In this document: positions 1 through 64,000 of the stretch, one piece after another
Position numbering within the stretch: position 1 is the stretch's first letter
Layout: each line of letters opens with the position of its first letter
Assembly: GCA_965221905.1 (NCBI GenBank)
Contig: OZ244922.1
Location: 1,280,001-1,344,000 of the forward strand
Length of the DNA stretch: 64,000 nucleotides
Direction: 5' to 3'
Source of the DNA: Chloroflexota bacterium
GTDB taxonomy: Bacteria > Chloroflexota > UBA11872 > VXOZ01
The notes under the pieces: model-generated
The model's input: the letters and a program-made list of their open reading frames with translations, nothing else
Databases searched by the model: none
What the model was told of the DNA's origin: nothing
Position numbers and translations under genes: made by a program

Positions 1-310
1 GCTTACGCGCCAGAGTGACGACTTCCTGCGCTAAATCCGCAGGGACAGGCAAATGGAAAGTCGTTTCCTCCGTCACGGGATGACGCACCAGACCTCCCTG
101 GTAGCAAATAAGCGGCACCGTAATATTGAGCTCTTGGGCAAACGGCACCATAGCGGCAAACATCCGACCGCTTGCAAGTGTAACCGTGACCCCTTCCGCC
201 TGGGCGGCAGCGATCGCACTTTTCACCCGTGGCGTCACCGTGAGCCGATGGTCGATGAGTGTACCGTCCAGGTCGATGGCGATGAGCTTATAGTCGGAGC
301 GCAGGCTCAT
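1..310 (-). CDS. Cof-type HAD-IIB family hydrolase (partial, runs off window start; not in ORF track)
   Basis: Manual minus-strand translation from ATG at 310: MSLRSDYKLIAIDLDGTLIDHRLTVTPRVKSAIAAAQAEGVTVTLASGR...ICYQGG. Contains the HAD motif I DLDGT and the ASGR motif. ATGA overlap with the nfo stop. Confidence 0.85.
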   Translation of the reverse strand, partial: MSLRSDYKLIAIDLDGTLIDHRLTVTPRVKSAIAAAQAEGVTVTLASGRMFAAMVPFAQELNITVPLICYQGGLVRHPVTEETTFHLPVPADLAQEVVTLARK

Positions 311-1143
311 ACTAAGAGCCCCCGCACGATGTCCATGTTGGCTTGATCGGGTCCTTTGTCATCAAATCCCGGCACTTCCAGCACGGCCGGAATGCCGGCA
401 AGCGCCCTATGATTGACGATGTAGCGGAACGCTTCCAAGCCGATGTAGCCTTCGCCGATATTCTCATGGCGGTCTTTATGGGAGTCGAAGGGCACTTTTG
501 AGTCGTTTAGGTGGAAGGCCGCTAGGCGATCCAACCCAAGATTCTCATCAATTTCCGCGAGCATAGCGTCGAAGCCCTCGGCGGTTTCCACGTGGTAGCC
601 GGAGGCGAAGGCGTGGGCCGTATCGACGCAGAGCTTTATGCGTTCGTGGTTGCCGCAGGCGCGGAGGATGGTGCCTAATTCCTCGAAGCTCGAGCCGATG
701 TTGCCGCCGGAACCGGCGCTGTTTTCCAATAAGAGCGGCACGGTTTCGGAGGCGGCCAGCGCATCGCTAATTGCGGCCTCGATCCGAGGCAACGCCTGGT
801 CCAGGCCGTCGCCCATGTGACTGCCGACGTGCGTGACTACGCCGGCTGCGTTGAGCAAGTCGCCTGTTTGCAGTTGGAATGTAAGCGTCATCACCGACTT
901 GTCGTAGTTATCCGGCTTGGGCGAGCCGGTGTTGATGAGATACTGCGTGTGGAAGAGAGCCGGCAGCGGCGTCTCCGTTTGGGCGGCAGTATAGGCCGCC
1001 ACGTGCTCTTCCTTGGGCAGCGCGCGCTGCCAACCGCGCGGATTGGAGCTGAAAATCTGCATGCATTCGCACCCCAGGTCTTGTGCCCGGGCAAAAGCGG
1101 TAGCGATGCCGCCAGTGGTGCGCACGTGGGCGCCAAGTTGCAT
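307..1143 (-). CDS. nfo: Endonuclease IV (AP endonuclease)
   Basis: Motifs LGAHV, QIFSSNPRGW, LLENSAG, DTAHAFASG, HLNDSK, DRHENIGEG. Start reassigned to ATG 1143 (MQLGAHV) after an AAGGGA RBS-like sequence. Confidence 0.93.
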   Translation of the reverse strand: MQLGAHVRTTGGIATAFARAQDLGCECMQIFSSNPRGWQRALPKEEHVAAYTAAQTETPLPALFHTQYLINTGSPKPDNYDKSVMTLTFQLQTGDLLNAAGVVTHVGSHMGDGLDQALPRIEAAISDALAASETVPLLLENSAGSGGNIGSSFEELGTILRACGNHERIKLCVDTAHAFASGYHVETAEGFDAMLAEIDENLGLDRLAAFHLNDSKVPFDSHKDRHENIGEGYIGLEAFRYIVNHRALAGIPAVLEVPGFDDKGPDQANMDIVRGLLV

Positions 1144-1491
1144 CGATAGATCCCTTCGTATGCGCTCGTGGAGGGAGACGGCTAGGAGAACGACTGCGAC
1201 TATTATAGCAAAGCAAGCGGTCGCGTTGGTGGTCTTCGCGGGCAACAGCCAGCGCCGATGAGAGACCCACCATGTGCGACAGCCGGTCCTGGGTCTTGCG
1301 CCACGGCAGCGACGGCGTCAATCCTGCGTAGGCTCAATTGTTCTGTATGGCACTCGCGACACTTTGCAGAAAATTTGCAATTGCGGATGGCGTTGGCGCC
1401 TTGCCACTCTAGACGGGAAGAGGGCGAACTGGGGGAGGGGCCGCCAAGGGCATTCGCCTGATGCGCACTACCTTTCCGGTGACCTTTGCAT

Positions 1492-1522
1492 AACTCCGTC
1501 ATTCCGGCGAAAGCCGGAATCC
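1492..1522. repeat. REP-like palindrome, family B (GTCATTCCGGCGaAAGCCGGAATCC)
   Basis: Hairpin ATTCCGGC/GCCGGAAT. A near-identical copy including the AACTCC leader begins at 25485. Confidence 0.8.
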
Positions 1523-1575
1523 AGAGGGGGGGGGGGTGTGGGTAGACAGGGATTACTTGTCGTGAGGCCGTTATT

Positions 1576-1614
1576 CACCCCCATCCCGACCTTCCCTCAT
1601 CAAGGGGGAAGGGG
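1576..1614. repeat. REP-like palindrome (CACCCCCATCCCGACCTTCCCTCATCAAGGGGGAAGGGG)
   Basis: Imperfect hairpin CCTTCCCTC/GGGGGAAGG within the same repeat cluster. Single copy in this window. Confidence 0.5.
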
Positions 1615-1647
1615 TTTCGCAGTGGTCCCCTTTCCGTGAGTGGCAGC

Positions 1648-1688
1648 CCATCCGTTCATGCTTCGACACGCTCAGCACGAACGGATGG
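1648..1688. repeat. REP-like palindrome, family A (CCGTTC...CTTCGACA.GCTCAG.ACGAACGG)
   Basis: Outer arms CCATCCGTTC/GAACGGATGG. Related copies at 21682-22874 (split by IS110), 44854-44888 and 63805-63866. Confidence 0.8.
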
Positions 1689-1806
1689 AATGCTCGTGCC
1701 GAACGGATAGTGTGTTCTTGCCGAGCGGATGGAGTGCTCTCGCCGAACGGATGGTGTGTTCTTGCCGAGCGGATGGAGTGCTCTGGCCAAACGGATGGTG
1801 TGCTCT
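1679..1806. repeat. 22-bp tandem repeat, about 6 units, with alternating 44-bp higher-order pattern
   Basis: Units start at 1679, 1701, 1723, 1745, 1767 and 1789; consensus GA(A/G)CGGATGG(A/T)GTG(C/T)TCT(T/C)GCC. Confidence 0.85.
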
Positions 1807-1995
1807 GAGATCGACCCTCTCCTCACGAGTATCGCTGCGGTGACGCTATAATGTGGGTGAGGCTATAGTCGCCGCCTAGGATCGGCACGCTTGGTATGAA
1901 AGTGCGTGCGCACGGCGGTCCAAATACCAAGTGAGTGCTTGGCGACGGGCGCGGCGACAAGCGAATGCAAGAACGCGAAAGAGAGATGCGGACGC

Positions 1996-4494
1996 ATGCG
2001 GAATATTCTGAGCGGGCTTTTGGGCGGTCGTGATGAGGAGGAGCAATCCGCGATTCGTCCAGTGCATCGCGACGCTGCTGACTCCGGCGGTTTGCTGCAT
2101 GACCTGGGTGGCGGAGTGCTGCTTTATGAGGACGTCTTCGTCCTTGGCAACATCGCCTACGGACGCCGTCAGCCGCCGCTCTCACTCTCCTTAGAGCGCA
2201 GCGCTGAAACGTCCTACAGCGAGATACCCAGCCAGTTTGACGGATGGGATGGAGCACGGAGTTTTGCCGGCGCCGTTCCCCAAGATCACGAGGTGTTTCG
2301 GCATTGCACGGCGAGCATGACGGCGACGCTCAGGCAGATGGCGCACGTGATGCGCAGCGACTCCGCGCCTGCGACGCAGTCGGCGTCTTCGATGAAGTCG
2401 GCTTCTGCGACGAAGTCATCCAACCCCTCTATTCTGCTTACCGGGCCTACCGGCTGTGGCAAAACGACCCTGGCCAAGACCTTCTGCTACCTGGCAAATG
2501 AACCGTGTGTTGAGATTACGTTCAGCGGCGATACCGCGCTCAGCGATTTCTACCAGTCGGTGGAGGTTGTGACCCAAGCCGGGAGCCAGGCGCACAGCAC
2601 TGCGACGCTGCTCGGCCCGGCAGTGGATGCCATGCTCACCGGCAAGAAACTGCTGCTCAACGAAGTAAACATAATTCCCCAAGACCTGCTAAGCGTCTTC
2701 ACACAGGCGCTCGATGCCCGCCAGGTGGTGCTTTCAGGCAGCGAGTGGGGCAATGTGACGGTGCCGGTGCACCCGCAGTTTGGTGTCATTGCCACGGCCA
2801 ATCCCAACTATACCGGCACGCTGGAGATCGGCGTCACGTGGGAGCGACGGTTCGGTCACGGCACCGGGAACGTGGCTATGGACTTCCTGCCGCTGGCAGA
2901 AGAGGCTGAGGCGATTCATCACGAGCTACGGCGCGTAGCCGTTTTGGAGCGTATAGAGGCGATGCCGCCGCTGGAGGCGTGCACGGCAGTTGCAGCGGCA
3001 GCGGCGGAATTGCGAAGCCACCCGGAACTCGGCGGGCTCATGCGTGACCGCGTCTCGACCCGTTCGCTGGTGCACTGGCTCAGCGTGTGCAGCCTTACCG
3101 GTTTTCCCTTGGCCGCGGTTGCGGTGGAGGCCATCCTGACGTTGGCGCCGCCGGAAGCCCGCCAAGAGGCTGCCGAGCTTGTCGAAAAGATGCTGAGCGC
3201 GGTTGCCTGGCCGGCAAGAACGCATCGTCGCGTGAGCGGCGTGCTGCTACCGGAGATTACAGTGCCGGAGGAAAGCGTGGTTGCATTGGGGAGTGTTGCG
3301 CAAACGCCACTGCCTATGTCACATGGGGAGGAGACCGAAAGGCGAACGGGCGGCTTGGAGAACGAAGTGTACCAGCCGCTGGAGAGCGATTCGCCGGGCA
3401 AGCAACCGGCACTCGCGCGTTATGAGTGCACGCTGCCGGACGGCACGCGGTTGCAATTGCAAGAGCCGCTCTACACGTGGGCGGACAACTCGATGGCTCT
3501 GGGACTACGCCTGCACGCCTGGGATGCAAATGGCTTCGAGATTACGGACCCGGTCCGGCTGGAGTCGTTTGAATCGGTACTGGGCGCAGAATTTGGCATC
3601 ACGGTGCCCAGACCGATCGGCAACATACCGTCCGGTGATGTGGCACTCCCGTGTTTTACGCGCTCAAGTTGGTCGGCGCTGCGTCTGCTGGAAGCGGCGC
3701 TTGTGCTTGACCGTCCGGTATACATTAAGGGTCCGCCGGGCAGCGGAAAGTCGGCTCTGGTGCGCACGCTGGCGCGGCTGCGCCAACTTCCGTTGGTAGA
3801 ACTCACGTTTACTGGCGAAACATCCAAGCACGATCTTCTCGTCAGCCGCCGCCTGAGCACGGGAGAGACCCAATGGACGGTGCAAGCATTTCTCGAAGCC
3901 GTCATAAAGGGCTATTTGGTGCTCATAAATGACTATAATCTCGCCTACTCGGACGTTCATTCCTTGTTGAACAGTCTCTTCGACAAGGGTCGGTGCCTAA
4001 CGCTGCCTGACGGGCGAACGGTAACGGCTCACCCGCGTTTTCGGTTGGTGGCAACCGGGCAGCCGGAGGGCCCGGGAGTGAAGCCGCTCAACGAAGGAGT
4101 GGAGAATCGCTTTGGCGCAATCCTCGAGCTGGCATATCCTTCCTCCGGCGAGGAGCTCGCGGTACTCCGCAGCGTTGGGCAGAGTTTGCCGGTTCCGGTT
4201 CTCCGGTCGCTGGTTGATTTCGTCGGTCAGTGCCGGCGCTGGTCGGCAGGTGCGGTGCCCGCAGACTTGGAGCAGGAAGCGATTTGGCAGGATGCCGTCT
4301 CGCCCGAGTTGATTGCCGCGGTAGCCGCGGCCGGCAACTGGAGTACGGCGGAGCTTGTGGGAGTGGTACAGGGCGTGGATGATGCCGGAGTCTTAGTGGA
4401 GCGGTTCCAGGAAGGAGTGCTGTCGGCCGCCACCCCTGCGGCCCGCCGCGTCTTGGAAGCGCTCCTTCTTCAATACAACGTAACATTGGCATAG
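1996..4494 (+). CDS. Tandem (two-domain) AAA+ ATPase, CbbQ/MoxR/dynein-related (AAA_5-like)
   Basis: Two Walker A motifs (GPTGCGKT, GPPGSGKS), atypical Walker B (LLLNEVN, VLINDYN), HPxFxxxAT sensor-1 motifs and RF arginine fingers. Start probably ATG 1996; the ORF track gives 1906. Confidence 0.85.
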   Translation: MRNILSGLLGGRDEEEQSAIRPVHRDAADSGGLLHDLGGGVLLYEDVFVLGNIAYGRRQPPLSLSLERSAETSYSEIPSQFDGWDGARSFAGAVPQDHEVFRHCTASMTATLRQMAHVMRSDSAPATQSASSMKSASATKSSNPSILLTGPTGCGKTTLAKTFCYLANEPCVEITFSGDTALSDFYQSVEVVTQAGSQAHSTATLLGPAVDAMLTGKKLLLNEVNIIPQDLLSVFTQALDARQVVLSGSEWGNVTVPVHPQFGVIATANPNYTGTLEIGVTWERRFGHGTGNVAMDFLPLAEEAEAIHHELRRVAVLERIEAMPPLEACTAVAAAAAELRSHPELGGLMRDRVSTRSLVHWLSVCSLTGFPLAAVAVEAILTLAPPEARQEAAELVEKMLSAVAWPARTHRRVSGVLLPEITVPEESVVALGSVAQTPLPMSHGEETERRTGGLENEVYQPLESDSPGKQPALARYECTLPDGTRLQLQEPLYTWADNSMALGLRLHAWDANGFEITDPVRLESFESVLGAEFGITVPRPIGNIPSGDVALPCFTRSSWSALRLLEAALVLDRPVYIKGPPGSGKSALVRTLARLRQLPLVELTFTGETSKHDLLVSRRLSTGETQWTVQAFLEAVIKGYLVLINDYNLAYSDVHSLLNSLFDKGRCLTLPDGRTVTAHPRFRLVATGQPEGPGVKPLNEGVENRFGAILELAYPSSGEELAVLRSVGQSLPVPVLRSLVDFVGQCRRWSAGAVPADLEQEAIWQDAVSPELIAAVAAAGNWSTAELVGVVQGVDDAGVLVERFQEGVLSAATPAARRVLEALLLQYNVTLA

Positions 4495-4496
4495 GC

Positions 4497-6497
4497 ATGA
4501 CTTCTGCGACTTTGACGAACACAGCAGCTCAGGCTGAAGCGCGCGTGCGCAATACGCGCTATGCGCATGGCGAAATAGTGGCGCTCGCGCGGCTCATTCT
4601 CCGCGATTCACGCCTGAATGTCGTGTCGGGCAGGGAATGGGCATACATAGCACGCGGGCACACGCTAACGTATCCAACGCGGGTGCTGCACACCTGGCCC
4701 GGCACAAGCATCGTTGGCGCTATCTGCCAGCAGATGGGTGAAGCCCAGCACACAGGTGTGATGGGCGAGCGGGCGTTGCAGAGCTTTTCCCGCATCGCCC
4801 CGCTGGCGTTCGACGCCGTCATGCCGTTCGCGCGTTTTGTGAATGAACTGCGCGTAAACCGCATGCATTTGGCGCGATACCCCGGCTCGGCGCGATTCCT
4901 GCGGGCGCTCTATGCCGACAATCCGCAGTGGTCTTCCGGCAGGCGGCGCAGCACACCCCTCAGGGAGCAAGTACAGCAAGGTCTATTGGATCGGTGGCTC
5001 CATGAGGTGTGGCCGAAAAATGCGCGCCCGATGCACATCGGGAGTACGGCCAATCGTTACGTCGACGTCCTTTGGCCCGGCGTGCGGGACGCGCTGCTCC
5101 GAGACTCCATGCCGCAGATGCTGGACATCCTGGCCCGGCGGATGCTGCCCATTCTGCACGACCTCGTGGAAGAGGATGCTCGATTGTCGCAGAGGCGGCC
5201 GGAAGAGGAGCGGCCCGTTCCCGAGGAAGATGCCACTGCCGAATATGACGCCGAGGCCCTCGGGGAATTGCATATTGAGGTGGGCAGCGCCGATGACACG
5301 GAATCGTCGTCCCGTGAAGATGGCGATAGACAGATGAACGAATCTTCAGCGCCCCGATCGGATGTAGAACCCATTCCTGCCTCTCCAGATGATGAAGGCG
5401 GCCCCGCTAAGATAGAGAGCAGCCCGGATGAGCAGGCCGAACTCCGCCGAGATGGCGAAGCGGATTCACGACAGCAACCCAAACTCGAGGGTCCTCCGCG
5501 ACTAATCGACCCAAGCATGTTCAAAGCGCATCCCGGTGCACTCAATCCAATGCCGCGTACAATCGTGCAGGGCTTGGGCGAGCGTCCGGCCGCACCGAAA
5601 ACGGACTATGAGAACTTCGACTATCGTAGTGCGGTACGGCGGCTGGAGCCCGCGATCCTGCGCTCGCTTAACGGTGAAGCGGGGCGGAGGGGCCTCAAGG
5701 AGATCATGATGCGCCGCCGCTTTGGAACGCTTGAGCTGGGCCGGCGACCTCGCCGCCGCCGGGGCGGCGATAGTGGCGAGATCGATACCGATCACGTGGA
5801 GCGCCTGGTTGTTGCACCGGAACAAGCGTTCCTCAAAGGCGTGCGCACACCGCGAGCCGATCATCAAAAGGACTTTGCTGCTATCATCCTCATGGATATC
5901 AGCGGTAGCATGGTAGCCAAGGGGTACTCGACCCGCAAGTTCGACCACACCGTAGACGCCGCCGTGATTTTCGCCGAGATTCATGAACGATTGCGGATTC
6001 CCTATCAGATGATGGCGTTCTCGGAGGAAGTCTGGCGAATGCGCACGTTCGACGAGTGTACTTTCTCAACTCAGGTGGTCGCCAACGAGCGGACCTACAC
6101 GCCTAGGGACCTGAGCAGTGTATTCCGCACCATGTATGAGCAGCCGCACAAGAAGACGGACGATGCCGGAGCGATGCGCCAGGCGGTGCAGGACATGCAA
6201 CCGCATAAGGGATTCAAGACCATTTTGGTCTTGACGGACGGTATTTCGTCTCAACGGCGAAAACTGCGGGAAGTTCTGCTTCAAGTGGAGCGGCGCAATG
6301 GCATGGTTGGTTCCGGGGACGCAATGGGTATTATCGTGTTTGGAATTGGCGTGCCCGGCGATGCGCTAAACGAATCTTACATAGTACAAGCGGAAGGCCG
6401 GTTCTTGCGCTGCCTGCAGACGGTGGTGGTGCCTGACGTGGCGCGGCTGCCCCGTATGATCCAGACGACGATCGAGCGCCGCATTCGCGGTGTTTAA
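4497..6497 (+). CDS. vWA/MIDAS domain protein with acidic disordered linker (CobT/NorD/CbbO-like AAA partner)
   Basis: MIDAS DISGSM...T...VLTDG at the C-terminus, central D/E/P-rich stretch, GEIDTD motif before the vWA domain. Starts 2 bp after the AAA gene. Confidence 0.85.
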   Translation: MTSATLTNTAAQAEARVRNTRYAHGEIVALARLILRDSRLNVVSGREWAYIARGHTLTYPTRVLHTWPGTSIVGAICQQMGEAQHTGVMGERALQSFSRIAPLAFDAVMPFARFVNELRVNRMHLARYPGSARFLRALYADNPQWSSGRRRSTPLREQVQQGLLDRWLHEVWPKNARPMHIGSTANRYVDVLWPGVRDALLRDSMPQMLDILARRMLPILHDLVEEDARLSQRRPEEERPVPEEDATAEYDAEALGELHIEVGSADDTESSSREDGDRQMNESSAPRSDVEPIPASPDDEGGPAKIESSPDEQAELRRDGEADSRQQPKLEGPPRLIDPSMFKAHPGALNPMPRTIVQGLGERPAAPKTDYENFDYRSAVRRLEPAILRSLNGEAGRRGLKEIMMRRRFGTLELGRRPRRRRGGDSGEIDTDHVERLVVAPEQAFLKGVRTPRADHQKDFAAIILMDISGSMVAKGYSTRKFDHTVDAAVIFAEIHERLRIPYQMMAFSEEVWRMRTFDECTFSTQVVANERTYTPRDLSSVFRTMYEQPHKKTDDAGAMRQAVQDMQPHKGFKTILVLTDGISSQRRKLREVLLQVERRNGMVGSGDAMGIIVFGIGVPGDALNESYIVQAEGRFLRCLQTVVVPDVARLPRMIQTTIERRIRGV

Positions 6498-6511
6498 CCA
6501 ACAAGGAGCAC

Positions 6512-7282
6512 GTGGTGAAGTCCAGATCGCAGCGTTCTGACACCGAAAAGCTTCCCTGGGGTCTGCCCGCGGTGATTGTGGTGTGGGTAATTTGGCTCGT
6601 GTTGGCGCACCTAAGCCGGGCGGTCCTTGACGTCTACACAGCGATTTCCCCATTGCGCTACTTGGGCGCCGCGAACATGCCGAATTTGCGCGCCTCATTA
6701 TTTGCCCCCGGCATGCTGGTAGCTGTCGGCCTTTTGGTTCCCGTATTGATTGCGGCCGGTATTGCTTTTCGCATAGTAGCCGCCCGCTATCGGGGCGCCC
6801 CCATGGAGGCGCTTGCGTTCACCCGACAGAACCACGTCTGGGTGCTGGCGGTGGTAGTGCTCTTTGGTGTCTTGCTGACGTTTCTTCTGCAGTTCGCCCT
6901 TGGCTGGTCCAATTACCCGCTGCCGTTTCTCGAACCCAACGCTGGATTCCCCTCGCCTCTCGATCTGGTGCTGTACGCCGTGAGCGTGCCAGTGACGGCT
7001 CTTTTGGCGGGAATACTCGTGTTTGGATTCTGCTATCCCATCTTGGTGGCAGGCTTGGGTAGATGGGTGGGAGGGCTTCTTTGCGCAGTATGCTTTGCCT
7101 TGCCACAACTTGCTATGCAGGGCGTCTATTGGCAACCGGCGGCGGCCTTGCTGGTAATGGGCATCTACCTGACAGCAGTACGGATGCGGACAGAATCGAC
7201 CTATACCGCTACGCTCGGCTATACCGGCTTTTCGATTTACATCGCCCTATCAGCAGTATTGGCAGAACTAGCCATCGCCTAG
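6512..7282 (+). CDS. CPBP (CAAX protease/Abi)-like polytopic membrane protein, catalytic residues absent
   Basis: About 7-8 hydrophobic segments with CPBP-like spacing (FALPQ, GIYL...RMRTES), but the EExxxR, FxxxH and HxxxN motifs are substituted. AAGGAG RBS. Confidence 0.65.
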   Translation: MVKSRSQRSDTEKLPWGLPAVIVVWVIWLVLAHLSRAVLDVYTAISPLRYLGAANMPNLRASLFAPGMLVAVGLLVPVLIAAGIAFRIVAARYRGAPMEALAFTRQNHVWVLAVVVLFGVLLTFLLQFALGWSNYPLPFLEPNAGFPSPLDLVLYAVSVPVTALLAGILVFGFCYPILVAGLGRWVGGLLCAVCFALPQLAMQGVYWQPAAALLVMGIYLTAVRMRTESTYTATLGYTGFSIYIALSAVLAELAIA

Positions 7283-7585
7283 AGCTGCCGGTAGGTTTGC
7301 GCCGGAGCATGCCTACACCGCCAAGCACGGCTACGTTAAGGGCACAAACACCAACACGCCCTGTATGTATTGCAGGGCGTGCCGGCGAGAAGGGCAGTGT
7401 GCCTTTGCCGCAATGCTGGAGGCTAGCAGGCTGAGTCAGAGACGTGCTGCCGGCTTGTAAAGGGATCGCTCAGTTGGCCAGAGCGTCTCCACTTTCGAAT
7501 CAACTTAACGAACTAACACGAAGATTGGTATACCGCAATCATCAAGATCCTTGCGCGAGACCGGTTTCTTGTCCTCGGGGCCGCA

Positions 7586-8008
7586 TCAACTGTCGGTGTC
7601 GCTCCACAGATACCGCCCGGTTACACTCGAGACTAAAACTATAATCACATCAACAAACGCCCAAATGACCTGATTAGCGGTCGACTCGCCCTCTATGCCG
7701 AAGTTCAGAAAGTTGAACCAATTTGAAAAGAACCAGAGAGCCAGCATGACCGTAATGTACGTTGCCAAGTTGACTTCCAGATATTCACGCGTAATCGCCT
7801 CATCCGAACCCCGGCCCAGAGCACGTTTGCGCTGGTAGTTAACGACCAATGCGATCACAATTGCCAGGGCAATCGGCCAATCCAAGATACCCCACACATC
7901 GACGGTACCCAGCGCCTCTCGATAGAAGGAATTGAACACAAAGTGCACCGCCACTACGAGCGCGACGCCAATGAGGAAAACCGACAAGAGCTTCTTGACT
8001 GCTCCCAT
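7586..8008 (-). CDS. Hypothetical membrane protein (about 4 TM)
   Basis: Hydrophobic 140-aa ORF with AAGGAG RBS. Confidence 0.7.
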   Translation of the reverse strand: MGAVKKLLSVFLIGVALVVAVHFVFNSFYREALGTVDVWGILDWPIALAIVIALVVNYQRKRALGRGSDEAITREYLEVNLATYITVMLALWFFSNWFNFLNFGIEGESTANQVIWAFVDVIIVLVSSVTGRYLWSDTDS

Positions 8009-8554
8009 GAGAGTTTCTCCTTCTAACTGTGTGAGATTCTAGCGATTCGTGGGGTATTGTTGCTGATAGCGTGCATATTCATTTGCACATGACCGACGCC
8101 TACAGTGAATTGCGGCAGTGCGGATTGATCGACTGCTTCGTTCAGGCTCCTCTTGCACTAGCCTAACGGCTTCGCGCTTGTTTAGGTCCCGTCTGCCGGC
8201 GTGTAGCGCGCTGTATCGCAGCAATGGAGAGCTTGGGAGAATGTTAGTCAGGGTGTTGTGTGAGGATCGTGTGGTGGGTCGAGCACTCGAGGGAGCACAC
8301 GTGCTGAATCTACAGGCCGACGGGTAGCTTACTTGAGTTAGGATTGCAGGCATTAATCCATTCTCTTACGCTTTCTCTTCGCCGGGCCGTCAGCTCGGTC
8401 ATGCGATGCTGCGCCTCCCTATGTTAGCGCCTAGATTAGGTTTACCTGCAGCCACCTTCTCCTAATCCTTGCTGCCTAGCTACAAAGCTGCACCGGCCCG
8501 AAATCTCTATTGGCACCGGTGCAGTTGCAGGAGGCTGGGATCCTAAAGAGGGAG

Positions 8555-10975
8555 TTAGCAACGTGAGTATCCGCAGACGAGGCACTTCTCGCAGCCTTCT
8601 TCGTAGACGACACCGGCCGCGCCGCAGTCCGGGCAGATCTCGCCGTGCCGCGATTCGCGGCTCGGGCTTGCGGGTTGTGCGCGGGCCAAGCCGAGTTGCA
8701 CCACTGACGCCTCTTCGGTGGCGGCAGCGCCGTTAATGCCGTTCGTGCCTGTGGAAATGTTGTAAATCTCGGCGATCACCTGTGCAATCGCATCGGGTAT
8801 CGAGAGGACGCGGTTGGGGCCGATGCCCATCACGTCCACCGAGCCGATGCCGCGCAAGTGCTTGTGATACTGCTTGATCGGAACGCCGCTCCGCAGACCG
8901 AGCGTGATCGAGCGCGCCAGCGCCTCCAAATATGCTTGGTCTGCCGTACCGGCTTTGCCGAGCGTGAGGAAGATCTCGATGGGGCGGCGATCTTCGCCTT
9001 TACCGGTGGAGTTGATGGTCACGTAGAGGTCGCCGCGCGCCGTGACCTTCTCCACGGTCACGCCTGACACAACGGCCGGTCGCTTACGCGGGTGCATTTC
9101 TACCGGCACCGCCGCGCTGTTAGCCTCTTGTTTGTCCGCGCCTTTGTCAACGGCCTCTTCCTTCTTCTCTTCCACGCGAGAGAGCACCGGAGTGCGTGAG
9201 CCGTCGCGGAAGAAGGTGATACCCTTGCAGCCGAGGTCGTAGGCAAGGGTGTAGAGCTTATCGACGTCGGCTATCTCATAAGAATTCGGCGCGTTGACGG
9301 TTTTCGAAATGCTGGAGTCCGTATATTCCTGGATGACGGCCTGCACGCGCACGTGGTCCTCCGGACGCAGGTCGTTGCTGGAGGCGAAGTAGTCCGGCAC
9401 GGGCTCGCCGTCATGCGCATCTTGCCACTCTTTGAAAAGCGGGTGGTAGAGGATGTGTTCGCCGGTGCGGTCGACGCGCTTCATGGCAAAGTCGAATACC
9501 GGCTCAATGCCGCTTGAAACGCCGGAAAGCAGTGACGTGGTGCCGGTAGGCGCCTGCGTGAGGATTACACCGTTGCGGACGCCATGCGTGGCAATCTGCT
9601 CTTGCAGCGCCGCCGGCAACTGCCGGATGAACGAGCCTTGCATGTACTTTTCACTGTCGAATTGCGGAAAAGGCCCTTTTCCCTTGGCGATCTCCATAGA
9701 CGCGCTGTAGGAAGCATCGCGGATGGTCCGGTAGATACGTTCCACAACGGGCATCGACTTTTCGCTGCCGTAGCGCACCTTCATCTTGATGAGCGCATCG
9801 GCAAGACCCATAGTGCCCAGGCCCGTCCGGCGCGTGCCGTCACGCTGTTGTTGCTTGTTTTCCTCGATGAAGTACGGCGTGGCATCGATGACGTTATCGA
9901 GAAAGCGGATCGCGACCCTTGACGTCTTGGCCAGCAATTCGTAGTCCATCACGCCGTCTTCCACGAAGGCCGAGAGGTTGATGGCTCCGAGGTTGCACAC
10001 GCCCCAAGCGGGCAGCCCTTGCTCGCCGCAAGGGTTCACGCAGCGGATTTTCTCGAAATACCAGGTGTTGGAGCGCTTTTGATAGCGCTCCATGAAGACC
10101 AAGCCGGGCTCTGCCGAGCGCCAGGCGGCTTCGCAAATCTTGGCCCAGATTTCACGCGCCTTTACGGTGCGATGGACTGTGACGGCTTTGCCGCGAGCGC
10201 GCCAAGCGGCCAAATCGCCGTTCCACACCTCGTCGTACTCCGGATCGGTCGTGTCCGGGAAGACCAGGTCCCAGGTGCCGTCTGCCTTAACTGCCTCCAT
10301 GAAAGAGTCGGAAGCGCAGATGGAAAGGTTTGCGTGGTTGATGCGGGAGAGATCGGTCTTGACCGTGATTAACTCTTCGATGTCCGGGTGCCAATCGTCC
10401 AGCATGAGCATGAGCGCGCCGCGGCGCGAGCCGCCTTGCTGAATCACGTCGCCGGTGGCTACCGAGTACAACTCACCCCAGGAGCACGGCCCGCTGGCGG
10501 TACCGTTCACTGATCGAATGTAAGAGCCACGCGGCCGTAGACTGGAAAGATTAATGCCCACGCCGCCACCCCTCGCCATGATCTCCGTCATGACGCTGAG
10601 GTTCTCCAGAATGCCGCCGCGGCTGTCCTGCGGCGAGGGGATCACGTAGCAGTTGTAGAACGTGACCTCATGGCCCGTGCCCGCGCCCGCCAGGATGCGG
10701 CCGCCGGGAACGAACTTGAAGTCCTGCAACGCCCGATAGAATTTTTCTTCCCATGCAATGCGGTTTTCTTCTCCTTCTTCCACGGCGGCTATGCCGCGCG
10801 CGACGCGACGCCACATCTGCTCCGGGTAGTGCTCCAAAGCGGTGCCGGTCTCATCTTTATTGGAGTACCGATCGGCAAAGACCTTCTGCCGGATTCCGTC
10901 GAGCATGGTGCCGGTTTCGGGCTCCGGTACAGGCTGCCCGTTGGTACTTCTGCCGTTGGTATGAATGACTGCCAT
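8555..10975 (-). CDS. nrdJ: Class II adenosylcobalamin-dependent ribonucleotide reductase with C-terminal TSCPD/Zn-ribbon
   Basis: Motifs PGGRIL, NCYV, GGGVG, QQGGSRRGA, NPCGEQ, CNLG, APTGT, SISKTVN, C-terminal CPDC...CLVCGYSRC. Start ATG 10975 after GAGGAG. Confidence 0.95.
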   Translation of the reverse strand: MAVIHTNGRSTNGQPVPEPETGTMLDGIRQKVFADRYSNKDETGTALEHYPEQMWRRVARGIAAVEEGEENRIAWEEKFYRALQDFKFVPGGRILAGAGTGHEVTFYNCYVIPSPQDSRGGILENLSVMTEIMARGGGVGINLSSLRPRGSYIRSVNGTASGPCSWGELYSVATGDVIQQGGSRRGALMLMLDDWHPDIEELITVKTDLSRINHANLSICASDSFMEAVKADGTWDLVFPDTTDPEYDEVWNGDLAAWRARGKAVTVHRTVKAREIWAKICEAAWRSAEPGLVFMERYQKRSNTWYFEKIRCVNPCGEQGLPAWGVCNLGAINLSAFVEDGVMDYELLAKTSRVAIRFLDNVIDATPYFIEENKQQQRDGTRRTGLGTMGLADALIKMKVRYGSEKSMPVVERIYRTIRDASYSASMEIAKGKGPFPQFDSEKYMQGSFIRQLPAALQEQIATHGVRNGVILTQAPTGTTSLLSGVSSGIEPVFDFAMKRVDRTGEHILYHPLFKEWQDAHDGEPVPDYFASSNDLRPEDHVRVQAVIQEYTDSSISKTVNAPNSYEIADVDKLYTLAYDLGCKGITFFRDGSRTPVLSRVEEKKEEAVDKGADKQEANSAAVPVEMHPRKRPAVVSGVTVEKVTARGDLYVTINSTGKGEDRRPIEIFLTLGKAGTADQAYLEALARSITLGLRSGVPIKQYHKHLRGIGSVDVMGIGPNRVLSIPDAIAQVIAEIYNISTGTNGINGAAATEEASVVQLGLARAQPASPSRESRHGEICPDCGAAGVVYEEGCEKCLVCGYSRC

Positions 10976-11087
10976 CGCGAGATTCTCCTCGGTACATTCG
11001 GCAGCGCGTGATTCGCGCGGGGGTAGGAGTAATTTAGGGACCCAAGAAGATACTATAGGCCGTAGTGGTGCCACCTGAATGCCAAAT

Positions 11088-11142
11088 AAATAGTATATCT
11101 TGGTGTAGAGGAATTATAGATAACAAGATATAGAGGTGTCAA
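11088..11142 (-). promoter_or_regulatory. Sigma70 promoter of nrdJ with tandem NrdR-box-like sites
   Basis: Minus strand TTGACA (11142-11137), 18-bp spacer, TATAAT (11118-11113). Two C-AAGATATA-containing NrdR-like boxes, one in the spacer and one near 11091-11106. Confidence 0.75.
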
Positions 11143-11413
11143 GGGAAATTGGGGGTACTTTGGAGTTTTTCGCCTTTCTGCGATTAATAATTCGCGGCGG
11201 GTTGACATGCGCAACGATAGGTACATTTGCAGCATACCACAAGCCCCTGAGTTAGTGATAAAGAGTCCAAATCGGAATTCACGAGGGTGACTAGAATAGG
11301 CGGCGTTGGGAAGGGGAAAATGAAAAGGGAAAAGGGGCTTAAGCAACGTTCAGCGACTTAGATATCTATGTCAAAGAATTGTCGTTCGGCTGGTCACAGA
11401 GCGGTCATTGACC

Positions 11414-11974
11414 CTAGCTCCGCTTTTGCACCGCCGTAGGGTTCTCCCTATCGAATGTCCATTGCGCCGGGTTGTCGTGGATGTACTGGCGAATCTTTGT
11501 CAGAGACTCTTCGCTGCGCACGACGTGCTCGAAGTAATTCCGTTGCCAGAGGGGTCTGCCGGGAAGCCCATGCGCAGAATTGACCCGTTTCGTACTGACG
11601 GTCTTGAATGCGCCAATCAGACGTCCCAAGGGCTTACGTTTGCTGTCCCACGAGTCTGCTCCGGTAGGGGCGGTTCGCGAACCGCCCCTACGCGCGTCAT
11701 CGGTGATCATAAGGATGCCATGGAGATGGTTCGGCATGACGACAAATTCGTCCAACACCACGTAAGGGTATTGGGTCTCCAGCCATTGCCAGCAATCGGA
11801 CACCAATCGGCCAGTCCTGTTCAGGCACATATTGCCATCCACTATCTCGCCGAACAGACACGCCCGTCCTTGGGCAACCACGGTCACAAAGTATGCGCCC
11901 GCCTGCGAATAGTCGTATCCCTTTAGGCGGATAGAACGCCGACGCTGGCTGTCTGGAGCGTAGGGGCTACTCAT
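11414..11974 (-). CDS. REP-associated tyrosine (HUH/Y1) transposase, RAYT-like (IS200/IS605 superfamily)
   Basis: RRSIRLKGYDYSQAGAYFVT, MPNHLH (HUH), WQRNYFEHVVR, catalytic YIHDNP. Confidence 0.9.
   Translation of the reverse strand: MSSPYAPDSQRRRSIRLKGYDYSQAGAYFVTVVAQGRACLFGEIVDGNMCLNRTGRLVSDCWQWLETQYPYVVLDEFVVMPNHLHGILMITDDARRGGSRTAPTGADSWDSKRKPLGRLIGAFKTVSTKRVNSAHGLPGRPLWQRNYFEHVVRSEESLTKIRQYIHDNPAQWTFDRENPTAVQKRS
11664..11691. repeat. Perfect 28-bp GTAG-type REP palindrome inside the RAYT ORF
   Basis: GTAGGGGCGGTTCG|CGAACCGCCCCTAC, translated in frame as RRGGSRTAPT. Confidence 0.85.
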
Positions 11975-12033
11975 CGCAATCTCTCCCTTTGCTCAGAGGA
12001 CGGCCAGCGCGACGCCGGTCTGGGTGAGGGTGG

Positions 12034-12453
12034 TCATTGGACTTCCCAGGGACTAATGACGGCGACATCGACGTAGTCGAAGTCGCAGACGTTGCGCGTT
12101 GTGATCGTCAGGACATTGCTTTGTGCGATGCCTGCGATGAGGGCATCGCCGAGGTCGAGAGGTCTGCCCATGCGGCGGGCCTGCGCTCGGAGACGGGCGG
12201 CACTCTCCGCCGCCGGCCTGTCCAGAGCGAGAATGCGGTCGGCGTATGTCGAAATGATACTCGTGAGCAGGGCTTGTAAGCGGTCGCGGCGGTGCCCTTG
12301 CGGGAGCAATTGAACGCCGTATTCCAACTCGTGTACGACCAACGACGGCAGCCAGAGGTCTTCTTGCTCGGCCAAGAACGCGATTACACCCGGGTGCGGG
12401 ACCTCTCGCGTCATTTCCGAAAGCACGTTGGTATCCAGGAGAAATCCGCTCAC
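12034..12453 (-). CDS. vapC: VapC-family PIN-domain toxin
   Basis: LLDTNVLSE, ELEYG, DALIAGIA, TRNxxDF. ATGA-type overlap with the upstream antitoxin. Confidence 0.92.
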   Translation of the reverse strand: MSGFLLDTNVLSEMTREVPHPGVIAFLAEQEDLWLPSLVVHELEYGVQLLPQGHRRDRLQALLTSIISTYADRILALDRPAAESAARLRAQARRMGRPLDLGDALIAGIAQSNVLTITTRNVCDFDYVDVAVISPWEVQ

Positions 12454-12734
12454 TCAGTGTCTCTGTGGACGAACGGAATCTCCCGACGGGAATCGCGGTC
12501 GCGTGGGATTTCGAGGTTCGCGCCACGCGGGACGTTCTCTATCAGCCACTGACCCAGCGGCTTGCGTGGGGATGACTTCTGGTACCAGGTGTTGGCGGGC
12601 ACGACGACACAGGGATTGCGGATGCCGATATGCTGTGGCCCCTCGGATTCTGCGAGCCGCAGGATTTCAGATAGCCGCGCCTTAGCCTCGGCCACGGTCC
12701 AAACGCGGCGGGTATCAGGTCCTTTCAAGTGCAA
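12450..12734 (-). CDS. Phd/YefM-like antitoxin
   Basis: WTVAEAKARLSEIL...EGPQHI N-terminal motif, immediately upstream of the PIN toxin. Confidence 0.85.
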   Translation of the reverse strand: MHLKGPDTRRVWTVAEAKARLSEILRLAESEGPQHIGIRNPCVVVPANTWYQKSSPRKPLGQWLIENVPRGANLEIPRDRDSRREIPFVHRDTE

Positions 12735-12747
12735 GCTCCTTAAAATA

Positions 12748-12775
12748 TATAGACTAGTCTATACTAGACTAGTCA
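12748..12775. promoter_or_regulatory. Putative TA autoregulatory operator (tandem GACTAGTC palindromes)
   Basis: Perfect 16-bp palindrome TATAGACTAGTCTATA followed by a second TAGACTAGTC, just upstream of the antitoxin start. Confidence 0.6.
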
Positions 12776-12888
12776 GATGAATAGATGCAAGTGCTTGGTG
12801 CAGACACAGACGAACCGCGCGCGCCACTAGCCGCCACCGGATACTCAGGCAAGCGGTCCCGATTCGGCATTGGTTCCTGCGGAGGCAG

Positions 12889-13680
12889 TCATAGACCCTC
12901 CGGCGCACGCGACACGGCCATGGGGTTCTCCCTATCGAACTCCCACCGCGCCGGGTTGTCGCTGATGTACTGGCGAATCTTTGTCAGAGACTCTTCGCTG
13001 CGCACGACGTGCTCGAAATAATTCCGCTGCCACAACTTGCCGGAGAATTGCGGCCACCGTAGGGTCTTCACACCCCGCACGTACTCCACGGTCGTCAGAG
13101 ACTTGAATGCCCCAACCACGTCCCCCAATGCGTACCGGCGATCCACTGTAGGGGCAACCCTCGTGGTTGCCCGTGGGTCATTTTCGCTAATCTCCGCGCC
13201 GAGCGGGGCTGATTCCTGGGCCGCCGTAAGGGTAACCCTCGTGGTTGCCCCTGGGTCAATATTCCTGGTTTCACCTTGGGTCAGGGCTGGTTTCTGGTCT
13301 TGCGTAGGGGCAACCCTTGTGGTTTCCCTATGGTCTATTTCCCGGGTTGCCCCGTGGGGCGGGACCGCTTCCTGGGCGCCCACAAGGGGCGCCCCTACCG
13401 GTTGGACAATGCTGATGATGCCGTGGATATGGTTGGGCATCACGATGAACGTGTCCAATGCGATGCCTGGGAAGCGGCCGGGAATCTCTTGCCAAACCCG
13501 CCGGATCATCTCTCCAGCGTCGTTCAACCGCATCTCTGCGCCGACCACGTCACCGAACAGACACGCCCGCCTTTGGGCTACCATGGTCACAAAGTATGCG
13601 CCCACCTGCGAATAGTCGTATCCCCGCAGGCGGATCGACCGGCGACGCCGGCTGTCTGAGGGCGGGTTGAATCGGCTCAC
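12889..13680 (-). CDS. Second RAYT-like HUH transposase with in-frame REP-derived repeat insert
   Basis: RRSIRLRGYDYSQVGAYFVT, MPNHIH, WQRNYFEHVVR, YISDNP, plus an insert of about 75 aa with repeated TTRVAPT. Confidence 0.9.
   Translation of the reverse strand: MSRFNPPSDSRRRRSIRLRGYDYSQVGAYFVTMVAQRRACLFGDVVGAEMRLNDAGEMIRRVWQEIPGRFPGIALDTFIVMPNHIHGIISIVQPVGAPLVGAQEAVPPHGATREIDHRETTRVAPTQDQKPALTQGETRNIDPGATTRVTLTAAQESAPLGAEISENDPRATTRVAPTVDRRYALGDVVGAFKSLTTVEYVRGVKTLRWPQFSGKLWQRNYFEHVVRSEESLTKIRQYISDNPARWEFDRENPMAVSRAPEGL
13148..13398. repeat. Intragenic REP array: three direct GTAGGGGCAACCCTCGTGGTTGCCC-type units at 78-bp period plus one inverted related unit
   Basis: Units start at 13148, 13226 and 13304. 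Inverted GGGCGCCCACAAGGGGCGCCCCTAC at 13374-13398. Confidence 0.85.
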
Positions 13681-13808
13681 TGCTTTCCTTAAAAGCTCAG
13701 ATAGTCACTGGATCGACTACGGACCGGTCGCAAGCGGTCACTGGGCTTCGCGCGTAGTTTGGAGGAAGCTGCAATTCTCTTGGAAAAAGAGATGTCTACT
13801 TTTGATGA

Positions 13809-14045
13809 CTAGGCCAGGTGTTTTAGCACCTCGTCGTGGTCGGGGAAGCGGCCTTCATTGTGTTTGGAGAAGATGACGTTGTTATTGAGGGTTACCTCGA
13901 AGGCACCGCCGCCGGAGGGGATGAGTTCCAGGCTTTCCATATTGTGTTCGTATTCATTCAGCACTTTTTCCGCCAAACTGACGGCTTTCGGGAGGTAGCC
14001 TCACGAAGTGCAGTATTCGATGCTGAGACGATGCTTCTCGGCCAT
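13809..14045 (-). CDS. Rdx (SelW/SelT/SelH)-family selenoprotein, CxxU (not in ORF track)
   Basis: Manual translation MAEKHRLSIEYCTS(U)GYLPKAVSLAEKVL...LIPSGGGAFEV...IFSKHNEGRFPD, 78 aa. In-frame TGA at 14003-14001, AAGGAG RBS, downstream hairpin CCGTCA-GTT-TGGCGG. Confidence 0.88.
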
Positions 14046-14500
14046 GGATGTGCTCCTTTTTGCGCGGTATTGAGGTTTCTGTTCGGTCTTCCCTCAGTAT
14101 GGCCTTACCGGCGCGCTTCGGTCAATGGTCGCGGCGTGTTGGGGTTTCAGGGAGATTGATTCCCTTCCTGCATCTAGTACCGGTCAGGCTTTGCGCGGGA
14201 ATGACAGCGAGACAAGCGCAAGACATGGTTCTCGATGCCGCGGGAGGGTCAATGAAGCCTCTTGTTTAGGTTAGGCCCTGCCGGCGCGGTAATAGGCAAT
14301 AACCTACAGGTGCTGCACTCGCGGTTTCATTGACAGTTCGCACTTTGAGTTGGAATTGTGCGCCAAAGGCTTGCGTGGGACACCTCGGCTTGGTACCCTG
14401 TCCTTGGCTACTGTGGGGTTGGTGTTGCGATCCTGAAGCTAGGCTGCTTCGATCCATAGCAATGCGCTGCCGGTAACTTCAGGGAGGATGAAGAGTAGTC

Positions 14501-15751
14501 ATGAGCCAAGCGAAGTATGATTCGCAGGAAAGTTCTGTGCCTGTCGACGGTCAGGTGCGTGTGAGCGTGCGTGGTCTATGGAAGGTATTCGGCCCGGCCG
14601 ACGGCCCTGACGTGGGGGAAACGCTCGAGGGCAAGACCAAAGACGAGGTGCAAGACGAGTTGGACTCGGTGCTGGCGCTGCACGACGTGAGCTTCGACGT
14701 TCATCAGGGCGAAACGTTCGTGGTGATGGGCCTTTCCGGCAGCGGCAAGTCTACGTTGGTGCGTTGTCTGATCCGCCTCATCGAGCCGACGGCCGGCCGG
14801 GTCGTCATGGATGGGGAAGATATCCTCAGATACACCGAGGAGCAGCTCACCCAGGCGCGCCGTCAGAAGACCGGGATGGTCTTCCAGTACTTCGGCCTGT
14901 TGCCCCACCGCACGGTGATCGACAATGTCGCCTGGGGCTTGGAAGTGCAAGGAGTGCCTCGGGAAGATCGGCGTGCGCGAGCGGCCGAACTGCTGCGAGT
15001 TGTCGGGCTGGATGGCTGGGAAGAATACCACGCTGCGGCCCTCAGCGGCGGCATGCAACAGCGTGTCGGCCTGGCGCGTGCCTTGGTGTGCGACCCCGAC
15101 ATCTTGCTGATGGATGAGCCATTCAGTGCGCTAGACCCCCTCATTCGGCGAGACATGCAGGATGAACTCCTCCGTCTCCAGGAGCAGATGCAGAAGACTA
15201 TAATCTTCATCACCCACGATCTCACTGAGGCAACCAAGCTGGGAAGTCGCATCGCCATTATGCGTGACGGCGCCATTGTGCAGGTCGGTACGCCTGAGGA
15301 GATCATGGCACGCCCGGCTGACGACTATGTGGCTGACTTTACCCGCGACGTTCGCCGGTCTACCGTGGTTACCGTAGGCTACGTGATGGAACGCTGCCCG
15401 GTCCAGGTTAGTGCCGCAGAATCACCACGGGAAACGATTGCCAAGCTTGAAGCAGGCGACTCCGATGCGGCATTTGTCGTTGCTGAGGATGGCGTCTATC
15501 AGGGGGAGGTCTGTCGCGACGAAGCCCGCGAGGCAGAAGTGCGCGGCGACTCCACCATCGAACGCGCCGTGAACCGCAGACTCGACCCTGTATTTGCACG
15601 TGATACCATCGAAGGGGCTCTCTCCAAGGCTTGGTCTTACCGAGGCTTGATCCCCGTTGTAGACGGGGCGGGGAAGTTGGTTGGGGCGGTTGAACGTGAA
15701 GCGCTCTTCGAAGCCGTATTTGCGGATGAACGTACGGAGGTCGGCGTGTAG
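14501..15751 (+). CDS. proV: Glycine betaine/proline ABC transporter ATP-binding subunit with CBS domains
   Basis: GLSGSGKS, LSGGMQQRVGLARAL, DEPFSALDPLIR. Confidence 0.92.
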   Translation: MSQAKYDSQESSVPVDGQVRVSVRGLWKVFGPADGPDVGETLEGKTKDEVQDELDSVLALHDVSFDVHQGETFVVMGLSGSGKSTLVRCLIRLIEPTAGRVVMDGEDILRYTEEQLTQARRQKTGMVFQYFGLLPHRTVIDNVAWGLEVQGVPREDRRARAAELLRVVGLDGWEEYHAAALSGGMQQRVGLARALVCDPDILLMDEPFSALDPLIRRDMQDELLRLQEQMQKTIIFITHDLTEATKLGSRIAIMRDGAIVQVGTPEEIMARPADDYVADFTRDVRRSTVVTVGYVMERCPVQVSAAESPRETIAKLEAGDSDAAFVVAEDGVYQGEVCRDEAREAEVRGDSTIERAVNRRLDPVFARDTIEGALSKAWSYRGLIPVVDGAGKLVGAVEREALFEAVFADERTEVGV

Positions 15752-15762
15752 CCGGGAGCGTT

Positions 15763-16764
15763 ATGGCTGTTATTGCTCGCTTGAAGGAAACATCGGACGG
15801 CATTCGTGAGGCGACACGCAACGGTGCGTCAGCGCCCTCCAGAGTTGCTCTCGTCCTAGGTGGCTTTCTTGCATTCTTCGTCGTGATGGTGGTGGTGTGG
15901 GGCCCCAGGACCGAGTTTCCCCTCGACTGGAGCCGTGGCATTAGCCGTCAGATCAATGAAGGGGTAGAATCCATCACCGTCTCTTGGGGGCCGGTGCTCG
16001 ACCTTGTTTCCGACGTAGTAATGCGGTTCTTGCTTAGGGTCGAGACGGTATTTCTGTGGACGCCCTGGCCGGTGGTCATCGTGGGTGCGGCCATCATCGC
16101 CTGGGTAACGGTCGGCTGGAAGTTTTCCGTCTTTGCTGTGCTTACTCTGCTCACAACCGGCGTATTCGGCCTCTGGGAGAGCGCGATGGAGACGATGGCG
16201 CTGATCGTCGTCTCGGTCTTTCTCTCCATCGTCGTGGGGATTCCTATCGGCGTTGTTGCTGCCCGCAGCAGAACCTTCGATGCGGTCCTGAGGCCGCTGC
16301 TCGATGGTATGCAAACGATGCCGTCGTTCGTGTACCTGGTGCCGGTGGTAATGTTCTTTGGCATCGGCAACGTACCGGCGGTCTTTGCCACGGTCATCTA
16401 TGCGGCGCCGCCGACGATCCGGTTTACTAATCTTGGTATCCGGGAAGTCAGCCCGCAGGTGGTCGAAGCTGCACGCTCCTTTGGCACGACGCCGCGGCAA
16501 TTGCTGTTGAAAGTTCAGTTGCCGATGGCGCTCCCGACGATCATGGCCGGCATTAACCAGACGACGATGATGGCACTGGCGATGATGGTCATTGCCTCGC
16601 TTGTCGGCGCGGGCGGCCTGGGTGAAGACGTGCAGCGAGCGCTCTCGCGCGCGCAGCCGGGACAGGCGCTGCTTGGCGGTCTGGGGATCGTCTTCTTGGC
16701 GATCATTGTCGACCGCATTACACAAGCGTGGGCCAAGAGCCGTGAAGAGGCCTTACGGATGTAG
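15763..16764 (+). CDS. proW: Glycine betaine/proline ABC transporter permease
   Basis: MQTMPSFVYLVP, EAARSFG, IMAGINQT. Confidence 0.92.
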   Translation: MAVIARLKETSDGIREATRNGASAPSRVALVLGGFLAFFVVMVVVWGPRTEFPLDWSRGISRQINEGVESITVSWGPVLDLVSDVVMRFLLRVETVFLWTPWPVVIVGAAIIAWVTVGWKFSVFAVLTLLTTGVFGLWESAMETMALIVVSVFLSIVVGIPIGVVAARSRTFDAVLRPLLDGMQTMPSFVYLVPVVMFFGIGNVPAVFATVIYAAPPTIRFTNLGIREVSPQVVEAARSFGTTPRQLLLKVQLPMALPTIMAGINQTTMMALAMMVIASLVGAGGLGEDVQRALSRAQPGQALLGGLGIVFLAIIVDRITQAWAKSREEALRM

Positions 16765-16860
16765 AGCATTGCGGAGGTGTGCATTAGTTGATAGTGGATG
16801 GAGACTTGCGGCATCGTTATGCCAAGGCGTTAAACACTTTAGTGGGAGGTTCCCAACGTA

Positions 16861-17892
16861 ATGAAAACTCGTACTTGGAAGACACTAGGCGGCATGATGG
16901 CGTTTATCCTTGCCATCATGCTTACCCTGACCGCGTGCAGCACGGCGCAGATGGAGGAAGAGGCCGATGACGCAGAGATGATGGATAAGCCTACCATCAT
17001 CTTTGCCGACCTAAGTTGGGATAGCGCGCAGATTCAGAACGCGGTAGCGCGGTATATCCTTGAGAATGGATACGGCTACGAGACCGACGCGGTCTTTGGC
17101 GACACCCTACCCTTGTTGGTCGCTCTCCGCGCCGGTGACATCAACGTCAACATGGAAATCTGGCTGCCAAATCAGGAAGAGCCCTTCTTGCTGGCGTTAA
17201 AAGAAGGCACAGTTGAAGTCGTGGGCAAGAGCCTGGAGGATAACTGGCAGTCGGCATTCATCATTCCGCAGTATACAGCGGACGAGAATCCGAACTTGCG
17301 GAAGGTGGAAGACCTTAGGGACCACATGGAGCTCTTCGTGACGCCGGATTCGAATGGCAAAGCGCGTCTCATTAACTGCCCTCCTGGCTGGGCGTGCGAG
17401 GGAGTGAATACAAGGCAGGTAGAATCCTACGGCCTTTCGGACGTGGTTGAATTGACCAATCCTGGCTCGGGTTCGGCTCTGCAAGCCGAGGTTCACGCGG
17501 CTTTCCTCAAGAAAGAGCCGGTGCTCTTCTACTATTGGGGTCCGACGACGTTTTCCTTCCAGATGGAAACCGAACTCGGCGGCTACTACTTTCTCGAAGA
17601 GCCGGAGTACAACGAGGAATGCTGGGCCAATAACAACGCTTGCGCATACCCCCTGGCTGAAGTTGTCATCGCTGTCCACACGGATATCAAAGAGAGCGCT
17701 CCCGATGTAATCGAAATGCTCGGGAAGTGGGACTGGAACTTCACCAATCAGCGCTCAGCCGAGACATACTTCGCGGAGACCGGTGCTGAGTACGCCGAAG
17801 TCGCCGTGTGGTGGCTGCAGAATAACGACTCTTGGCGCGAGTGGGTAACACCCGAAGCCGCGGAGAAGATCGCTGCTGCCCTCGCCGAGTAG
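16861..17892 (+). CDS. proX: Glycine betaine ABC transporter substrate-binding lipoprotein
   Basis: Lipobox LTAC, WDSA, EIWLPN, CPPGWAC, FYYWGP. Confidence 0.88.
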   Translation: MKTRTWKTLGGMMAFILAIMLTLTACSTAQMEEEADDAEMMDKPTIIFADLSWDSAQIQNAVARYILENGYGYETDAVFGDTLPLLVALRAGDINVNMEIWLPNQEEPFLLALKEGTVEVVGKSLEDNWQSAFIIPQYTADENPNLRKVEDLRDHMELFVTPDSNGKARLINCPPGWACEGVNTRQVESYGLSDVVELTNPGSGSALQAEVHAAFLKKEPVLFYYWGPTTFSFQMETELGGYYFLEEPEYNEECWANNNACAYPLAEVVIAVHTDIKESAPDVIEMLGKWDWNFTNQRSAETYFAETGAEYAEVAVWWLQNNDSWREWVTPEAAEKIAAALAE

Positions 17893-17979
17893 TAATGCCT
17901 GAGGTTAGTGTCACCGCTCCGCGTGAAAGTGGTTCGCCTCAAGATCGTGGAATGGGAACATCGGCCTAAAGCGATAGAC

Positions 17980-18010
17980 AAGAGGGGCGCACATTTGTGC
18001 GCCCCTCTTT
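17980..18010. terminator. Intrinsic terminator between convergent proX and sulfatase
   Basis: Strong hairpin AAGAGGGGCGCACA/TGTGCGCCCCTCTT followed by T. Confidence 0.7.
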
Positions 18011-18100
18011 GATTCCCGTCTTGCCACGGCAATTGCCGCGTCTTAGGCGGCCCCTCTGATTGACAGCGTGAAGAACTATTGGCCGTGACGCGCCACTTCT

Positions 18101-19510
18101 CTACCAGCGGCGTACCGGCTTTTCGCTATTGAGCAAGTGCTGGAGCAGCAAGTCTTCGTGCTGGCGGACGAGATCGCGGGCACCGGGGTCGCGGGCTAAG
18201 TTGCGCATTTCGAGTGGGTCCTCTTCCATGTCGTAAAGCTCTTGGCCGTCCTCGGTGTTCCAGAAGGCGTACTTATAGCGGTTCGTGGTGACTGACTTTC
18301 CGCGAATGACTTGGTTGTTGTCCTCGTACTCGCAGAGCGCGATGCCCGGGGCAACCGCAGTGCCCTCCACCACGGGCTTGAGGCTGGTAGCCTGCATTTC
18401 CTTTGGAATCTCTACGCCCGCATAGTCCAGGATGGTGGAGGCGACTTGGAACGTCTCGATGACGCCGTCTACGTGCGGCACCCGCGGCATGCTGCTGGGC
18501 GGCGCGACGATGAACGGCACGCGCGTAGAACCCTCCCAAAACGTCCCCTTGCCGCCCCGCGACCAGTCGCCCATGTGGTCGCCGTGGTCGCTGGTGAAGA
18601 TGATGAGGGTGTTGTCCGCCTTGCCGCACTCCTCTAAGGTTTGGAAGAGGCGCTCCATCATGTCGTCTATGTACGTGCAGAGTCCCCAGTAGTACGCCGT
18701 CACCCGACGGATCAGGCTGTCGTCCGGCTCTTTGGCGAAGCGGCCGCCCTTATTCTGCAGATGCTTGGGCTTGTCACTGTCGTCCGCGAGATACGTCGGT
18801 GAGATGTCCACGTATTCCGATGGATACATGCTGTCATACGGCTGTGGGGGGTCGAAGGGGCCGTGGGGCCCGCAAATCCCGCACCACGCGAAAAAGGGTT
18901 GATCGCGGTCGCGAGCCACAAACTCCCGCGTATTCTCCGTAATCCAGGTATCGATGTACTCTTCCAGCGGCAGCACGTTGGTGATCGCGGTCATGTACTT
19001 GCGGTATTCCGGTTCGCGGCGTTGCTCGTAAATGCGCTCGTAGCCGCCGGGACGCACGGAATCCAGCCAGCGCGCGTACACGGGGCCTAATGGGCCGGGG
19101 CCAAGCGGCGAGCCATACGATTGCGTCCAACGTGAACCCTTGCCGCCGGTAAGTTGCGTCTCGTTGAAGCCCTTTGGCGGCATCATGTGAATCTTGCCGA
19201 AAGCGGCGGTTACATAACCCGCGTCCTGCAGGTGCTCCATGAAGGTACGCTCCCAGGGCGGGAGGCCGGGCGTGCTATCTACGGCCGCCTCCATGTAGGA
19301 GACGCCGTGCTGATGGGTGTAGCGCCCGGTCTGGAGGCAGGCGCGCGCGGGAATACAGACCGGATTCTGGTTGTAGGCTTTGGCAAAGAGGGTTCCCTTG
19401 GCTGCAAGAGCGTCCAGAGTGGGTGTCTTGACCTTCTGGTTGCCGTAGCAGCCCAGCGTGTCCCATCGCTGTTCGTCGGTCGTAATCAGAATGATGTTCG
19501 GACGATCCAT
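18101..19510 (-). CDS. Formylglycine-dependent sulfatase
   Basis: PNIILITTDEQR, CIPAR (CxPxR), GKIH, PHGP, FTSDHGD, ELYD...DPLE. Start set at MDRPNII. Confidence 0.92.
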   Translation of the reverse strand: MDRPNIILITTDEQRWDTLGCYGNQKVKTPTLDALAAKGTLFAKAYNQNPVCIPARACLQTGRYTHQHGVSYMEAAVDSTPGLPPWERTFMEHLQDAGYVTAAFGKIHMMPPKGFNETQLTGGKGSRWTQSYGSPLGPGPLGPVYARWLDSVRPGGYERIYEQRREPEYRKYMTAITNVLPLEEYIDTWITENTREFVARDRDQPFFAWCGICGPHGPFDPPQPYDSMYPSEYVDISPTYLADDSDKPKHLQNKGGRFAKEPDDSLIRRVTAYYWGLCTYIDDMMERLFQTLEECGKADNTLIIFTSDHGDHMGDWSRGGKGTFWEGSTRVPFIVAPPSSMPRVPHVDGVIETFQVASTILDYAGVEIPKEMQATSLKPVVEGTAVAPGIALCEYEDNNQVIRGKSVTTNRYKYAFWNTEDGQELYDMEEDPLEMRNLARDPGARDLVRQHEDLLLQHLLNSEKPVRRW

Positions 19511-19683
19511 GTGCTTCTGCTCCCTGCTGTTTTCACTTATCGCCGGTGCCTGCCATGTAAATTCTGTGGTGGTCTCCGGAGACCGTCGACGTGCCCGAAA
19601 GCCCGTCTGCCTATTGTAGCATTGCAATGAAAGCTGGCAGGCACACAGCTATCGCTAGCTTCCGATTGGACGCAATGCAGGAC

Positions 19684-20532
19684 CTATAGACCTGCCTCTT
19701 GTGCAAGCTTTTTCGTGTATTGCAGGTCCTGCTTTACTTGGGCGAGCAACTCGGTTTGGCCCATGTCTTTGAAACTGTTGGCCCCTCGATACTCAGCTTG
19801 AAACGAGGCGTAACCAGCGTACCCGATTTGCTTCAGGTACCCAAAGGCTTCGGGAAACGGCACGAACCCACGGTCAAACGGCACGACCTTGGTCTGCCAA
19901 CGCGCGGCGCCAGTCTCCGGGTCTTCTATGCGAAACTGGGCGACGTTCTCGAGGGCAAGCATTGCTATGCGGTCCGCAAGCAGGTCTAGGCCGTGAATCC
20001 AGCCGCCGAAACTACCTTCGATGCCCATGTGCCCGAGATCGGGATAGTAGCATAGGGCAGCGGGATCGAAGTCTTCCAGGAGCAGCGAGACCACGTGGGT
20101 GGTGGCAGAGAGTGTTGGCCCATAGTGCGCGTGGACACCGGCCTGCATGCCGTACTTGTGGCAGAGCCGCTCGATGCCGTGCAACTTTTCCCGTGCCTCG
20201 TCGATCTGGCGGCGCATTGCGCCAAAACCGGCGTAGCGATAATAACCCAGCTTGAACTGTTTGATGCCCTGGTCGGAGGCGGTAGCAATGATCTCTTCAG
20301 CGTGAGGCGAATCCGCGCTCTCGATGGCCGTTGTCAACCAGCCGATTTCCAAGCCCCGGCTGCGCATGGCCTGCGACGCCTTGGGCAGATCGGTCTTCAC
20401 GCGCTCCGGCAAGACATGACCGGGCGAACGCACCGTGAGGTCGACGCCATCCATGCCCAGGTCGGCTACGGTGTCGGCGAGCTCAGCGTAGGAGAGGTTT
20501 TCTAGGAGTTTTGAGAGCATCAGGTATTTCAT
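19684..20532 (-). CDS. Sugar phosphate isomerase/epimerase (xylose-isomerase-like TIM barrel)
   Basis: DGVDLTVRSPGHV, DLGH, G.VPF...F..LKQIGYAG. Confidence 0.8.
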   Translation of the reverse strand: MKYLMLSKLLENLSYAELADTVADLGMDGVDLTVRSPGHVLPERVKTDLPKASQAMRSRGLEIGWLTTAIESADSPHAEEIIATASDQGIKQFKLGYYRYAGFGAMRRQIDEAREKLHGIERLCHKYGMQAGVHAHYGPTLSATTHVVSLLLEDFDPAALCYYPDLGHMGIEGSFGGWIHGLDLLADRIAMLALENVAQFRIEDPETGAARWQTKVVPFDRGFVPFPEAFGYLKQIGYAGYASFQAEYRGANSFKDMGQTELLAQVKQDLQYTKKLAQEAGL

Positions 20533-20685
20533 GGCTTCTTCTCTCCTCAATAAGAACGGCTGGCCACGTACAAAATTACGTGGATTTTATTAACTATTGC
20601 TGCCATGCAGCGGGCCGGCACGTAGACAGTAATGCCTGCGCTCGCGGAAGTCTATCTTTGCCCCACAAAGCGGACACCATACAGA

Positions 20686-20709
20686 GCGGGGGACAAGCCC
20701 CCGCGCTAC
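20686..20709 (-). repeat. GTAG-type REP (GTAGCGCGGGGGCTTGTCCCCCGC)
   Basis: Hairpin GCGGGGG/CCCCCGC with a GTAG foot. Second copy at 25764-25787. Confidence 0.7.
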
Positions 20710-20772
20710 GTTATCTGCCTGTGGGTGTACTAGGCAATCCTGCTTGAGAGAAAATATGCGCCGGACAGACGT

Positions 20773-21597
20773 TTACCGCCGCGTGGAGAGCAAACGCTGC
20801 ATGGTGCCGCCGAGAATCTGCTTCTTCTCGTCGTCGGTGATGGGAGCCAGGAGGATGCGTCCGATCTGGTGTGTGGGACACATCCAGGGGAAGTCGTCTC
20901 CGAAAAGAATGCGACCAGCCCCTACTGTATTCACCAACTGAGCAAACGCGCCATATGGCGCAACTGAGCCGGCCGTGTCCAGGTAGACGTTCGGTTCTTC
21001 TAACGCGACTTGGTTGATGGCATCTCCTCGCGTGCGCCTGCCTCCCGCTCCAGCGTGGGCCACGATGAAGTGGGCGTTGGGATACGCGCGCGCCGTGCGG
21101 CGCAGCACGTCAGGTGAGTCCACGCCGTGGCTGATTAGCGGGAGGCGGTGTTTGTCTGCCAGCTCAAAGGCCGGGACATACGCCGGCCCGGCAAAAGGAT
21201 ACTCATGTATCCCGGTATGAAACTTGATGCCCCGCACACCGGCGTCGACGCAGCGCTGCATTTCGTCGCGCACCTGGCGGGCAAGGTTAGGGTCGGGAAC
21301 GGCGTAGGCCAGCAGACGGCCAGGGTGCTGCTGTGCCGCTTCCAGGTTCTTGTCGTTGCCGGTGCGCATGTCGGCCGTAATCGCCAGGCTTGAAAAAACG
21401 CATGACTGATCGATACCCACACGGTCCATGGTCCGCACAAGGGAATCTGCATCCGGTGCGGGCTGGGCGAATCCGTAGTACAAGCCGAGGTGACTGTGGT
21501 TGTTCACTATGAACGTGTCGGTGAGCGGTACGCCGCGCAGGGCGGCCTCGCGCAGTGTCATGTTTGTACTCTCAGTTGCTGATGCTGTCTGTGTCAT
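20773..21597 (-). CDS. Amidohydrolase family protein
   Basis: HSHLG, GIKFH, ISHG, AHAG, YLDTAG, LFGDDFP. Confidence 0.88.
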   Translation of the reverse strand: MTQTASATESTNMTLREAALRGVPLTDTFIVNNHSHLGLYYGFAQPAPDADSLVRTMDRVGIDQSCVFSSLAITADMRTGNDKNLEAAQQHPGRLLAYAVPDPNLARQVRDEMQRCVDAGVRGIKFHTGIHEYPFAGPAYVPAFELADKHRLPLISHGVDSPDVLRRTARAYPNAHFIVAHAGAGGRRTRGDAINQVALEEPNVYLDTAGSVAPYGAFAQLVNTVGAGRILFGDDFPWMCPTHQIGRILLAPITDDEKKQILGGTMQRLLSTRR

Positions 21598-21724
21598 GTC
21601 TTCACGTCTTTCTAGCTGTTGAGTTAGGTAACCAAGTCTTTCATGTTACAAATTGAGGGCCTCGTTGCAGCCGTGATTCGCGCATCCGTTCATCCTTCGA
21701 CAGGCTCAGAAACTGTCTTGGGTG

Positions 21725-22845
<1,121 letters not shown>

Positions 22846-22888
22846 TTTTCCAAGATATAAGGACGAACGGATGCTAATTGTATGGCGG

Positions 22889-23662
22889 TTAGACGACACA
22901 GTTATCAATCAAGCGCTGCAGGCTGCCAGCGGCAACGGTATCGCGCTCCTCGACAGAGAAGCTGGCGTAGGTAAGCCCGGTAATGGCCATGCCCGGGTCC
23001 CAAACTGGCAGGCCGGTGCCAAAGATCAAGCGTTCCGCACCCCAGCGACCGGCGATGAGGGCGATGGCATCGTGACCCTGCATATAGGAGGTCTCCAGAT
23101 ATAAGTTGGGATAGCGCTCCATAAGCGTAAAGAGCGTGCGAAAGTTCGCTGGCGGCTCACGTAAGAGAACGAGGGGCAGCGTAGGATACGTGCGGCAGGC
23201 CCACTCGATGAAAGCCCATGGACGCGGCTCGCTCCAATGACGGATGTTTGAGTCTAGAAACAGCGGTACCCGACGTTCGGCCAAGGCTTCGAGCAGTGTA
23301 TCCAATTCCCAGGGCTCCAGCGTAAGCCGGTTGATTCCCGTGCAGAGACGCGCTGCCCGCGCGCCGGATTCCAGCAACTGGGCGACTTGCTCGCGCTCCG
23401 GCGGCATCTCCCCGGCGATGGACGGCATGACGACCCAGCACGGCGCGAGCCGGTCTACACCCTTGGTTTCTTCGATCACGAGCCGGTTGCCTACGGCAGG
23501 ATGCTGCCACTTGGCGAGGCCGTGGGTGACGAGCGCGCGGCTGATGCCGTTTTCGTCCAGCACGTCCAGCAAGCGCGGAACGTCGTCGGGCGTGTCGTCG
23601 TGGCGGAGGAAAGTTGGCCCGAGAAAGACATTGGCGTCAAAGAGGGGCGGAAATTCTCGCAT
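22889..23662 (-). CDS. Amidohydrolase-fold protein with degenerate metal ligands
   Basis: DANVFLG in place of DxHxH, NLYLETS, RLIFGTGLP. Start set at MREFPP after GGAGG. Confidence 0.78.
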   Translation of the reverse strand: MREFPPLFDANVFLGPTFLRHDDTPDDVPRLLDVLDENGISRALVTHGLAKWQHPAVGNRLVIEETKGVDRLAPCWVVMPSIAGEMPPEREQVAQLLESGARAARLCTGINRLTLEPWELDTLLEALAERRVPLFLDSNIRHWSEPRPWAFIEWACRTYPTLPLVLLREPPANFRTLFTLMERYPNLYLETSYMQGHDAIALIAGRWGAERLIFGTGLPVWDPGMAITGLTYASFSVEERDTVAAGSLQRLIDNCVV

Positions 23663-23996
23663 GGGAGCCTCCATCCTATAACTTAGTTTTCTGCGTGGCG
23701 CGTGTTTCCCCTGATTATACAAGAGTGCAGCGCGAACATACTCTTCCCGATGATCGGCAATGTTGACTTGCTCGCAATACAGCTTGTCGCTGCCAGAGCG
23801 ATGAGCGCTGTTTTGTCGTAGGTAGCAGCGGCTAATCGTGACCAAAGTGATTACTCGTTCTCGTTCGATGCTGATAAGGGAGTCATTTACCGGCGACTGC
23901 CACGGCCACGCCTTTCGACACGCATAGTCAATCGTGTGTATCCTAATTGCACATGATGAAACACAAGAGATACTCCGATGCAACGAGGTGAACGAC

Positions 23997-25367
23997 ATGC
24001 CTGTAACAAGCGACAGCCGCGGCCAACACTTCCAGGTGGGGACGGCTCGCGTGAAGATTACGCCTGCGATAGGCATGCCCTACTTAGGGTACGGCTGGGA
24101 CCGGCAGGACCCATTTCTGGGTGTCAATGACGATCTGTGGGCCAAGGCGCTCGTGATTGACGACGGTGAACGGGTGGCGGCGCTCATTGCCTGCGACATG
24201 ATCGGGTTTCCGCCCGCGGCCTTTGCCGCCGCGGTGCGTGAGCAGGTGGCGATGCATACCGCCATCCCCGGCGAGCACGTGATGCTCAGCGCCAGCCACA
24301 CCCACAGCAGTCACGCCTCCATTGACCTCTCCACTCTCGATCTGGAATGGCCGTGGGTGCAAGACCTCATACAAAGCCTGGCGGGGACAGCGATTGCCGC
24401 GTGGCAGCGGCGGGAGCCGGCTTCCATCAAAGTGTCATCGGGTGATATCCACGGCATTTCGGAAAACCGCAGGGTCGTGCGGAGCGATGGCAAAGTCTAT
24501 CGCAATTGGGACCGAACCGCATCCGGTCAGGTGGTGCGTCGCGGCCCGATTGACCCCGAGGTGGGCGTGCTGCTGGCTCAGCGTCCGAACGGCACTCCGT
24601 TGGCCGTGCTCTGCAACTTTACGGCTCACCCCATTTGCGCCATGAGCCAGGCGCTCGTGTCGGCGGACTTTCCGGGCTTTGCGACGGCTGCGGTGGAGGC
24701 TGTCTTGGGGCCGGGCGTGACGGCGTTGTTTACGCAAGGCGCGTGCGGCGACGTCAATCCGCCGGTGGTGCGGCGCAACGTGCGCGATGCGCGCGAGATC
24801 GGGTTGCAGCTTGCCGGTGAGGTGCTGCGCGTGGCGGGGTCATTGTTACCGGAGGAAGTATCGCCCGTTGAACGGCGCGTTCAGATTGCTTCTAAGTACG
24901 TGAGTTGGGCCTACCGTACGGATTTGCCTCCGCAAGACGAGGCAGCGCGCGCCTATGCCGCAGCGACGGCTGAGATTGAGCAACTGAGGCGTGATGGCGC
25001 AGCGGAAGCAGACATTCGCAGGAAAGCGAATGAGCACCGCTTGGTGCGGGAGCGGTACATGCTTACCCGCAACGAGGCCCGCCGAGAAGAGGGCGAGATT
25101 CAGCTCTTGGCGATCGGGGATAGTGCGTGGGTGGGAGTGCCCGGTGAGTTGTTTTGCCAGATTGGGCTCGACATAAAGGAACAATCACCCTTTGCCCACA
25201 CGTATGTCGTAGGCTACGCGAATTGCTACCAGGGATACTTCCCAACGCCAATTGCCTACGAGGAAGGCGGCTACGAGGTTAACATGGGCCGTTGGAGTCG
25301 CTTCACCGCCGCCGCAGGGGAGAGCGTGCAGGAGACCGCACTGGACCTTTTACATAAGATTGGCTAA
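23997..25367 (+). CDS. Neutral/alkaline ceramidase N-terminal-domain family protein
   Basis: DDLWAKALVI, SASHTHS, GPIDP, NFTAHP, SADFPG, QGACGDVNP, PGELF, GYANCYQGY...YEEGGYE. Confidence 0.82.
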   Translation: MPVTSDSRGQHFQVGTARVKITPAIGMPYLGYGWDRQDPFLGVNDDLWAKALVIDDGERVAALIACDMIGFPPAAFAAAVREQVAMHTAIPGEHVMLSASHTHSSHASIDLSTLDLEWPWVQDLIQSLAGTAIAAWQRREPASIKVSSGDIHGISENRRVVRSDGKVYRNWDRTASGQVVRRGPIDPEVGVLLAQRPNGTPLAVLCNFTAHPICAMSQALVSADFPGFATAAVEAVLGPGVTALFTQGACGDVNPPVVRRNVRDAREIGLQLAGEVLRVAGSLLPEEVSPVERRVQIASKYVSWAYRTDLPPQDEAARAYAAATAEIEQLRRDGAAEADIRRKANEHRLVRERYMLTRNEARREEGEIQLLAIGDSAWVGVPGELFCQIGLDIKEQSPFAHTYVVGYANCYQGYFPTPIAYEEGGYEVNMGRWSRFTAAAGESVQETALDLLHKIG

Positions 25368-25415
25368 TTGCTGTTGCCCTACATTCTGGGCCAAGTTGGC
25401 ACTTAATGTCATTCC

Positions 25416-25709
25416 TGTAAGAGTTAAATAATTCGTTGACAGTTTCATCAGTCCAATTGAATCCATGACAAGTAGAAGACGTTCAACTCCGTCATTCCGG
25501 CGCAAGCCGGAATCCATCTTCGCTGCACCCCCTGGACTCCGGCTTTCGCCGGAGTGACTATTCTCGTGTCGTCTGCGATATTAGTCTTTGATGCATGAGC
25601 TGTCATTGCTCGTGATGCAGCAACCCAATGTGTATGGCAGCCGATACGAGGGCATCATCTCTGGTTGTTTTATGTTCTCATTCTGTCAACGAAATACCTG
25701 AAACTTACA
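25416..25709. mobile_element. 294-bp non-autonomous MITE with 27-bp imperfect TIRs and 5-bp target duplication
   Basis: Left end TGTAAGAGTTAAATAATTCGTTGACAG versus right end (reverse complement) TGTAAGTTTCAGGTATTTCGTTGACAG, 21/27 identical. ATTCC directly repeated at 25411-15 and 25710-14. Confidence 0.8.
25485..25558. repeat. Inverted pair of family-B REPs (REPIN-like) inside the MITE
   Basis: GTCATTCCGGCGCAAGCCGGAATCCA...TGGACTCCGGCTTTCGCCGGAGTGAC. Confidence 0.8.
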
Positions 25710-25763
25710 ATTCCCGCGCACGCGAGAATCCATCCGCTCTGTGCTGCGCGCGCACCGACTCAA

Positions 25764-25787
25764 GCGGGAGACAAGCCCCCGCGCTAC
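25764..25787 (-). repeat. GTAG-type REP (second copy)
   Basis: GCGGGAGACAAGCCCCCGCGCTAC, one mismatch to 20686-20709. Confidence 0.7.
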
Positions 25788-25836
25788 GCTTACGCTGAGG
25801 TTTTGAGGAGCCTTGCGGCAAGAAGCGGCCCTAATC

Positions 25837-26262
25837 CTATCCCACGTCTAGCTCGGTGAGAATAGTTGGGCCGCCTGCAAGCGTACGATGTACAGGGCAG
25901 CGTTCGGCAATCTGCAAGAGCCGCTTGCTCTGGGCTTCGTCGAGCACGCCGGTGACTGTGATGTAGCGCCGAATGAGGTCGATCCTGGACCCGCTCTGTT
26001 GCTCGCACTCCGCGCAGTCGCGGGCGTGCACGCGCTCGTGACTGAGTTCTACCCGCACCGCCTGCAAGTTCCACTCTTTCCTGTCGGCATACAGCCGCAG
26101 CGTCATCGCCGTTCAGGTACCCAGCGCGGCCAGCAGGAATTCATAGGGGTTGGGCCCGAGATTTTCGCCCTCAGGCGCGGGCTCGTCCGCAATTAGGGCG
26201 TGAGAATCGGTGACGACGACGTGTTGCAGTCGTTCGAGACTCTTGATTGCTACCGTCTGCAT
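25837..26262 (-). CDS. OsmC/Ohr-family selenoprotein (two ORF-track fragments joined through an in-frame UGA)
   Basis: MQTVAIK...ADEP...GPNPYEFLLAALGT(U)TAMTLRLYA...ERCPVHRTL. The TGA at 26115-26113 sits at the conserved catalytic Cys position. GGAGG RBS; downstream hairpin CGGC-TGTAT-GCCG. Confidence 0.85.
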
Positions 26263-26335
26263 GGCATATCCTCCTGATCTACATCTGTCTCCGTGTCGTT
26301 GGGCCTTGGGAGCAAGATTAGGAGGTGCGCGAGGC

Positions 26336-27604
26336 TCACATGGCGGACATGAGCTTTGAGCCGAACTCCTCAGGGTCGCTTCGTTCAATTACCAGGTCTG
26401 TCGCGTCATGGAACCGCATGAAATCGCGCATGGCTCGGGCAACCGACGCCGCAAGCCGATCGCTCGGCTTTACGCCTGGTTCGAGATAGACCGCCTTTAG
26501 CCGGAGCAGTCCGGTCTTTCGTTCAACCTTTGGATCGAAGCGGCCGACCAGCCGCCTCTTGTTCAAGATTGGCAGGCAGAAGTACCCCCATTTTCGCTCT
26601 GGCTCAGGCACGTAGCATTCCAACTTCTGATGAAAGTTCCACATGGCGCGGTCGCGTCCTCTGGCCCAAAAGAGACTGTCGAATGGATTGAGAAACGTCG
26701 TCCGGCGAACGCGGAGTGCGCCATCCGCCGCAGCATCTAGCAGCGGCAGGTGTTCACGGTGCACCAGGAGTTCGTGCGTTTCCCCATCTGCAAGTTGGGC
26801 TTGGATGGTGACAAACGTGCCGTCCGCGATCAGCGCCGCCACCAGTGGTTTTGCTACGGTAGACTTCAGCTTGAGGTAGTTGCCGACTTGGCCCGGCGCG
26901 CAGACGCCGAATGCCCGCATGGAAATTTCCAGCAAGTGCTTTAGGGCCTCTTCTTCGGGCGGCTCTTCTCGTTCAACCCAGGATGGCAGCACGCGCTCAC
27001 GGATGTCGTAGATGCGCTGGAAATTCACGCGGTTGGAAATAGCGAGTTCGCCAGTATTGTAGAGGTGTTCCAGGACAACCTTCGCGTCATCCCAGTTCCA
27101 CCATGAACCGGGCGCTCGCTTGCCGGTGCGAAAGTCCGCCGGTCGGGAGCCCCCGCGGTCCCGCACTGCTTCGTAGATGTTTTCGACCAACTGCTGTTTC
27201 TCAGGGTTTACCACCCAATTCCTATACCACTTGTTGTTGCCCGGCCTGTGACTGCGCATGCGCGGCAGAAAATACGGATAGAGGGTCAATGGGATGATGC
27301 AGGCCGCATGCGCCCAGTACTCGAACAGGCGACGGTTGTTGTCGGGCGACGTGTTGCCGTCATCGAAAAGCAGCTTATCGAGCAGCGAGGTGTCGTAGCT
27401 GCCCAGCCTGCTCCAGAGCGTGATGTATTGTGCTCGGTTGACGACTTGCAGCGTGTCGATCTGTACCCAGCCCACACGCTCTATCGCCGCGTAGACATCC
27501 TCGATTCCCGGTCGGCGGCCTCCGCTCAGCGGCTGGTTCAGTCCTTGGGCATGCAGTGCGAGCGTAAGAACTGCATACAGCGGGTAGGGCGACCGCGCAC
27601 TCAT
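26336..27604 (-). CDS. YcaQ/AlkZ-like winged-helix DNA crosslink glycosylase
   Basis: VQIDTLQVV (QxD), LFEYWAH, PFDSL, ECYVPEPERKWGYF. Confidence 0.88.
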   Translation of the reverse strand: MSARSPYPLYAVLTLALHAQGLNQPLSGGRRPGIEDVYAAIERVGWVQIDTLQVVNRAQYITLWSRLGSYDTSLLDKLLFDDGNTSPDNNRRLFEYWAHAACIIPLTLYPYFLPRMRSHRPGNNKWYRNWVVNPEKQQLVENIYEAVRDRGGSRPADFRTGKRAPGSWWNWDDAKVVLEHLYNTGELAISNRVNFQRIYDIRERVLPSWVEREEPPEEEALKHLLEISMRAFGVCAPGQVGNYLKLKSTVAKPLVAALIADGTFVTIQAQLADGETHELLVHREHLPLLDAAADGALRVRRTTFLNPFDSLFWARGRDRAMWNFHQKLECYVPEPERKWGYFCLPILNKRRLVGRFDPKVERKTGLLRLKAVYLEPGVKPSDRLAASVARAMRDFMRFHDATDLVIERSDPEEFGSKLMSAM

Positions 27605-29361
27605 GAGCGGGGCATTGATTCCGGCAGTGAGCGTGCCGCGACATCATCTGGAAGGCCGTTTGTGGAGGCAGCGGCTTGGCTGGTGTACAGCGAGAGCACG
27701 CCGGCCTCGTGCTTTAGCGCGGGCGGCTGCCAATGTGCACGGCGTTCAGTGAGAATATGCTCGATTTCTTCAGGGGACCGTCTTTCTCCATTTACACCCA
27801 CGATCTCCAAGGTGCGCGCGGGCACGTCAATCGAGATGAGGTCGTCACTTTCCACCAATGCGAGCGGACCCCCCAAGGCGGCTTCGGGCATTACGTGACC
27901 GATAGCTGGGCCTTTTGCTGCGCCGGAGTACCGTCCGTCGGTGATGATGGCGGTGCTGGCTTCCAAGTCGGGCCGGGCAGAGATAACGGTAGTGCAGAAG
28001 TACATCTCCGGCATGCCGGAAGAACGCAGCCCTTCATAGCGGATAATCATGATGTCGCCCGGCTTGATCTCGTCACTCTTCACGCCTGCAATGGCGTCGT
28101 CCTCGCAATCATAGGGCACCGCGCGTCCGACCATCTTATGGGTGCGCGGATCGGCGGCAATGTGTTTCATCACCGCTCCCTCAGGCGCCAGGTTGCCGGT
28201 GAGCACGGCAATCGTGCCGCCCGACTTGTAGGGCCGCTCGATTGGATGGAGCACCTCTTCCTTGCGAAGGCCATGGTTATCCAAATAGCCCGCAATTTCG
28301 TCGAACCAGCCGGATTGCTCCAGGTCTACCAGGTTCTCACCGATGGTTTTGCCGGTCACCGTGAGGCAGTCGAGGTAGAGGAACTCTTTAACTTCCTGCA
28401 TTAACGCCGGCACGCCGCCGCAATACCAGACATATTCCACCGGATGGGTGCCGTAGGTCTTCACGTTGGTCAGCACCGGCACCTTCCTGCCGATCTCGTC
28501 AAACTGCTGCGGGCGGATTTCAATGCCCACTTCTTGGGCAATTACCGGCAGGTGGAGCAGAAGGTTGGTGGAGCCGCCGACCGCGGCGTGAAGGACCAGG
28601 GCATTGTGGAACGCCTCCGGCGTCAGGATGTCGCGGGGCCGGATGTTCTTCTCCAGCAAGGTCATCACCTGCTCGCCCGCATCGCGGGCCATGCGGGTTA
28701 GTTCGCGCAGCGGAGCCGGAATGAGCGCGCTCCCAGGCAGCGCCAGACCCAATGCCTCGCTAATCACCTGGTTGCTGCTGGCGGTTCCCATGAACTGACA
28801 GGAACCGGGTGTAGGACAGGCGTGCTTTTGCTTGGCAATCAGCTCTTCCTCGGTAATCTGTCCTTTGTCGCGCATAATGCCCAGTGGATACATCAGTTCG
28901 GAGGACATGTTGCAGGGACCGTTGGTCTGCGTGCCGCCGGGGATGTGGATTGCCGGGAGGTTCACGCGCGCCATGGCCATCAGGTGGCCGGGCACGGCCT
29001 TATCGGCAGTGGATATGCAGACCATGGCGTCGTGCGGGTGGGCCAGAGCGTGAATCTCCGTCATATAGCTGATGATGTCCCGCGAAGGGAGACTGAAGCG
29101 CATGCCGGCATGGGCCTGGGCTATGCCGTCGCAGATATCGGTGCAGTAGAATTCCGCAGGCTTGCCGCCGCGTGTGTAGACGCCAAACTTGGCCTGCTCG
29201 ACAAGGTCGCCGAGGTGCACGCTGGAAGGGTGGGAGCAGCCGGTCACACTCTCCACAAGCACCTGCGGCTTGCCCAGATCGTCTACTGTCCAGTCCATAC
29301 CCATGCGCAGGGCATCGCCCTGGCGGTTGACGTCTCGCAATCTTTGACTCCGCAACGCCAT
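27601..29361 (-). CDS. ilvD: Dihydroxy-acid dehydratase (IlvD/Edd family)
   Basis: DICDGIAQ, DKAVPG, CQFMGTA, GGSTN, GNLAPEGAV, GMPEM, TDGRYSG, GHVMPEA. Start set at MALRSQ. Confidence 0.88.
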   Translation of the reverse strand: MALRSQRLRDVNRQGDALRMGMDWTVDDLGKPQVLVESVTGCSHPSSVHLGDLVEQAKFGVYTRGGKPAEFYCTDICDGIAQAHAGMRFSLPSRDIISYMTEIHALAHPHDAMVCISTADKAVPGHLMAMARVNLPAIHIPGGTQTNGPCNMSSELMYPLGIMRDKGQITEEELIAKQKHACPTPGSCQFMGTASSNQVISEALGLALPGSALIPAPLRELTRMARDAGEQVMTLLEKNIRPRDILTPEAFHNALVLHAAVGGSTNLLLHLPVIAQEVGIEIRPQQFDEIGRKVPVLTNVKTYGTHPVEYVWYCGGVPALMQEVKEFLYLDCLTVTGKTIGENLVDLEQSGWFDEIAGYLDNHGLRKEEVLHPIERPYKSGGTIAVLTGNLAPEGAVMKHIAADPRTHKMVGRAVPYDCEDDAIAGVKSDEIKPGDIMIIRYEGLRSSGMPEMYFCTTVISARPDLEASTAIITDGRYSGAAKGPAIGHVMPEAALGGPLALVESDDLISIDVPARTLEIVGVNGERRSPEEIEHILTERRAHWQPPALKHEAGVLSLYTSQAAASTNGLPDDVAARSLPESMPRS

Positions 29362-29688
29362 TCCCCAAACCTCCCTCAATCTCAAGTTGGGTTGTCCGCT
29401 GCTGTGTTGCTCTCTATTGTACAGAATAGCCGTTTGGTGCATCTTGGAATGAGGTAGTCGGTGAAGGAGGGAGTGGACGCGAAGGCTATTCCAAGCAACT
29501 CTTACATCGTCTTGGCCAATTTGTGGTGGGCAGGCTTGGCGCACTCTACTTTATGCATGCCGAAGGGACATCATAGTGGCGGCGTGCTTTCCGAGTCCCT
29601 GAGAGCTCCTGCATAAACATGGAGTAACTCCTAGAAGTGCATTGATTTCCGGCGGAAGACCGCATAGGGTTAGAACGGGTGGCGCATC

Positions 29689-30810
29689 ATGACCGCAGCG
29701 ACAGCAACTGACCTGGTCCACGCAGCGATCGCGGAAAGAGGCAGGATATCCTTTGCCGAATTCATGCAGATCGCGCTCTATGCACCGGATGTGGGTTACT
29801 ATTCTGCTTCTGCTAGTTATTCACGCGCAGGCGGAAGTTCAGAGCGGAAGTCCCACTCCGGCCCGCCCCACGACTACTATACTGCGCCGCAGCTTCACGC
29901 GGTGTTTGGCACGTACATAGCCCGTCATCTGGCGCAGGTCTGGCAAGAACTTGGCGAGCCACAGCACTTTGACATCGTAGAGATGGGTGCAGGCCGCGGA
30001 ATCCTGGCGTGGGACATTCTCAATGGGTTGCGTAATGAGATGCCGCAGTGTTGGAGATGCGCGCACTACCAGTTGGTGGATCGCGGTCCCGGGCCTAGCT
30101 CCGAGCAGCAGCAGGCGCTCACTGCGGCTTCGGCGCATGACGTTGTCATCGGTCAAACGCTCACGGCGCCGGTAGTCGGTGTCGTGCTCTCGAACGAACT
30201 GCTGGATGCGCTGCCGGTGCATCGGGTACGACTCAATGGCGGTGCTTTGCGGGAGGTCTACGTAGCGGAGCGCGATGGTCGACTGCGGGAGGAATTTGAC
30301 GACCCATCCTGCCCGGAACTTGGAGCCTACGTGGAGCGCTTGGGCCGGCCGCCGGTAGGCTGGCAAGGTGAGATTTGCCTGGCAGCCCCGGCATGGCTTC
30401 AGACAGTTGCGGAAAAACTGACACGAGGTGCGGTGATTACGATAGACTACGGTGCGACGTGGGAGGAGTTGTGCGGCTCACGGCATTTGGGCGGTACCCT
30501 CGCTTGCTACTACCGCCACCGCGTCAGTAAGGATCCCTATTGCCGCATCGGCACTCAGGATATCACCGCCCACGTGAACTTTTCCGCGCTAATGGAGTAT
30601 GGTGAAAGTGTTGGCCTGTCCACGATACGTTATCAGTCTCAGGCGGAATACCTGATGGACTTGGGAATTGGCGAGCAATTGGCTGAACTCGCTCGCCAGC
30701 CTGCTACCACAGAGTCGATACGAGCGAAGCGTGCGATCACTGATCTCATCTGGCCCGACGGCCTTGGAGGCTTTCGTGTCTTGGTTCAGGAAAAGGGTGT
30801 GCTATACTAG
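29689..30810 (+). CDS. SAM-dependent methyltransferase, MidA/NDUFAF7 family
   Basis: FAEFMQIALY, DYYTAP, EMGAGRG, SNELLDALP, IDYG, QDITAHVNF. Confidence 0.9.
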   Translation: MTAATATDLVHAAIAERGRISFAEFMQIALYAPDVGYYSASASYSRAGGSSERKSHSGPPHDYYTAPQLHAVFGTYIARHLAQVWQELGEPQHFDIVEMGAGRGILAWDILNGLRNEMPQCWRCAHYQLVDRGPGPSSEQQQALTAASAHDVVIGQTLTAPVVGVVLSNELLDALPVHRVRLNGGALREVYVAERDGRLREEFDDPSCPELGAYVERLGRPPVGWQGEICLAAPAWLQTVAEKLTRGAVITIDYGATWEELCGSRHLGGTLACYYRHRVSKDPYCRIGTQDITAHVNFSALMEYGESVGLSTIRYQSQAEYLMDLGIGEQLAELARQPATTESIRAKRAITDLIWPDGLGGFRVLVQEKGVLY

Positions 30811-30962
30811 CTAGCGTTCGCTTTGATTTGCCCCTGCTCGTAACGCCGCAATTGTGTCTCCCATGGACCATAGACCAATGTGATGCGCTCGGCAGCGAGT
30901 GCATTAGCTACGGACCACCCGGCGTCAACACTTGGCAATAACAGAACGAGGATCGTCTGCGA

Positions 30963-32246
30963 ATGGGAAAGCTAGCCTTGACCGGTGGAACGCCGCTCGT
31001 TGATTCGCCGTTGGGGGCAACCTGGCCGGTGTACGATGAACGCGACGAGCGGGCGCTTCATGACGTGTTGCAGAGCCGGTCCTGGACACGTTCTAAGTTT
31101 CAAGGGGAAGAGTCGTGGGTGTGGCGATTTGAAGAGGCCTTTGCTGCGTTTCAAGACGCACGGCACGGCGTGGCGGTGGCGACAGGGTCGATAGGCATGG
31201 AACTGGCCCTGAAGGCAGTAGGCGTCGAGCCCGGCGATGAAGTCATCATTCCGGCGGCTACGTGGATAACTGTGGCCACGGCAGTAGTCGCCGTTGGCGC
31301 CGCGCCAGTGTTTGTTGACATCGACCCCGGTACGTTCAACATCGACGCCGGCAAGATCGCTGACGCGATTACGCCCAAGACCCGGGCGGTTATGTGCGTC
31401 CATAATGGGGGAATGCCCGCCGACATGGATGCTCTGCGGGCTCTCGTTGACAAGCATGGGATCGCGCTCGTCGGCGACTGCGCACATGCGCACGGCAGCC
31501 AATGGCGGGGCCGCGGCGTGGGCGCCATCGAGGACGCGGGCGCGTTCAGCTTTCAGGGAAGTAAAGTGGTAGCCTTGGGTGAAGGCGGCATGGTGCTCAC
31601 CGACCGCGACGACTTGCAAGAGCGGCTATACGGCTTGCACCACGTGAACGGCGTGAACGGACGTCCGATGCCGGCGCAATCGCTGCCCGCCACCAACCTG
31701 CGCATGACGGAGTGGATCGGCGCCCTCGGCATCGCGGCCATGGAGCGGTTACCGGAGCAAATTGCCATCCGTGAGGCAAACGTGCGCTATCTGATACAGG
31801 GATTGGCCGAAATACCGGGTGTGGATAGTCTCGTTTGGGACCCACGTGTGACGCGCTGGAGCTTCTACATCTGGCATTGGCGTTTCTTGGGTGCGAAATT
31901 CGAGGGTATTCAACGCGACACCTTCCTGGCCGCGCTGAAGGGCGAAGGTGTACCGACAAGTACTGGCCAGACTGCGCCGCTCTACCGGCATCCGGCGCTC
32001 ACCGAAATGAATTTCGGTCGTACCGGCTTCCCGTTCAACGAGCGGGTGTACGGGCGTGCGATAGACTATGCCGGCATCTGCTGTCCGGAAACGGAGCGCA
32101 TTGCCGCAGATGAAGCGCTGTCGTTTTCCCATACACTCTTCTTAGGACCGCAAAAGCACATGGACATGATTCTTGACGCTATCCGGAAGATTCGGGAAAA
32201 TGTCGCTGAACTGCATGCCTGGGAGCGTGCGCATGGGAGTGCCTAG
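30963..32246 (+). CDS. DegT/DnrJ/EryC1/StrS family PLP aminotransferase
   Basis: GDEVIIP, DCAHAHG, FSFQGSK (PLP lysine), GEGG, NLRMTE. Confidence 0.92.
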   Translation: MGKLALTGGTPLVDSPLGATWPVYDERDERALHDVLQSRSWTRSKFQGEESWVWRFEEAFAAFQDARHGVAVATGSIGMELALKAVGVEPGDEVIIPAATWITVATAVVAVGAAPVFVDIDPGTFNIDAGKIADAITPKTRAVMCVHNGGMPADMDALRALVDKHGIALVGDCAHAHGSQWRGRGVGAIEDAGAFSFQGSKVVALGEGGMVLTDRDDLQERLYGLHHVNGVNGRPMPAQSLPATNLRMTEWIGALGIAAMERLPEQIAIREANVRYLIQGLAEIPGVDSLVWDPRVTRWSFYIWHWRFLGAKFEGIQRDTFLAALKGEGVPTSTGQTAPLYRHPALTEMNFGRTGFPFNERVYGRAIDYAGICCPETERIAADEALSFSHTLFLGPQKHMDMILDAIRKIRENVAELHAWERAHGSA

Positions 32247-32414
32247 CCCGCGTGACGTAGCGCAGGTGCATGTTGTGGCGCGAACGCCACGAGCGGGTGT
32301 GTAGGATGAGTGTGAAGTGGAGTCCCGGTCGGATTGCGGAAGTTTGTTTTTCTGATGCCGTAGTGCACAGTGTAGTGTAGGCGTAGTTGTAGCAAGTAAT
32401 GCAGGTGATTAACA

Positions 32415-34508
32415 TTGGCAAAACGAAAATTACTCGTCGTTGAGTCGCCAACCAAAGCGCGGACAATCAAGAAATTCCTTGGCCGCAACTATGCGGTCGA
32501 GTCTTCGATGGGGCACGTGCGGGACCTCCCCAAGAGCAAGCTTGGTGTGGAGGTTGAGAATGACTTTGCTCCCTCATACGTGGTACCGCGCGACAAGAGT
32601 GCCACTGTCAAGAAGCTGACCGAAAATGCACTGAAGGCGAGCGAGATCTTGCTCGCCACCGACCCTGATCGCGAGGGAGAGGCCATAGCGTGGCATCTGC
32701 TCGAGGCGCTCAAGCGGAAGACGAAGAACCAGGACCTGACCGCAAAACGTGTCGTCTTTCATGAGATTACCCAGGACGCGGTGCAGCACGCTTTGTCCGA
32801 ACCACGCGAAATCAACGCTGACTTAGTGGATGCGCAGCAAGCGCGCCGCGTGCTCGATCGTCTTGTCGGCTATAAGATGAGCCCATTTCTCTGGCGCAAA
32901 GTTCAGCGCGGGCTATCGGCGGGAAGAGTGCAATCGGTGGCGCTGCGTCTCATCGTCGATCGCGAGCGCGAGATCGAGGCTTTCAAACCGCAGGAGTATT
33001 GGTCGCTTCACGCCAACCTCGCTAAGAGGCCGGCCGAGGGTGCGCAGGACGTGTTCGACGCCGAACTCGTGCAGTTAGAGGGCAAGAAGCCTGAAATCAG
33101 CGATGGAGAAACTGTGGAGGGCATAGTTTCGGACCTTGACGGGGGCGACAGAGTCGCAGTCGCTACCTGGCCGGTGCAGAAAATCTCGGTGCGGGAAAGA
33201 AGACGCCGGCCGAGCGCGCCGTATACTACAAGCACGCTGCAGCAGGATGGCTCGCGCCGCTTGAACTACAGTGCTGCGCGCACTATGCGGCTGGCTCAAC
33301 AACTCTATGAGGGCATTGAAATCGGTGGCGAAGGTCAGGTGGGCCTCATCACCTACATGCGTACCGATTCGGTGCAGGTGAGTAGTGAGGCTATCGCGCA
33401 GGTGCGCCAGTATATCGGAGAGAGGTACGGCGCGGACGAGGTGCCGGAGAATCCGAATCGCTATACCTCACGAGTGAAGAACGCCCAGGAAGCTCACGAG
33501 GCAATACGCCCCACCAGCCCCTTTCGCACGCCCGAGCAGATGAGGGAGTTCTTGGATGCCAACCAGCTCAAGCTCTATACGCTCATATGGCAGCGATTCG
33601 TTTCCAGCCAGATGCGTCCGGCTCTGTTAGAAACAAGATCAGTGGACGTTGTACCCCAGCGCGACGGGTCTGACTTGAAATACCGCTTCAGAGCGTCGGC
33701 TACGCGCGTCAAGTTTCCCGGCTTCTATCAGGTCTATCGCGCGGATGAGGAAGAAGAAGACGAGAGGAAGTCTCTGCCCCTATTGGAGGAAGGCGAGGTT
33801 TTGGATCTCCGCAAGCTCACGCCGGAGCAGCACTTCACCCAGCCGCCACCGCGATTCACTGAGGCTAGCCTAATCAAGGGACTTGAAGAGGAGGGTATTG
33901 GTCGGCCGAGCACCTATGCGCCCATCCTTTCAGTGATTCAAGAGCGTACCTATGTCGAGCGCGAACGGCGTACCCTCAAGCCCACTGAACTAGGAATTAT
34001 TGTGCGGGATATCCTGGTGAAACATTTCCCGGATATTATCAAGCCCGAGTTCACGGCGGCGATGGAAGAGGACCTGGATGCCATCTCCCGTGGTGAGAAG
34101 CAGTGGACTCCCGTCCTGAAGGAGTTTTACGGTGGCTTCAGCGCGGCATTGGAGAAGGCGGACCTTGAGGCAGAGCGGGTACAGCGCCCGGTGGAAGAGA
34201 CCGGCGAGATGTGTGAGCTGTGCGGCAAGCCGCTTCTCCTTCGCGAGGGGCGTTTTGGCAAATTCATCGGCTGCAGCGGCTTTCCGCAATGCCGCAATAC
34301 CAAGCCATTCTTGGATACTATTGGCGTAAATTGCCCGCAGTGCGGTCAAGGTGAGGTAGTGCGCAAACGTAATAAGCGGCGCAGCGTCTTCTATAGCTGC
34401 TCTCGCTACCCAGACTGCGAGTACGCGAGTTCGCGTCCGCCTGCCGCCCCTAAGGACACTGCTGACGAAGCACCCGCGAAGGAACCGGCAGAAGTGGCGG
34501 GCGACTAG
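32415..34508 (+). CDS. topA: DNA topoisomerase I
   Basis: VESPTKA, TDPDREGEAI, SAGRVQS, ITYMRTDS, AQEAHEAIRP, GIGRPSTYA, two C4 zinc ribbons. Confidence 0.97.
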   Translation: MAKRKLLVVESPTKARTIKKFLGRNYAVESSMGHVRDLPKSKLGVEVENDFAPSYVVPRDKSATVKKLTENALKASEILLATDPDREGEAIAWHLLEALKRKTKNQDLTAKRVVFHEITQDAVQHALSEPREINADLVDAQQARRVLDRLVGYKMSPFLWRKVQRGLSAGRVQSVALRLIVDREREIEAFKPQEYWSLHANLAKRPAEGAQDVFDAELVQLEGKKPEISDGETVEGIVSDLDGGDRVAVATWPVQKISVRERRRRPSAPYTTSTLQQDGSRRLNYSAARTMRLAQQLYEGIEIGGEGQVGLITYMRTDSVQVSSEAIAQVRQYIGERYGADEVPENPNRYTSRVKNAQEAHEAIRPTSPFRTPEQMREFLDANQLKLYTLIWQRFVSSQMRPALLETRSVDVVPQRDGSDLKYRFRASATRVKFPGFYQVYRADEEEEDERKSLPLLEEGEVLDLRKLTPEQHFTQPPPRFTEASLIKGLEEEGIGRPSTYAPILSVIQERTYVERERRTLKPTELGIIVRDILVKHFPDIIKPEFTAAMEEDLDAISRGEKQWTPVLKEFYGGFSAALEKADLEAERVQRPVEETGEMCELCGKPLLLREGRFGKFIGCSGFPQCRNTKPFLDTIGVNCPQCGQGEVVRKRNKRRSVFYSCSRYPDCEYASSRPPAAPKDTADEAPAKEPAEVAGD

Positions 34509-34644
34509 TCGGCAAAGACCATCCTCGGGCAGCGAAGGTGCCTAGCTGCGCACGCCATTCGCCGCCACATAGAGAGTTTCTCTATCTATGCGCCAAATAC
34601 GCTTGTTGCGCTATTTGGCCCACTGCGCCCTTCATTCCTGTCTT

Positions 34645-35838
34645 TCACTCCGCTCCGGGCACGTCGCTTTCTTCGCTCTGAGCGGTGCGCAATGACTCTA
34701 GCTTGAGCAGTTGCCGTTCTAATGCGCGGCGGCGGGTACCGGTGAGCGTGTCGAAGTCATTGGCAACACGCTGAAAGTCGCTCTCCAGTTTATCCAGGGC
34801 CTCCGCGTAGCGCGACCACTCTTTGGAAAGTGCGCTCCACAGGGTGAGCATCTCACCGGCTGTTTGCTGTAGCGAAAAGACCTCTGCCGCTTGCCGAATC
34901 ACGCTGAGCACACCGAACAGGCTGTACGGTGAGCAGAGCACGACACGGCTTTCCAGGCTGTTCTCGAGCAGCGTGCGATCGTGCTGCAGGATAAAGCCGT
35001 ACACCTGCTCCAAAGGAATGAAAAGCAGAACGCAGTCTATGGTGTTGGCTGCCGGGTCAATGTAATCTCGTGAGGTTACCGCCTTGACGTGACTGCGCAC
35101 GTCGCGAAAGAATTGCTTCTCCAAGCGGTCTCGTTCGGTATCTGAATCCGCTTCCAAAGCCCGCAGATAGTTATCGAGCGGGAACTTCACATCCATATTG
35201 AGGAACTGGTCTTTAGGCAGCCTGAAGGTGAAGTCGGGTCGCGTGCCTGTCGCGGTGGTCGTCTGCTTCGTGTAATGAATATTCGGCAGCAAGCCCGCCG
35301 CTTGCAGTACGTCCTCGGCCATGCGCTCACCCCAGGCGCCCCGCGCGCGGCTGTTGGCAAGGGTTTCGCGAAGCGTGTTAGTGGTTTCCGATAGGCGTTT
35401 GGTCTGATCGGCAGTATTGCGGATTTCCGTAGTGAGCGCGCCCAACCTTTCCCCGCTTTGCGCCTGCACGTCGGTCATGAGCGCGCGTACCTGGTCCAGT
35501 GTTGCCCCCATCTGATTTAGCTGCTGATCGATCAGGCGCTTCTTGCTATCAAATTCCTGGGTGTTTTGGGTCTGCTGGGCGCCGAGCTGGCTCTTGGCAA
35601 TCTCCACCAACTGACTTGTGCTCTGATTGAGCGCTTGGAGGGAGAGGCTGCTGAACTGATCGGCCATGTGCTGCAACAGTGTCTGAATGTGCTCTTGCTG
35701 GGCGCGTTCGGACTGCTCGCGAATGCGCTCGCCAATGGCTTCGGCCGTGCGTTTGCGCCACACACCTACGAGCATAGCAAGCGCAAGACCGAGGAAAATC
35801 CCCACTGCACCGCCAACGACGAGTGAAACGATATCCAT
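34645..35838 (-). CDS. rmuC: DNA recombination protein RmuC
   Basis: N-terminal TM plus coiled coil, RGAWGE, RPDF, DVKFPL, LFIP. Confidence 0.9.
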   Translation of the reverse strand: MDIVSLVVGGAVGIFLGLALAMLVGVWRKRTAEAIGERIREQSERAQQEHIQTLLQHMADQFSSLSLQALNQSTSQLVEIAKSQLGAQQTQNTQEFDSKKRLIDQQLNQMGATLDQVRALMTDVQAQSGERLGALTTEIRNTADQTKRLSETTNTLRETLANSRARGAWGERMAEDVLQAAGLLPNIHYTKQTTTATGTRPDFTFRLPKDQFLNMDVKFPLDNYLRALEADSDTERDRLEKQFFRDVRSHVKAVTSRDYIDPAANTIDCVLLFIPLEQVYGFILQHDRTLLENSLESRVVLCSPYSLFGVLSVIRQAAEVFSLQQTAGEMLTLWSALSKEWSRYAEALDKLESDFQRVANDFDTLTGTRRRALERQLLKLESLRTAQSEESDVPGAE

Positions 35839-35935
35839 TTCTACTCCGTAGAAGCCGTATTTGCTTGCTTGACATATGAGGCAAGCAGCCTCATTGCTGT
35901 AGCTAAAGCACTATCCAAAAGGCCCGTCTGCGGCA

Positions 35936-36730
35936 TCACGCCAGGCCCCGGCGCGCGCCGGCATCGATGTCAATAGACGTGCCGGTGATCATGGCTGCGC
36001 GGTCCGACACCAGGAATGCCACCAGATTGGCTACGTCCTCAGGCATGGTCACACGGCCGAGCGGATTGGGGGCACGCATATCGGCCGCCGCCTGTTCTGC
36101 GGGAGTGCCGCGTAGCCGTTCGTTCTGCCGGGCCATATCATCGATCAGTCCGGTTTCAGTGAGACCGGGGTTTACCATCACGATGCGAATGTGGTGCTCC
36201 GCGACCTCATCGGCAAGTGTCTTTGTAAATGCCAGGAGCCCGGCATTCATCACACTGGCAATTGCCAATTGAGTCGAGGGATCGTGGGCAGAACCGCCGC
36301 CAATAAGGACAATTGCGCCCCCGCCGCTTTGCCGCATGTACGGGACGGCTTCCCGTGCAGAGCGAATGTAGCCAAGTAACTTGAGGCGGATTTGCTCCTC
36401 CCAGGCAGCGTCCGGCACGTCCAGGTTGCCGCCGACGATGCCTCCGCCCGCACATGCTACCAGAATGTCGAGCCGCCCGAGTTCGGTATTGACTCTCTGC
36501 AGTGCGCCCTGCAGAGCACTCAAATCCGTAACGTCCGCGGCAATGCCGATTGCCCGGCGCCCCGTCTCACGCGCGATAGCGGCCCCGGTCTCTTCAAGGT
36601 CGTGAGACGTGCGCGCGATTAGGGCCACGTCCGCCCCCTGTTGGGCCAGTGACCGCCCGATTGCTTTGCCTATACCGCGGCTGCCGCCCGTGATGACGGC
36701 TCCGCGCCCCGCGAGACTTTGCGTATCCAC
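35936..36730 (-). CDS. SDR family oxidoreductase (atypical active site)
   Basis: TGGSRGIG, DILVACAG, VNPG, ITG..I.IDAG. Canonical YxxxK not seen. Confidence 0.88.
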   Translation of the reverse strand: MDTQSLAGRGAVITGGSRGIGKAIGRSLAQQGADVALIARTSHDLEETGAAIARETGRRAIGIAADVTDLSALQGALQRVNTELGRLDILVACAGGGIVGGNLDVPDAAWEEQIRLKLLGYIRSAREAVPYMRQSGGGAIVLIGGGSAHDPSTQLAIASVMNAGLLAFTKTLADEVAEHHIRIVMVNPGLTETGLIDDMARQNERLRGTPAEQAAADMRAPNPLGRVTMPEDVANLVAFLVSDRAAMITGTSIDIDAGARRGLA

Positions 36731-37117
36731 ATTTTCCTCCTGATTGTGCAAGTTTGGAACAGACTACGGTACACGCACATCTTTGGTAATGAAATATCTA
36801 TGTTGAAAGATTTGAATATAAAATGTACAATTGACCAAGAGATTCAGCAAAAGTATTGCAGGTTCTTGAATAGCAATCTATAATACGTCTAATACAACAG
36901 TACGGTATCGTGTTTGTGAAAAGTTTGGTGCGGCGCAAAGTGTGGAATTGCGAGGAGCAGCGGGCCTTTCAATGGCTTCACAGTTTAGGCTGGTATACTT
37001 GAATAAACGTACACTTCTCTATTTTAACGCTTAAGGCACCTGTTTCGTCTACAGCAATCAACGAAGAGATACCCTACCGAGAGTTGCAGCTTTTCAACGC
37101 AGTATGGAGACAGCACT

Positions 37118-38971
37118 GTGGCTAGATGGCTGAAGATCGTAATTCTGGTTGTCATTTTGGTAGCGCTCATCGTCGGTGGCAGGTTCGCGTTCTTGCGGTT
37201 TCTTGGTGGTGACTCCGGCGAAGGCCAAGTGGTTCAAGAAACTGAGTTTGTTACCGTCACGCGTGGGACGATCATGACCACGGTAAATGCTTCAGGGAAC
37301 ATTGTATATCCCGAACAGGTGGAACTTGCCTTCTCCGTAACAGGAGACCTGCGCGAGATGGTCGTGGCCGTAGGCGATGCTGTGGAGAAGGACGCGCCTC
37401 TTGCCTACTTGGACGACTTGGAATTGAGGGATGCAGTATTGCGGGAAGAGTCGAATCTGCGTACGGCTGAGATCAATCTTGAAAAGCTATTGGCTCCCCC
37501 TCCGACCGAGGACGTACGCAAGTCAGAGCTCGCTTTGGAAGCAGCAGAGTCCCAGGCGGAAGCAAGCTTAAGAAGTGCGAGAGATGCTTTGGAAGATGCG
37601 GAAAAGACGCTTGATGCCCTAATGAATCCTGATGAGGCTGCCGTTAAGTCAGCGGAGAAGAAAGTCGCAGATGCAAGGAACGCCTTAGCGCAGGCACAGG
37701 AGAGCCTTGCTGCTCTAAGCGCAGGTGGCAGCGAAGCCAAGGTTCAGGCGGCTGAAAACTCGCTGCAGGAAGCCAGGAATAGGTTGGATGCGGAGAAAGT
37801 GCGGGTACGTACGGATATTGAAAAGTACTCTAATGAACTGGACGAAGCGCGTAAGCGCCGGGAGCGGGCACAAAGAAGCTTCAATGATGAGAATAGTGAT
37901 GACAATGGACGTGAACTGCACGAAGCGCAGAAGAATTTCGACGAGGTGAAGGCGCGTGTGGATCCGGAACTGAGCATACGGCATGCGGAACTCTCTGACA
38001 ATCCGCCGCCGGGAACCATTGTAGGCGAGCTGACGGCTAAGGTGCGAGAAGCTGAAAGCAACCTTGAAATCGTACGTGTTTCGGTGGATAACGATGAGCA
38101 GGGCGCGAAGCGAAAGGTAGCAAGCGCTATGGATTCGCTTGAGATCGCAAAGGATGAACTTAGCGCGCTGCAGCAACCAACTGCGGATAAAGTGGAAGAA
38201 GCCGAAAACAAGGTGGAGAACGCTCGTACTGAGTTAGAAAGTGCGCAGCAAAAGGCGGATAACGATATTGAACGCGCGCGCCTGGATCTGGACAAAGTTC
38301 GCGCCGGTGTAGCTTCGGAGGAAGTTGAACTGCAACAGCTTCAGGTCGAGCGCGCCCAATTGAGTCTCGAAATCGCCAAGCGAAACCTCAACCAGGCCGT
38401 CCTGCGCGCACCGTTTGCCGGTGTGGTGGCAGCCGTAGAAGGCAGCGTCGGTCAGAAAACGGGAACCAAGGTCGTGACTCTCGTGCGTGCGGATCGGATC
38501 GAGATGCGAGCAAGTGTGGACGAAGCCGACGTGTCTTCAATTCGGGTGGGACAGCCGGTGGAGGTGACCACGTACGCTTCGCCGGACGTCAAAATATCAG
38601 GCACGGTCGAGACCATCTCTCCGACCTCCGTGGAACAACAGGGCGTAGTGCTCTATCCCGTAACCATACGGCTGGAACCGGGTGGTCAGAGCCTGCGGGG
38701 CGGACTCTCCGCTAATGCCTCAATTGAGGTATCGAGCCGCGACGACATTCTACTGCTGCCGAATCGAGCAATACGGCGCGAAGGCGACGAACGAGTGGTT
38801 TACGTGCGGCAAGAGGGAGACGAGTTGGAGCGGCGCGTGGTGGAGATAGGCGTGCGAGACAGCGAAGTCTCGGAGATCGTGAGCGGCGTGAGCGAAGGGG
38901 AAGAGGTCGCGATCCAGTCACGCACAGGAGGCAACATCGGCGGTGGCGGGATTGATATACGCACTCGGTAA
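37118..38971 (+). CDS. Efflux periplasmic adaptor (MacA/YknX-like) with very long coiled coil
   Basis: N-terminal TM, lipoyl halves (GDAVEKD, LRAPFAGVV), VDEADV, long helical insert. Confidence 0.88.
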   Translation: MARWLKIVILVVILVALIVGGRFAFLRFLGGDSGEGQVVQETEFVTVTRGTIMTTVNASGNIVYPEQVELAFSVTGDLREMVVAVGDAVEKDAPLAYLDDLELRDAVLREESNLRTAEINLEKLLAPPPTEDVRKSELALEAAESQAEASLRSARDALEDAEKTLDALMNPDEAAVKSAEKKVADARNALAQAQESLAALSAGGSEAKVQAAENSLQEARNRLDAEKVRVRTDIEKYSNELDEARKRRERAQRSFNDENSDDNGRELHEAQKNFDEVKARVDPELSIRHAELSDNPPPGTIVGELTAKVREAESNLEIVRVSVDNDEQGAKRKVASAMDSLEIAKDELSALQQPTADKVEEAENKVENARTELESAQQKADNDIERARLDLDKVRAGVASEEVELQQLQVERAQLSLEIAKRNLNQAVLRAPFAGVVAAVEGSVGQKTGTKVVTLVRADRIEMRASVDEADVSSIRVGQPVEVTTYASPDVKISGTVETISPTSVEQQGVVLYPVTIRLEPGGQSLRGGLSANASIEVSSRDDILLLPNRAIRREGDERVVYVRQEGDELERRVVEIGVRDSEVSEIVSGVSEGEEVAIQSRTGGNIGGGGIDIRTR

Positions 38972-39035
38972 CAGGAAGCATAGTGATTAGTCGTTTGATC
39001 TTGCCTAGGCGCCTTCTGACTCAATAGGGACATCC

Positions 39036-40001
39036 ATGCCTGAAAGTGTGATTGAGACAAGCGACCTCAGGAAGACCTACGTAATGGGGGATTCTGAGAT
39101 TCATGCCCTCGATGGCGTTTCTGTTCAGATCGGGCGAGGTGAATTATTGGCAATCACCGGGCCTTCCGGTTCCGGCAAATCCACACTCATGCACATCTTG
39201 GGCTGCCTGGACCGTCCGGATGCGGGTTCCTATCTGCTCGATGGTGAAGATGTATCCACGCTCAACGACAACCGCTTGGCAGAGATTCGCAACCGCAAGA
39301 TTGGTTTTGTTTTTCAGTCTTTCAACCTACTGCCGCGCGTCAGCGCACTTGAGCAGGTTGAACTTCCCTTGCTCTACGGGGGTGGCAGCAGCCGAAGCAG
39401 GTCTGCGAAGCGAGCTCTCGCAGATAGTGGTGCGGCGGTTGGGTCGGGCAAGGGTCCTGCGGAAATTGCCGGTGCTGAGCAGCGCATCGGTGTGGCAAGA
39501 GATCTAATGCTCCAGCGAGGCGGTGCAGGGTGGCGCGACCGCGCGAAAGAGGCCTTGATTGCCGTAGGCTTGGAAGACCGGATGTCGCACAAGCCCACGG
39601 AGTTGTCAGGAGGTCAGCAGCAGCGTGTGGCTATCGCGCGTGCGTTGGTTACCGACCCTTCGATCATATTGGCAGACGAACCAACGGGAAATCTCGATTC
39701 GCGAACCAGCCAAGAGCTTATGGCGCTGTTATTGCGGCTTAATGCCGACCGCGGGATTACGGTTGTCTTCATTACGCATGAGGAAGAGATTGCGCGTCGC
39801 ACAGACCGCATTCTCCGCATGCGCGACGGTCGCATCGCGGCAGAGGAGCGCGGTAAAATGGGCGGCAGCCCGCCTTCCACAGCCGCTGCAGGTTCAAATA
39901 GTGCTCCAAGAGAGGCCCCGATTCGCGATGGTGTTGCCCCTCTCGGGCAAGCAGAGCGGTCGCCGTCACCGGCATCGCAAGCTGATGAGGTGGGCCCGTG
40001 A
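39036..40001 (+). CDS. ABC transporter ATP-binding protein (MacB/LolD-like)
   Basis: [44 protein letters not shown]. Confidence 0.93.
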
Positions 40002-41257
40002 ACTTTGCGACCTTGAAAGTGGCGATCAGCGCTCTGGCTGCAAACAAGCTGCGCACGAGCCTGACCCTATTGGGCATGATAATCGGCGTGGCGTCGGTTG
40101 TGGCCTTGATGTCAATCGGTCGCGGTGTGGAGAGGCAGATCACCGCTGAGCTGCAGTCGACAGGCACCAACGTGCTCTTCATCTTTAGCGGACGGCCCGG
40201 CGGTTCTGCAAGCGAGGACCCGGTACGCCCACTCACGTACGAGGATGCGCTGGAGCTTGAAGAGTTGACGTGGGATGGGACAGTCGTCGGCGTAGCTACG
40301 GAAGGAAGTGATCGCAGCCTCAGCGTGGTAGCGCAAGGTAGAGATACGAGAGTCACAGTGACAGGTGTGACCGCCAACTATCTGTCGGTGCGCAATCTTA
40401 CTCTGGCGTTTGGACAAATGCTCTCTCCATCGGACTTGGATTCGCGCGCTTCTGTAGCGGTATTGGGCTCCAAAGTCGCAGCAGACCTGTTTCCGGACGA
40501 TGATCCAATCGACCAGACTATCCGCGCGGAGAACCTGCGCCTGCGCGTAATCGGGGTACTGGAGGAACAGGGCGGCAGCGCCGGCTTTGGCGGCAGCAGC
40601 GACAACTCGATTTTGGTGCCGATTACGACCGCGCAGGCCCGTTTGACCAGATTTGTGACTGCTCAAGGCGAGAGGCCCATTAGCTCAATCAGTATAAAGC
40701 TGCTGGATGAAAAGGAAGAGACAATCGATGCGGGCGCGGCGGGCATCAGACAAATCCTGCGCGAACGCCATGAGATTCCCGATGAAGCCGACGATGACTT
40801 TATCATCATGAGTCCCAAAGACCTCATTGAGGCGGTGAGCGCGGCCCTTGGCGTCTTCACGCTCTTTCTAGGCGCGATTGCGGGCATCTCTTTGCTGGTT
40901 GGCGGCATCGGCATCATGAACATCATGCTCGTCTCCGTGACCGAACGCACCCGCGAAATCGGCATCCGTAAGGCAGTGGGCGCGAAACGGCGCGACATAC
41001 TCATCCAGTTTCTCGTCGAAAGCGTGGTGGTGAGCGTTTTGGGAGGCTTGCTTGGGATTCTGTTCGGCACGTTGATTTCGTTCGGTATTGCGCAGATTCC
41101 GCTGGGAGAAGATGGTGAGGGCCTGCAAACCGCGGTCACGCTGGACATCGTCCTGCTTGCCGTGAGCGTGGCGGCTTCTGTGGGCATTTTCTTCGGCATC
41201 TATCCGGCCAATCGCGCCGCGCGCCTCGATCCCATTCAGGCTTTGCGCTACGAGTAG
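39998..41257 (+). CDS. MacB/FtsX-like ABC permease
   Basis: [52 protein letters not shown]. Confidence 0.93.
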
Positions 41258-41351
41258 AAGCGCGTGGCTTGCCCTTCGTCCCAATGGGCATGAAGAGAGA
41301 CTTTGCCTACAGACCAAGCTGCCTTAGAAACTGCTGTCAGGGAGGGCTGAT

Positions 41352-41963
41352 GTGAGTCAAAAATCGTCGTACGATGGGAGGTACGCGGGCCAAGAGTACT
41401 ATTGGGGCACAAAGCCGTCTGCAATTTGCCATCAAGTCTTGCAGCTATTGCCTCCCGATCAGCCGGTTTCACTCCTCGATATTGGTTGTGGAGAAGGCAG
41501 GAACGCGGTTTTCTTCGCGCATAACGGGTACGGGGTAACCGCCTTTGATTCGTCGGCAGCAGGCGTAGCGAAGACGGAACGCCTTGCTGAGGCAGCGAAC
41601 GTTCCGATCGCCGTTTTTCAAGCTGACATGAATCAGCATAGGTTAGAAGGCAAATTCGACGTCTTGTTCTCTACCGGCGTCTTCCACCTCATTCCCCGCA
41701 AACTGCGACAGGAAGTCTTCGCCCACTATAAGGGACACACAAACTGCGGCGGATTGAACGTCTTCTCCGTGTTCGTTCGCAAGCCCTTCATCGGTAAAGC
41801 GCCGGATGGGGACCCGGGCGCGGAGCCCTGGCTGTCGGGGGAGCTCCTAACGCTCTACCATGACTGGAAGATCGAGTATTGCACGGAAGAGATCTTCGAC
41901 TGCATGTCCGGCGGCATTCCGCATCAGCATGCGATGAGTCGGATGATAGCGCGGAAGCCGTAG
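41352..41963 (+). CDS. Class I SAM methyltransferase (TehB-like)
   Basis: LDIGCGEGRNA motif I. Confidence 0.85.
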   Translation: MSQKSSYDGRYAGQEYYWGTKPSAICHQVLQLLPPDQPVSLLDIGCGEGRNAVFFAHNGYGVTAFDSSAAGVAKTERLAEAANVPIAVFQADMNQHRLEGKFDVLFSTGVFHLIPRKLRQEVFAHYKGHTNCGGLNVFSVFVRKPFIGKAPDGDPGAEPWLSGELLTLYHDWKIEYCTEEIFDCMSGGIPHQHAMSRMIARKP

Positions 41964-42064
41964 CGCCATAATTGCATGCTTCCGGCAAGAGCGTCCAATT
42001 GCTCGAATCCTCCCCCAATAAACCTCAGCGGGTACTGGAAATGCAGCGATACCGGGCGCGTTGC

Positions 42065-42928
42065 CTACAGGTCTTTCCGCGCGAAGACTCGCACCCCCAA
42101 GAGCACCGCGAAGGTGATGTACAGGAGTGCCCAAACGAGCATGAAGGCTGAGGGTTGACTGAAGCCTTCGAAGGGGCCGCCGCCTGCCAGGAAAGCGAGT
42201 TCTTGTACGTTCAACCGCTGGGCGGCCATGCGCCACAGTGCGTCGGAAGGCAGCAGCAAGCTGGAAATGACGCCGATATTCTGCATTACTTGGTTATCCA
42301 GGAGAATGCCAAGCTGTTCCACCATGCCTCCCACCAGGGCGAGACCGTAGAGCATGATGACAGTGACGCCCGCCGTGAGTGTTGAGAGTAACGTGCTGGC
42401 GCACACGGAAACACAGGTGAGCAGAATCCCAAGCAGAGCGAGCAGTAGCGCCGACTGCAGGCCCGACCAGGAATAGAAACCTGCAAAGAGCCAGGTGAGG
42501 ATCAGTAGTGCTAGGGTGGTGCCGATGGCGAAACTGGCAGACATTGCTCCCAACCCGCAGCACTTGCCGACGAGCACCTGCCAACGGCTGAGGGGTTTCG
42601 GAATGATGGCGTGGAGCGTGTTCTGCTCGACTTCGGTCGCAATCGCGCCCGCAGAGGTGAAGATTGCCACCAGCGCCGTGAGCATGCCGGCCACGTTTAG
42701 CGCCGCTGCGAGGAGTTGGCCGGATACGGCGTCGCGAAATACGTCCGGATCAATGAAACGGTCGGGCACTGCCAGGTCGCGCATTACGAAGTACATGCCC
42801 AAGCCAAAGAGCGCGAGAAAGGCGGCCGCCAGCAGCACCCCGCCCAGCACGGCTTTCTTGCGCACGCCTTCCTGCAAGGTGATTTTGGCGATGATGAGAA
42901 TCGGCGCTATCAAGCGGGTATGCTCCAC
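42065..42928 (-). CDS. ABC-2-type transporter permease
   Basis: About 6 TM, KPLSRWQVLVGK, C-terminal FARKDL. Downstream of an ABC ATPase. Confidence 0.85.
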   Translation of the reverse strand: MEHTRLIAPILIIAKITLQEGVRKKAVLGGVLLAAAFLALFGLGMYFVMRDLAVPDRFIDPDVFRDAVSGQLLAAALNVAGMLTALVAIFTSAGAIATEVEQNTLHAIIPKPLSRWQVLVGKCCGLGAMSASFAIGTTLALLILTWLFAGFYSWSGLQSALLLALLGILLTCVSVCASTLLSTLTAGVTVIMLYGLALVGGMVEQLGILLDNQVMQNIGVISSLLLPSDALWRMAAQRLNVQELAFLAGGGPFEGFSQPSAFMLVWALLYITFAVLLGVRVFARKDL

Positions 42929-43048
42929 GATAGTGCTAGAGAGTGTTGCATTTCATCCATGCGGAAAGTGCCAATGACCTTTGGTCCTTCTTTAGATTGG
43001 CGCCTCACATATTCTAGGCGCTGCTTCGACTGCAATCATTTGTTATCA

Positions 43049-43963
43049 TTACGAGCCGGTGTCTTCTACCGTACGCACGAAAAGGTCTTCCAGGCTCTCG
43101 TGGCGCAGCGCTACGTGGTGCACAGAGACGCCGGCGGTGACGAGGAGATCGACCACGCGCGGCACTTCGTTGGGTTCCGTCAGCGCCAGCGTAAGCCTAT
43201 CGCCCTCGTGCGCCATGATTGACCACTGCTCCTTCACACGCGCCAAGACGTCGTCTCCAATGCCCTGCGCCTGCACGTCCAGCAGGCGGTGCGGGGCGAG
43301 AAGATCGTCCAAGGCACCATCCCGCACCACCTCACCGCGCTGGATGATCGCCACCCGGTCGCAGACCGCCTCCACCTCGGACAGGAGATGGGAATTGAGA
43401 AACACCGTCTTTTGTTCTGCTTTGAGCTGGCGGATGATATCCCGCACCAGGCGGCGACCGATGGGGTCGAGAGCGCTGGTGGGTTCATCGAGGAAGACTA
43501 ATTGCGGATCGTGCAATAGGGCCTGGGCGATGCCGATGCGTTGGAGCATGCCCTTGGAGAAGGTGTGCAGTTGCTTTGCGGCGGCGTGTTCCAGGTTGAC
43601 GAGCGCCAGCACGTCCGAGATGCGTTGCTTGCGCTTTGTGGCGCTCATGCCGTAGAGCTGGCCGTGAAAGTCCAGAAACTCCTGCGCGGTGAACCACTCG
43701 TGAAAGCGAAATAGTTCCGGCAAAAAGCCAATTTCGGCTTTGACGTGGCGATCACCCAAGGGAGCGCCGAGGAGTGTGCCGCTGCCACCCGTAGGAAAAA
43801 CTAGACCCAGCAGCATCTTCACACACGTGCTCTTGCCTGCGCCGTTTGGACCGAGGAAACCGAAGATTTCTCCTTTAGGGACGGAGAGGTCGAGACTCGC
43901 GACAGCCGGCGTGTTGCCGTAGACTTTGCGTAGCTGGTGAGTTGTAATTGCTGGTTCGGGCAT
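43049..43963 (-). CDS. ABC transporter ATP-binding protein
   Basis: GPNGAGKST, FSKGMLQR, LDEPTSALD, NSHLLSE. Confidence 0.92.
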   Translation of the reverse strand: MPEPAITTHQLRKVYGNTPAVASLDLSVPKGEIFGFLGPNGAGKSTCVKMLLGLVFPTGGSGTLLGAPLGDRHVKAEIGFLPELFRFHEWFTAQEFLDFHGQLYGMSATKRKQRISDVLALVNLEHAAAKQLHTFSKGMLQRIGIAQALLHDPQLVFLDEPTSALDPIGRRLVRDIIRQLKAEQKTVFLNSHLLSEVEAVCDRVAIIQRGEVVRDGALDDLLAPHRLLDVQAQGIGDDVLARVKEQWSIMAHEGDRLTLALTEPNEVPRVVDLLVTAGVSVHHVALRHESLEDLFVRTVEDTGS

Positions 43964-43977
43964 GGAAGGCGTTAGGC

Positions 43978-44754
43978 TTATGCTAAGAGCGTATGAGTGT
44001 GGTTCTGTTGTGCGAACGTGGCCCGCGCATTCTTGTAAAAAATCTGCTCCTTCTCGTCAGCCGAGATGTCCGCTGCATGTACTTTCGCCAATTGCGAGAT
44101 GAAGGAGCGACCGGTGCCATCACTTCCCTGGACGATATGGTCGGCGCCGACGTACTTTACGAGCATCTCCGTGTAGCCGTTGGTTGCCTCGCAGCCGCCG
44201 ATGTCCAGGTAGACGTTCGGTAGCCCGCGCGCTAGTTTAATCGTATATTCCACATCGCCGCTGGCGTGCCCCCAAAAGAAATCCACGTTTGGATGACGTA
44301 AGGCTGCATTGCGCATGTCAAACGGATCGGTCTCGCCGGGGAGGTTGCCCGTAACTTCCATCCAGGTGTGTTGCAATACGGGCAGCCGGTGTTCGGCGCA
44401 TACCGCGAAAACAGCGTCAACGCACGGATTATTCGCTTTTACCGCCGTCCAAAGTTTTACGCCCTGAGGGCCATGATAGTCTTTGACCCGCCGCTCCAAC
44501 TCGTCAACGGCGAACTGGCCGTGGGCTGGGTTGAGATACCACATGGGGATGACGCGATCGGGATTGGCAGCGGCAACCGCGGCGGTACGGTCGTTGCAAA
44601 GCGATACAAACTGCCGGGACGGAGAATTTGGCGAACTGCTGCCCTCCAGGTTGATGCTGTTGAGACATAGAATCATGTTGAGCTGCGCGGCCTGCCGCAG
44701 CGCGCGGGCGAGCATCGGCTTTGAACGAATGTGCACGTGGACGTCAATGATCAT
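43978..44754 (-). CDS. Amidohydrolase family protein
   Basis: IIDVHVH, GVKL, LQHT, GHASG, YLD, GSD. Start set at MIIDVH. Confidence 0.85.
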   Translation of the reverse strand: MIIDVHVHIRSKPMLARALRQAAQLNMILCLNSINLEGSSSPNSPSRQFVSLCNDRTAAVAAANPDRVIPMWYLNPAHGQFAVDELERRVKDYHGPQGVKLWTAVKANNPCVDAVFAVCAEHRLPVLQHTWMEVTGNLPGETDPFDMRNAALRHPNVDFFWGHASGDVEYTIKLARGLPNVYLDIGGCEATNGYTEMLVKYVGADHIVQGSDGTGRSFISQLAKVHAADISADEKEQIFYKNARATFAQQNHTHTLLA

Positions 44755-44853
44755 GCAGAGTCTCTTTGGATGTTCTTGTCGCTTTTCTGGACCAGTTTGT
44801 ACCGAACACAAGAGTTCCATGGGTCACACTGCTGCCCTTGCTGCGCTATGTGT

Positions 44854-44888
44854 TCCGTTCACCCTTCGACAGGCTCAGGGCGAACGGA
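44854..44888. repeat. Family-A REP, unoccupied (potential IS110 target)
   Basis: TCCGTTCACCCTTCGACAGGCTCAGGGCGAACGGA. Confidence 0.85.
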
Positions 44889-45154
44889 TTGGGCAGCCTG
44901 TTTGCCATGGCCCAGATGCCTTGTTTCATTTGCTTCTCGATGCGCCAAGTAGCGAGACCCAGGTTTGGGCTCGGCACGAATATCTCGGCACGAATGAAAG
45001 GTGTAGCAGTCTGTCACAAGCGCAATATCCCGTCCGGCAAACGCATATTCCAGGCTGCGGCATTCAGGGCGTGGGTACGTTGGCATCGTCGTACCTCTTC
45101 TTTCATTCTATACTATGCCGTAGCGCAAGTATGAGATGTACCTAAGGATCGCTT

Positions 45155-45877
45155 GTGGAACTACTGTTCGGCTTTCATCCCGTGCGGGAGGCGTTGCGCG
45201 CCGGGCGCGTGCCGCACGCTGTTTGGGTAGTGGAGGGAGCTAAGGGGCTGGGGGAAATTGTCGCCTTGACGCGTGCGAGTGGGGCGCCTGCGCAGACGGT
45301 CACGCGGCAGGAGCTAGGGAATCTCTGCCAAAGCTCCCATCACCAGAACGTCGCCGCGCGTTTTCCCGACCGCACGTTGCACTCGCTCGACCATCCGCTG
45401 GCGGTCGCGGAACAACGCGGGCAACTGCCGTTCTTGCTGGCGCTCGACCATCTGCAAGACCCGCAGAATCTCGGGTCGCTGTTGCGCACGGCGGAGGCGG
45501 TGGGGGTGCATGGCGTGGCGCTTCCGAAGGACCGCAGCGCCGCGGTGACCACAACTGTCGCGCGGGCATCGAGCGGTGCAGTGGAGCACCTGGCGCTGTG
45601 TGGCGTAACCAACCTCATGCGTGCGCTGGCGTGGTACAAAGAACGCGGCGTGTGGGTGGTGGGTCTCGATACCGCCGGAGAGACACGCTATGATGACCTC
45701 GCATATGACTGGCCGGTAGTGGTCGTGGTAGGCAGCGAGGACAAAGGATTGCGCCCTTTGATACAGCGCGCCTGCGACTACCGCTTGCACATTCCGATGA
45801 CGGGCAAGGTGGCGTCCCTCAACGCCGCCGTGGCAGGCTCAATCCTGCTCTACCATGTCTGGCGCGCACGCGAATAG
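45155..45877 (+). CDS. rlmB: 23S rRNA (guanosine-2'-O)-methyltransferase, SPOUT family
   Basis: GFHPVREAL, HQNV, QDPQNLGSLLRTA, GSEDKG, SLNAAVA. Confidence 0.92.
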   Translation: MELLFGFHPVREALRAGRVPHAVWVVEGAKGLGEIVALTRASGAPAQTVTRQELGNLCQSSHHQNVAARFPDRTLHSLDHPLAVAEQRGQLPFLLALDHLQDPQNLGSLLRTAEAVGVHGVALPKDRSAAVTTTVARASSGAVEHLALCGVTNLMRALAWYKERGVWVVGLDTAGETRYDDLAYDWPVVVVVGSEDKGLRPLIQRACDYRLHIPMTGKVASLNAAVAGSILLYHVWRARE

Positions 45878-45998
45878 GCGAGCGCGTACGGAAAGCGAGT
45901 ATATTTACATAAGATGGGAACTGAGTCCTCATATTCGGCGCGCACAGTTGCGCAACTGTGCGCGAAAATTCGGGCCTAGTGTGGCAAAAGACAGTCGA

Positions 45999-47186
45999 CT
46001 ACCGCACTGCGGCGGCGTAAGCTTTCTCAGCCTCTTGTGCCAAGACGTCCCAGTGGCAGTGCGACCAGACGTGGCCTTGCGCGGCGGCGCCGAGTTGTTG
46101 TGCGCGGGCGGGGTCGCCGAGCAGGCCGGTGACGGCTGCCGCAAAGGCATCTGTGTTACCGGGCTTGACGAGTAGGCCCGTCTCTTGATGGTTGATGTAC
46201 CTGGCGGCTTCGCCCACACTCTCGGCCACCACGGGGCGGCCTGCCGCCATGAGTTCCACGAGCTTTGCGGGGCACTTGGCTCGGTTGAGCAGCGTATCGT
46301 CGAGCGGATAGAGCGCAACGTCCGCTGCCGCTACGTATGCGGGCAAGGCGGACGGTTCCTGCCAGCCGGCCAGCACGACTCGGTCTCCGAGGCCAGCGCG
46401 TGCCAAGCCGGCAGCCAAGTCCTGCTCCTCCCCGTGCGGGCCTGACCCGACAACCAGGAGCATGCTCTGTGGCAAAGCGTGCGCCACGCGCGTGAAGACT
46501 GCGGCGGCACGCTCCACGCCAAACTCGAAGAATCGCGAATAGAGCAGCACGACCGGGCGGCCGGTAAGCCCATAGTGGGCACGAATTCTCCCTCCATCTG
46601 CGTCTCGCCATTGAGCGTAAAGCGTTTCATCCACCCCGTTGGGAACGTAGGAGAGGCGCTGTGCGGGCACATCAAGATTACGCGCTTGGCCGATGAGCGT
46701 TTGGCTTGCCGCAGTCAGTGCGCTGGCGTGCCGGATGCCCCACAGTTCCTGCCAGGCAAACATGTGCCGGCTGAGGGCAGAATACTGTCCCCGTTCGTTC
46801 CAGCCGCCACGGCCCTCCCAATCGTCAATGTCGAGGACTACACGCTGCTGCCGCAAGGCCCACAAGGCGAACTGCGCAATACCGGTTACGCCCTTCGGCT
46901 TGAAGACGTGAATGACGTCCGGCGTTGTGCGCCGTGCGGCGCGAGCCAGCGCGAGGCCCAGCAGCGCAAGAGAGGCATTGCCGGGGTTCGACCCAACCGG
47001 CAGGTTGCGTACGCGGACTCCCTGATCTTCCCACTGATCGCCGCTGTCCTTGGGATGGTCGTACGGGGGAATCAGCACGGTGACTGCATGGCCGCGCCGC
47101 GCCAAAGCCCGCGCCAAGGGCATCACCCGTACGCGGGCGGTGCCTTTCGGCTGAATGGCAAATGGGGCAAGCAGCGTAATTTTCAT
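45999..47186 (-). CDS. Glycosyltransferase family 4
   Basis: PDVIH, VPNGVD, CPAKLVELMAAGRPVV. Start set at MKITLL. Confidence 0.88.
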   Translation of the reverse strand: MKITLLAPFAIQPKGTARVRVMPLARALARRGHAVTVLIPPYDHPKDSGDQWEDQGVRVRNLPVGSNPGNASLALLGLALARAARRTTPDVIHVFKPKGVTGIAQFALWALRQQRVVLDIDDWEGRGGWNERGQYSALSRHMFAWQELWGIRHASALTAASQTLIGQARNLDVPAQRLSYVPNGVDETLYAQWRDADGGRIRAHYGLTGRPVVLLYSRFFEFGVERAAAVFTRVAHALPQSMLLVVGSGPHGEEQDLAAGLARAGLGDRVVLAGWQEPSALPAYVAAADVALYPLDDTLLNRAKCPAKLVELMAAGRPVVAESVGEAARYINHQETGLLVKPGNTDAFAAAVTGLLGDPARAQQLGAAAQGHVWSHCHWDVLAQEAEKAYAAAVR

Positions 47187-47289
47187 GGCCGCGCCGTCAG
47201 CACGTGTGAGCACCGGCGGGAGAGGATAGGGCCTCGGAATGCAATGGCAATTTGAACGGCCTCTCGTCACCTAAGCAGAGGTATGCACT

Positions 47290-50200
47290 TTATTCCCACC
47301 CAAGTCGTCTCACGATTGCAGGCAAAAACCACACAAGGGCCAGCAGAGGCAGCGCAATCAGCGCGATCACGAAGCCAAGACCCAGCGCCGCCGGTTGATA
47401 CTGAAAGACGATTTCATGGGCTCCCGCTGGAACCAAGACCGCTTGATAGTAGGCGTTTGCGCGCCAGATTTCAGTGGGTTCGCCATCGATGGTCGCCACC
47501 CAGCCGGGAATGAAGGTCTCCGCGAAGACTAGCACGCGTGGCGTGGTCGAATCCAGCGTTACTGCAAGGTGCTCGGGCCGGGGGCGTTTCGTATTGAGTG
47601 TGACGGCTGCTTGACTGTCTGCGAGCAGATACTGTGTCAAATTGAGCGCGCTCGATTCTGAACTCGCGCCAAGGTCAGATTCTTGGCGGGAGCGCACCAC
47701 ACCAAACGGCGGCCCGCCGCCCCAAATATCCCTACGTTGGAGCCAGTGCTTCAAAGGCCGAGCCAGCCTCGTCAAGGCATTGCGTGGCGGTAATTCGAGA
47801 AACGCTGTCTCTCGCTCCAAGATTACGTCTTGTCCCACACGAAAGGCGGGGTTGCTAAGCGCAGAACGTGCCAGGTCAGTGCTCTCAGCCATGTAGACTG
47901 TGCCCACCGTGTAAACGAGGCTCAGTGCTTGATCCCGGTGATAGAGTTTGATGTCACCGCTAAACAGCAGCGTTACCGGCTCAGTGGTGAGGATCAGTTG
48001 CGCGTGGGCCTCCGGCGCGATGGCGCTCATGGCAACCAGGTGCAGCGTGCCGTTGGCAGACTGGTACTCAATGGCGACCTGCTTCAGAGACACGGTCTCA
48101 CCGAGGTCGATAACTGCATGATAGTGACGGCCTTGTGGATTTTCCGGCCAGGCGCCGACAACCTGCACCGCTTGGTGCTGGGGAGACGCCTTTTCGTATT
48201 CGCCTTCGGCAGTGTGCACACCGGCTTGGAGTGGGCGCTCGATAACGCGGTTATCCGTGGTTGTGACTAGGAGAGTGGCAACGGTCTGCTCCTGTGGGAG
48301 CGTGGTTGACTCGGTCAAGTACGAGATGATACCGATGCGGTCGGTGCTAATGTTCGGTACGTTTGGAATGACAACGGATGGGTTTCCAGCGCCGATGGAC
48401 TGGGTAAAGGTGGTGTCGTAGTACACTCCTTCAATCCAGGGATCGCGAATCTTGTCTTTCAGCAAGTAGGCTATCCCAAAGAGGTCGAGGACACGCGGCG
48501 GCGGCACGTTGCGGATTTGGTCGCGCAAGATAGCATCCGGTTGCGCTGAAGCACCGGGCTGCAACACTTCTTTCATGCGCACGTAACCGTCAAGCGGCAG
48601 TACGCCCCCGTCGTAGCCGTCCGCGGTGGCTATCTTAAACCCTAGGGGCACGTTCGGAGTCATGACTTCGAAGTACTTCTGAGTGACGAGGAGATTGTAC
48701 GTACTGCCCGTGCCCAAATGGGCGAATTGTTCACGCAGTTGCGGTTCGACACCGGGCGCGTATGCGGTATTGGCAAGGCTGAGGATACGTCCGCCTTGGT
48801 AGGAATCGCGAAGGGTAGCGGTCACTGGTCCCGGATCGGCGTAGGCGATGGGAGGGGGCGCCTGATTGTATTCCAGGTGGCGTGACGCCCAGAAGAGCTC
48901 TGACGCGATAACCAGCGGCAAGAGCCAAAGCAGCACCGGAACGCGAATTGCCAGGAGTATCAGCCCCACGCTTACAGCGGCGAGACCAAGCCAAATAAAT
49001 GGGAGCTCAGGTGAAAGCGACTGTTGCAGTGGAGCGAGGGCGGCAAGAATGAACGCCAAGATGAGAATGCCCCCGCCGAGACGGAGCAGCGGCCGGCGCA
49101 ATTGACTTCGGTTCTTTGCAGTGTTGGCTATCCAGTCAAGGCTGATGCCGACAAGCACGCTGGCGGCAAAAGTGTAGAGCAGGAGCCAACGGGCGGGTAC
49201 GCGAAACAGGTCAAATCCGGGCACGATCTTGAAGAAAGCCGGGTAAAGCGGGTTCGATACACCCAATGCCAGGAACAGGCCTACCAATGCCAGGCCGGCG
49301 AAACCCCACGTGGCCGGACGACGGAATGTAGCGACCACTGCTAGAAGGGCAAGAGTGATGGCGAAAATGCCGATGAAGCCGTAGTATTCGCCAGTGCTGA
49401 CGAGACCGTCCGGTGTGGGCAGCATGCCGGCGAGAATTTCGCGCGGGGAGAGCGAGAATGCAGTGGCCTCATTATAGCTTAGTCCACCTTGTCGAATGGA
49501 GTGATGGGTGAGTTGGAGCATGGGCAGCACTTGTGGCGCGGTGAGGGCCGCCGTGGCCACAAACGCGCTGCCTAACAAGACTAACGCCACTACCGGCCGC
49601 CAAACCAGTTCTGTGCACCAGTCTCTGAAGTGAGCGAACCAGGAGGGCGGCGGCCTACGTCCCATCGAGACTTGGGAGACGAACGGGTTGCGCTCCGACT
49701 CGGACACACTTGGCATGGCGAAGAAGGCAGGTCGAAAGTTCGTAACGCCTAGCCAGTCCCACGCCGAGTGGGCCAGCCAATAGAGCATTACAGCGACAAG
49801 GGTCATGTAGGTGGGTTGGGCATGTCCCGCAAGAAACTGAAAGGCGAGGAAGAAGCTAAGTGTGACTGCCCACCGCACACTGCGTCCGCGATAGAGGTGG
49901 TGAGCGGCAAGGAGCACCCACGGCAACCAAACTGCGGAGTTTACCTGGTTGATATGCCCCACTTGCGCGCCGAGGAAGCCACTAAGACTGAAGGTGACGG
50001 CGGCCCCTACCGCTGCCGGCCAAACAAGCTTGCTTACCTGACGGGTAAAGACGAAGACGCCGATCCCACCGCAGATAAGGTGCACAACGATGGAAAGGGC
50101 TAGGCCCGTTTCAGTAGAAACGAGGAGATAGAGCAGGTTTGGCGGATAGAACACTGCGGTCTGTTGATTGGCAAGAAACGGAGCACCCTGAAAGAGATAG

Positions 50201-50424
50201 GGGTTCCACAGCGGCAAGTTGCCTTGCCGGAGTGCGGCCGCCGCAAATTGACGGTAGGGATAGAAATACGTTGAAAGGTCATAGCCCGTCAACACCCTAT
50301 GAGTGAGCAGTACCTTCCAGAAGAACGTGGTTACGAGCGCTGCGAGCAGAATCGCGGCACCCAACCATGGCCCGTGGCGACCGATGAATGAGTTGGAGGA
50401 GAGGGATGGGATAGAGAATGCCAT
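47290..50424 (-). CDS. YfhO-family polytopic membrane protein (GT-C-like)
   Basis: PLWNPY...G.P, FYPPN, FRVPARW, C-terminal PGWVATIDG...RAN...VPAGAHEIVFQYQP. Confidence 0.85.
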   Translation of the reverse strand: MAFSIPSLSSNSFIGRHGPWLGAAILLAALVTTFFWKVLLTHRVLTGYDLSTYFYPYRQFAAAALRQGNLPLWNPYLFQGAPFLANQQTAVFYPPNLLYLLVSTETGLALSIVVHLICGGIGVFVFTRQVSKLVWPAAVGAAVTFSLSGFLGAQVGHINQVNSAVWLPWVLLAAHHLYRGRSVRWAVTLSFFLAFQFLAGHAQPTYMTLVAVMLYWLAHSAWDWLGVTNFRPAFFAMPSVSESERNPFVSQVSMGRRPPPSWFAHFRDWCTELVWRPVVALVLLGSAFVATAALTAPQVLPMLQLTHHSIRQGGLSYNEATAFSLSPREILAGMLPTPDGLVSTGEYYGFIGIFAITLALLAVVATFRRPATWGFAGLALVGLFLALGVSNPLYPAFFKIVPGFDLFRVPARWLLLYTFAASVLVGISLDWIANTAKNRSQLRRPLLRLGGGILILAFILAALAPLQQSLSPELPFIWLGLAAVSVGLILLAIRVPVLLWLLPLVIASELFWASRHLEYNQAPPPIAYADPGPVTATLRDSYQGGRILSLANTAYAPGVEPQLREQFAHLGTGSTYNLLVTQKYFEVMTPNVPLGFKIATADGYDGGVLPLDGYVRMKEVLQPGASAQPDAILRDQIRNVPPPRVLDLFGIAYLLKDKIRDPWIEGVYYDTTFTQSIGAGNPSVVIPNVPNISTDRIGIISYLTESTTLPQEQTVATLLVTTTDNRVIERPLQAGVHTAEGEYEKASPQHQAVQVVGAWPENPQGRHYHAVIDLGETVSLKQVAIEYQSANGTLHLVAMSAIAPEAHAQLILTTEPVTLLFSGDIKLYHRDQALSLVYTVGTVYMAESTDLARSALSNPAFRVGQDVILERETAFLELPPRNALTRLARPLKHWLQRRDIWGGGPPFGVVRSRQESDLGASSESSALNLTQYLLADSQAAVTLNTKRPRPEHLAVTLDSTTPRVLVFAETFIPGWVATIDGEPTEIWRANAYYQAVLVPAGAHEIVFQYQPAALGLGFVIALIALPLLALVWFLPAIVRRLGWE

Positions 50425-50701
50425 GCGTGGTGGCCGTGCTTGAATAGCTCTCTGCTTACTCCATTAATGATAAGAGAGGCGAAGAGTGGGGGCAAACAGA
50501 CGTCTCGCATACGTTGCGATTACAGCCGAAGGCCCCGATTGCATGCTCCGCTTGAATTATAACGAACTTGATCCGGCGCAACATGGAACGTGGATTCCAG
50601 CAAGAAAGTTAGCGTACATCCGCTAGCTCGTGTTGGGCTAAGCGGCAAGATCGATCTAGGAGTTTGCGCGCTGCAGGCGCATACGCCGCCGGGGTGTTCG
50701 G

Positions 50702-51322
50702 CTACGTGATCTCGCGTGCTAAGATGATTGCTTCAGCAATCTCTTTCATAGTCTTGCGGCGGTCCATAGCGAGCTTCTGGATGCGACGGAAGGCTGCGCC
50801 CTCCGATAGGCCCTGTGTATCCATCAAGATCCCCTTCGCCCGATCAACCAGACGTCGGGTCTCAAGCGTTTCCTTCAGGTTGACGTTTTCCCGCTCCATG
50901 GCCCGCAACTCTTCGAAACGGGCGATGGCGACCTCAAGAGTGGGCACTAAGTCGGCTTCGCGAAACGGCTTTGAAATGTAGCCAAGCACACCGGCTTCCC
51001 GGGCATCTTCAATAAGATCGCGATCGCTAAAGGCCGTTAGCAGCACCACCGGCGCAATCCGCTCTTGCAACAGTATGCTCGCGGCGGCGATGCCATCCAT
51101 CTTCGGCATCTTAATGTCCATGAGCACCAGATCGGGTTGAAGCCGCCGCGCCAGCATGACTGCCGCTTCCCCATCTGCTGCTTCACCCACAACCGTGTAT
51201 CCGAGGCCGGTCAACCGCTCGCGCAAGTCAAACCGGATGATTGATTCATCATCCACAATAAGGATTCCCGCTTGCGGATTTGGATGCTCAGATGCGGATA
51301 CGTGTGTACGATCGGTGCTCAT
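50702..51322 (-). CDS. Response regulator with ANTAR output domain (PdtaR-like)
   Basis: REC domain (VDDE, MDIKMP, SKPF) plus ANTAR (DRAKGILM...AF..IQKLAMD). Confidence 0.92.
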   Translation of the reverse strand: MSTDRTHVSASEHPNPQAGILIVDDESIIRFDLRERLTGLGYTVVGEAADGEAAVMLARRLQPDLVLMDIKMPKMDGIAAASILLQERIAPVVLLTAFSDRDLIEDAREAGVLGYISKPFREADLVPTLEVAIARFEELRAMERENVNLKETLETRRLVDRAKGILMDTQGLSEGAAFRRIQKLAMDRRKTMKEIAEAIILAREIT

Positions 51323-51600
51323 TACTTACGGATTACTCTTACGTTTGCTACAACTCGGTGAATTCAGTCTATTCTGCAGTAAAACTTCAAATTGCCATGA
51401 AGGCCTTAGTTACTATAAACCCTGAAGATTAATTGTCGGAGGGGTCTCTTCGGTCTGCATGCACGTGATCCCCTCAGGTGAAGGACTGTACCTTTACCTC
51501 TGTGGCAACCTCAGACTAGCCATAATCGCTCCGAAGCCAATGATCGGTTGCAACTACACGGCCAAGGTTCTGGCAGACAGTCTCCTTACTTAAGTATGCA

Positions 51601-51639
51601 CACAGACACACCGCTAATTTCCAAAGCGGCGTGTCTGTG
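51601..51639. terminator. Hairpin just downstream of the secreted beta-helix gene
   Basis: CACAGACAC-ACCGCT/AGCGGC-GTGTCTGTG inverted repeat. Confidence 0.55.
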
Positions 51640-51656
51640 ACTCTGCTACAGCGTTC

Positions 51657-53306
51657 TTACCGAATCAAGCCTCGGTTGTCCAGTTCTTCAAGACCGAGTA
51701 GGCCTAACAGAATGACCCTTGGCCCGACTTCAGGATGAAGCTCCATGCGTGCACGCTGGAACCACTGCATCGTGTACGCTCGGCCTGAGCCATCGTCGTT
51801 GAAGTCTCTGAATAGCTCGGAGATCGGGTAACCAAAGGCCTCCAGACCGCCGTTGTTTTCGAAGTACTCCAAGAACGCGCCATGCACAATGTGCTGAGTT
51901 TCTGGGAAGTAGCGGCAATTAGGTGTCGTTCCGCACGGCACCGGCGCAGTCGGGAAGGGACGCAGCGCGGTGGTCAACGTATCCCCAAGCAGCGTCAACT
52001 GCACTTCGTATGGAGTCCCGGCATGCTGGGGATGGTGCTCCATACGGCCTCGCTCGAACCATTGGACACGCAGGCCACTTTCCACAATGGCCTCCGACCG
52101 CGGGAAACCAAAGCGCCCGATACCACCTCTGCTCTCAAAGTGGGTGAGGAAGACACCCTCGACGTTATGACCGGTCTCGCCAAAGAAGCGGGCGCCAGCC
52201 TTGGCCGGTACCGGATCGGCGATACTCGGTGCTCGGGGAGCAACAGGCGCGGGAGCAGGCGCCGCTGGCGCTGGCGCGGGAGCCGGGGCCGGAGCAGCCA
52301 CAGGTGCTGCGGCTATTGCACTTGGAGCCGGAAGCGGCGCCGGTGCATCGGCAACGACCGCGTGATGCATGGGTTCCGTGCTGACTTGCGCCAATGCAGA
52401 ACCGTAATCGGCGTTAACGATCCTCGAGGCGAGTTCTGCACGATAGGGAGTGCCCCAGTAGTTCCGTGAAGCATCCAACGGAACTGAGTCCAGCCAGCGC
52501 AGGTCGAACCGGGCATTGCCGAAGATATTGTTATGCGTAATCGTGTACTCGCCCGGTTTGAGGCTAAGCCCCCCAAAGCCGTTGTAATTGATGGTGTTGT
52601 TGTGGATGACAATATCGGGGTTACCGCCCCGGGATACGGACTCGATACCATCAGTACCGTTGGCGAATATGGTGTTCTGCTCGATTATGCCTTCGTTGAA
52701 CGCGCCAATACCTTGTTCGATGTTCTCGCTGATGTTATTACGGAACAGACGCGTAGTACCTTGGGTGAAGAGAATGCCTGTAGTATTCCTTGTGATCACC
52801 GTATGGAGAACCTCTAATGAGAAGCTCTTGTCACCATCGCCGCCCATCATGTTGTTATGCATTGCGATGCCGTTGTCACGAAAGATGCTAGAAAATACAC
52901 CCGTACCTGAGCCCCAGCCTTGCGTCAATAGACCGACCTTTGCATTGCTAACAATCACCTGATTCAGTACGGCTTTGCCGCCCCGTACCGTGATGGAGTC
53001 CCAGCGTTCGCCTTGGTTTGCCCACGCGAATGTGATCGGCCGACCCTCACGGCCTGTTGCCTCCAACGTGCCGAAGACTTCAATCTTGACGTTAGGCCTC
53101 AGTCGTACGGTTACTCCAGGGTCAATTCTCAGCGTTGAGCCTTTATCTATCTTAAAGCTCTTGGTTACGATGTACGGATCCTTATCGGTTGTCCAGTGGA
53201 CGTCTTCGCTGATATTATCTCTCCACTTCACCTCGGCATGAACTACAGTTGCTGGCCACATAGCCGCCAGCAAGACGGCTACAATGAATAGAAGACGCAG
53301 TCGCAT
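51657..53306 (-). CDS. Secreted right-handed beta-helix protein with Pro/Ala linker and C-terminal cell-surface repeats
   Basis: Signal peptide ending VHA, Asn-ladder repeats (NNI..N), DASRNYWG, (AP)n linker, two F-x-ETGH/GG...FG(F/Y)P repeats. Confidence 0.78.
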   Translation of the reverse strand: MRLRLLFIVAVLLAAMWPATVVHAEVKWRDNISEDVHWTTDKDPYIVTKSFKIDKGSTLRIDPGVTVRLRPNVKIEVFGTLEATGREGRPITFAWANQGERWDSITVRGGKAVLNQVIVSNAKVGLLTQGWGSGTGVFSSIFRDNGIAMHNNMMGGDGDKSFSLEVLHTVITRNTTGILFTQGTTRLFRNNISENIEQGIGAFNEGIIEQNTIFANGTDGIESVSRGGNPDIVIHNNTINYNGFGGLSLKPGEYTITHNNIFGNARFDLRWLDSVPLDASRNYWGTPYRAELASRIVNADYGSALAQVSTEPMHHAVVADAPAPLPAPSAIAAAPVAAPAPAPAPAPAAPAPAPVAPRAPSIADPVPAKAGARFFGETGHNVEGVFLTHFESRGGIGRFGFPRSEAIVESGLRVQWFERGRMEHHPQHAGTPYEVQLTLLGDTLTTALRPFPTAPVPCGTTPNCRYFPETQHIVHGAFLEYFENNGGLEAFGYPISELFRDFNDDGSGRAYTMQWFQRARMELHPEVGPRVILLGLLGLEELDNRGLIR

Positions 53307-53518
53307 AATTTCGCTCCTCTTCGTCCAGCTGTCCTTTTTTCATATAATACACTACTAGACGCTTCGAGATGCATACACCTTTCCGAGAGTCTCTCTTTCA
53401 TTTGGAGTGATTCCTTGATTATAGGGAGTGAGTCCTGTGAATGCAGTGGTTCTTCCAGTCGTTGGTTCAAGGTCAGTGAGAGTTTTGATGTCTTTCTATT
53501 GCAGTTCGAGCTATTGCA

Positions 53519-54613
53519 ATGATGCAAGATGAAGACCGCGAGTACTATGTTGCCCTAAGCATGGTTCCGGATATGGGGCCGGGCCGGATGCATCGTCTGC
53601 TGCGGCACTTTGGCTCCATGGCGTCTGCCTGGAACGCTTCACCGGCAGCCTGGCGAGATGCCGGACTTGAGCCAGACGTCGTCGCCAAGCTTGAACACGC
53701 GCGCGATGAGACTGACCCTGGCCAGGGGCTGAAAGATCTTGCCGAGGCTGGGGTTTCTGTCTTGACATGGGCGGACGACGCATTCCCGCCGCTCTTGCGT
53801 CAGATTCCAAGTCCTCCAATTCTCTTGTACTTGCGCGGAAACTTGAATGCGAGCGACCAATTGGCCGTGGCAATTGTGGGAACGCGCAATGCTACTGCCT
53901 ATGGTCGCAGTGTCACCCGCCGCCTGGCTTCCGACCTCGCTGCCAGCGGCGTAACAGTTGTTAGCGGTTTGGCACGCGGTATAGACGCCGTAGCACACCG
54001 CGCCGCGCTTGAAGTTGGCGGACGCACACTGGCCGTTTTCGGTTGCGGTGTGGATGTTATCTATCCGGCCGAACACCGGCAACTCGCTGAAGAGGTCGTG
54101 GCGCAAGGTGCGCTCATATCGGAGTATCCTCTGGGAAGACAACCGGCTGCGGACCAGTTTCCAGTTCGCAATCGACTGATTAGCGGCCTTTCGCTGGGGG
54201 TTGTGATTACTGAGTCTCGGGAACGGGGCGGCGCGCTGATTACGGCTGAATTTGCGGGGCAGCAAGGGCGCGACGTTTTTGCGGTCCCGGGCAGCATCCT
54301 GACGCAGTCAAGCGCCGGGCCGCACCGTCTCATTCAAGACGGCGCCAAGCTCGTCATGAAGGTCGAAGACATCTTGAGCGAACTCAATATTCACCTGGCT
54401 GCACGGCAGCCTGAGCTCACTGCCGCCGTACCCTTGAGCGCGGAAGAAGAGCAGATACTTGAAGTCCTCGCCGGTGATCCGGTCCACGTCGATGAAATTA
54501 GCGCTCATACCGACATTCCGGTGCAGCAGGTGAGCAGCTTGCTCACGCTGATGGAGGTGCGGGGAGTTGTCCATGTGGTTGGCTCGCTTACGTATGCACG
54601 CGGCAGGCAGTGA
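53519..54613 (+). CDS. dprA: DNA-processing protein DprA
   Basis: AIVGTR, VSGLARGID, FPVRNRLISGL, FAVPG, LIQDGA, C-terminal winged helix. Confidence 0.95.
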   Translation: MMQDEDREYYVALSMVPDMGPGRMHRLLRHFGSMASAWNASPAAWRDAGLEPDVVAKLEHARDETDPGQGLKDLAEAGVSVLTWADDAFPPLLRQIPSPPILLYLRGNLNASDQLAVAIVGTRNATAYGRSVTRRLASDLAASGVTVVSGLARGIDAVAHRAALEVGGRTLAVFGCGVDVIYPAEHRQLAEEVVAQGALISEYPLGRQPAADQFPVRNRLISGLSLGVVITESRERGGALITAEFAGQQGRDVFAVPGSILTQSSAGPHRLIQDGAKLVMKVEDILSELNIHLAARQPELTAAVPLSAEEEQILEVLAGDPVHVDEISAHTDIPVQQVSSLLTLMEVRGVVHVVGSLTYARGRQ

Positions 54614-54622
54614 GGCTGGCAG

Positions 54623-54931
54623 ATGAACCCGGATGCACGAAAGCTTCATGATCGGCTGGTGCAGGCGACTGCGGAAGAACAGGAGTTAATGCTGCGCTTT
54701 CTTCTGGGCAAACGCACCGCTGAGATGGGACGGGCGAGCCCTCACCTCGACCTCTTCCTGGCGGAGCTGCAAATCGAACTGCCGGGTGCTATCGAATTGC
54801 TCGGCGATCTGCGCTTCAATCTGGGGAAAAGCCTGCACGGGGAAGTGGCACGGTGGGCGCAAGGCCGGGCGCCTGCTGCTCCGCTCTATCAGAAGGTCAT
54901 TGGCCGGTACCAGGCCCTCTTCCTGCAATGA
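54623..54931 (+). CDS. Hypothetical protein
   Basis: 102-aa ORF closely spaced between dprA and the lipB remnant (ATGA overlap with the latter). Confidence 0.55.
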   Translation: MNPDARKLHDRLVQATAEEQELMLRFLLGKRTAEMGRASPHLDLFLAELQIELPGAIELLGDLRFNLGKSLHGEVARWAQGRAPAAPLYQKVIGRYQALFLQ

Positions 54932-55255
54932 CTAGTCCTATTGGGATCACGTCTCTTGGAAGTGTTCCCTATGCGCGAGCGACGGCCTTGCAGCGGTGTC
55001 TATGGCAAGCCCGGTGTGATGACGCGATTTCAGATACACTGCTGCTCCTCAGCCACCCACCGACAATTTCACTTGGGCGTCGCACAACGGCTGGGGACAT
55101 CTTGGCGGAGCCGGCCGCCGTTTGCCGTGCTGGCGTCAGTGTTTGGTACTCTCGTCGAGTACGTCTCCTATGCCGAACTAAGCAGCATTGTCAGGGGTAT
55201 TCCTCGGCTTGACGAGCTTTTTCAGGTTGGATCGGACTTGGCGGTGCAGCGTTGA
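54928..55255 (+). pseudogene. lipB: Degenerate lipoyl(octanoyl) transferase
   Basis: N-terminus LGSVPY..A.ALQ...DTLLLLSHPPTISLGRR is LipB-like. The RGG-x-x-TYHGPGQ motif is lost, with an apparent frameshift and stops. End approximate. Confidence 0.65.
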
Positions 55256-55444
55256 CATTCTCTCACTGAGTGCGGTGTTTGGTGTCAGATCCGCTTTAGT
55301 AGCCTGTATTCTGAAGCCAATTGGACTCAATCTGTCAGAAAATGAGATGCGTGGGCCAGCAATCTGAGGCCTGACTCTAGCGAGGTTGCGAGAACTCAAT
55401 CGCCGTGCCATAATAGGGCAAAAGTTTGCGCTGTGAGGATTGCA

Positions 55445-55693
55445 ATGCCAAGACTTGACATCTTCTTCCAGGTTCCCGTGTTCATCGAATGGGGAAATGA
55501 CTTTGCATCGAGCTTGACCTTTGTGGCGACCGCTACGAACTATGGGTTGTTTACTGCGGTGATGTTGGCATTGCTCACCATTCTCCTTGTGTCACTGGAC
55601 TTCTTGGTCTTTCAATTCCGCCGCAAGAAGCTGTGGATTGACTGGGACAAACCCGAGACGCCTTATCGTCCCCAACCATACGACGGCCCCTAA
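55445..55693 (+). CDS. Small hypothetical membrane protein
   Basis: One hydrophobic helix followed by RRKK; GAGGA RBS. Confidence 0.5.
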   Translation: MPRLDIFFQVPVFIEWGNDFASSLTFVATATNYGLFTAVMLALLTILLVSLDFLVFQFRRKKLWIDWDKPETPYRPQPYDGP

Positions 55694-56123
55694 GTTAGTT
55701 AGGCGACTGTCTACCAACTGGCAACGGGGAATTGAAGTCTTGCTCGCTGCAGCAGTATCAGCCAACAGTACTGGAATGACCTGTCAAAGCTCGCAGCGCC
55801 GCTATCGGTGAGCACCATCTACTAACTTGCGCCTCCTGTCGCAATCAGCCTCACAATCTCTGCTGGCGTTGAGCTGCTGGAAACGTAATTAACAAAACAG
55901 ATGCAGCAACCCTCTTTCCGCTTTCTGAAGCTCTCCCACACCCGATCTGCAAAACAAACGCACTCATGGGAGTATGCTCAAGCGCTGGGAGTATAGATCT
56001 TTGGTGCAAGTAGGTGACGGCCCAATGCACTTTGACGCTGTATCGGCAAAGCAGCTTGAGTAACCCCGTGAGAAGTCGAGATAAGAGTGCTTCCCTCTTA
56101 ACGCCACACGGTGAATTGCGGAA

Positions 56124-57146
56124 ATGTCAGATGTAGATAAAACCAAGAGCAGTCGCCGGCTGGTTTTCCCAGGCCCGCAGGAAGTCGCTTGGGAGGAGTA
56201 CCCGGTGTTGCCGCCGCAGTGTGGCGAGTTATCGGTCGAGACTCGTCGTTCGTTGATCAGCATCGGCACTGAGTTGGCCTTCTTCTCCGGTCGACAATGG
56301 ACGAACCCCGGCACAGGTGTCTTGCCAAAGTACCCGGCGTACCCAGGGTACTCGAATGCCGGTGTGGTGGTAGAAGCTGGTGAAGGAACAGCGCCGTGGC
56401 AGGCAGGTGAGCGCATTGCCAGTTCCGCTAAACATGCCACGCTTCAGATTCTTTCCAACCTCGATGGGCCTGTCTTGGTCGCTCAATCGGTAACCGATGA
56501 GGAAGCCACGTTTTGTACCCTTGGCGCTACCGTGCTCAACGCGTACCGGCGTGGAGCGCCGCAGCTTGGCGAATGCGCTGTGGTTGTAGGCCAAGGCATT
56601 CTCGGTCAGCTTGCGGTTCAGTTACTGCGTCTTGGAGGCTGCGAGCCGGTGATTGCGGTTGATCTCGAGCCGTCACGGCTTGCACTGGCACAGCGAGTTG
56701 GAGCCGCGTCCCACTACCTCACTCCCGGGGTAGACGACGTGGTTGGGGCAATTCATGATTTGACAGCCGGACGCGGGGCGGACATCGTATTCGAGGCAAC
56801 CGGCCGTACAGAGACCTATGACTTTACGTTTGCATTAACCCGGCCCCACGGGCGCGTGGTCGGACTTGGCTCTCCGCGCTACCCTGCGCAGGTTGACATG
56901 CAGCAGGTGCACATCAAGCCGCTGCAGCTAATTGGCGCCATCGGCAACCACCCCAGTGTGGAAACCAAAGAAAACCGGTGGACACGCGGCGCGCACACTG
57001 CCTTGTTCATGCAACTCTTGGCGCAAGAACGAGTGAACGTCCGCGATCTCATCACCCACCGCGTCCCCGCGCAAAGCGCGCCGGAGGTCTATCCAAGGCT
57101 TCTCGATGACCGCACGTCGTATCTGGGTGTGATATTGGAGTGGTAG
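56124..57146 (+). CDS. MDR (zinc-type alcohol dehydrogenase-like) oxidoreductase
   Basis: ISIGTE, PGYSNAG, GQGILG, GADIVFEATG, LITH. Confidence 0.88.
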   Translation: MSDVDKTKSSRRLVFPGPQEVAWEEYPVLPPQCGELSVETRRSLISIGTELAFFSGRQWTNPGTGVLPKYPAYPGYSNAGVVVEAGEGTAPWQAGERIASSAKHATLQILSNLDGPVLVAQSVTDEEATFCTLGATVLNAYRRGAPQLGECAVVVGQGILGQLAVQLLRLGGCEPVIAVDLEPSRLALAQRVGAASHYLTPGVDDVVGAIHDLTAGRGADIVFEATGRTETYDFTFALTRPHGRVVGLGSPRYPAQVDMQQVHIKPLQLIGAIGNHPSVETKENRWTRGAHTALFMQLLAQERVNVRDLITHRVPAQSAPEVYPRLLDDRTSYLGVILEW

Positions 57147-57198
57147 CGAACTCCCACCGGTGGTGGAGAACTCCCGCCGAAGGGCGAGCTATCTATCT

Positions 57199-58206
57199 CT
57201 ACTGCCAATCGAACAAGACTCCCAGGGATTCCTCCTCACCTTTCGCGAGCATGGCGTAGATGGCGGATGCTTGCGTAGGAGGCGCGACGTGCGTAATCAA
57301 ATGCTCGACGTTGAGGGCACCGTTCTCGAGCATAGTTAGATAGAGCTGGCGGTGGCGCTGCTGAGTCCAAGGCGCCTGCGGTGTTGCCTCTGTGGGCGTG
57401 AGCGGCTGAAACATCCCCATTAGCGTGAGGTCTCGTCGGAAGAAATCTGCGTAGAGGTTTAGCTCCGCTTTGCCCATAGGGCCCCCCAGCATCACGATGA
57501 TGCCGCGTGTAGCAGCCACGCGCAGGCTTGTCGGCAGTGCATGGGGCACTGGCGTGGCGTCGTACACGCGCTCGACACCGTTGCCGTCGGTAACCGCCAT
57601 GACGGCAGCGTATACGTCTTCGCGCTCAGCATTCAACGTCAAGTCAGCGCCGCTGAGCCTAGCCTTATCGAGTCTAGAATCGACCACGTCGGTGGCGATC
57701 ACCGGGCTGCACGCGGACGCCTTGAGAAACTGAACAACCAGTTGTCCGACAACGCCTTGTCCGGCTACCAACGCTGCTTGCCCCACTTCCGGCGGGGCGC
57801 GGCGCACACCGGCCAGGGCAACCTGCGCCAGCACACTAAGCGCGGCGTGATCGGACGCTACACCCGGCGGAATCCGTTGAATAGCGTCTTCGCCTACGGT
57901 GCGCAGGTAGTGACTCGCATGGTTGGCCATGGTGAGAATGCGATCGCCGGTTTGAAACGAGTCAACACCTGGGCCAAGCTCCAGTACCGAACCGACGCTT
58001 GCATAACCCGGCCGGACCGGGAACGGACGCTGGGGTACGCCGGAGTCTGCATATTCATTCATATAACGCTTCCGTTCCGTCCCGGCGCTGATGGCGCTAA
58101 ATTCGGCTCGTACCAGTATCTGGCCGGGCCCGGGGCTCGGGACGGGGAACTCTTCCAGTGCGGCCGCGAACGCACGCGGGAAGACGACGACTCTACCGGT
58201 TTGCAC
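57199..58206 (-). CDS. MDR (zinc-type alcohol dehydrogenase-like) oxidoreductase
   Basis: ISAGTE, PGYASVG, GQGVVG, LITH. Convergent paralog of the previous gene. Confidence 0.88.
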   Translation of the reverse strand: MQTGRVVVFPRAFAAALEEFPVPSPGPGQILVRAEFSAISAGTERKRYMNEYADSGVPQRPFPVRPGYASVGSVLELGPGVDSFQTGDRILTMANHASHYLRTVGEDAIQRIPPGVASDHAALSVLAQVALAGVRRAPPEVGQAALVAGQGVVGQLVVQFLKASACSPVIATDVVDSRLDKARLSGADLTLNAEREDVYAAVMAVTDGNGVERVYDATPVPHALPTSLRVAATRGIIVMLGGPMGKAELNLYADFFRRDLTLMGMFQPLTPTEATPQAPWTQQRHRQLYLTMLENGALNVEHLITHVAPPTQASAIYAMLAKGEEESLGVLFDWQ

Positions 58207-58421
58207 AAGGGCTCTCCTTTTGCTCGATCATTGAGTCGGGCTTCAAGCGAAGTGTGCTCTCTTTATCTGACAACCTTACGCGGCTACGGAGGTTGGCGAC
58301 ACATTGCCGTGACTAATTGCGACAAAATCCGGCAATTGGGCGCTCTCCAGGCAGCCGGTCGGTCCTGCTTCTCAAACTGAGATCTAAGACAACAGGCGAA
58401 GGCGGCAAAAGCGCCTGATAC

Positions 58422-59534
58422 CTAAAGGAATACCATGTTGTTGCGGTGGACAGCTTCATCACCGAAGAACTCGGGGAGCAGCCTGGTGATTTCGCTGGAT
58501 TTCCTGCCCATGATCTTGCGTATATCGTCGGATGGATAGTTCGCAAGACCGCAGGCAAAGGCATCCCCGCCGTCAACGCGTATCTCTACCGTATCCCCGC
58601 GATCGAAGGTGCCCTCCACCGCGATGATACCCGCGGGCAAGAGGCTGCGTCCGTTTTCCAGCAGCGCATCCGCCGCACCGGCATCGACAATAATACGGTG
58701 GCCGCGCGCGAGATCGGAAGCCATCCAGGCATCTCGCAAGCTCTTGGTTCGGCTGACTTTGCTCGCGAACCGCGTGCCCAATTGCTCTCCGGCAGCAATA
58801 GCCAGGATCACATCGGGAATAGTGCCTTGACAAATTACTACGTCGGTGCCCGCGGCGGTAGCCATGCGGGCGGCCTTGATCTTGGTCGCCATACCGCCCA
58901 CACTACTGGTGGAGCCGGCGCCGCCTGCCATGGCTTCGACTTCGCGCGTAATACTTGCCACTACCGGCACGTGCGTCGCGGAGGCATTGCTGCGCGGATC
59001 CGCCGTGTACAATCCCTTGATGTCGGTCAACAAGACGAGGAGATCGGCGTCCACCAGATTTGCAACGAGGGCGGAGAGCGTATCGTTGTCGCCGATTTGA
59101 TGCAGTTCGGCGACGGCAACCACGTCATTTTCGTTGCAAATTGGTAATACGTCCGCCTCCAGTAGACCCAGGAGCGTGTTGCGCGCATTGAGGTAGCCGT
59201 CGCGTTGCAATTCCGTCCGCGTGAAAAGGGCTTGGGCCACCGCAATGCCATAGGGGGCGCAAAATTCCGCATAGGTGCGCATGAGGAGGGGCTGACCGAT
59301 GGCGGCGAGAATCTGACGAACGGGAATTCCTTTACCGCTTGGAGGAGGCATTCCTGCGCTAGAGCCTGCCGCCACGGCGCCTGAAGTGACCAACACCACC
59401 TGCTTGCCCTGCTCGCGAAGAGCGGCAATTTGGCGCACAAAGTCGGCCATGCGCTCTCGATTGAGCTGCTTGCCACTGTGTGTGAGAAGATTCGTGCCGA
59501 CTTTGACGACAATTCGTTGTAGTGATGTTGACAT
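58422..59534 (-). CDS. proB: Glutamate 5-kinase with PUA domain
   Basis: VVKVGT, SGAVAAG, NENDVV, GDNDTLSA, GGMATK, SLLPAG, VHRNNM. Confidence 0.96.
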   Translation of the reverse strand: MSTSLQRIVVKVGTNLLTHSGKQLNRERMADFVRQIAALREQGKQVVLVTSGAVAAGSSAGMPPPSGKGIPVRQILAAIGQPLLMRTYAEFCAPYGIAVAQALFTRTELQRDGYLNARNTLLGLLEADVLPICNENDVVAVAELHQIGDNDTLSALVANLVDADLLVLLTDIKGLYTADPRSNASATHVPVVASITREVEAMAGGAGSTSSVGGMATKIKAARMATAAGTDVVICQGTIPDVILAIAAGEQLGTRFASKVSRTKSLRDAWMASDLARGHRIIVDAGAADALLENGRSLLPAGIIAVEGTFDRGDTVEIRVDGGDAFACGLANYPSDDIRKIMGRKSSEITRLLPEFFGDEAVHRNNMVFL

Positions 59535-59705
59535 GCTACGGTTTCCGCAGATTTGGGTGGGATTCGCTACCTACTGAAACAGGATACCAAGCCTGCCGTG
59601 TTGCAGGAAAGTAGAGGGTTTGGGCAAGATAGTGTTAGCATGGTAATCTTTGGCGAGGGCCGCAAGCACTGTCGGCCAATGAATGCAGGGCTAGGGAATG
59701 AGATT

Positions 59706-60398
59706 ATGTACATTCAATTTATCGGTCTGATGCTGGGCGCGTACGTACTTGGGGCGTTCCCGTTTGTTTACTTGCTGGGGCGGCTCTCCGGAGTAGACCT
59801 GCGGGTTGAGGGCAGTCAGAATGTCGGCGGCACCAATTTGTTTCGAACGGTTGGGCCGCTTACGGGCGTCGTTGGTGCTTTGCTGGATATCGGCAAGGGC
59901 TTGCTGCCGGTCTTGGCGGCACTAGCGCTCGATTTCAATGAGGGCGTTGCAGGGCTGGCGGCGATTGCGGCGGTTACGGGGCAATGTTGGCCGATCTTTC
60001 TTCGTTTTCACGGAGGCCGCGGCATTTCTGTGGTGGGTGGTGCAGTAATTGCCTCTTCGCCTCTGACTTTTGTCTGGGCGATCTTGCCAACCGTAGCCGG
60101 TCTTGCGGTATATATCGTCACGAAGCGCCGTCAGCAGCAGGATGCAGCCGCTATTTTTGGGAAGGACAGCAAGGACAGCCGCAGCGTTCCCTTGCTCATG
60201 ATGATCTCGGTCATTTCCCTGCCTTTTTTGGCTGCCGTACTTGGCGAGACATCCTCAGTAGCGCTCACGTTTGCGGTGCTCTCGCTGATCGTCATCTTGC
60301 GCCGTTTGACTGCTGGACTGCGCCAAGACCGCGGCTCCACAATCCCGCTCTTTACGCGCTTGCTCAATCGGTTTCTCTATGACCGCGCCCAGGTCTAG
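59706..60398 (+). CDS. plsY: Glycerol-3-phosphate acyltransferase
   Basis: YVLGAFP, DLRVEGSQNVGGTN, DIGKG, F.GGRG. Start set at MYIQF. Confidence 0.85.
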   Translation: MYIQFIGLMLGAYVLGAFPFVYLLGRLSGVDLRVEGSQNVGGTNLFRTVGPLTGVVGALLDIGKGLLPVLAALALDFNEGVAGLAAIAAVTGQCWPIFLRFHGGRGISVVGGAVIASSPLTFVWAILPTVAGLAVYIVTKRRQQQDAAAIFGKDSKDSRSVPLLMMISVISLPFLAAVLGETSSVALTFAVLSLIVILRRLTAGLRQDRGSTIPLFTRLLNRFLYDRAQV

Positions 60399-60422
60399 GC
60401 GATGGTTGAAAGAGAGATTCTC

Positions 60423-62144
60423 TCAATAGCCAAGCGCTGCCGAGGTCGGATAGTATGGGTCGGCAGCGCCGATGAGCGAACTTCCACGCTGCTGGATAGC
60501 GACCGGACTGGCAAAGTAACGCGGTAGGAAAGCTTCTTCCGCCACGATGATGTTGTGGCCGCGGCGCTTGAGTTCCGCGCAAACGGCTGGATCGATCCGA
60601 ACGCTCAGGATAGGGTTCAAGGTACTGCAATCGATGCGCGGGGCGTTAATGGCAGCCTGGATGTCCTGATCGAAGTCCACCAGATTGATGGCGAGTTGGG
60701 CCACGGTGTTGATAATGCGCCGCCCGCCGGAGGCGCCCAATGCGGCGAGCGCCTTGCCGTCGCGTTGCAGCACTATCGGGCACATATTGTTGAGCGGCTT
60801 CTTGCCGCCTTCCGTGGAATTGCTCGTGCCCGGCTCCGGGTTGTACCACATCATGCCGTTGTTGAGCAGCACGCCGGCGCCCGGCACGACCACACGCGAG
60901 CCCCAGGCCGAGAGCAACGTCTGCGTGAGCGCCACCGCATTGCCCGCGCCGTCCATTGCGGCGAGATGGGTAGTAGACTCGGCGGATGAACTGGCCGACG
61001 GGCTCGAATCCGGCGCGCCGCTGCCTGCCTGAAATTGCCATGGGTCACCGGGCGCGCGCTCTGTTTGGGCCTCATGGGGATTGATCATCTGGGACATTGC
61101 TGCGGCGTATTCCTTGGAAAGGAGACCGTCGAGGGGTACCGGCACACGCGTTGGGTCTGCCATGTACGCAAAGCGATCGGCAAACGCTTGGCCGGAGGCT
61201 TCAATGAAGGCGTGCAGGTAGTCGGCTGAGTTGTGGCCGGACGCGCGTACGTCGAAATTCTCCAGGATGTTGAGAATCCCCATCACGGTGGGCGCGCCGG
61301 TGCCGCCCCGCATGCCGATGACGTTTGCGCCGCGGTACGCGCCCAAGACGGATTCCGCATGGACTGTCGCTTCATATTGGGCAAGATCGTCGGTCGAGAG
61401 TATGCCGCCATTTTGCCGGACATGGTCGGCAATCTGCTCGCCCAGCTTCCCCCCGTAGAGTACTGCAGGGCCGTTCTCTGCGATGGCGCGCAGCGTTGCG
61501 CCCAATTCAGGTTGGTGGAGCATGCCTGCCGCTCCCGGTTCTGTTAAGTATGGCAAGCGATGGGGATAGCCATTACGAAGCAACGTGGCTGCTGTGGCGG
61601 GAAACCGGTTGAGCAACTCAAGGTCCTGCGCCTGCCACATGGTCTCAAACCAGGAGAGCGAATAACCTTCTTCCGCAAGACGAATGGCCGGCGCCACGGC
61701 CCGGTCAAGCCCAATCGTGCCGAATTGCTCCAGCGCTGCCGCCATACCGGCCACCATGCCCGGAATGGCAATCGACTTGTAACCGTGAATGTTGGCGTTG
61801 TCTTTGACCAAGCGCCAGCCGAAGAGCTCGTTGTCGTAGCCTTCTACCAGTTCCCACATGTCCGGGTTTGCCGCCTGCGGCGCTTGCATCGGAAAAGCCA
61901 CGACTACCTGTTGCTGCGTTTCTCGGAGGAAGATGGTCATGTAACCGCCCCCGCCGACGCCGCTCATGGGCGGCTCCACCACGCCCGCGGCAAAAGCGGT
62001 CGCGACTGCGGCATCCACCGCGTTTCCGCCGGCCTGCAGCACTTCCAGTCCCGCCTGAGCTGCCAGGCGATGTTTCGCCGCTACCATTCCCGATTGTGCC
62101 GTGGCTGCCTGCACGTGCGCTTCCCATTGCGTTTCCTTGGCCAT
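60423..62144 (-). CDS. ggt: Gamma-glutamyltransferase
   Basis: GGNAVDAAVA, SGVGGGG, STTH (nucleophile Thr), LLNNGM, GASGGRRI. Confidence 0.93.
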   Translation of the reverse strand: MAKETQWEAHVQAATAQSGMVAAKHRLAAQAGLEVLQAGGNAVDAAVATAFAAGVVEPPMSGVGGGGYMTIFLRETQQQVVVAFPMQAPQAANPDMWELVEGYDNELFGWRLVKDNANIHGYKSIAIPGMVAGMAAALEQFGTIGLDRAVAPAIRLAEEGYSLSWFETMWQAQDLELLNRFPATAATLLRNGYPHRLPYLTEPGAAGMLHQPELGATLRAIAENGPAVLYGGKLGEQIADHVRQNGGILSTDDLAQYEATVHAESVLGAYRGANVIGMRGGTGAPTVMGILNILENFDVRASGHNSADYLHAFIEASGQAFADRFAYMADPTRVPVPLDGLLSKEYAAAMSQMINPHEAQTERAPGDPWQFQAGSGAPDSSPSASSSAESTTHLAAMDGAGNAVALTQTLLSAWGSRVVVPGAGVLLNNGMMWYNPEPGTSNSTEGGKKPLNNMCPIVLQRDGKALAALGASGGRRIINTVAQLAINLVDFDQDIQAAINAPRIDCSTLNPILSVRIDPAVCAELKRRGHNIIVAEEAFLPRYFASPVAIQQRGSSLIGAADPYYPTSAALGY

Positions 62145-62398
62145 GCTTTCCTCCAATTGTTCGCGTGTTCTATTTGGCGTATTTCAGAGTCTCATACGAG
62201 CTTCAGCGTTTGAGTTTGCCTGACTTCTGCTGAATTCCCTTTGACGGAATCTGCGCTAGCCGGGGCGCGATGCCCTCGCGCTCGTGGGCAGCCAGCGTCA
62301 CCCTTGTGCTTTGCAATGCAATTTCACGCGGGAAGTCAGGCGATTCCGTTTATTGGGGACATGACTCCTTGCGTTGTCACCTCGCACATTGATGGTCG

Positions 62399-62686
62399 CT
62401 AGCCGAGTCCGAAGTTGACATAGCCAAGCGAGCGCAAGATGTATAGGCCCGCGGCGGCGGCAACCGCCAAGAAGGCAACGACTTGCACCAGCTTCAAGAC
62501 GGGTCGCAGCAAAGCGCCTACGATTTTTGAGATGACCGAGAAGATTACCAGGACGCCGATAGCGAGTATGACCCAAATGCCCCAATCGGGCACTTGGTCC
62601 AACTCTGCCGGCGCAATGCTCCGCAGCCACTGCGTGGCGGCGTCCAGTACCTCTTCGACGGCAGGCAGCCAATTCTCCGTATCCAT
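62399..62686 (-). CDS. Small hypothetical membrane protein
   Basis: Two hydrophobic helices; AAGGA RBS. Confidence 0.6.
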   Translation of the reverse strand: MDTENWLPAVEEVLDAATQWLRSIAPAELDQVPDWGIWVILAIGVLVIFSVISKIVGALLRPVLKLVQVVAFLAVAAAAGLYILRSLGYVNFGLG

Positions 62687-62966
62687 GCGCTAATCCTTAT
62701 CTTGCGACCGCTTAACTTCATTGTCGAAGCGGCTTTGCCACTCTGTCAACACCGTGGTGCGGTAGCCAACGGTGGATTTACATTGCACGCGTACCGAGGG
62801 CTGCATTGCGGTATCATGAAATCCTACGAGTAGTCCAAGCTAAAGATAAAGTCTGTCACAGGGAAGAGCTAGTAATTGCACGTGTGAAGAGAAGCGGCCT
62901 TTGGCAATTGCTAGCCTAGGCACCGGAACCAATCATGCAAAGAGCGTCATTTTAGGGAGCAATGGA

Positions 62967-63746
62967 ATGTATACGATTGACCTGCGCGGCAAGCATGCAC
63001 TTGTCATGGGAGTAGCCAATAAGGAGAGTGCGGCCTGGGCCATCGTGCAGGCATTGGCCGGTGCTGGGGCGCGCATTGCCTTGAACTATCAGACTGAACG
63101 TCTTGCAAGTCGTGTGCAGGACCTCGCGGATACATTGGATAATCCGTTGGTAGCGCCCTGCGACGTCACGCACCCTGACGAGGTGGAGTCGCTCTTTTCC
63201 TTGGTAGAGCAGGAGTTCGGCACGCTCGACATTCTGGTGCATAGTCTCGCGTTCGCCAATCGGGACGAATTCGCGAAGGAGTTTGTGGATACGTCGCGCG
63301 ACGGTTTCCTGCAAGCGATTGAAATCAGCGCGCACTCCCTGATTACGCTCTCGCGGGCGGCGCTGCCCCTAATGCAGAAAGCCGGAAGCGGCAGCATCAT
63401 GACACTGACGTATCTCGGCGGCGAGCGCGTGGTGGCGGGCTACAAGCTCATGGGCCCGGCCAAAGCCACGCTGGATGCAAACGTACGCTACCTCGCCGAA
63501 AATCTCGGCCCCCACAACATCCGCGTGAACGCTATCTCCGCCGGAGCGATGCGCACCCTTTCTTTGGCGGGCATTCCCGGCGGACGCAACTTTCTGCTCG
63601 ACCTGCCGGAACGCACGCCACTGCGTCGCAACATCACGCAAGCAGAAGTGGGAGATACCGCCCTCTTCTTGGCTTCTCCCCTTTCGTCAGGCGTGACCGG
63701 CGAGACCATTCACGTGGACGCGGGATACCACATCATCGGCCTGTAA
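62967..63746 (+). CDS. fabI: Enoyl-ACP reductase
   Basis: MGVANKES, LVHSLAFA, TLTYLGG, YKLMGPAK, NAISAG, GETIHVDAG. Start set at MYTIDL. Confidence 0.93.
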   Translation: MYTIDLRGKHALVMGVANKESAAWAIVQALAGAGARIALNYQTERLASRVQDLADTLDNPLVAPCDVTHPDEVESLFSLVEQEFGTLDILVHSLAFANRDEFAKEFVDTSRDGFLQAIEISAHSLITLSRAALPLMQKAGSGSIMTLTYLGGERVVAGYKLMGPAKATLDANVRYLAENLGPHNIRVNAISAGAMRTLSLAGIPGGRNFLLDLPERTPLRRNITQAEVGDTALFLASPLSSGVTGETIHVDAGYHIIGL

Positions 63747-63804
63747 CAGGGGCGAACGCGAGATACGCTAAGTCCATACCCATTGTTCATTCATCCCGGC
63801 AGCA

Positions 63805-63866
63805 AAGCCGTTCATGCACCAATCCTTCGTCAAGCTCAGGACAGTCAAGCTTGGCACGAACGGCTT
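63805..63866. repeat. Degenerate nested family-A REP
   Basis: Outer arms AAGCCGTTC/GAACGGCTT enclose TCCTTCGTCAAGCTCAGGACA. Confidence 0.6.
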
Positions 63867-64000
63867 ATTCCTACACACCGAGAATAGTGCGCTTGGATTG
63901 CCGCAAACTCCCTCTACAGGACTCAAGAATCCGGCCCGGTGTTTACTCGCTCTTTGCTTCCTGCCAACTGTGGTTCTTAGCCGATGGCAAGTGTGCCTAA

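Follow-up and report, generated by a model that had tools for sequence, protein, structure and literature searches.

The window analysed here is a stretch of 64,000 nucleotides of Chloroflexota DNA. Two of its adjacent genes, denoted g1 and g2, encode a two-module AAA+ ATPase and an acidic-linker vWA/MIDAS partner; they are best described as a hitherto unrecognised form of MoxR/CobS-type AAA+-vWA motor rather than as a bacterial counterpart of midasin, the ribosome factor of eukaryotes. The pair probably acts as a remodelling motor of the MoxR/CbbQ-NorQ/CobS class in an unusual format. The original prediction of an AAA+/vWA motor operon is supported to this extent; its extension to a third gene (g3) and its reading as a split bacterial mini-midasin are not.

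Gene organization and conservation of the pair

The locus comprises the following features.

1678 to 1806, no strand assigned: 22-bp tandem repeat (5.9 copies) upstream of g1, a possible operator array and candidate part of the system
1840 to 1869, plus strand: promoter-like GTGACG-18-TATAGT, a consensus match only
1996 to 4494, plus strand: g1, 832-aa ATPase with two AAA_5 modules (Pfam, AF2 model, homologues)
2407 to 2895, plus strand: AAA core of g1 module 1, residues 138-300 (alignment, AF2 model, motif counts)
3691 to 4143, plus strand: AAA core of g1 module 2, residues 566-716 (alignment, AF2 model, motif counts)
4497 to 6497, plus strand: g2, 666-aa CobT-like vWA/MIDAS partner (family alignment, profiles, model)
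4497 to 5201, plus strand: N-domain of g2, residues 1-235, putatively degenerate zincin-like (motif, model, hhalign)
5190 to 5531, plus strand: D/E/P-rich linker of g2, residues 232-345 (composition, model pLDDT about 30)
5694 to 5876, plus strand: conserved basic segment of g2, residues 400-460, 'RRPRxxRxGDxGEID...AFLKG' (many invariant columns)
5874 to 6494, plus strand: vWA domain of g2 (family alignment, profile, model, fold search)
6512 to 7282, plus strand: g3, 256-aa multi-pass membrane protein of the CPBP/Rce1-like fold family, without catalytic motifs (profiles, language model)

According to the ORF list of the window, the three genes are separated by gaps of 2 nt (4495-4496) and 14 nt (6498-6511), which confirms the tight coupling described in the original prediction. 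The listed ORF of g1 spans 1906 to 4494 (+); within its frame, the ATG at 1996 is the start that agrees with the N-termini of homologues ('MRNILSG'). The start of g3 is preceded by AAGGAG. The 22-bp repeat (6 matches, 0.09 expected) forms the same array in locus L002, and 5 related loci have partial cores upstream of their g1. A TATAAT is also present at about 1846, and the regional count of promoter-like matches around 1840 is no higher than in shuffled sequences. An Rfam search of positions 1-9000 returned no riboswitch and no other family.

Among related Chloroflexota loci with DNA downstream, g2 is found directly 3' of g1 in 60 of 61 (56 full copies and 4 partial copies at contig ends); the exception is L051, which has downstream DNA and g1 without g2, while L043 and L061 stop within g1. 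The pair occurs in 63 species-level genomes, and the family appears to be limited to Chloroflexota whose only available genomes are metagenome-assembled. The conserved unit across clades is g1-g2 only. The neighbourhood check across Chloroflexota thus bears out the pair but not the proposed three-gene set, since g3 is present in 14 of the 56 loci with a full g2, all within the window's own clade. The family has no curated name, consistent with the claim that it was undescribed: the NCBIfam equivalogs for NorQ, CobS, GvpN and CobT score far under their cut-offs (for g1, 66.7 bits with GvpN, cut-off 266.8, and 25.4 bits with CobS, cut-off 558.55), and none matches g2. Homologues of g1 carry the source names 'AAA family ATPase' or 'MoxR-like ATPase'.

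The two-module ATPase

As predicted, g1 fuses two AAA_5-type modules. Pfam AAA_5 matches the protein (E = 2.6e-35, 121.9 bits, cut-off 22) in two stretches, approximately residues 146-277 in module 1 and residues 575-706 in module 2. The Walker A motif GxxxxGK[ST] occurs twice per chain in 61/61 copies, here as GPTGCGKTT (2443-2469) in module 1 and GPPGSGKS (3730-3753) in module 2. Neither module conforms to the MoxR-type Walker B hhhhDE. In module 1 the motif reads N222-E223 (2659-2664), with Asn replacing Asp and 'NE' in 61/61 copies; in module 2 it reads N645-D646 (3928-3933), the N-D being shared by the window's clade, and either N-E or N-D is found in 60/61 copies, the last ORF being truncated. 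The aligned positions read D-E in NorQ, CobS and most midasin modules. Module 1 has the sensor-1 residues T-A-N (267-269) as well as R284-R285-F286, whereas module 2 is without a sensor-1 Asn. Because both Walker B motifs carry Asn, and module 2 combines N-D with the loss of the sensor-1 Asn, the ATPase activity of g1, as judged from its motifs, may be weak. The post-sensor-1 loop and Arg segment of module 2, GPGVKPLNEGVENRF (4069-4113), contains the motif GPGVKPLNExVENRF, which is kept in 60/61 copies. Each of the two modules finds its best match in the other (29% identity, E = 4e-16).

The AF2 model of g1 (pLDDT 75.7, pTM 0.77) predicts helix-2 insert strands at residues 186-192/200-206 (module 1) and 616-621/624-629 (module 2), and pre-sensor-1 beta-hairpins at 243-248/252-257 and 667-669/675-677, respectively. 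The models of both g1 and g2 represent monomers and rest on shallow alignments of 23-25 rows. Searched as a whole chain, the g1 model aligns with the motor domains of dyneins in 50/50 of the matches listed (about 810-890 columns, E = 1.8e-18 to 1e-15), which suggests that the two modules lie side by side as adjacent modules of a concatenated ring do. A related precedent is the metagenome protein P0195, in which a two-module unit is repeated three times in near-identical form, giving six modules, with a g2-like N-domain and a vWA behind them.

The vWA/MIDAS partner

The second gene has the acidic linker and the intact MIDAS that had been read from its sequence. The linker contains 32 D/E and 13 P per 114 residues and is disordered in the model. 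The MIDAS is formed by D467-I-S-G-S471 (5895-5909), T554 (6156-6158) and T580-D-G582 (6234-6242), all invariant in 23/23 aligned family members; D[IV]SGS and TDGIS are found in 57/57 g2 copies each, and a C-terminal RIR in 56/57. The vWA domain of the window's g2 lies under the Pfam cut-off (VWA_2, 20.4 bits, cut-off 27), while VWA_2 is matched by 23/23 family members. The basic segment, modelled at low confidence, is a candidate element for engaging the AAA ring or its pore.

The N-domain carries Q78-Q79-x-x-E82 (4728-4742), aligned to the HExxH motif found in distant relatives. The latter have HExxH in 42/49 cases, followed by NxxEDxR[VI][EN]. Throughout the g2 family the second His is replaced by Glu and the downstream Glu by Asn; most copies keep H-E-x-x-E (32/57 by a script count, which is an undercount), and the window's clade has Q-Q-x-x-E in 15/15 copies. 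We infer a zincin fold from the motif and the order of secondary-structure elements, not from a fold match.

Relationship to NorQ/CbbQ and CobS/CobT

Scored as single domains, module 2 is best matched by NorQ (51.8 bits, versus 45.5 for midasin) and module 1 by CbbQ (35.5 bits, versus 29.5 for midasin). The pair shares with NorQ/NorD and CbbQ/CbbO an AAA_5 core with helix-2 insert, a partner consisting of N-domain, long linker and vWA with MIDAS, and conservation at two sites, the post-sensor-1 loop and the C-terminal end of the partner. It differs from them in that each chain holds two AAA modules, not one, that Walker B reads N-E or N-D where theirs is D-E, and that there is no client operon. 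The g2 profile gave no significant direct match to NorD. It is connected by hhalign to A5, a group of HExxH-vWA proteins (probability 100%, E = 5e-46, 550 columns), which in turn matches solved CobT (E = 7.7e-45), the midasin C-terminus (5e-18) and NorD (4e-12); CobT_C is matched in 46/49 members of A5 and by 3/23 members of the g2 family, each of the latter at E of at least 0.05. The best full-length structural matches of the g2 model are mostly phage CobT-like/VWFA proteins (720-820 columns, E = 1.6e-14). We therefore place g2, as a divergent representative, in the CobT-like vWA family, which is often found in phages.

The original prediction had also considered that the pair might fall within a characterised family such as CobS/CobT. 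The CobT-like superfamily does include g2, with CobT's whole layout of N-domain, acidic linker and vWA. As a CobT orthologue it was rejected: there is no NCBIfam CobT match and no cobN or cobalamin (B12) context, true CobT is without HExxH, and g1 is a tandem.

A relationship of this kind raises the alternative that g1-g2 is a chaperone for inserting a metal or cofactor into an unlinked metalloenzyme, the downstream membrane proteins being incidental. The closest characterised relatives (NorQD for cNOR, CbbQO for RuBisCO, CobST for CobN) all do so, and conservation of the pair does not extend to any fixed third gene. Systems of the NorQD/CbbQO/CobST type are, however, usually encoded beside their client; norCB-norQD adjacency is seen in L064 and L065. 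Among the scanned ORFs of the window there are no RuBisCO, nor, cob, cox or gas-vesicle genes, in line with the predicted lack of a RuBisCO, nor or cob client nearby. Together with the missing riboswitch and the low equivalog scores given above, this makes an insertion chaperone unlikely compared with the remodelling motor.

Genes downstream of the pair

The product of g3 was proposed to be a dead CPBP-like membrane protein, and this description held. Its score with Pfam PF02517 (Rce1-like) is 20.6 bits (cut-off 22.4), 7 of the 11 clade members match at E of at most 1, and in a language-model search 30/30 matches are Rce1-like (score 0.96), which supports a distant relationship to CPBP/Rce1-like proteins. 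The catalytic motifs of CPBP proteins are EExxxR, FxxxH and HxxxN/D; in the matched region these occur in 0/11 g3 clade members. The family has no conserved His anywhere, and one member is without any His. Four acidic residues (D40, E141, D151 and E252) are invariant. By a hand reading of the sequence they are probably located outside the cytoplasmic loops, so that binding by the MIDAS is not favoured.

In a different clade of 17 loci an unrelated membrane protein is encoded directly 3' of g2, the remaining loci having neither. A same-strand multi-pass membrane protein thus follows g2 in 14 + 17 loci, drawn from two non-homologous families (hhalign probability 0.1%). In a cluster of 13 loci, the gene directly downstream of g2 encodes an S1-domain ribosomal-protein-like product in 4/4 members tested.

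Processing, ribosomal and phage-related alternatives

The peptidase-like features of g2 might point to ATP-dependent processing or degradation, with the N-domain as an active metallopeptidase into which the AAA+ ring would feed its substrates. The HExxH motif in distant relatives and the H-E-x-x-E of most g2 copies speak for such a role, as do fused giant proteins that additionally carry Peptidase_M48. There are precedents as well, for which a role of this kind has been proposed. Iyer et al. (2021, PMC7824862) describe a MoxR-vWA pair in group 2.2 jumbo phages whose vWA is fused to an N-terminal metallopeptidase. This resembles g1-g2 in having an N-terminal HExxH-type domain, then a vWA, and an AAA+ partner; in g2, however, the motif has decayed (to HExxE across the family and QQxxE in the window), and g1-g2 is cellular and chromosomal. 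Likewise, Zhang and Aravind (2012, PMC3495828) treat a MoxR-vWA-YebA operon, in which YebA is a membrane transglutaminase-like peptidase and action next to the membrane was proposed. The three-gene layout of AAA+, vWA and membrane-embedded peptidase-family protein is the same, whereas g3 belongs to the CPBP instead of the TGL family, is without catalytic residues and is clade-specific. With the second His and the downstream Glu replaced across the g2 family, Q-Q-x-x-E in the window's clade, a zincin fold that rests on motif and secondary-structure order, and a g3 that is likewise catalytically dead, we regard proteolytic processing as distinctly improbable.

The proposal of a split mini-midasin, taken as a protein that is specifically related or ancestral to Rea1/midasin and possibly acts on ribosomes, has several likenesses in its favour. 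Several AAA_5 modules share one chain, a D/E-rich segment precedes a MIDAS, the quoted module 2 string NLAYSDVHSLLNSLFDKGRCLTLPDGRTVTAHPRFRLVATGQPEGPGVKPLNEGVENRF is present in the g1 translation, and the top match of the g2 vWA alone in a fold search is the Rea1/MDN1 MIDAS (6e-7; NorD 1.5e-5). The S1-domain genes downstream of g2 could be read in the same direction. Midasin is also the top full-sequence match of g1 in the PDB (E = 1.3e-47), a score that is high because it is summed over six modules. The midasin likeness of g1 is not specific: the per-module scores favour NorQ/CbbQ. In the best tree, both g1 modules are on the NorQ/CobS side (SH-aLRT 93), whereas the fused metagenome proteins P0142, P0180 and P0195 group with midasin. 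Modules 1 and 2 together form one side of a branch, with a weak support of 70. The tree gives no resolved midasin affinity; the AU test, on an alignment of only 146 columns, does not reject a grouping of module 2 with midasin (p = 0.47). AAA_lid_7 (PF17867), which midasins have, is absent among the best 25 of 48 families for g1 and from the precomputed family lists of 110 homologues. Midasin has six modules, g1 two, and the g1 ATPase and the g2 MIDAS are on separate chains; no fused close relative of g1-g2 was found among longer proteins, which is weak evidence. As g2 is also nearer to CobT than to midasin, we give a mini-midasin very little credence.

Finally, a phage-derived or defence module, such as a domesticated virion-assembly chaperone pair or a vWA-MoxR conflict system, is brought to mind by the phage look-alikes of g2, by plasmid and phage-plasmid AAA_5 genes near VWA genes and by the vWA-MoxR conflict systems that Kaur (2020) describes in Chloroflexi, but is highly implausible given the chromosomal housekeeping context with even GC content, the conservation of the pair across species-level genomes, no match of the pair to phage genomes (tblastn), PADLOC results limited to P-loop fragments for g1 with nothing for g2 or g3, and no VMAP, effector or STAND component adjacent to g1-g2.

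Proposed mechanism

For a remodelling motor, the conserved hot spots, namely the module 2 post-sensor-1 loop and the RIR of g2, fit the template of NorQD and CobST. NorQD has been described as having a finger in the pore, a C-terminus that rests on the post-sensor-1 loop, a linker that stretches, and a membrane client carrying acidic residues; for CobST, the N-domain has been described as seated on the small AAA domain, the linker as long and the vWA as lying at the pore. By analogy, three g1 chains would form a six-module ring, with the g2 N-domain anchored on a g1 lid domain, the vWA on the concave ring face, the conserved segment in the pore and the invariant R-I-R tail on the module 2 post-sensor-1 loop. 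The linker would be twisted or stretched by ATP turnover, for the most part probably that of module 1, where the catalytic Glu and the sensor-1 Asn are both retained, and the MIDAS would hold an acidic residue of a client. No conserved gene beside the pair encodes this client. The window's clade would have gained the catalytically dead CPBP protein, most likely as a membrane tether, adaptor or client, while its g2 would have lost the last traces of the HExxH-type site. With both sites dead, the system here would bind and remodel without cleaving. A full picture of g1 as a 'half-way' motor, with three two-module chains in a pseudo-hexamer, a catalytic module 1, a degenerate docking module 2 with its invariant post-sensor-1 loop, Asn Walker B motifs, a pseudo-peptidase vWA adaptor and lineage-specific membrane proteins, is offered as a speculative and rather unlikely proposal.

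Implications for AAA+-vWA motors

Structural understanding of AAA+-vWA motors such as NorQD, CbbQO, CobST, RavA-ViaA and midasin is only now emerging, and to our knowledge the well-studied bacterial ones are all homohexamers of single-module chains. Since the g1-g2 family is unnamed and apparently confined to Chloroflexota known from metagenome-assembled genomes, it marks an annotation gap. Its conserved two-module form would be a small, tractable system for how concatenated rings split labour, as the modules have diverged: Walker B carries Asn, module 2 has lost sensor 1, and the docking loop is invariant. In the partner, a peptidase-type domain is undergoing progressive inactivation, and the third gene, swapped among lineages, shows how such motors get re-targeted. 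If the 'half-way' motor is true, the family would represent an independent bacterial route to concatenated asymmetric rings, which are otherwise known from dynein and midasin.

Gene organization and conservation

The system proper is a pair of genes, g1 and g2, coding for a two-module AAA_5 ATPase and its vWA/MIDAS partner with an acidic linker, respectively. The original prediction had described a three-gene system that includes g3, the gene of a CPBP-like membrane protein. Its observation of three coupled genes is confirmed: all are plus-strand ORFs, the gaps are 2 nt (g1-g2) and 14 nt (g2-g3), and AAGGAG precedes the start of g3. For g1, the ATG at 1996 is consistent with the N-termini of the homologues.

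Features of the operon and its surroundings (window coordinates)
1678-1806, intergenic, upstream of g1: tandem repeat, 22 bp x 5.9 (44 bp x 2.9), consensus CGAACGGATGGAGTGCTCTTGC
1906/1996-4494, plus strand: g1, 832 aa
4497-6497, plus strand: g2, 666 aa
6512-7282, plus strand: g3, 256 aa
7586-8008 and 8039-8353, minus strand: two small ORFs of no family, convergent to g3
11414-11974, 12889-13680 and 21725-22660, all minus strand: transposase-related ORFs (two IS200-like Y1, one IS110-family)

The three-gene arrangement fails outside one clade. Related loci number 63, all in Chloroflexota genomes and nearly all labelled as metagenome-assembled. In 56 loci g2 directly follows g1 and in four more it is partial at a contig end; two loci end inside g1, and a single locus (L051) has downstream DNA yet lacks g2 in any frame. 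The third gene is found in 14 loci, the very ones whose g2 has a QQxxE motif. Clustering of all flanking ORFs returned nothing besides g1 and g2 that is common across clades, and the three-gene form is therefore clade-specific. In the g3-bearing clade (loci L001-L014, L021 and the window) three changes coincide: HExxE to QQxxE at residues 78-82 of g2, N-E to N-D in the Walker B of module 2 (residues 645-646 of g1), and the gain of the CPBP-like gene. We note that this is one lineage and a single event, not replicated co-variation. The open-access literature searched holds no account of a tandem AAA_5 protein paired with a CobT-like partner in Chloroflexota; databases name the g1 family no more precisely than 'AAA family ATPase' or 'MoxR-like ATPase'.

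The upstream neighbour of the operon is a divergent xylose-isomerase-like TIM-barrel gene; downstream are the two small minus-strand ORFs and a class II ribonucleotide reductase. The ORF at 7586-8008 encodes 140 aa with about three hydrophobic segments and has positional counterparts in 13 loci altogether, mostly of the window's clade. The transposase-related ORFs, of which the two IS200-like ones are partial C-terminal matches only, lie at most 15 kb downstream of the operon. The GC content is even over operon and flanks (0.59-0.63), and the rest of the 64-kb window carries ordinary chromosomal genes, among them those for topoisomerase I, DprA, dihydroxy-acid dehydratase and ABC transporters. 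RuBisCO, nor, cob, cox and gas-vesicle genes were all absent from the ORFs scanned in the 64-kb window, which bears out the predicted lack of a RuBisCO, nor or cob client nearby. An Rfam scan of window positions 1-9000 matched no family, hence no cobalamin riboswitch was found there. A PADLOC search for defence systems gave nothing meaningful, tblastn of g2 against phage genomes gave no match, and a scan for promoters and terminators performed no better than on shuffled sequence. The 22-bp repeat array sits just before a promoter-like site upstream of g1 and is unique within the window (6 matches versus 0.09 expected). Locus L002 carries the same array, and three to four 'RARCGGATGG' cores are located upstream of g1 in L001, L004, L008, L009 and L014; the array may be an operator array.

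Domain architecture of the ATPase

Pfam AAA_5 matches g1 in two stretches (E 2.6e-35). In the AlphaFold2 model (pLDDT 75.7, pTM 0.77) a small N-terminal beta-domain is predicted to be followed by module 1 (M1, approximately residues 145-295) and its lid (300-412), then by a second small beta-domain (472-509), module 2 (M2, approximately 556-711) and the M2 lid (717-826). In both modules the model shows beta-hairpins of the kind expected for helix-2 and pre-sensor-1 inserts. All 50 hits listed by Foldseek against the PDB are dynein motor domains, aligned over approximately 810-890 columns (E 1.8e-18 to 1e-15, query TM 0.38-0.44). The model thus arranges the two modules as adjacent units of a concatenated ring would be.

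The Walker A motif is intact twice per chain in 61 of 61 copies. Family-wide, both modules have Asn in place of the Walker B Asp: M1 reads N-E in 61/61 copies, M2 reads N-E or N-D in 60 (the remaining ORF is truncated), and N-D is confined to the window's clade, apart from L051. The aligned positions are D-E in NorQ, CobS and most midasin modules, and E-E or E-D in midasin AAA1 and in the fused giant proteins described below. The Asn-type Walker B is not unique to g1, as a plasmid gene of Allochromatium vinosum also has N-E. The latter (pALVIN02, L068:2821-3771) encodes a single-module AAA_5 ATPase ('LILNE') and lies in a phage-like context with recombinase/exonuclease genes, with a DUF3150 and a VWA gene nearby. 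M1 retains the sensor-1 T-A-N and R-R-F, and M2 is without the sensor-1 Asn. The most conserved segment of g1, GPGVKPLNExVENRF, is located in M2 (60/61 copies) and spans the post-sensor-1 loop and the Arg-finger region of the model.

A short N-terminal helix ('MRNILSGLLG', g1 residues 1-12, window 1996-2031; comparable starts have the form 'M..[IL]L/R..L') occurs in roughly half of the family members aligned and is missing from the rest. It could be an amphipathic membrane-binding helix.

Relationship to midasin

The locus had been read as encoding a split bacterial mini-midasin. This reading holds in part as an analogy and is not supported as a specific relationship. The best full-sequence PDB match of g1 is indeed midasin (E 1.3e-47), with a score that is summed over the midasin modules. 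Compared domain by domain, the best single-module protein scores higher: M2 reaches 51.8 bits with NorQ, 45.5 with the best midasin domain and 42.4 with CbbQ, and M1 reaches 35.5 bits with CbbQ and 29.5 with the best midasin domain. M2 thus appears midasin-like only in the sense in which any AAA_5 domain is. The only matches in a search for longer or fused relatives of g1 were midasin-like proteins of eukaryotes and a single 'MoxR-like' fragment.

A tree of 85 AAA cores (146 columns) was built from both modules of 25 g1 proteins, 15 eukaryotic midasin modules, 13 modules of fused metagenome proteins, two NorQ, CobS, three plasmid AAA_5 genes and P0299. M1 and M2 are each monophyletic (SH-aLRT 99 and 98), and both fall on the NorQ/CobS side of a split with a support of 93, under the 95 mark; the best tree unites the two at a support of only 70. 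An AU test did not reject a grouping of M2 with midasin (p 0.47), and the deep branches of this 146-column phylogeny could not be resolved. A specific midasin affinity of the g1 modules is therefore neither shown nor excluded by tree and AU test. M1 and M2 share 29% identity over 160 residues (E 4e-16), and the simplest reading of the sequences is that the two modules arose by internal duplication in a bacterial NorQ/CbbQ/CobS-like lineage.

The 'midasin-like' prokaryote-type proteins of this data set are not g1 but fused giants found among the matches of the g2 profile. These combine AAA_5 modules, AAA_lid_7 (the midasin AAA lid), a g2-like N-domain and a vWA domain in one chain, and their modules cluster with eukaryotic midasin modules in the tree. 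Two of them (P0142 and P0180) contain two AAA_5 modules, HEAT repeats, the N-domain and the vWA; others add Peptidase_M48. A metagenomic protein of 4471 aa (P0195, not from the window) has six AAA_5 modules, namely three near-identical copies of a two-module unit, as well as TPR repeats, a g2-like N-domain and a vWA. The fused giants show that a two-module unit can serve as building block of a six-module ring.

A CobT-like adaptor with a degenerate peptidase-type site

The model of g2 (pLDDT 69.9) has a confident N-domain (residues 1-235), in which beta-strands at 41-60 precede helices, and a confident vWA domain (460-666). Residues 237-352 between them are disordered and rich in D, E and P (32 D/E and 13 P in 114 residues). 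The MIDAS residues DxSGS, T and TDG are invariant in the family, and VWA_2 is matched by 23 of 23 members. Sequence and profile searches of g2 directly against solved structures returned nothing significant, hence the link to CobT required an intermediate group. When 1.84 billion representatives were searched exhaustively with the g2 profile, 507 hits at E<=1e-3 were obtained, of which 25 at E<=1e-30 constitute the family proper; around it lies a wide halo of proteins of about 450-740 aa that match the N-domain and vWA of g2. An alignment of 49 halo proteins (A5) contains Pfam CobT_C in 46 and Pfam CobT in four members, with a weak match to the CobT equivalog model in 32. By hhalign, g2 aligns with A5 over 550 columns (probability 100%, E 5e-46), and the A5 profile in turn matches the solved structures of CobT (E 7.7e-45), the midasin C-terminus (5e-18) and NorD (4e-12). 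Foldseek agrees: in a search of predicted structures from viruses, phage proteins named 'CobT' and 'VWFA domain' align with the g2 model over 720-820 columns, with E values from 1.6e-14 to about 1e-10. Against the PDB the model finds vWA domains only, the Rea1/MDN1 MIDAS first (6e-7) and NorD at 1.5e-5, with integrin I-domains giving higher TM. We conclude that g2 belongs to the CobT-like adaptor superfamily as a divergent member. With no NCBIfam hit and no cob context, it is no orthologue of CobT; membership in CobS/CobT, raised with the original prediction, applies to g2 at the level of the superfamily.

The A5 proteins carry HExxH (42 of 49), with NxxEDxR[VI][EN] approximately 30 residues later. 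At the aligned positions the g2 family has H-E-x-x-E and N-D-x-R-V-N. The count of 32 HExxE motifs among 57 copies is too low, as five copies went unscored for technical reasons; H[QL]xxE occurs in five copies and Q-Q-x-x-E in the 15 copies of the window's clade. True CobT is without HExxH. From the spacing of the motifs and the order of secondary structure we infer a zincin fold for the N-domain, which, judged by its sequence, appears to carry a decaying peptidase-type site. Iyer 2021 (PMC7824862) describes a MoxR-vWA pair of jumbo phages whose vWA protein bears a metallopeptidase at its N-terminus.

Genes downstream of the pair

The third gene is real and conserved, with 68-97% identity over 14 loci. 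A word-indexed homologue search recovered the close clade only (27 clusters at >=65% identity). The protein has about six hydrophobic segments by a crude hydropathy count, scores just under the Pfam Rce1-like cut-off, and has exclusively Rce1-like language-model neighbours (30/30); g3 is a distant CPBP/Rce1-like relative. Its profile matched nothing among solved structures, and it has none of what we take to be the CPBP catalytic motifs, nor a conserved His. A precedent for its position is the MoxR-vWA-YebA operon, whose third gene encodes a membrane peptidase (Zhang and Aravind 2012).

A second clade (17 loci, a subset of L023-L063) has another membrane protein of 284-329 aa in the place of g3, for example at L025:12089-12955. 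It has 3-6 hydrophobic segments, mostly 5-6, by the same kind of crude count, and a conserved cytoplasmic N-terminus ('GRPEDPxHTQ', 'RYYFYRSYPT'). There is no Pfam match and no atlas lead (best score 0.76), and hhalign indicates no homology to g3. A cluster of 13 loci has a gene downstream of g2 that encodes S1 domains in all four members tested (4/4); the gene after it, tested in one locus, is ClpC-like, and gaps of 120-200 bp suggest a separate unit. Most remaining loci have opposite-strand genes after g2, and two end at the contig edge.

Proposed mechanism

A MoxR-class AAA+ protein with a vWA partner is an established theme, and the combination of acidic linker and MIDAS is also described for chelatase subunits and midasin; MoxR is considered the nearest prokaryotic relative of the dynein and midasin modules (Kaur 2020; Zhang and Aravind 2012). 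As described for NorQD and CobST, the N-domain of the adaptor sits on the small AAA domain and is joined by a long unresolved linker to the vWA, a finger of which reaches into the pore where the helix-2 inserts lie; the very C-terminus of the adaptor binds the post-sensor-1 loop in NorQD. ATP-driven rotation is described as stretching the linker while the MIDAS or the linker holds the client, which for NorQD is membrane-bound and has acidic surface residues.

Domain content, motifs and gene linkage are observed for the g1-g2 pair; the mechanism is inferred throughout, by analogy to the working of NorQD and CobST, from which we propose a three-chain assembly. Three g1 chains would form a pseudo-hexamer in which M1 would be the main hydrolytic site and M2 would act mainly as a docking and regulatory site. 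The client of this machine would be an unlinked protein or, for two of the clades, one embedded in the membrane.

What the first reader, a model, noticed from the sequence alone, without database searches (positions are those of the whole stretch)
13148..13398. Regularly spaced repeat-spacer REP array translated inside RAYT2
Seen: three direct ~25-bp palindromic repeats (GTAGGGGCAACCCTCGTGGTTGCCC type) at an exact 78-bp period, with largely different ~53-bp spacers, plus one inverted related REP. All preserve the frame, adding about 75 aa (26-aa units ending TTRVAPT) between the HUH motif and the LG..VGAFKS helix. Inference: the nuclease amplifies REP units in its own gene and selection keeps only frame-preserving ones. 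The repeat/variable-spacer layout might also act as a record or guide-like structure, which is speculative.
Basis: partly seen in the sequence, partly recalled or inferred. Interest (0 to 1): 0.7.

Follow-up and report, generated by a model that had tools for sequence, protein, structure and literature searches.

The report
REP hairpin repeats inside RAYT gene
A domesticated transposase gene carries in-frame copies of the small palindromic DNA repeats (REPs) that this enzyme family is thought to mobilise, here as a triplicated 78-base unit; this oddity was already described for this enzyme subclass in 2018, so this is a new example and not a new kind of system.

Summary
The repeats are real. 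ORF 12889-13680 (minus strand, 263 aa) is a Y1/HUH transposase of the RAYT (TnpA_REP) type. Between its HUH motif and the next helix lie one GTAG-tagged REP hairpin and three opposite-facing REPs at an exact 78-bp (26-codon) period, all in frame. The "spacers" are not independent. They are 58-62% identical in register (28% expected), have no significant match elsewhere in the genome and none in the phage or plasmid collections. The array is therefore a diverged tandem triplication of one REP-plus-flank unit, and the record/guide idea is rejected. The same 25-nt REP occurs in clusters elsewhere in the genome. The neighbouring paralogue RAYT1 carries in frame a 28-nt "double-foot" REP that has 10 identical genomic copies. 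Close relatives have 1, 2 or 3 units. Of 112 analysable homologues, 109 carry REP-foot peptides at the same site. AlphaFold2 predicts the insert as a disordered loop. Quentin et al. 2018 (PMC6006769) already reported that subclass 2.4 TnpA_REP genes predominantly contain in-frame REP insertions between HuH and Y, with short DNA repeats. Verdict: a new member of a known kind. Still open is whether the intragenic REP is a selected cis element. An earlier-notes look-up by place returned only one unrelated note.

The parts
12889..13680 (-). RAYT2: 263-aa Y1/HUH transposase of the TnpA_REP (RAYT) type, subclass 2.4-like, GTG start
   Evidence: ORF. Pfam PF01797 scores 28.3 bits (cut-off 23). NCBIfam NF047646 (REP-associated tyrosine transposase) scores 51.8 bits in 2 stretches, below its cut-off of 80. 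5722 homologues at E<=1e-5. The model's best fold matches are ISDra2, IS608 and IS200 transposases, and 4er8_A (TnpA_REP) at E 1.3e-3. Core dN/dS is 0.16-0.23 against 4 relatives.
13423..13434 (-). HUH motif codons (N83 H84 I85 H86)
   Evidence: Read. N83, H84 and H86 are invariant in all 32 sequences of alignment A1. The motif matches the subclass 2.4 signature NH[IFV]H.
13374..13398 (-). REP in GTAG-first orientation on the coding strand, translated VGAPLVGA; this is the inverted REP of the finding
   Evidence: 9-bp stem, 3-nt loop, 1 mismatch. V95, G96, L99 and V100 are at least 90% conserved in A1.
13304..13381 (+). 78-bp unit 3 (first unit in the reading direction): REP 13304-13328 plus 53-bp flank; encodes ...QEAVPPHGATREIDHRETTRVAPT
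13226..13303 (+). 78-bp unit 2: REP 13226-13250 with a degenerate GTAA head, plus 53-bp flank; encodes QDQKPALTQGETRNIDPGATTRVTLT
   Evidence: Not detected as a GT[AG]G hairpin.
13148..13225 (+). 78-bp unit 1 (last unit in the reading direction): REP 13148-13172 plus 53-bp flank; encodes AAQESAPLGAEISENDPRATTRVAPT
   Evidence: Its 25-nt REP is 100% identical to genome position 190740-190764.
13099..13128 (-). Start of the helix after the insert (LGDVVGAFKS, residues 185-194)
   Evidence: Model helix H185-207 with pLDDT 83-95. G186, G190, A191 and K193 are invariant in A1.
13000..13032 (-). WQ...EH..R segment (W217-R227), the counterpart of the E. coli TnpA_REP residues that contact the GTAG guide
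   Evidence: W217, Q218, H224 and R227 are invariant and E223 is at least 90% conserved in A1. Their role is inferred from Quentin et al. 2018, passages on W94, Q95, E100, H101 and R104.
12952..12969 (-). Y motif YISDNP (Y238-P243), the presumed catalytic tyrosine
   Evidence: Read. Y238, N242 and P243 are at least 90% conserved. The subclass 2.4 signature is YIxNNP.
11414..11974 (-). RAYT1: 186-aa paralogue (59-63% identical in the matched parts) without the long insert
   Evidence: Pfam PF01797 scores 24 bits.
11664..11691 (.). 28-nt perfect-palindrome 'double-foot' REP (GTAG...CTAC), in frame inside RAYT1 and translated RRGGSRTAPT
   Evidence: It has 10 exact copies in the genome, this one included, plus 3 variants.

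Best explanation
The region is the hypervariable linker between strand beta3 (which carries HUH) and helix alphaC of a RAYT/TnpA_REP enzyme of subclass 2.4 (RAYT group 4). In this subclass the linker is built from in-frame copies of GTAG-tagged REP hairpins, the same short palindromes that are scattered through the genome and that RAYTs are thought to bind and cut as single-stranded DNA. Here a basic pair of REPs, one forward (read as VGAPLVGA) and one reverse (read as ATTRVAPT), has grown by tandem duplication of a 78-bp unit (reverse REP plus 53-bp flank) to three units. Growth most likely came from slipped-strand mispairing or unequal recombination between the REP hairpins. Only changes that are multiples of three survive. 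They are tolerated because the encoded 82 residues form a disordered surface loop away from the catalytic core. The REP parts stay similar while the flanks drift, which points to constraint or homogenisation at the DNA/RNA level. Shown here: the anatomy, the reading frame, the homology of the spacers, the genomic REP family, the variation in unit number, purifying selection on the core, and the predicted disorder of the insert. Inferred: how the duplication happened, that the enzyme is active, and that the loop is neutral for activity.
For: The protein is a Y1 transposase, by Pfam and NCBIfam hits and by fold. It has the motifs NHIH, WQ and YISDNP, against the subclass 2.4 signatures NH[IFV]H, WQ and YIxNNP.

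The period is exactly 78 bp. Spacers are 58-62% identical against 28% for shuffles. REP parts are 84-92% identical: 8 mismatches in 75 REP positions against 62 in 159 spacer positions, Fisher p 6e-6, although the pairs are not independent.

The REP is a genomic family, with 29 hits at up to 4 mismatches in clusters at about 7 loci. It was found in 28 of 41 related genomes, with controls of 0-1.

Unit number differs among close relatives. G003 (89% identical) and P0004 have 1 unit. P0003, P0005, P0006, P0010 and G001 have 2. The window, P0001 and P0002 have 3. Other family members carry other in-frame arrays: 6 x 60 nt in L036 and 4 x 48 nt in L026.

Of the best 120 of 5722 homologues, 112 could be analysed. 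Of these, 109 carry at least one xPT foot peptide in the linker and 29 carry at least two ATTRVAPT-like motifs. The HUH-to-WQ distance ranges from 56 to 234.

Residues 97-178 have pLDDT below 50 and no secondary structure, while the core scores 80-96. Core dN/dS is 0.16-0.23. The linker's dS is lower than the core's in 4 of 4 comparisons, and its dN/dS is 0.23-0.61.

Quentin et al. 2018 describe exactly this for subclass 2.4 (passages, Table 1 and the supplement legends of Figures S6 and S10).
Against: NF047646 scores 51.8 bits, below its curated cut-off of 80. The insert splits the match, but formally the equivalog test fails.

Unlike most published REPtrons, no GT[AG]G hairpin with a stem of 8 bp or more flanks either gene: in window 9500-15500 such stems are the intragenic REPs plus one unrelated hairpin at 15341-15363, about 1.7 kb beyond RAYT2, and the rest are weak 6-bp stems.

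Tandem Repeats Finder did not call the array.

The better conservation of the REP parts could instead reflect repeated replacement or gene conversion by genomic REPs rather than in-place constraint.

Nothing here shows that the protein is made or active.
Confidence: 0.8

Rival explanations
1. The intragenic REP is not a tolerated passenger but a selected cis-acting part of the system. The RAYT gene would keep a copy of its own substrate in its coding strand, either as a protected source copy of the REP family or as a site where the enzyme or an RNA-level hairpin controls RAYT expression. The 78-bp expansion would then tune that function.
For: The feature is near-universal at one site: 109 of 112 homologues, and A-P-T (P177, T178) is invariant in 32 of 32 aligned sequences, RAYT1 included.

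Stem sequences differ between gene lineages but remain complementary. At least six double-foot stems were seen, and the encoded amino acids change with them. A double-foot REP lies 20-50 nt after the HUH codons in 15 genes of 10 of 41 genomes, with 0 in the control.

The intragenic copy equals the dispersed copies exactly: 10 identical 28-mers for RAYT1 and a 25-mer for RAYT2. The intragenic variant follows the genome's main variant in G033 (AGCC stem) and in G021 and G000 (AACC stem).

Linker dS is lower than core dS in 4 of 4 comparisons. The array folds better than shuffles: RNA z -4.2, DNA z -3.8. Here the only REPs near either gene are the intragenic ones.
Against: Covariation between lineages is also expected if different REP families simply replace one another at a tolerant hotspot.

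REP family A has 32 copies in this genome with no RAYT carrying it. Across the genus its copy number does not follow the presence of an A-type RAYT: 107 and 26 copies with one, 1-42 without.

The dS comparison rests on 38-67 codons and on related genomes. There are no functional data for this subclass; the biochemistry read in Corneloup et al. 2021 covers only groups 2 and 3.
Confidence: 0.25
2. One reading: each REP was inserted separately into the gene by the nuclease, and selection kept only the frame-preserving insertions.
For: The REPs belong to a mobile-looking genomic family. In-frame REP insertions into many unrelated genes are documented (Di Nocera et al. 2013, passages). The REP parts are much more alike than the flanks.
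Against: The 53-bp flanks are homologous in exact register (58-62% against 28%). Independent insertions would not produce that. The exact 78-bp period, and the relatives with 1, 2 or 3 whole units, fit unit duplication and deletion.
Confidence: 0.1
3. The array is a CRISPR-like record or guide store: constant repeats separating acquired, informative spacers.
For: Only the superficial layout of regular palindromic repeats with less-conserved intervals.
Against: The spacers are diverged copies of each other. Their best match elsewhere in the genome is 16 nt (E 0.03). No match was found in the phage or plasmid collections. The whole array is translated within a gene that is under purifying selection. 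Unit counts among relatives run only from 1 to 3, with homologous content.
Confidence: 0.01
4. The repeats are kept for the protein: a repeated peptide module (…TTRVAPT) in a flexible linker, with a binding or spacing role. The DNA palindromes would be incidental.
For: The unit next to the helix (RATTRVAPT) is nearly invariant at the protein level across homologues of 45-60% identity. Linker dN/dS stays below 1 (0.23-0.61).
Against: The peptide is exactly the translation of a GTAG REP that is also frequent outside the gene. Other lineages have different peptides (GGSRTAPT, GTTCRAPT, AGLKPAPT) that share only the hairpin logic. The region is predicted to be disordered, and its synonymous divergence is reduced.
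Confidence: 0.07

Closest known systems
TnpA_REP subclass 2.4 (Quentin, Siguier, Chandler, Fichant 2018, BMC Genomics 19:475, PMC6006769), equal to RAYT group 4 of Bertels et al. 2017
   Same: The HuH, W and Y signatures match. There is a variable-length insertion between beta3 and alphaC and no C-terminal tail domain. The REPs are of the 'canonical long' type (three G-C pairs at the foot) and the 'double-foot' type. REP sequences are inserted in frame within the tnpA_REP gene between HuH and Y, and short DNA repeats explain the length heterogeneity.
   Different: No REPs flank either gene here, whereas the paper found REPs within 1 kb of the large majority. The paper, as far as the passages and legends read here show, does not describe a regular 78-bp REP-plus-flank tandem unit, exact identity between intragenic and dispersed copies, or reduced synonymous divergence. 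I saw only the legends of Figures S6 and S10, not the figures. Assignment with the authors' own profiles could not be run.
E. coli REPtron: TnpA_REP (YafM, PDB 4ER8) with REP/BIME sequences (Messing et al. 2012, PMC3479197, search listing only; Corneloup et al. 2021, PMC8266576, passages)
   Same: It has the same Y1 HUH fold (4er8_A: E 1.3e-3, prob 1.00). It uses GTAG-tagged hairpin substrates. The WQ..EH..R residues that contact GTAG are conserved.
   Different: The E. coli enzyme belongs to subclass 2.2. Its REPs have bulged stems and lie only outside the gene, and its gene has no insert. Cleavage at CT/CA guided by GTAG has been shown only for groups 2 and 3, not for this subclass.
Intragenic GTAG/CGTC REPs and Rickettsia RPEs in housekeeping genes (Di Nocera et al. 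2013, PMC3733652)
   Same: Short palindromic repeats are translated in frame, often as dimers or clusters adding 20-82 aa, presumably in loops. [quoted passage not shown]
   Different: There the hosts are unrelated genes and the insertions sporadic. Here the host is the REP-associated enzyme itself, and the site is the same across thousands of homologues.
CRISPR arrays
   Same: Regularly spaced, partly palindromic repeats.
   Different: The 'spacers' are homologous to each other. The array is coding, has only three units, and has no external spacer matches.

Membership tests
TnpA_REP / RAYT subclass 2.4 (Quentin et al. 2018, Table 1) | HuH motif NH[IFV]H | tested here: met
   NHIH at residues 83-86. 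RAYT1 has NHLH, which is close but outside the printed set.
TnpA_REP / RAYT subclass 2.4 (Quentin et al. 2018, Table 1) | W motif WQ, and conserved GTAG-contact residues (W94, Q95, E100, H101, R104 in E. coli numbering) | tested here: met
   W217, Q218, H224 and R227 are invariant and E223 is at least 90% conserved in 32 sequences. The equivalence to the E. coli residues is inferred from the motif, not from a structural superposition.
TnpA_REP / RAYT subclass 2.4 (Quentin et al. 2018, Table 1) | Y motif YIxNNP | tested here: met
   YISDNP at 238-243, with D in place of the first N. Y238, N242 and P243 are at least 90% conserved.
TnpA_REP / RAYT subclass 2.4 (Quentin et al. 2018, Table 1) | Insertion of variable length and sequence between beta3 and alphaC | tested here: met
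   All length variation in alignment A1 falls between the HUH strand and LGDVVGAFKS. In the model: strand E84-91, disordered 97-178, helix H185-207.
TnpA_REP / RAYT subclass 2.4 (Quentin et al. 2018, Table 1) | REP sequences inserted in frame within the tnpA_REP gene; REPs of the canonical long or double-foot type | tested here: met
   Four canonical GGG...CCC-footed REPs in RAYT2 and one double-foot REP in RAYT1, all in frame.
TnpA_REP / RAYT subclass 2.4 (Quentin et al. 2018, Table 1) | Canonical REPs within about 1000 nt on either side of the gene (true of the 'large majority' of members) | tested here: not met
   In window 9500-15500 the stems of 8 bp or more are the intragenic REPs plus one unrelated GT[AG]G hairpin (8-bp stem, 1 mismatch) at 15341-15363, about 1.7 kb beyond RAYT2 and outside the 1-kb flank; the others are weak 6-bp stems. 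The authors do not present this as a strict criterion.
TnpA_REP / RAYT subclass 2.4 (Quentin et al. 2018, Table 1) | No C-terminal tail domain; 8-aa insertion at the end of alphaB; assignment by the authors' HMM/MCL classification | not testable with these tools
   Only 20 residues follow the Y motif, which fits the absence of a tail. The alphaB insertion and the authors' profiles were not available.
NCBIfam NF047646 REP-associated tyrosine transposase (equivalog) | Whole-protein score at or above the curated cut-off (80 bits) | tested here: not met
   51.8 bits in 2 stretches. The 82-residue insert splits the match. The Pfam PF01797 cut-off is met: 28.3 against 23.
GTAG-tagged REP (Di Nocera et al. 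2013; Quentin et al. 2018) | 5' GT[AG]G tetranucleotide directly at the foot of a G+C-rich hairpin of 20-40 nt | tested here: met
   Three of the 4 intragenic copies qualify (13148, 13304 and 13374 on the minus strand), with stems of 8-9 bp and loops of 3-5 nt. Unit 2 has GTAA.
GTAG-tagged REP (Di Nocera et al. 2013; Quentin et al. 2018) | Repeated many times in the genome, mostly outside genes | tested here: inconclusive
   There are 29 copies at up to 4 mismatches and 57 double-foot REPs against 0 in the control. These copy numbers are modest. No gene annotation was available. The clusters mostly lie outside long open frames, but this was judged only from stop-free frames.
CRISPR array | Unique spacers unrelated to one another, between conserved repeats, in non-coding DNA | tested here: not met
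   Spacers are 58-62% identical in register. The array lies in an ORF whose core dN/dS is 0.16-0.23. Adjacency of cas genes was not tested.
IS200/IS605 transposase TnpA_IS200 (subclass 1.1) | Y motif Y---Q, length of about 150 aa, multiple near-identical copies | tested here: not met
   The Y motif is YISDNP. The length is 263 aa. The only paralogue of this type is 59-63% identical. Adjacency of tnpB was not tested.

The most novel reading that the evidence does not exclude
In subclass 2.4 RAYTs the REP inside the ORF would be a constitutive, selected element rather than an accidental insertion. The enzyme's gene would carry its own substrate hairpin, co-evolving with the genome's REP family. 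That hairpin would serve as a protected source copy of the REP family, or as a self-recognition site that couples RAYT expression or gene integrity to REP activity. Tandem expansions such as the 78-bp triplet here would change its dosage.
Probability: 0.2. Interest if true: 0.65.

Novelty: new member of a known kind. Interest (0 to 1): 0.3.

Why it matters
The feature as first described is a further, well-resolved example of something already in print: REPs translated in frame inside subclass 2.4 RAYT genes. Its value is as a clean case. Two tandem paralogues in one complete genome each carry a different REP type in frame. One of these REPs is exactly identical to nine dispersed copies. The other has expanded as a 26-codon unit, and close relatives hold 1, 2 or 3 units. 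This makes an open question concrete and testable. Does the REP inside the gene matter for the REP-RAYT system, as self-recognition, regulation or a source copy? Or is it just debris in a tolerant loop? No biochemistry exists for this subclass in the papers read here.

Tried and rejected
Tandem Repeats Finder on 12800-13800 returned no rows. The array is too diverged for its thresholds, so the repeat finder and a register-based identity test were used instead.

The PDB sequence search gave only weak hits (2fyx_A, E 0.45). The fold search was used instead.

Public runs. Contigs of X2, X3 and X4 break inside the array. The 'joints' that skip 44-201 bases have sides of only 24-26 nt, which is REP-to-REP matching that probably comes from other REP loci or other organisms. 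They therefore give no verdict on unit-number polymorphism.

In an RNA library (X20, a metatranscriptome), two 98-nt contigs cover 13376-13473 with 1 and 5 differing letters, and one 184-nt contig covers 13444-13627 with 12 differing letters. This is at most a weak hint that this RAYT or a related one is transcribed. DNA carry-over is not excluded, and the array itself is not bridged.

Searches of the array against phages and plasmids found no match.

Copy number of REP family A does not follow the presence of a RAYT carrying it. G011 has 107 copies and G013 has 26, both with such a RAYT. Fourteen same-genus genomes without one have 1-42 copies, G000 (32) included. The genomes are related and few, so nothing is concluded either way.

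The earlier-notes look-up by place returned one unrelated note.

I first took Y221 (in WQRNYF) for the catalytic tyrosine. Table 1 of Quentin et al. points instead to the YIxNNP motif, that is Y238.
Full report
**1. What is in the sequence.**

Window 12889-13680 (minus strand) is a 263-aa ORF with a GTG start. On the plus strand three direct copies start at 13148, 13226 and 13304, exactly 78 bp apart. A related palindrome lies in inverted orientation at 13374-13398.

Each copy opens with a 25-nt element. It has a GTAG head (GTAA in the middle copy) followed by a G+C-rich hairpin with an 8-9 bp stem and a 3-5 nt loop. The 21-nt core with up to 3 mismatches occurs 3 times in the window, against 0.00 expected and 0 of 100 shuffles with any hit.

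On the coding strand the order is one REP in GTAG-first orientation, translated VGAPLVGA, followed by three REPs in the opposite orientation. Each of these ends a 26-codon unit (…ETTRVAPT, …ATTRVTLT, …ATTRVAPT). The frame is kept throughout. The descriptive part of the finding therefore holds.

**2. The 'spacers' are diverged duplicates.**

In gapless register the three 53-bp intervals are 58%, 62% and 62% identical. Shuffled versions average 28% (sd 3.5%) and never exceed 43% in 10,000 trials. The REP parts are 84-92% identical. That is 8 mismatches in 75 positions against 62 in 159 for the spacers (Fisher p 6e-6, pairs not independent).

None of the three intervals has a significant match elsewhere in the 3.52-Mb genome; the best is 16 nt exact at E 0.03. 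The whole array has no match in the phage or plasmid collections.

The array is thus a tandem triplication of one 78-bp unit (REP plus flank) that has since diverged. It is not a series of independent insertions, and it is not a repeat-spacer record. Tandem Repeats Finder did not report it, as expected at this divergence.

**3. The gene.**

The protein matches Pfam Y1_Tnp (28.3 bits; cut-off 23). It also matches NCBIfam 'REP-associated tyrosine transposase' in two stretches (51.8 bits, below the cut-off of 80).

An AlphaFold2 model built on a 32-sequence alignment has a confident core (pLDDT 80-96). Residues 97-178 have pLDDT below 50 and no secondary structure. They sit between strand E84-91, which carries HUH, and helix H185-207. 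The model's best PDB matches are the ISDra2, IS608 and IS200 transposases, followed by the E. coli REP-associated transposase 4er8_A (E 1.3e-3, prob 1.00).

The conserved motifs are NHIH (83-86), WQ (217-218) with E223, H224 and R227, and YISDNP (238-243).

Against four relatives the core has dN/dS of 0.16-0.23, so the gene is under purifying selection. The linker has lower dS than the core in 4 of 4 comparisons: 0.17 vs 0.30, 0.55 vs 0.72, 0.78 vs 1.50 and 0.95 vs 1.61. Its dN/dS is higher, at 0.23-0.61. The samples are small (38-67 codons) and the genomes are related.

**4. The repeats are the genome's own REPs.**

The core motif, at up to 4 mismatches, occurs 29 times in the genome. The copies are clustered at about seven loci, near 187.3, 190.6, 204.3, 1022.8, 1050.5, 2813.4 and 3403.2 kb, plus the gene itself. 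The 25-mer of unit 1 recurs exactly at 190740-190764. Most clusters lie outside long open frames.

A second paralogue, RAYT1 (11414-11974, minus strand, 186 aa), lies 0.9 kb away. A PIN-domain ORF and an antitoxin-like ORF sit between the two genes. RAYT1 lacks the long insert. At the same site, however, it carries a 28-nt perfect palindrome with GTAG at one end and CTAC at the other, translated RRGGSRTAPT. That 28-mer has 10 exact copies in the genome, the intragenic one included.

In all, the genome holds 57 such 'double-foot' elements, against 0 in the control. Three main stem families account for 32, 10 and 8 of them.

Neither gene is flanked by such hairpins. Between window 9500 and 15500 the stems of 8 bp or more are the intragenic REPs plus one unrelated hairpin at 15341-15363, about 1.7 kb beyond RAYT2; the remaining GT[AG]G hairpins have weak 6-bp stems. 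Two other Y1-type ORFs in the genome have no intragenic REP.

**5. Relatives.**

There are 5722 homologues at E<=1e-5, and among the 120 listed the lengths run from 160 to 379 aa. In an alignment of 32 of them, all length variation lies between the HUH strand and LGDVVGAFKS, and P177 and T178 of 'APT' are invariant.

Of the best 120 homologues, 112 had recognisable HUH and WQ motifs; 8 were dropped for lacking them. Of the 112, 109 have at least one xPT foot peptide in the linker, 102 have at least one ATTRVAPT-like motif, and 29 have two or more. The HUH-to-WQ distance runs from 56 to 234, with a median of 94.

Close relatives differ by whole units. The 89%-identical orthologue in G003 and P0004 have one unit. 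P0003, P0005, P0006, P0010 and G001 have two. The window, P0001 and P0002 have three.

Other lineages have built different in-frame arrays at the same site, for example six 60-nt VGAPLVGAQ units in L036 and four 48-nt units in L026. At least six different double-foot stems occur in different RAYT genes. Each is self-complementary, and the encoded peptide changes accordingly.

A double-foot REP lies 20-50 nt after the HUH codons in 15 genes of 10 of 41 related genomes, with 0 in the control. The canonical REP was found in 28 of 41 related genomes. In G033 the intragenic variant (AGCC stem) is also that genome's commonest variant.

**6. What is already known.**

Quentin, Siguier, Chandler and Fichant (2018, PMC6006769) define TnpA_REP subclass 2.4, which equals RAYT group 4 of Bertels et al. 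I read passages, Table 1 and the supplement legends.
- The motif signatures are NH[IFV]H, WQ and YIxNNP.
- The beta3-alphaC insertion varies in length and sequence.
- There is no tail domain.
[quoted passage not shown] The legends of Figures S6 and S10 agree, but I could not see the figures themselves.

Di Nocera et al. (2013, PMC3733652; passages and one section) document in-frame GTAG REPs in many other genes. In the parts I read they do not mention REPs inside RAYT genes. Corneloup et al. (2021, PMC8266576; passages) give biochemistry only for groups 2 and 3. Bertels et al. (2017, PMC5581495; passages) place group 4 in Cyanobacteria, Chlorobia and Caldilineae.

**7. How it most likely works.**

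*Shown.* The linker is made of REP hairpins. It expanded by duplication of a 78-bp unit. Only in-frame states are seen among intact homologues. The encoded segment is predicted to be disordered. The catalytic core is conserved.

*Inferred.* Duplication and loss of units happen by slippage or unequal recombination between the hairpins, possibly helped by the enzyme's own single-strand cutting and joining at REPs. The loop is neutral for activity.

The stronger conservation of the REP parts, the lower synonymous divergence, the exact identity with dispersed copies and the near-universality of the feature leave a more interesting reading open. On that reading the intragenic REP is itself functional, as a self-recognition or regulatory site or as a source copy. 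Two points count against it. Replacement by other REP families at a tolerant hotspot would produce the same covariation. And one REP family has 32 copies here with no RAYT carrying it, with copy number across the genus not following such a RAYT.

The array folds more stably than shuffles both as RNA (-117.9 kcal/mol, z -4.2) and as DNA (-60.2 kcal/mol, z -3.8). That is expected for any REP cluster.

**8. Verdict.**

Amplification by the nuclease is unproven, and the record/guide idea is wrong. The case is a new member of a known kind, subclass 2.4 / group 4 RAYT with intragenic REPs. Interest is modest. What remains of value is a clean, testable system for asking whether the intragenic REP is functional.

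Noticed in passing
window 11414-11974 (-), REP at 11664-11691: The paralogue RAYT1 carries an in-frame 28-nt perfect-palindrome 'double-foot' REP (GTAG...CTAC, read as RRGGSRTAPT). It is exactly identical to nine other copies dispersed in the genome.
   Followed up: yes
window 12034-12453 (-) and 12450-12734 (-): A PIN-domain ORF (PF01850, E 5.6e-13) overlaps by 4 nt a small ORF with a weak Phd/YefM antitoxin match (E 8.8e-4, below the cut-off). This VapBC-like pair sits exactly between the two RAYT genes.
   Followed up: partly
window 12931-13020 (RAYT2) versus 11447-11536 (RAYT1): The two paralogues are about 68% identical in DNA over the N-terminal part (155 of 228 nt). They share a near-identical patch after the WQ motif, with 24-30 of 30 nt identical in sliding windows and 110 of 135 nt over the last 45 codons. 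This suggests gene conversion between the tandem copies.
   Followed up: partly
G000:C1, 32 sites listed (outside the window): The commonest double-foot REP family of this genome (32 exact copies) has no RAYT carrying it here. In G011 (107 copies) and G013 (26 copies) a RAYT has this REP both inside the ORF and about 365-380 nt away on each side.
   Followed up: partly
G000:C1:552970-552997 and G000:C1:3403161-3403185 (outside the window): REPs lie in frame inside long open frames of other genes. One is a double-foot REP near the C-terminal end of a 1065-codon open frame. The other is a canonical REP read as APTRGAPT in a 379-codon open frame. The genes were not identified.
   Followed up: no
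L036 (G037:C1:1773948-1777196) and L026 (G011:C1:191520-194783): Other RAYT homologues have built different in-frame REP arrays at the same site: six 60-nt VGAPLVGAQ units inside a 527-codon open frame, and four 48-nt RRGSSRTAPT units.
   Followed up: partly
G000:C1:190600-191030, 1022800-1023340, 2813360-2813660 (outside the window): The canonical REP family is concentrated in a few blocks of 4-7 copies in mixed orientation at spacings of about 50-57 or 65-92 bp. The layout resembles BIMEs and the block-clustered GTAG family that Di Nocera et al. 2013 noted in a Thermomicrobium genome.
   Followed up: partly
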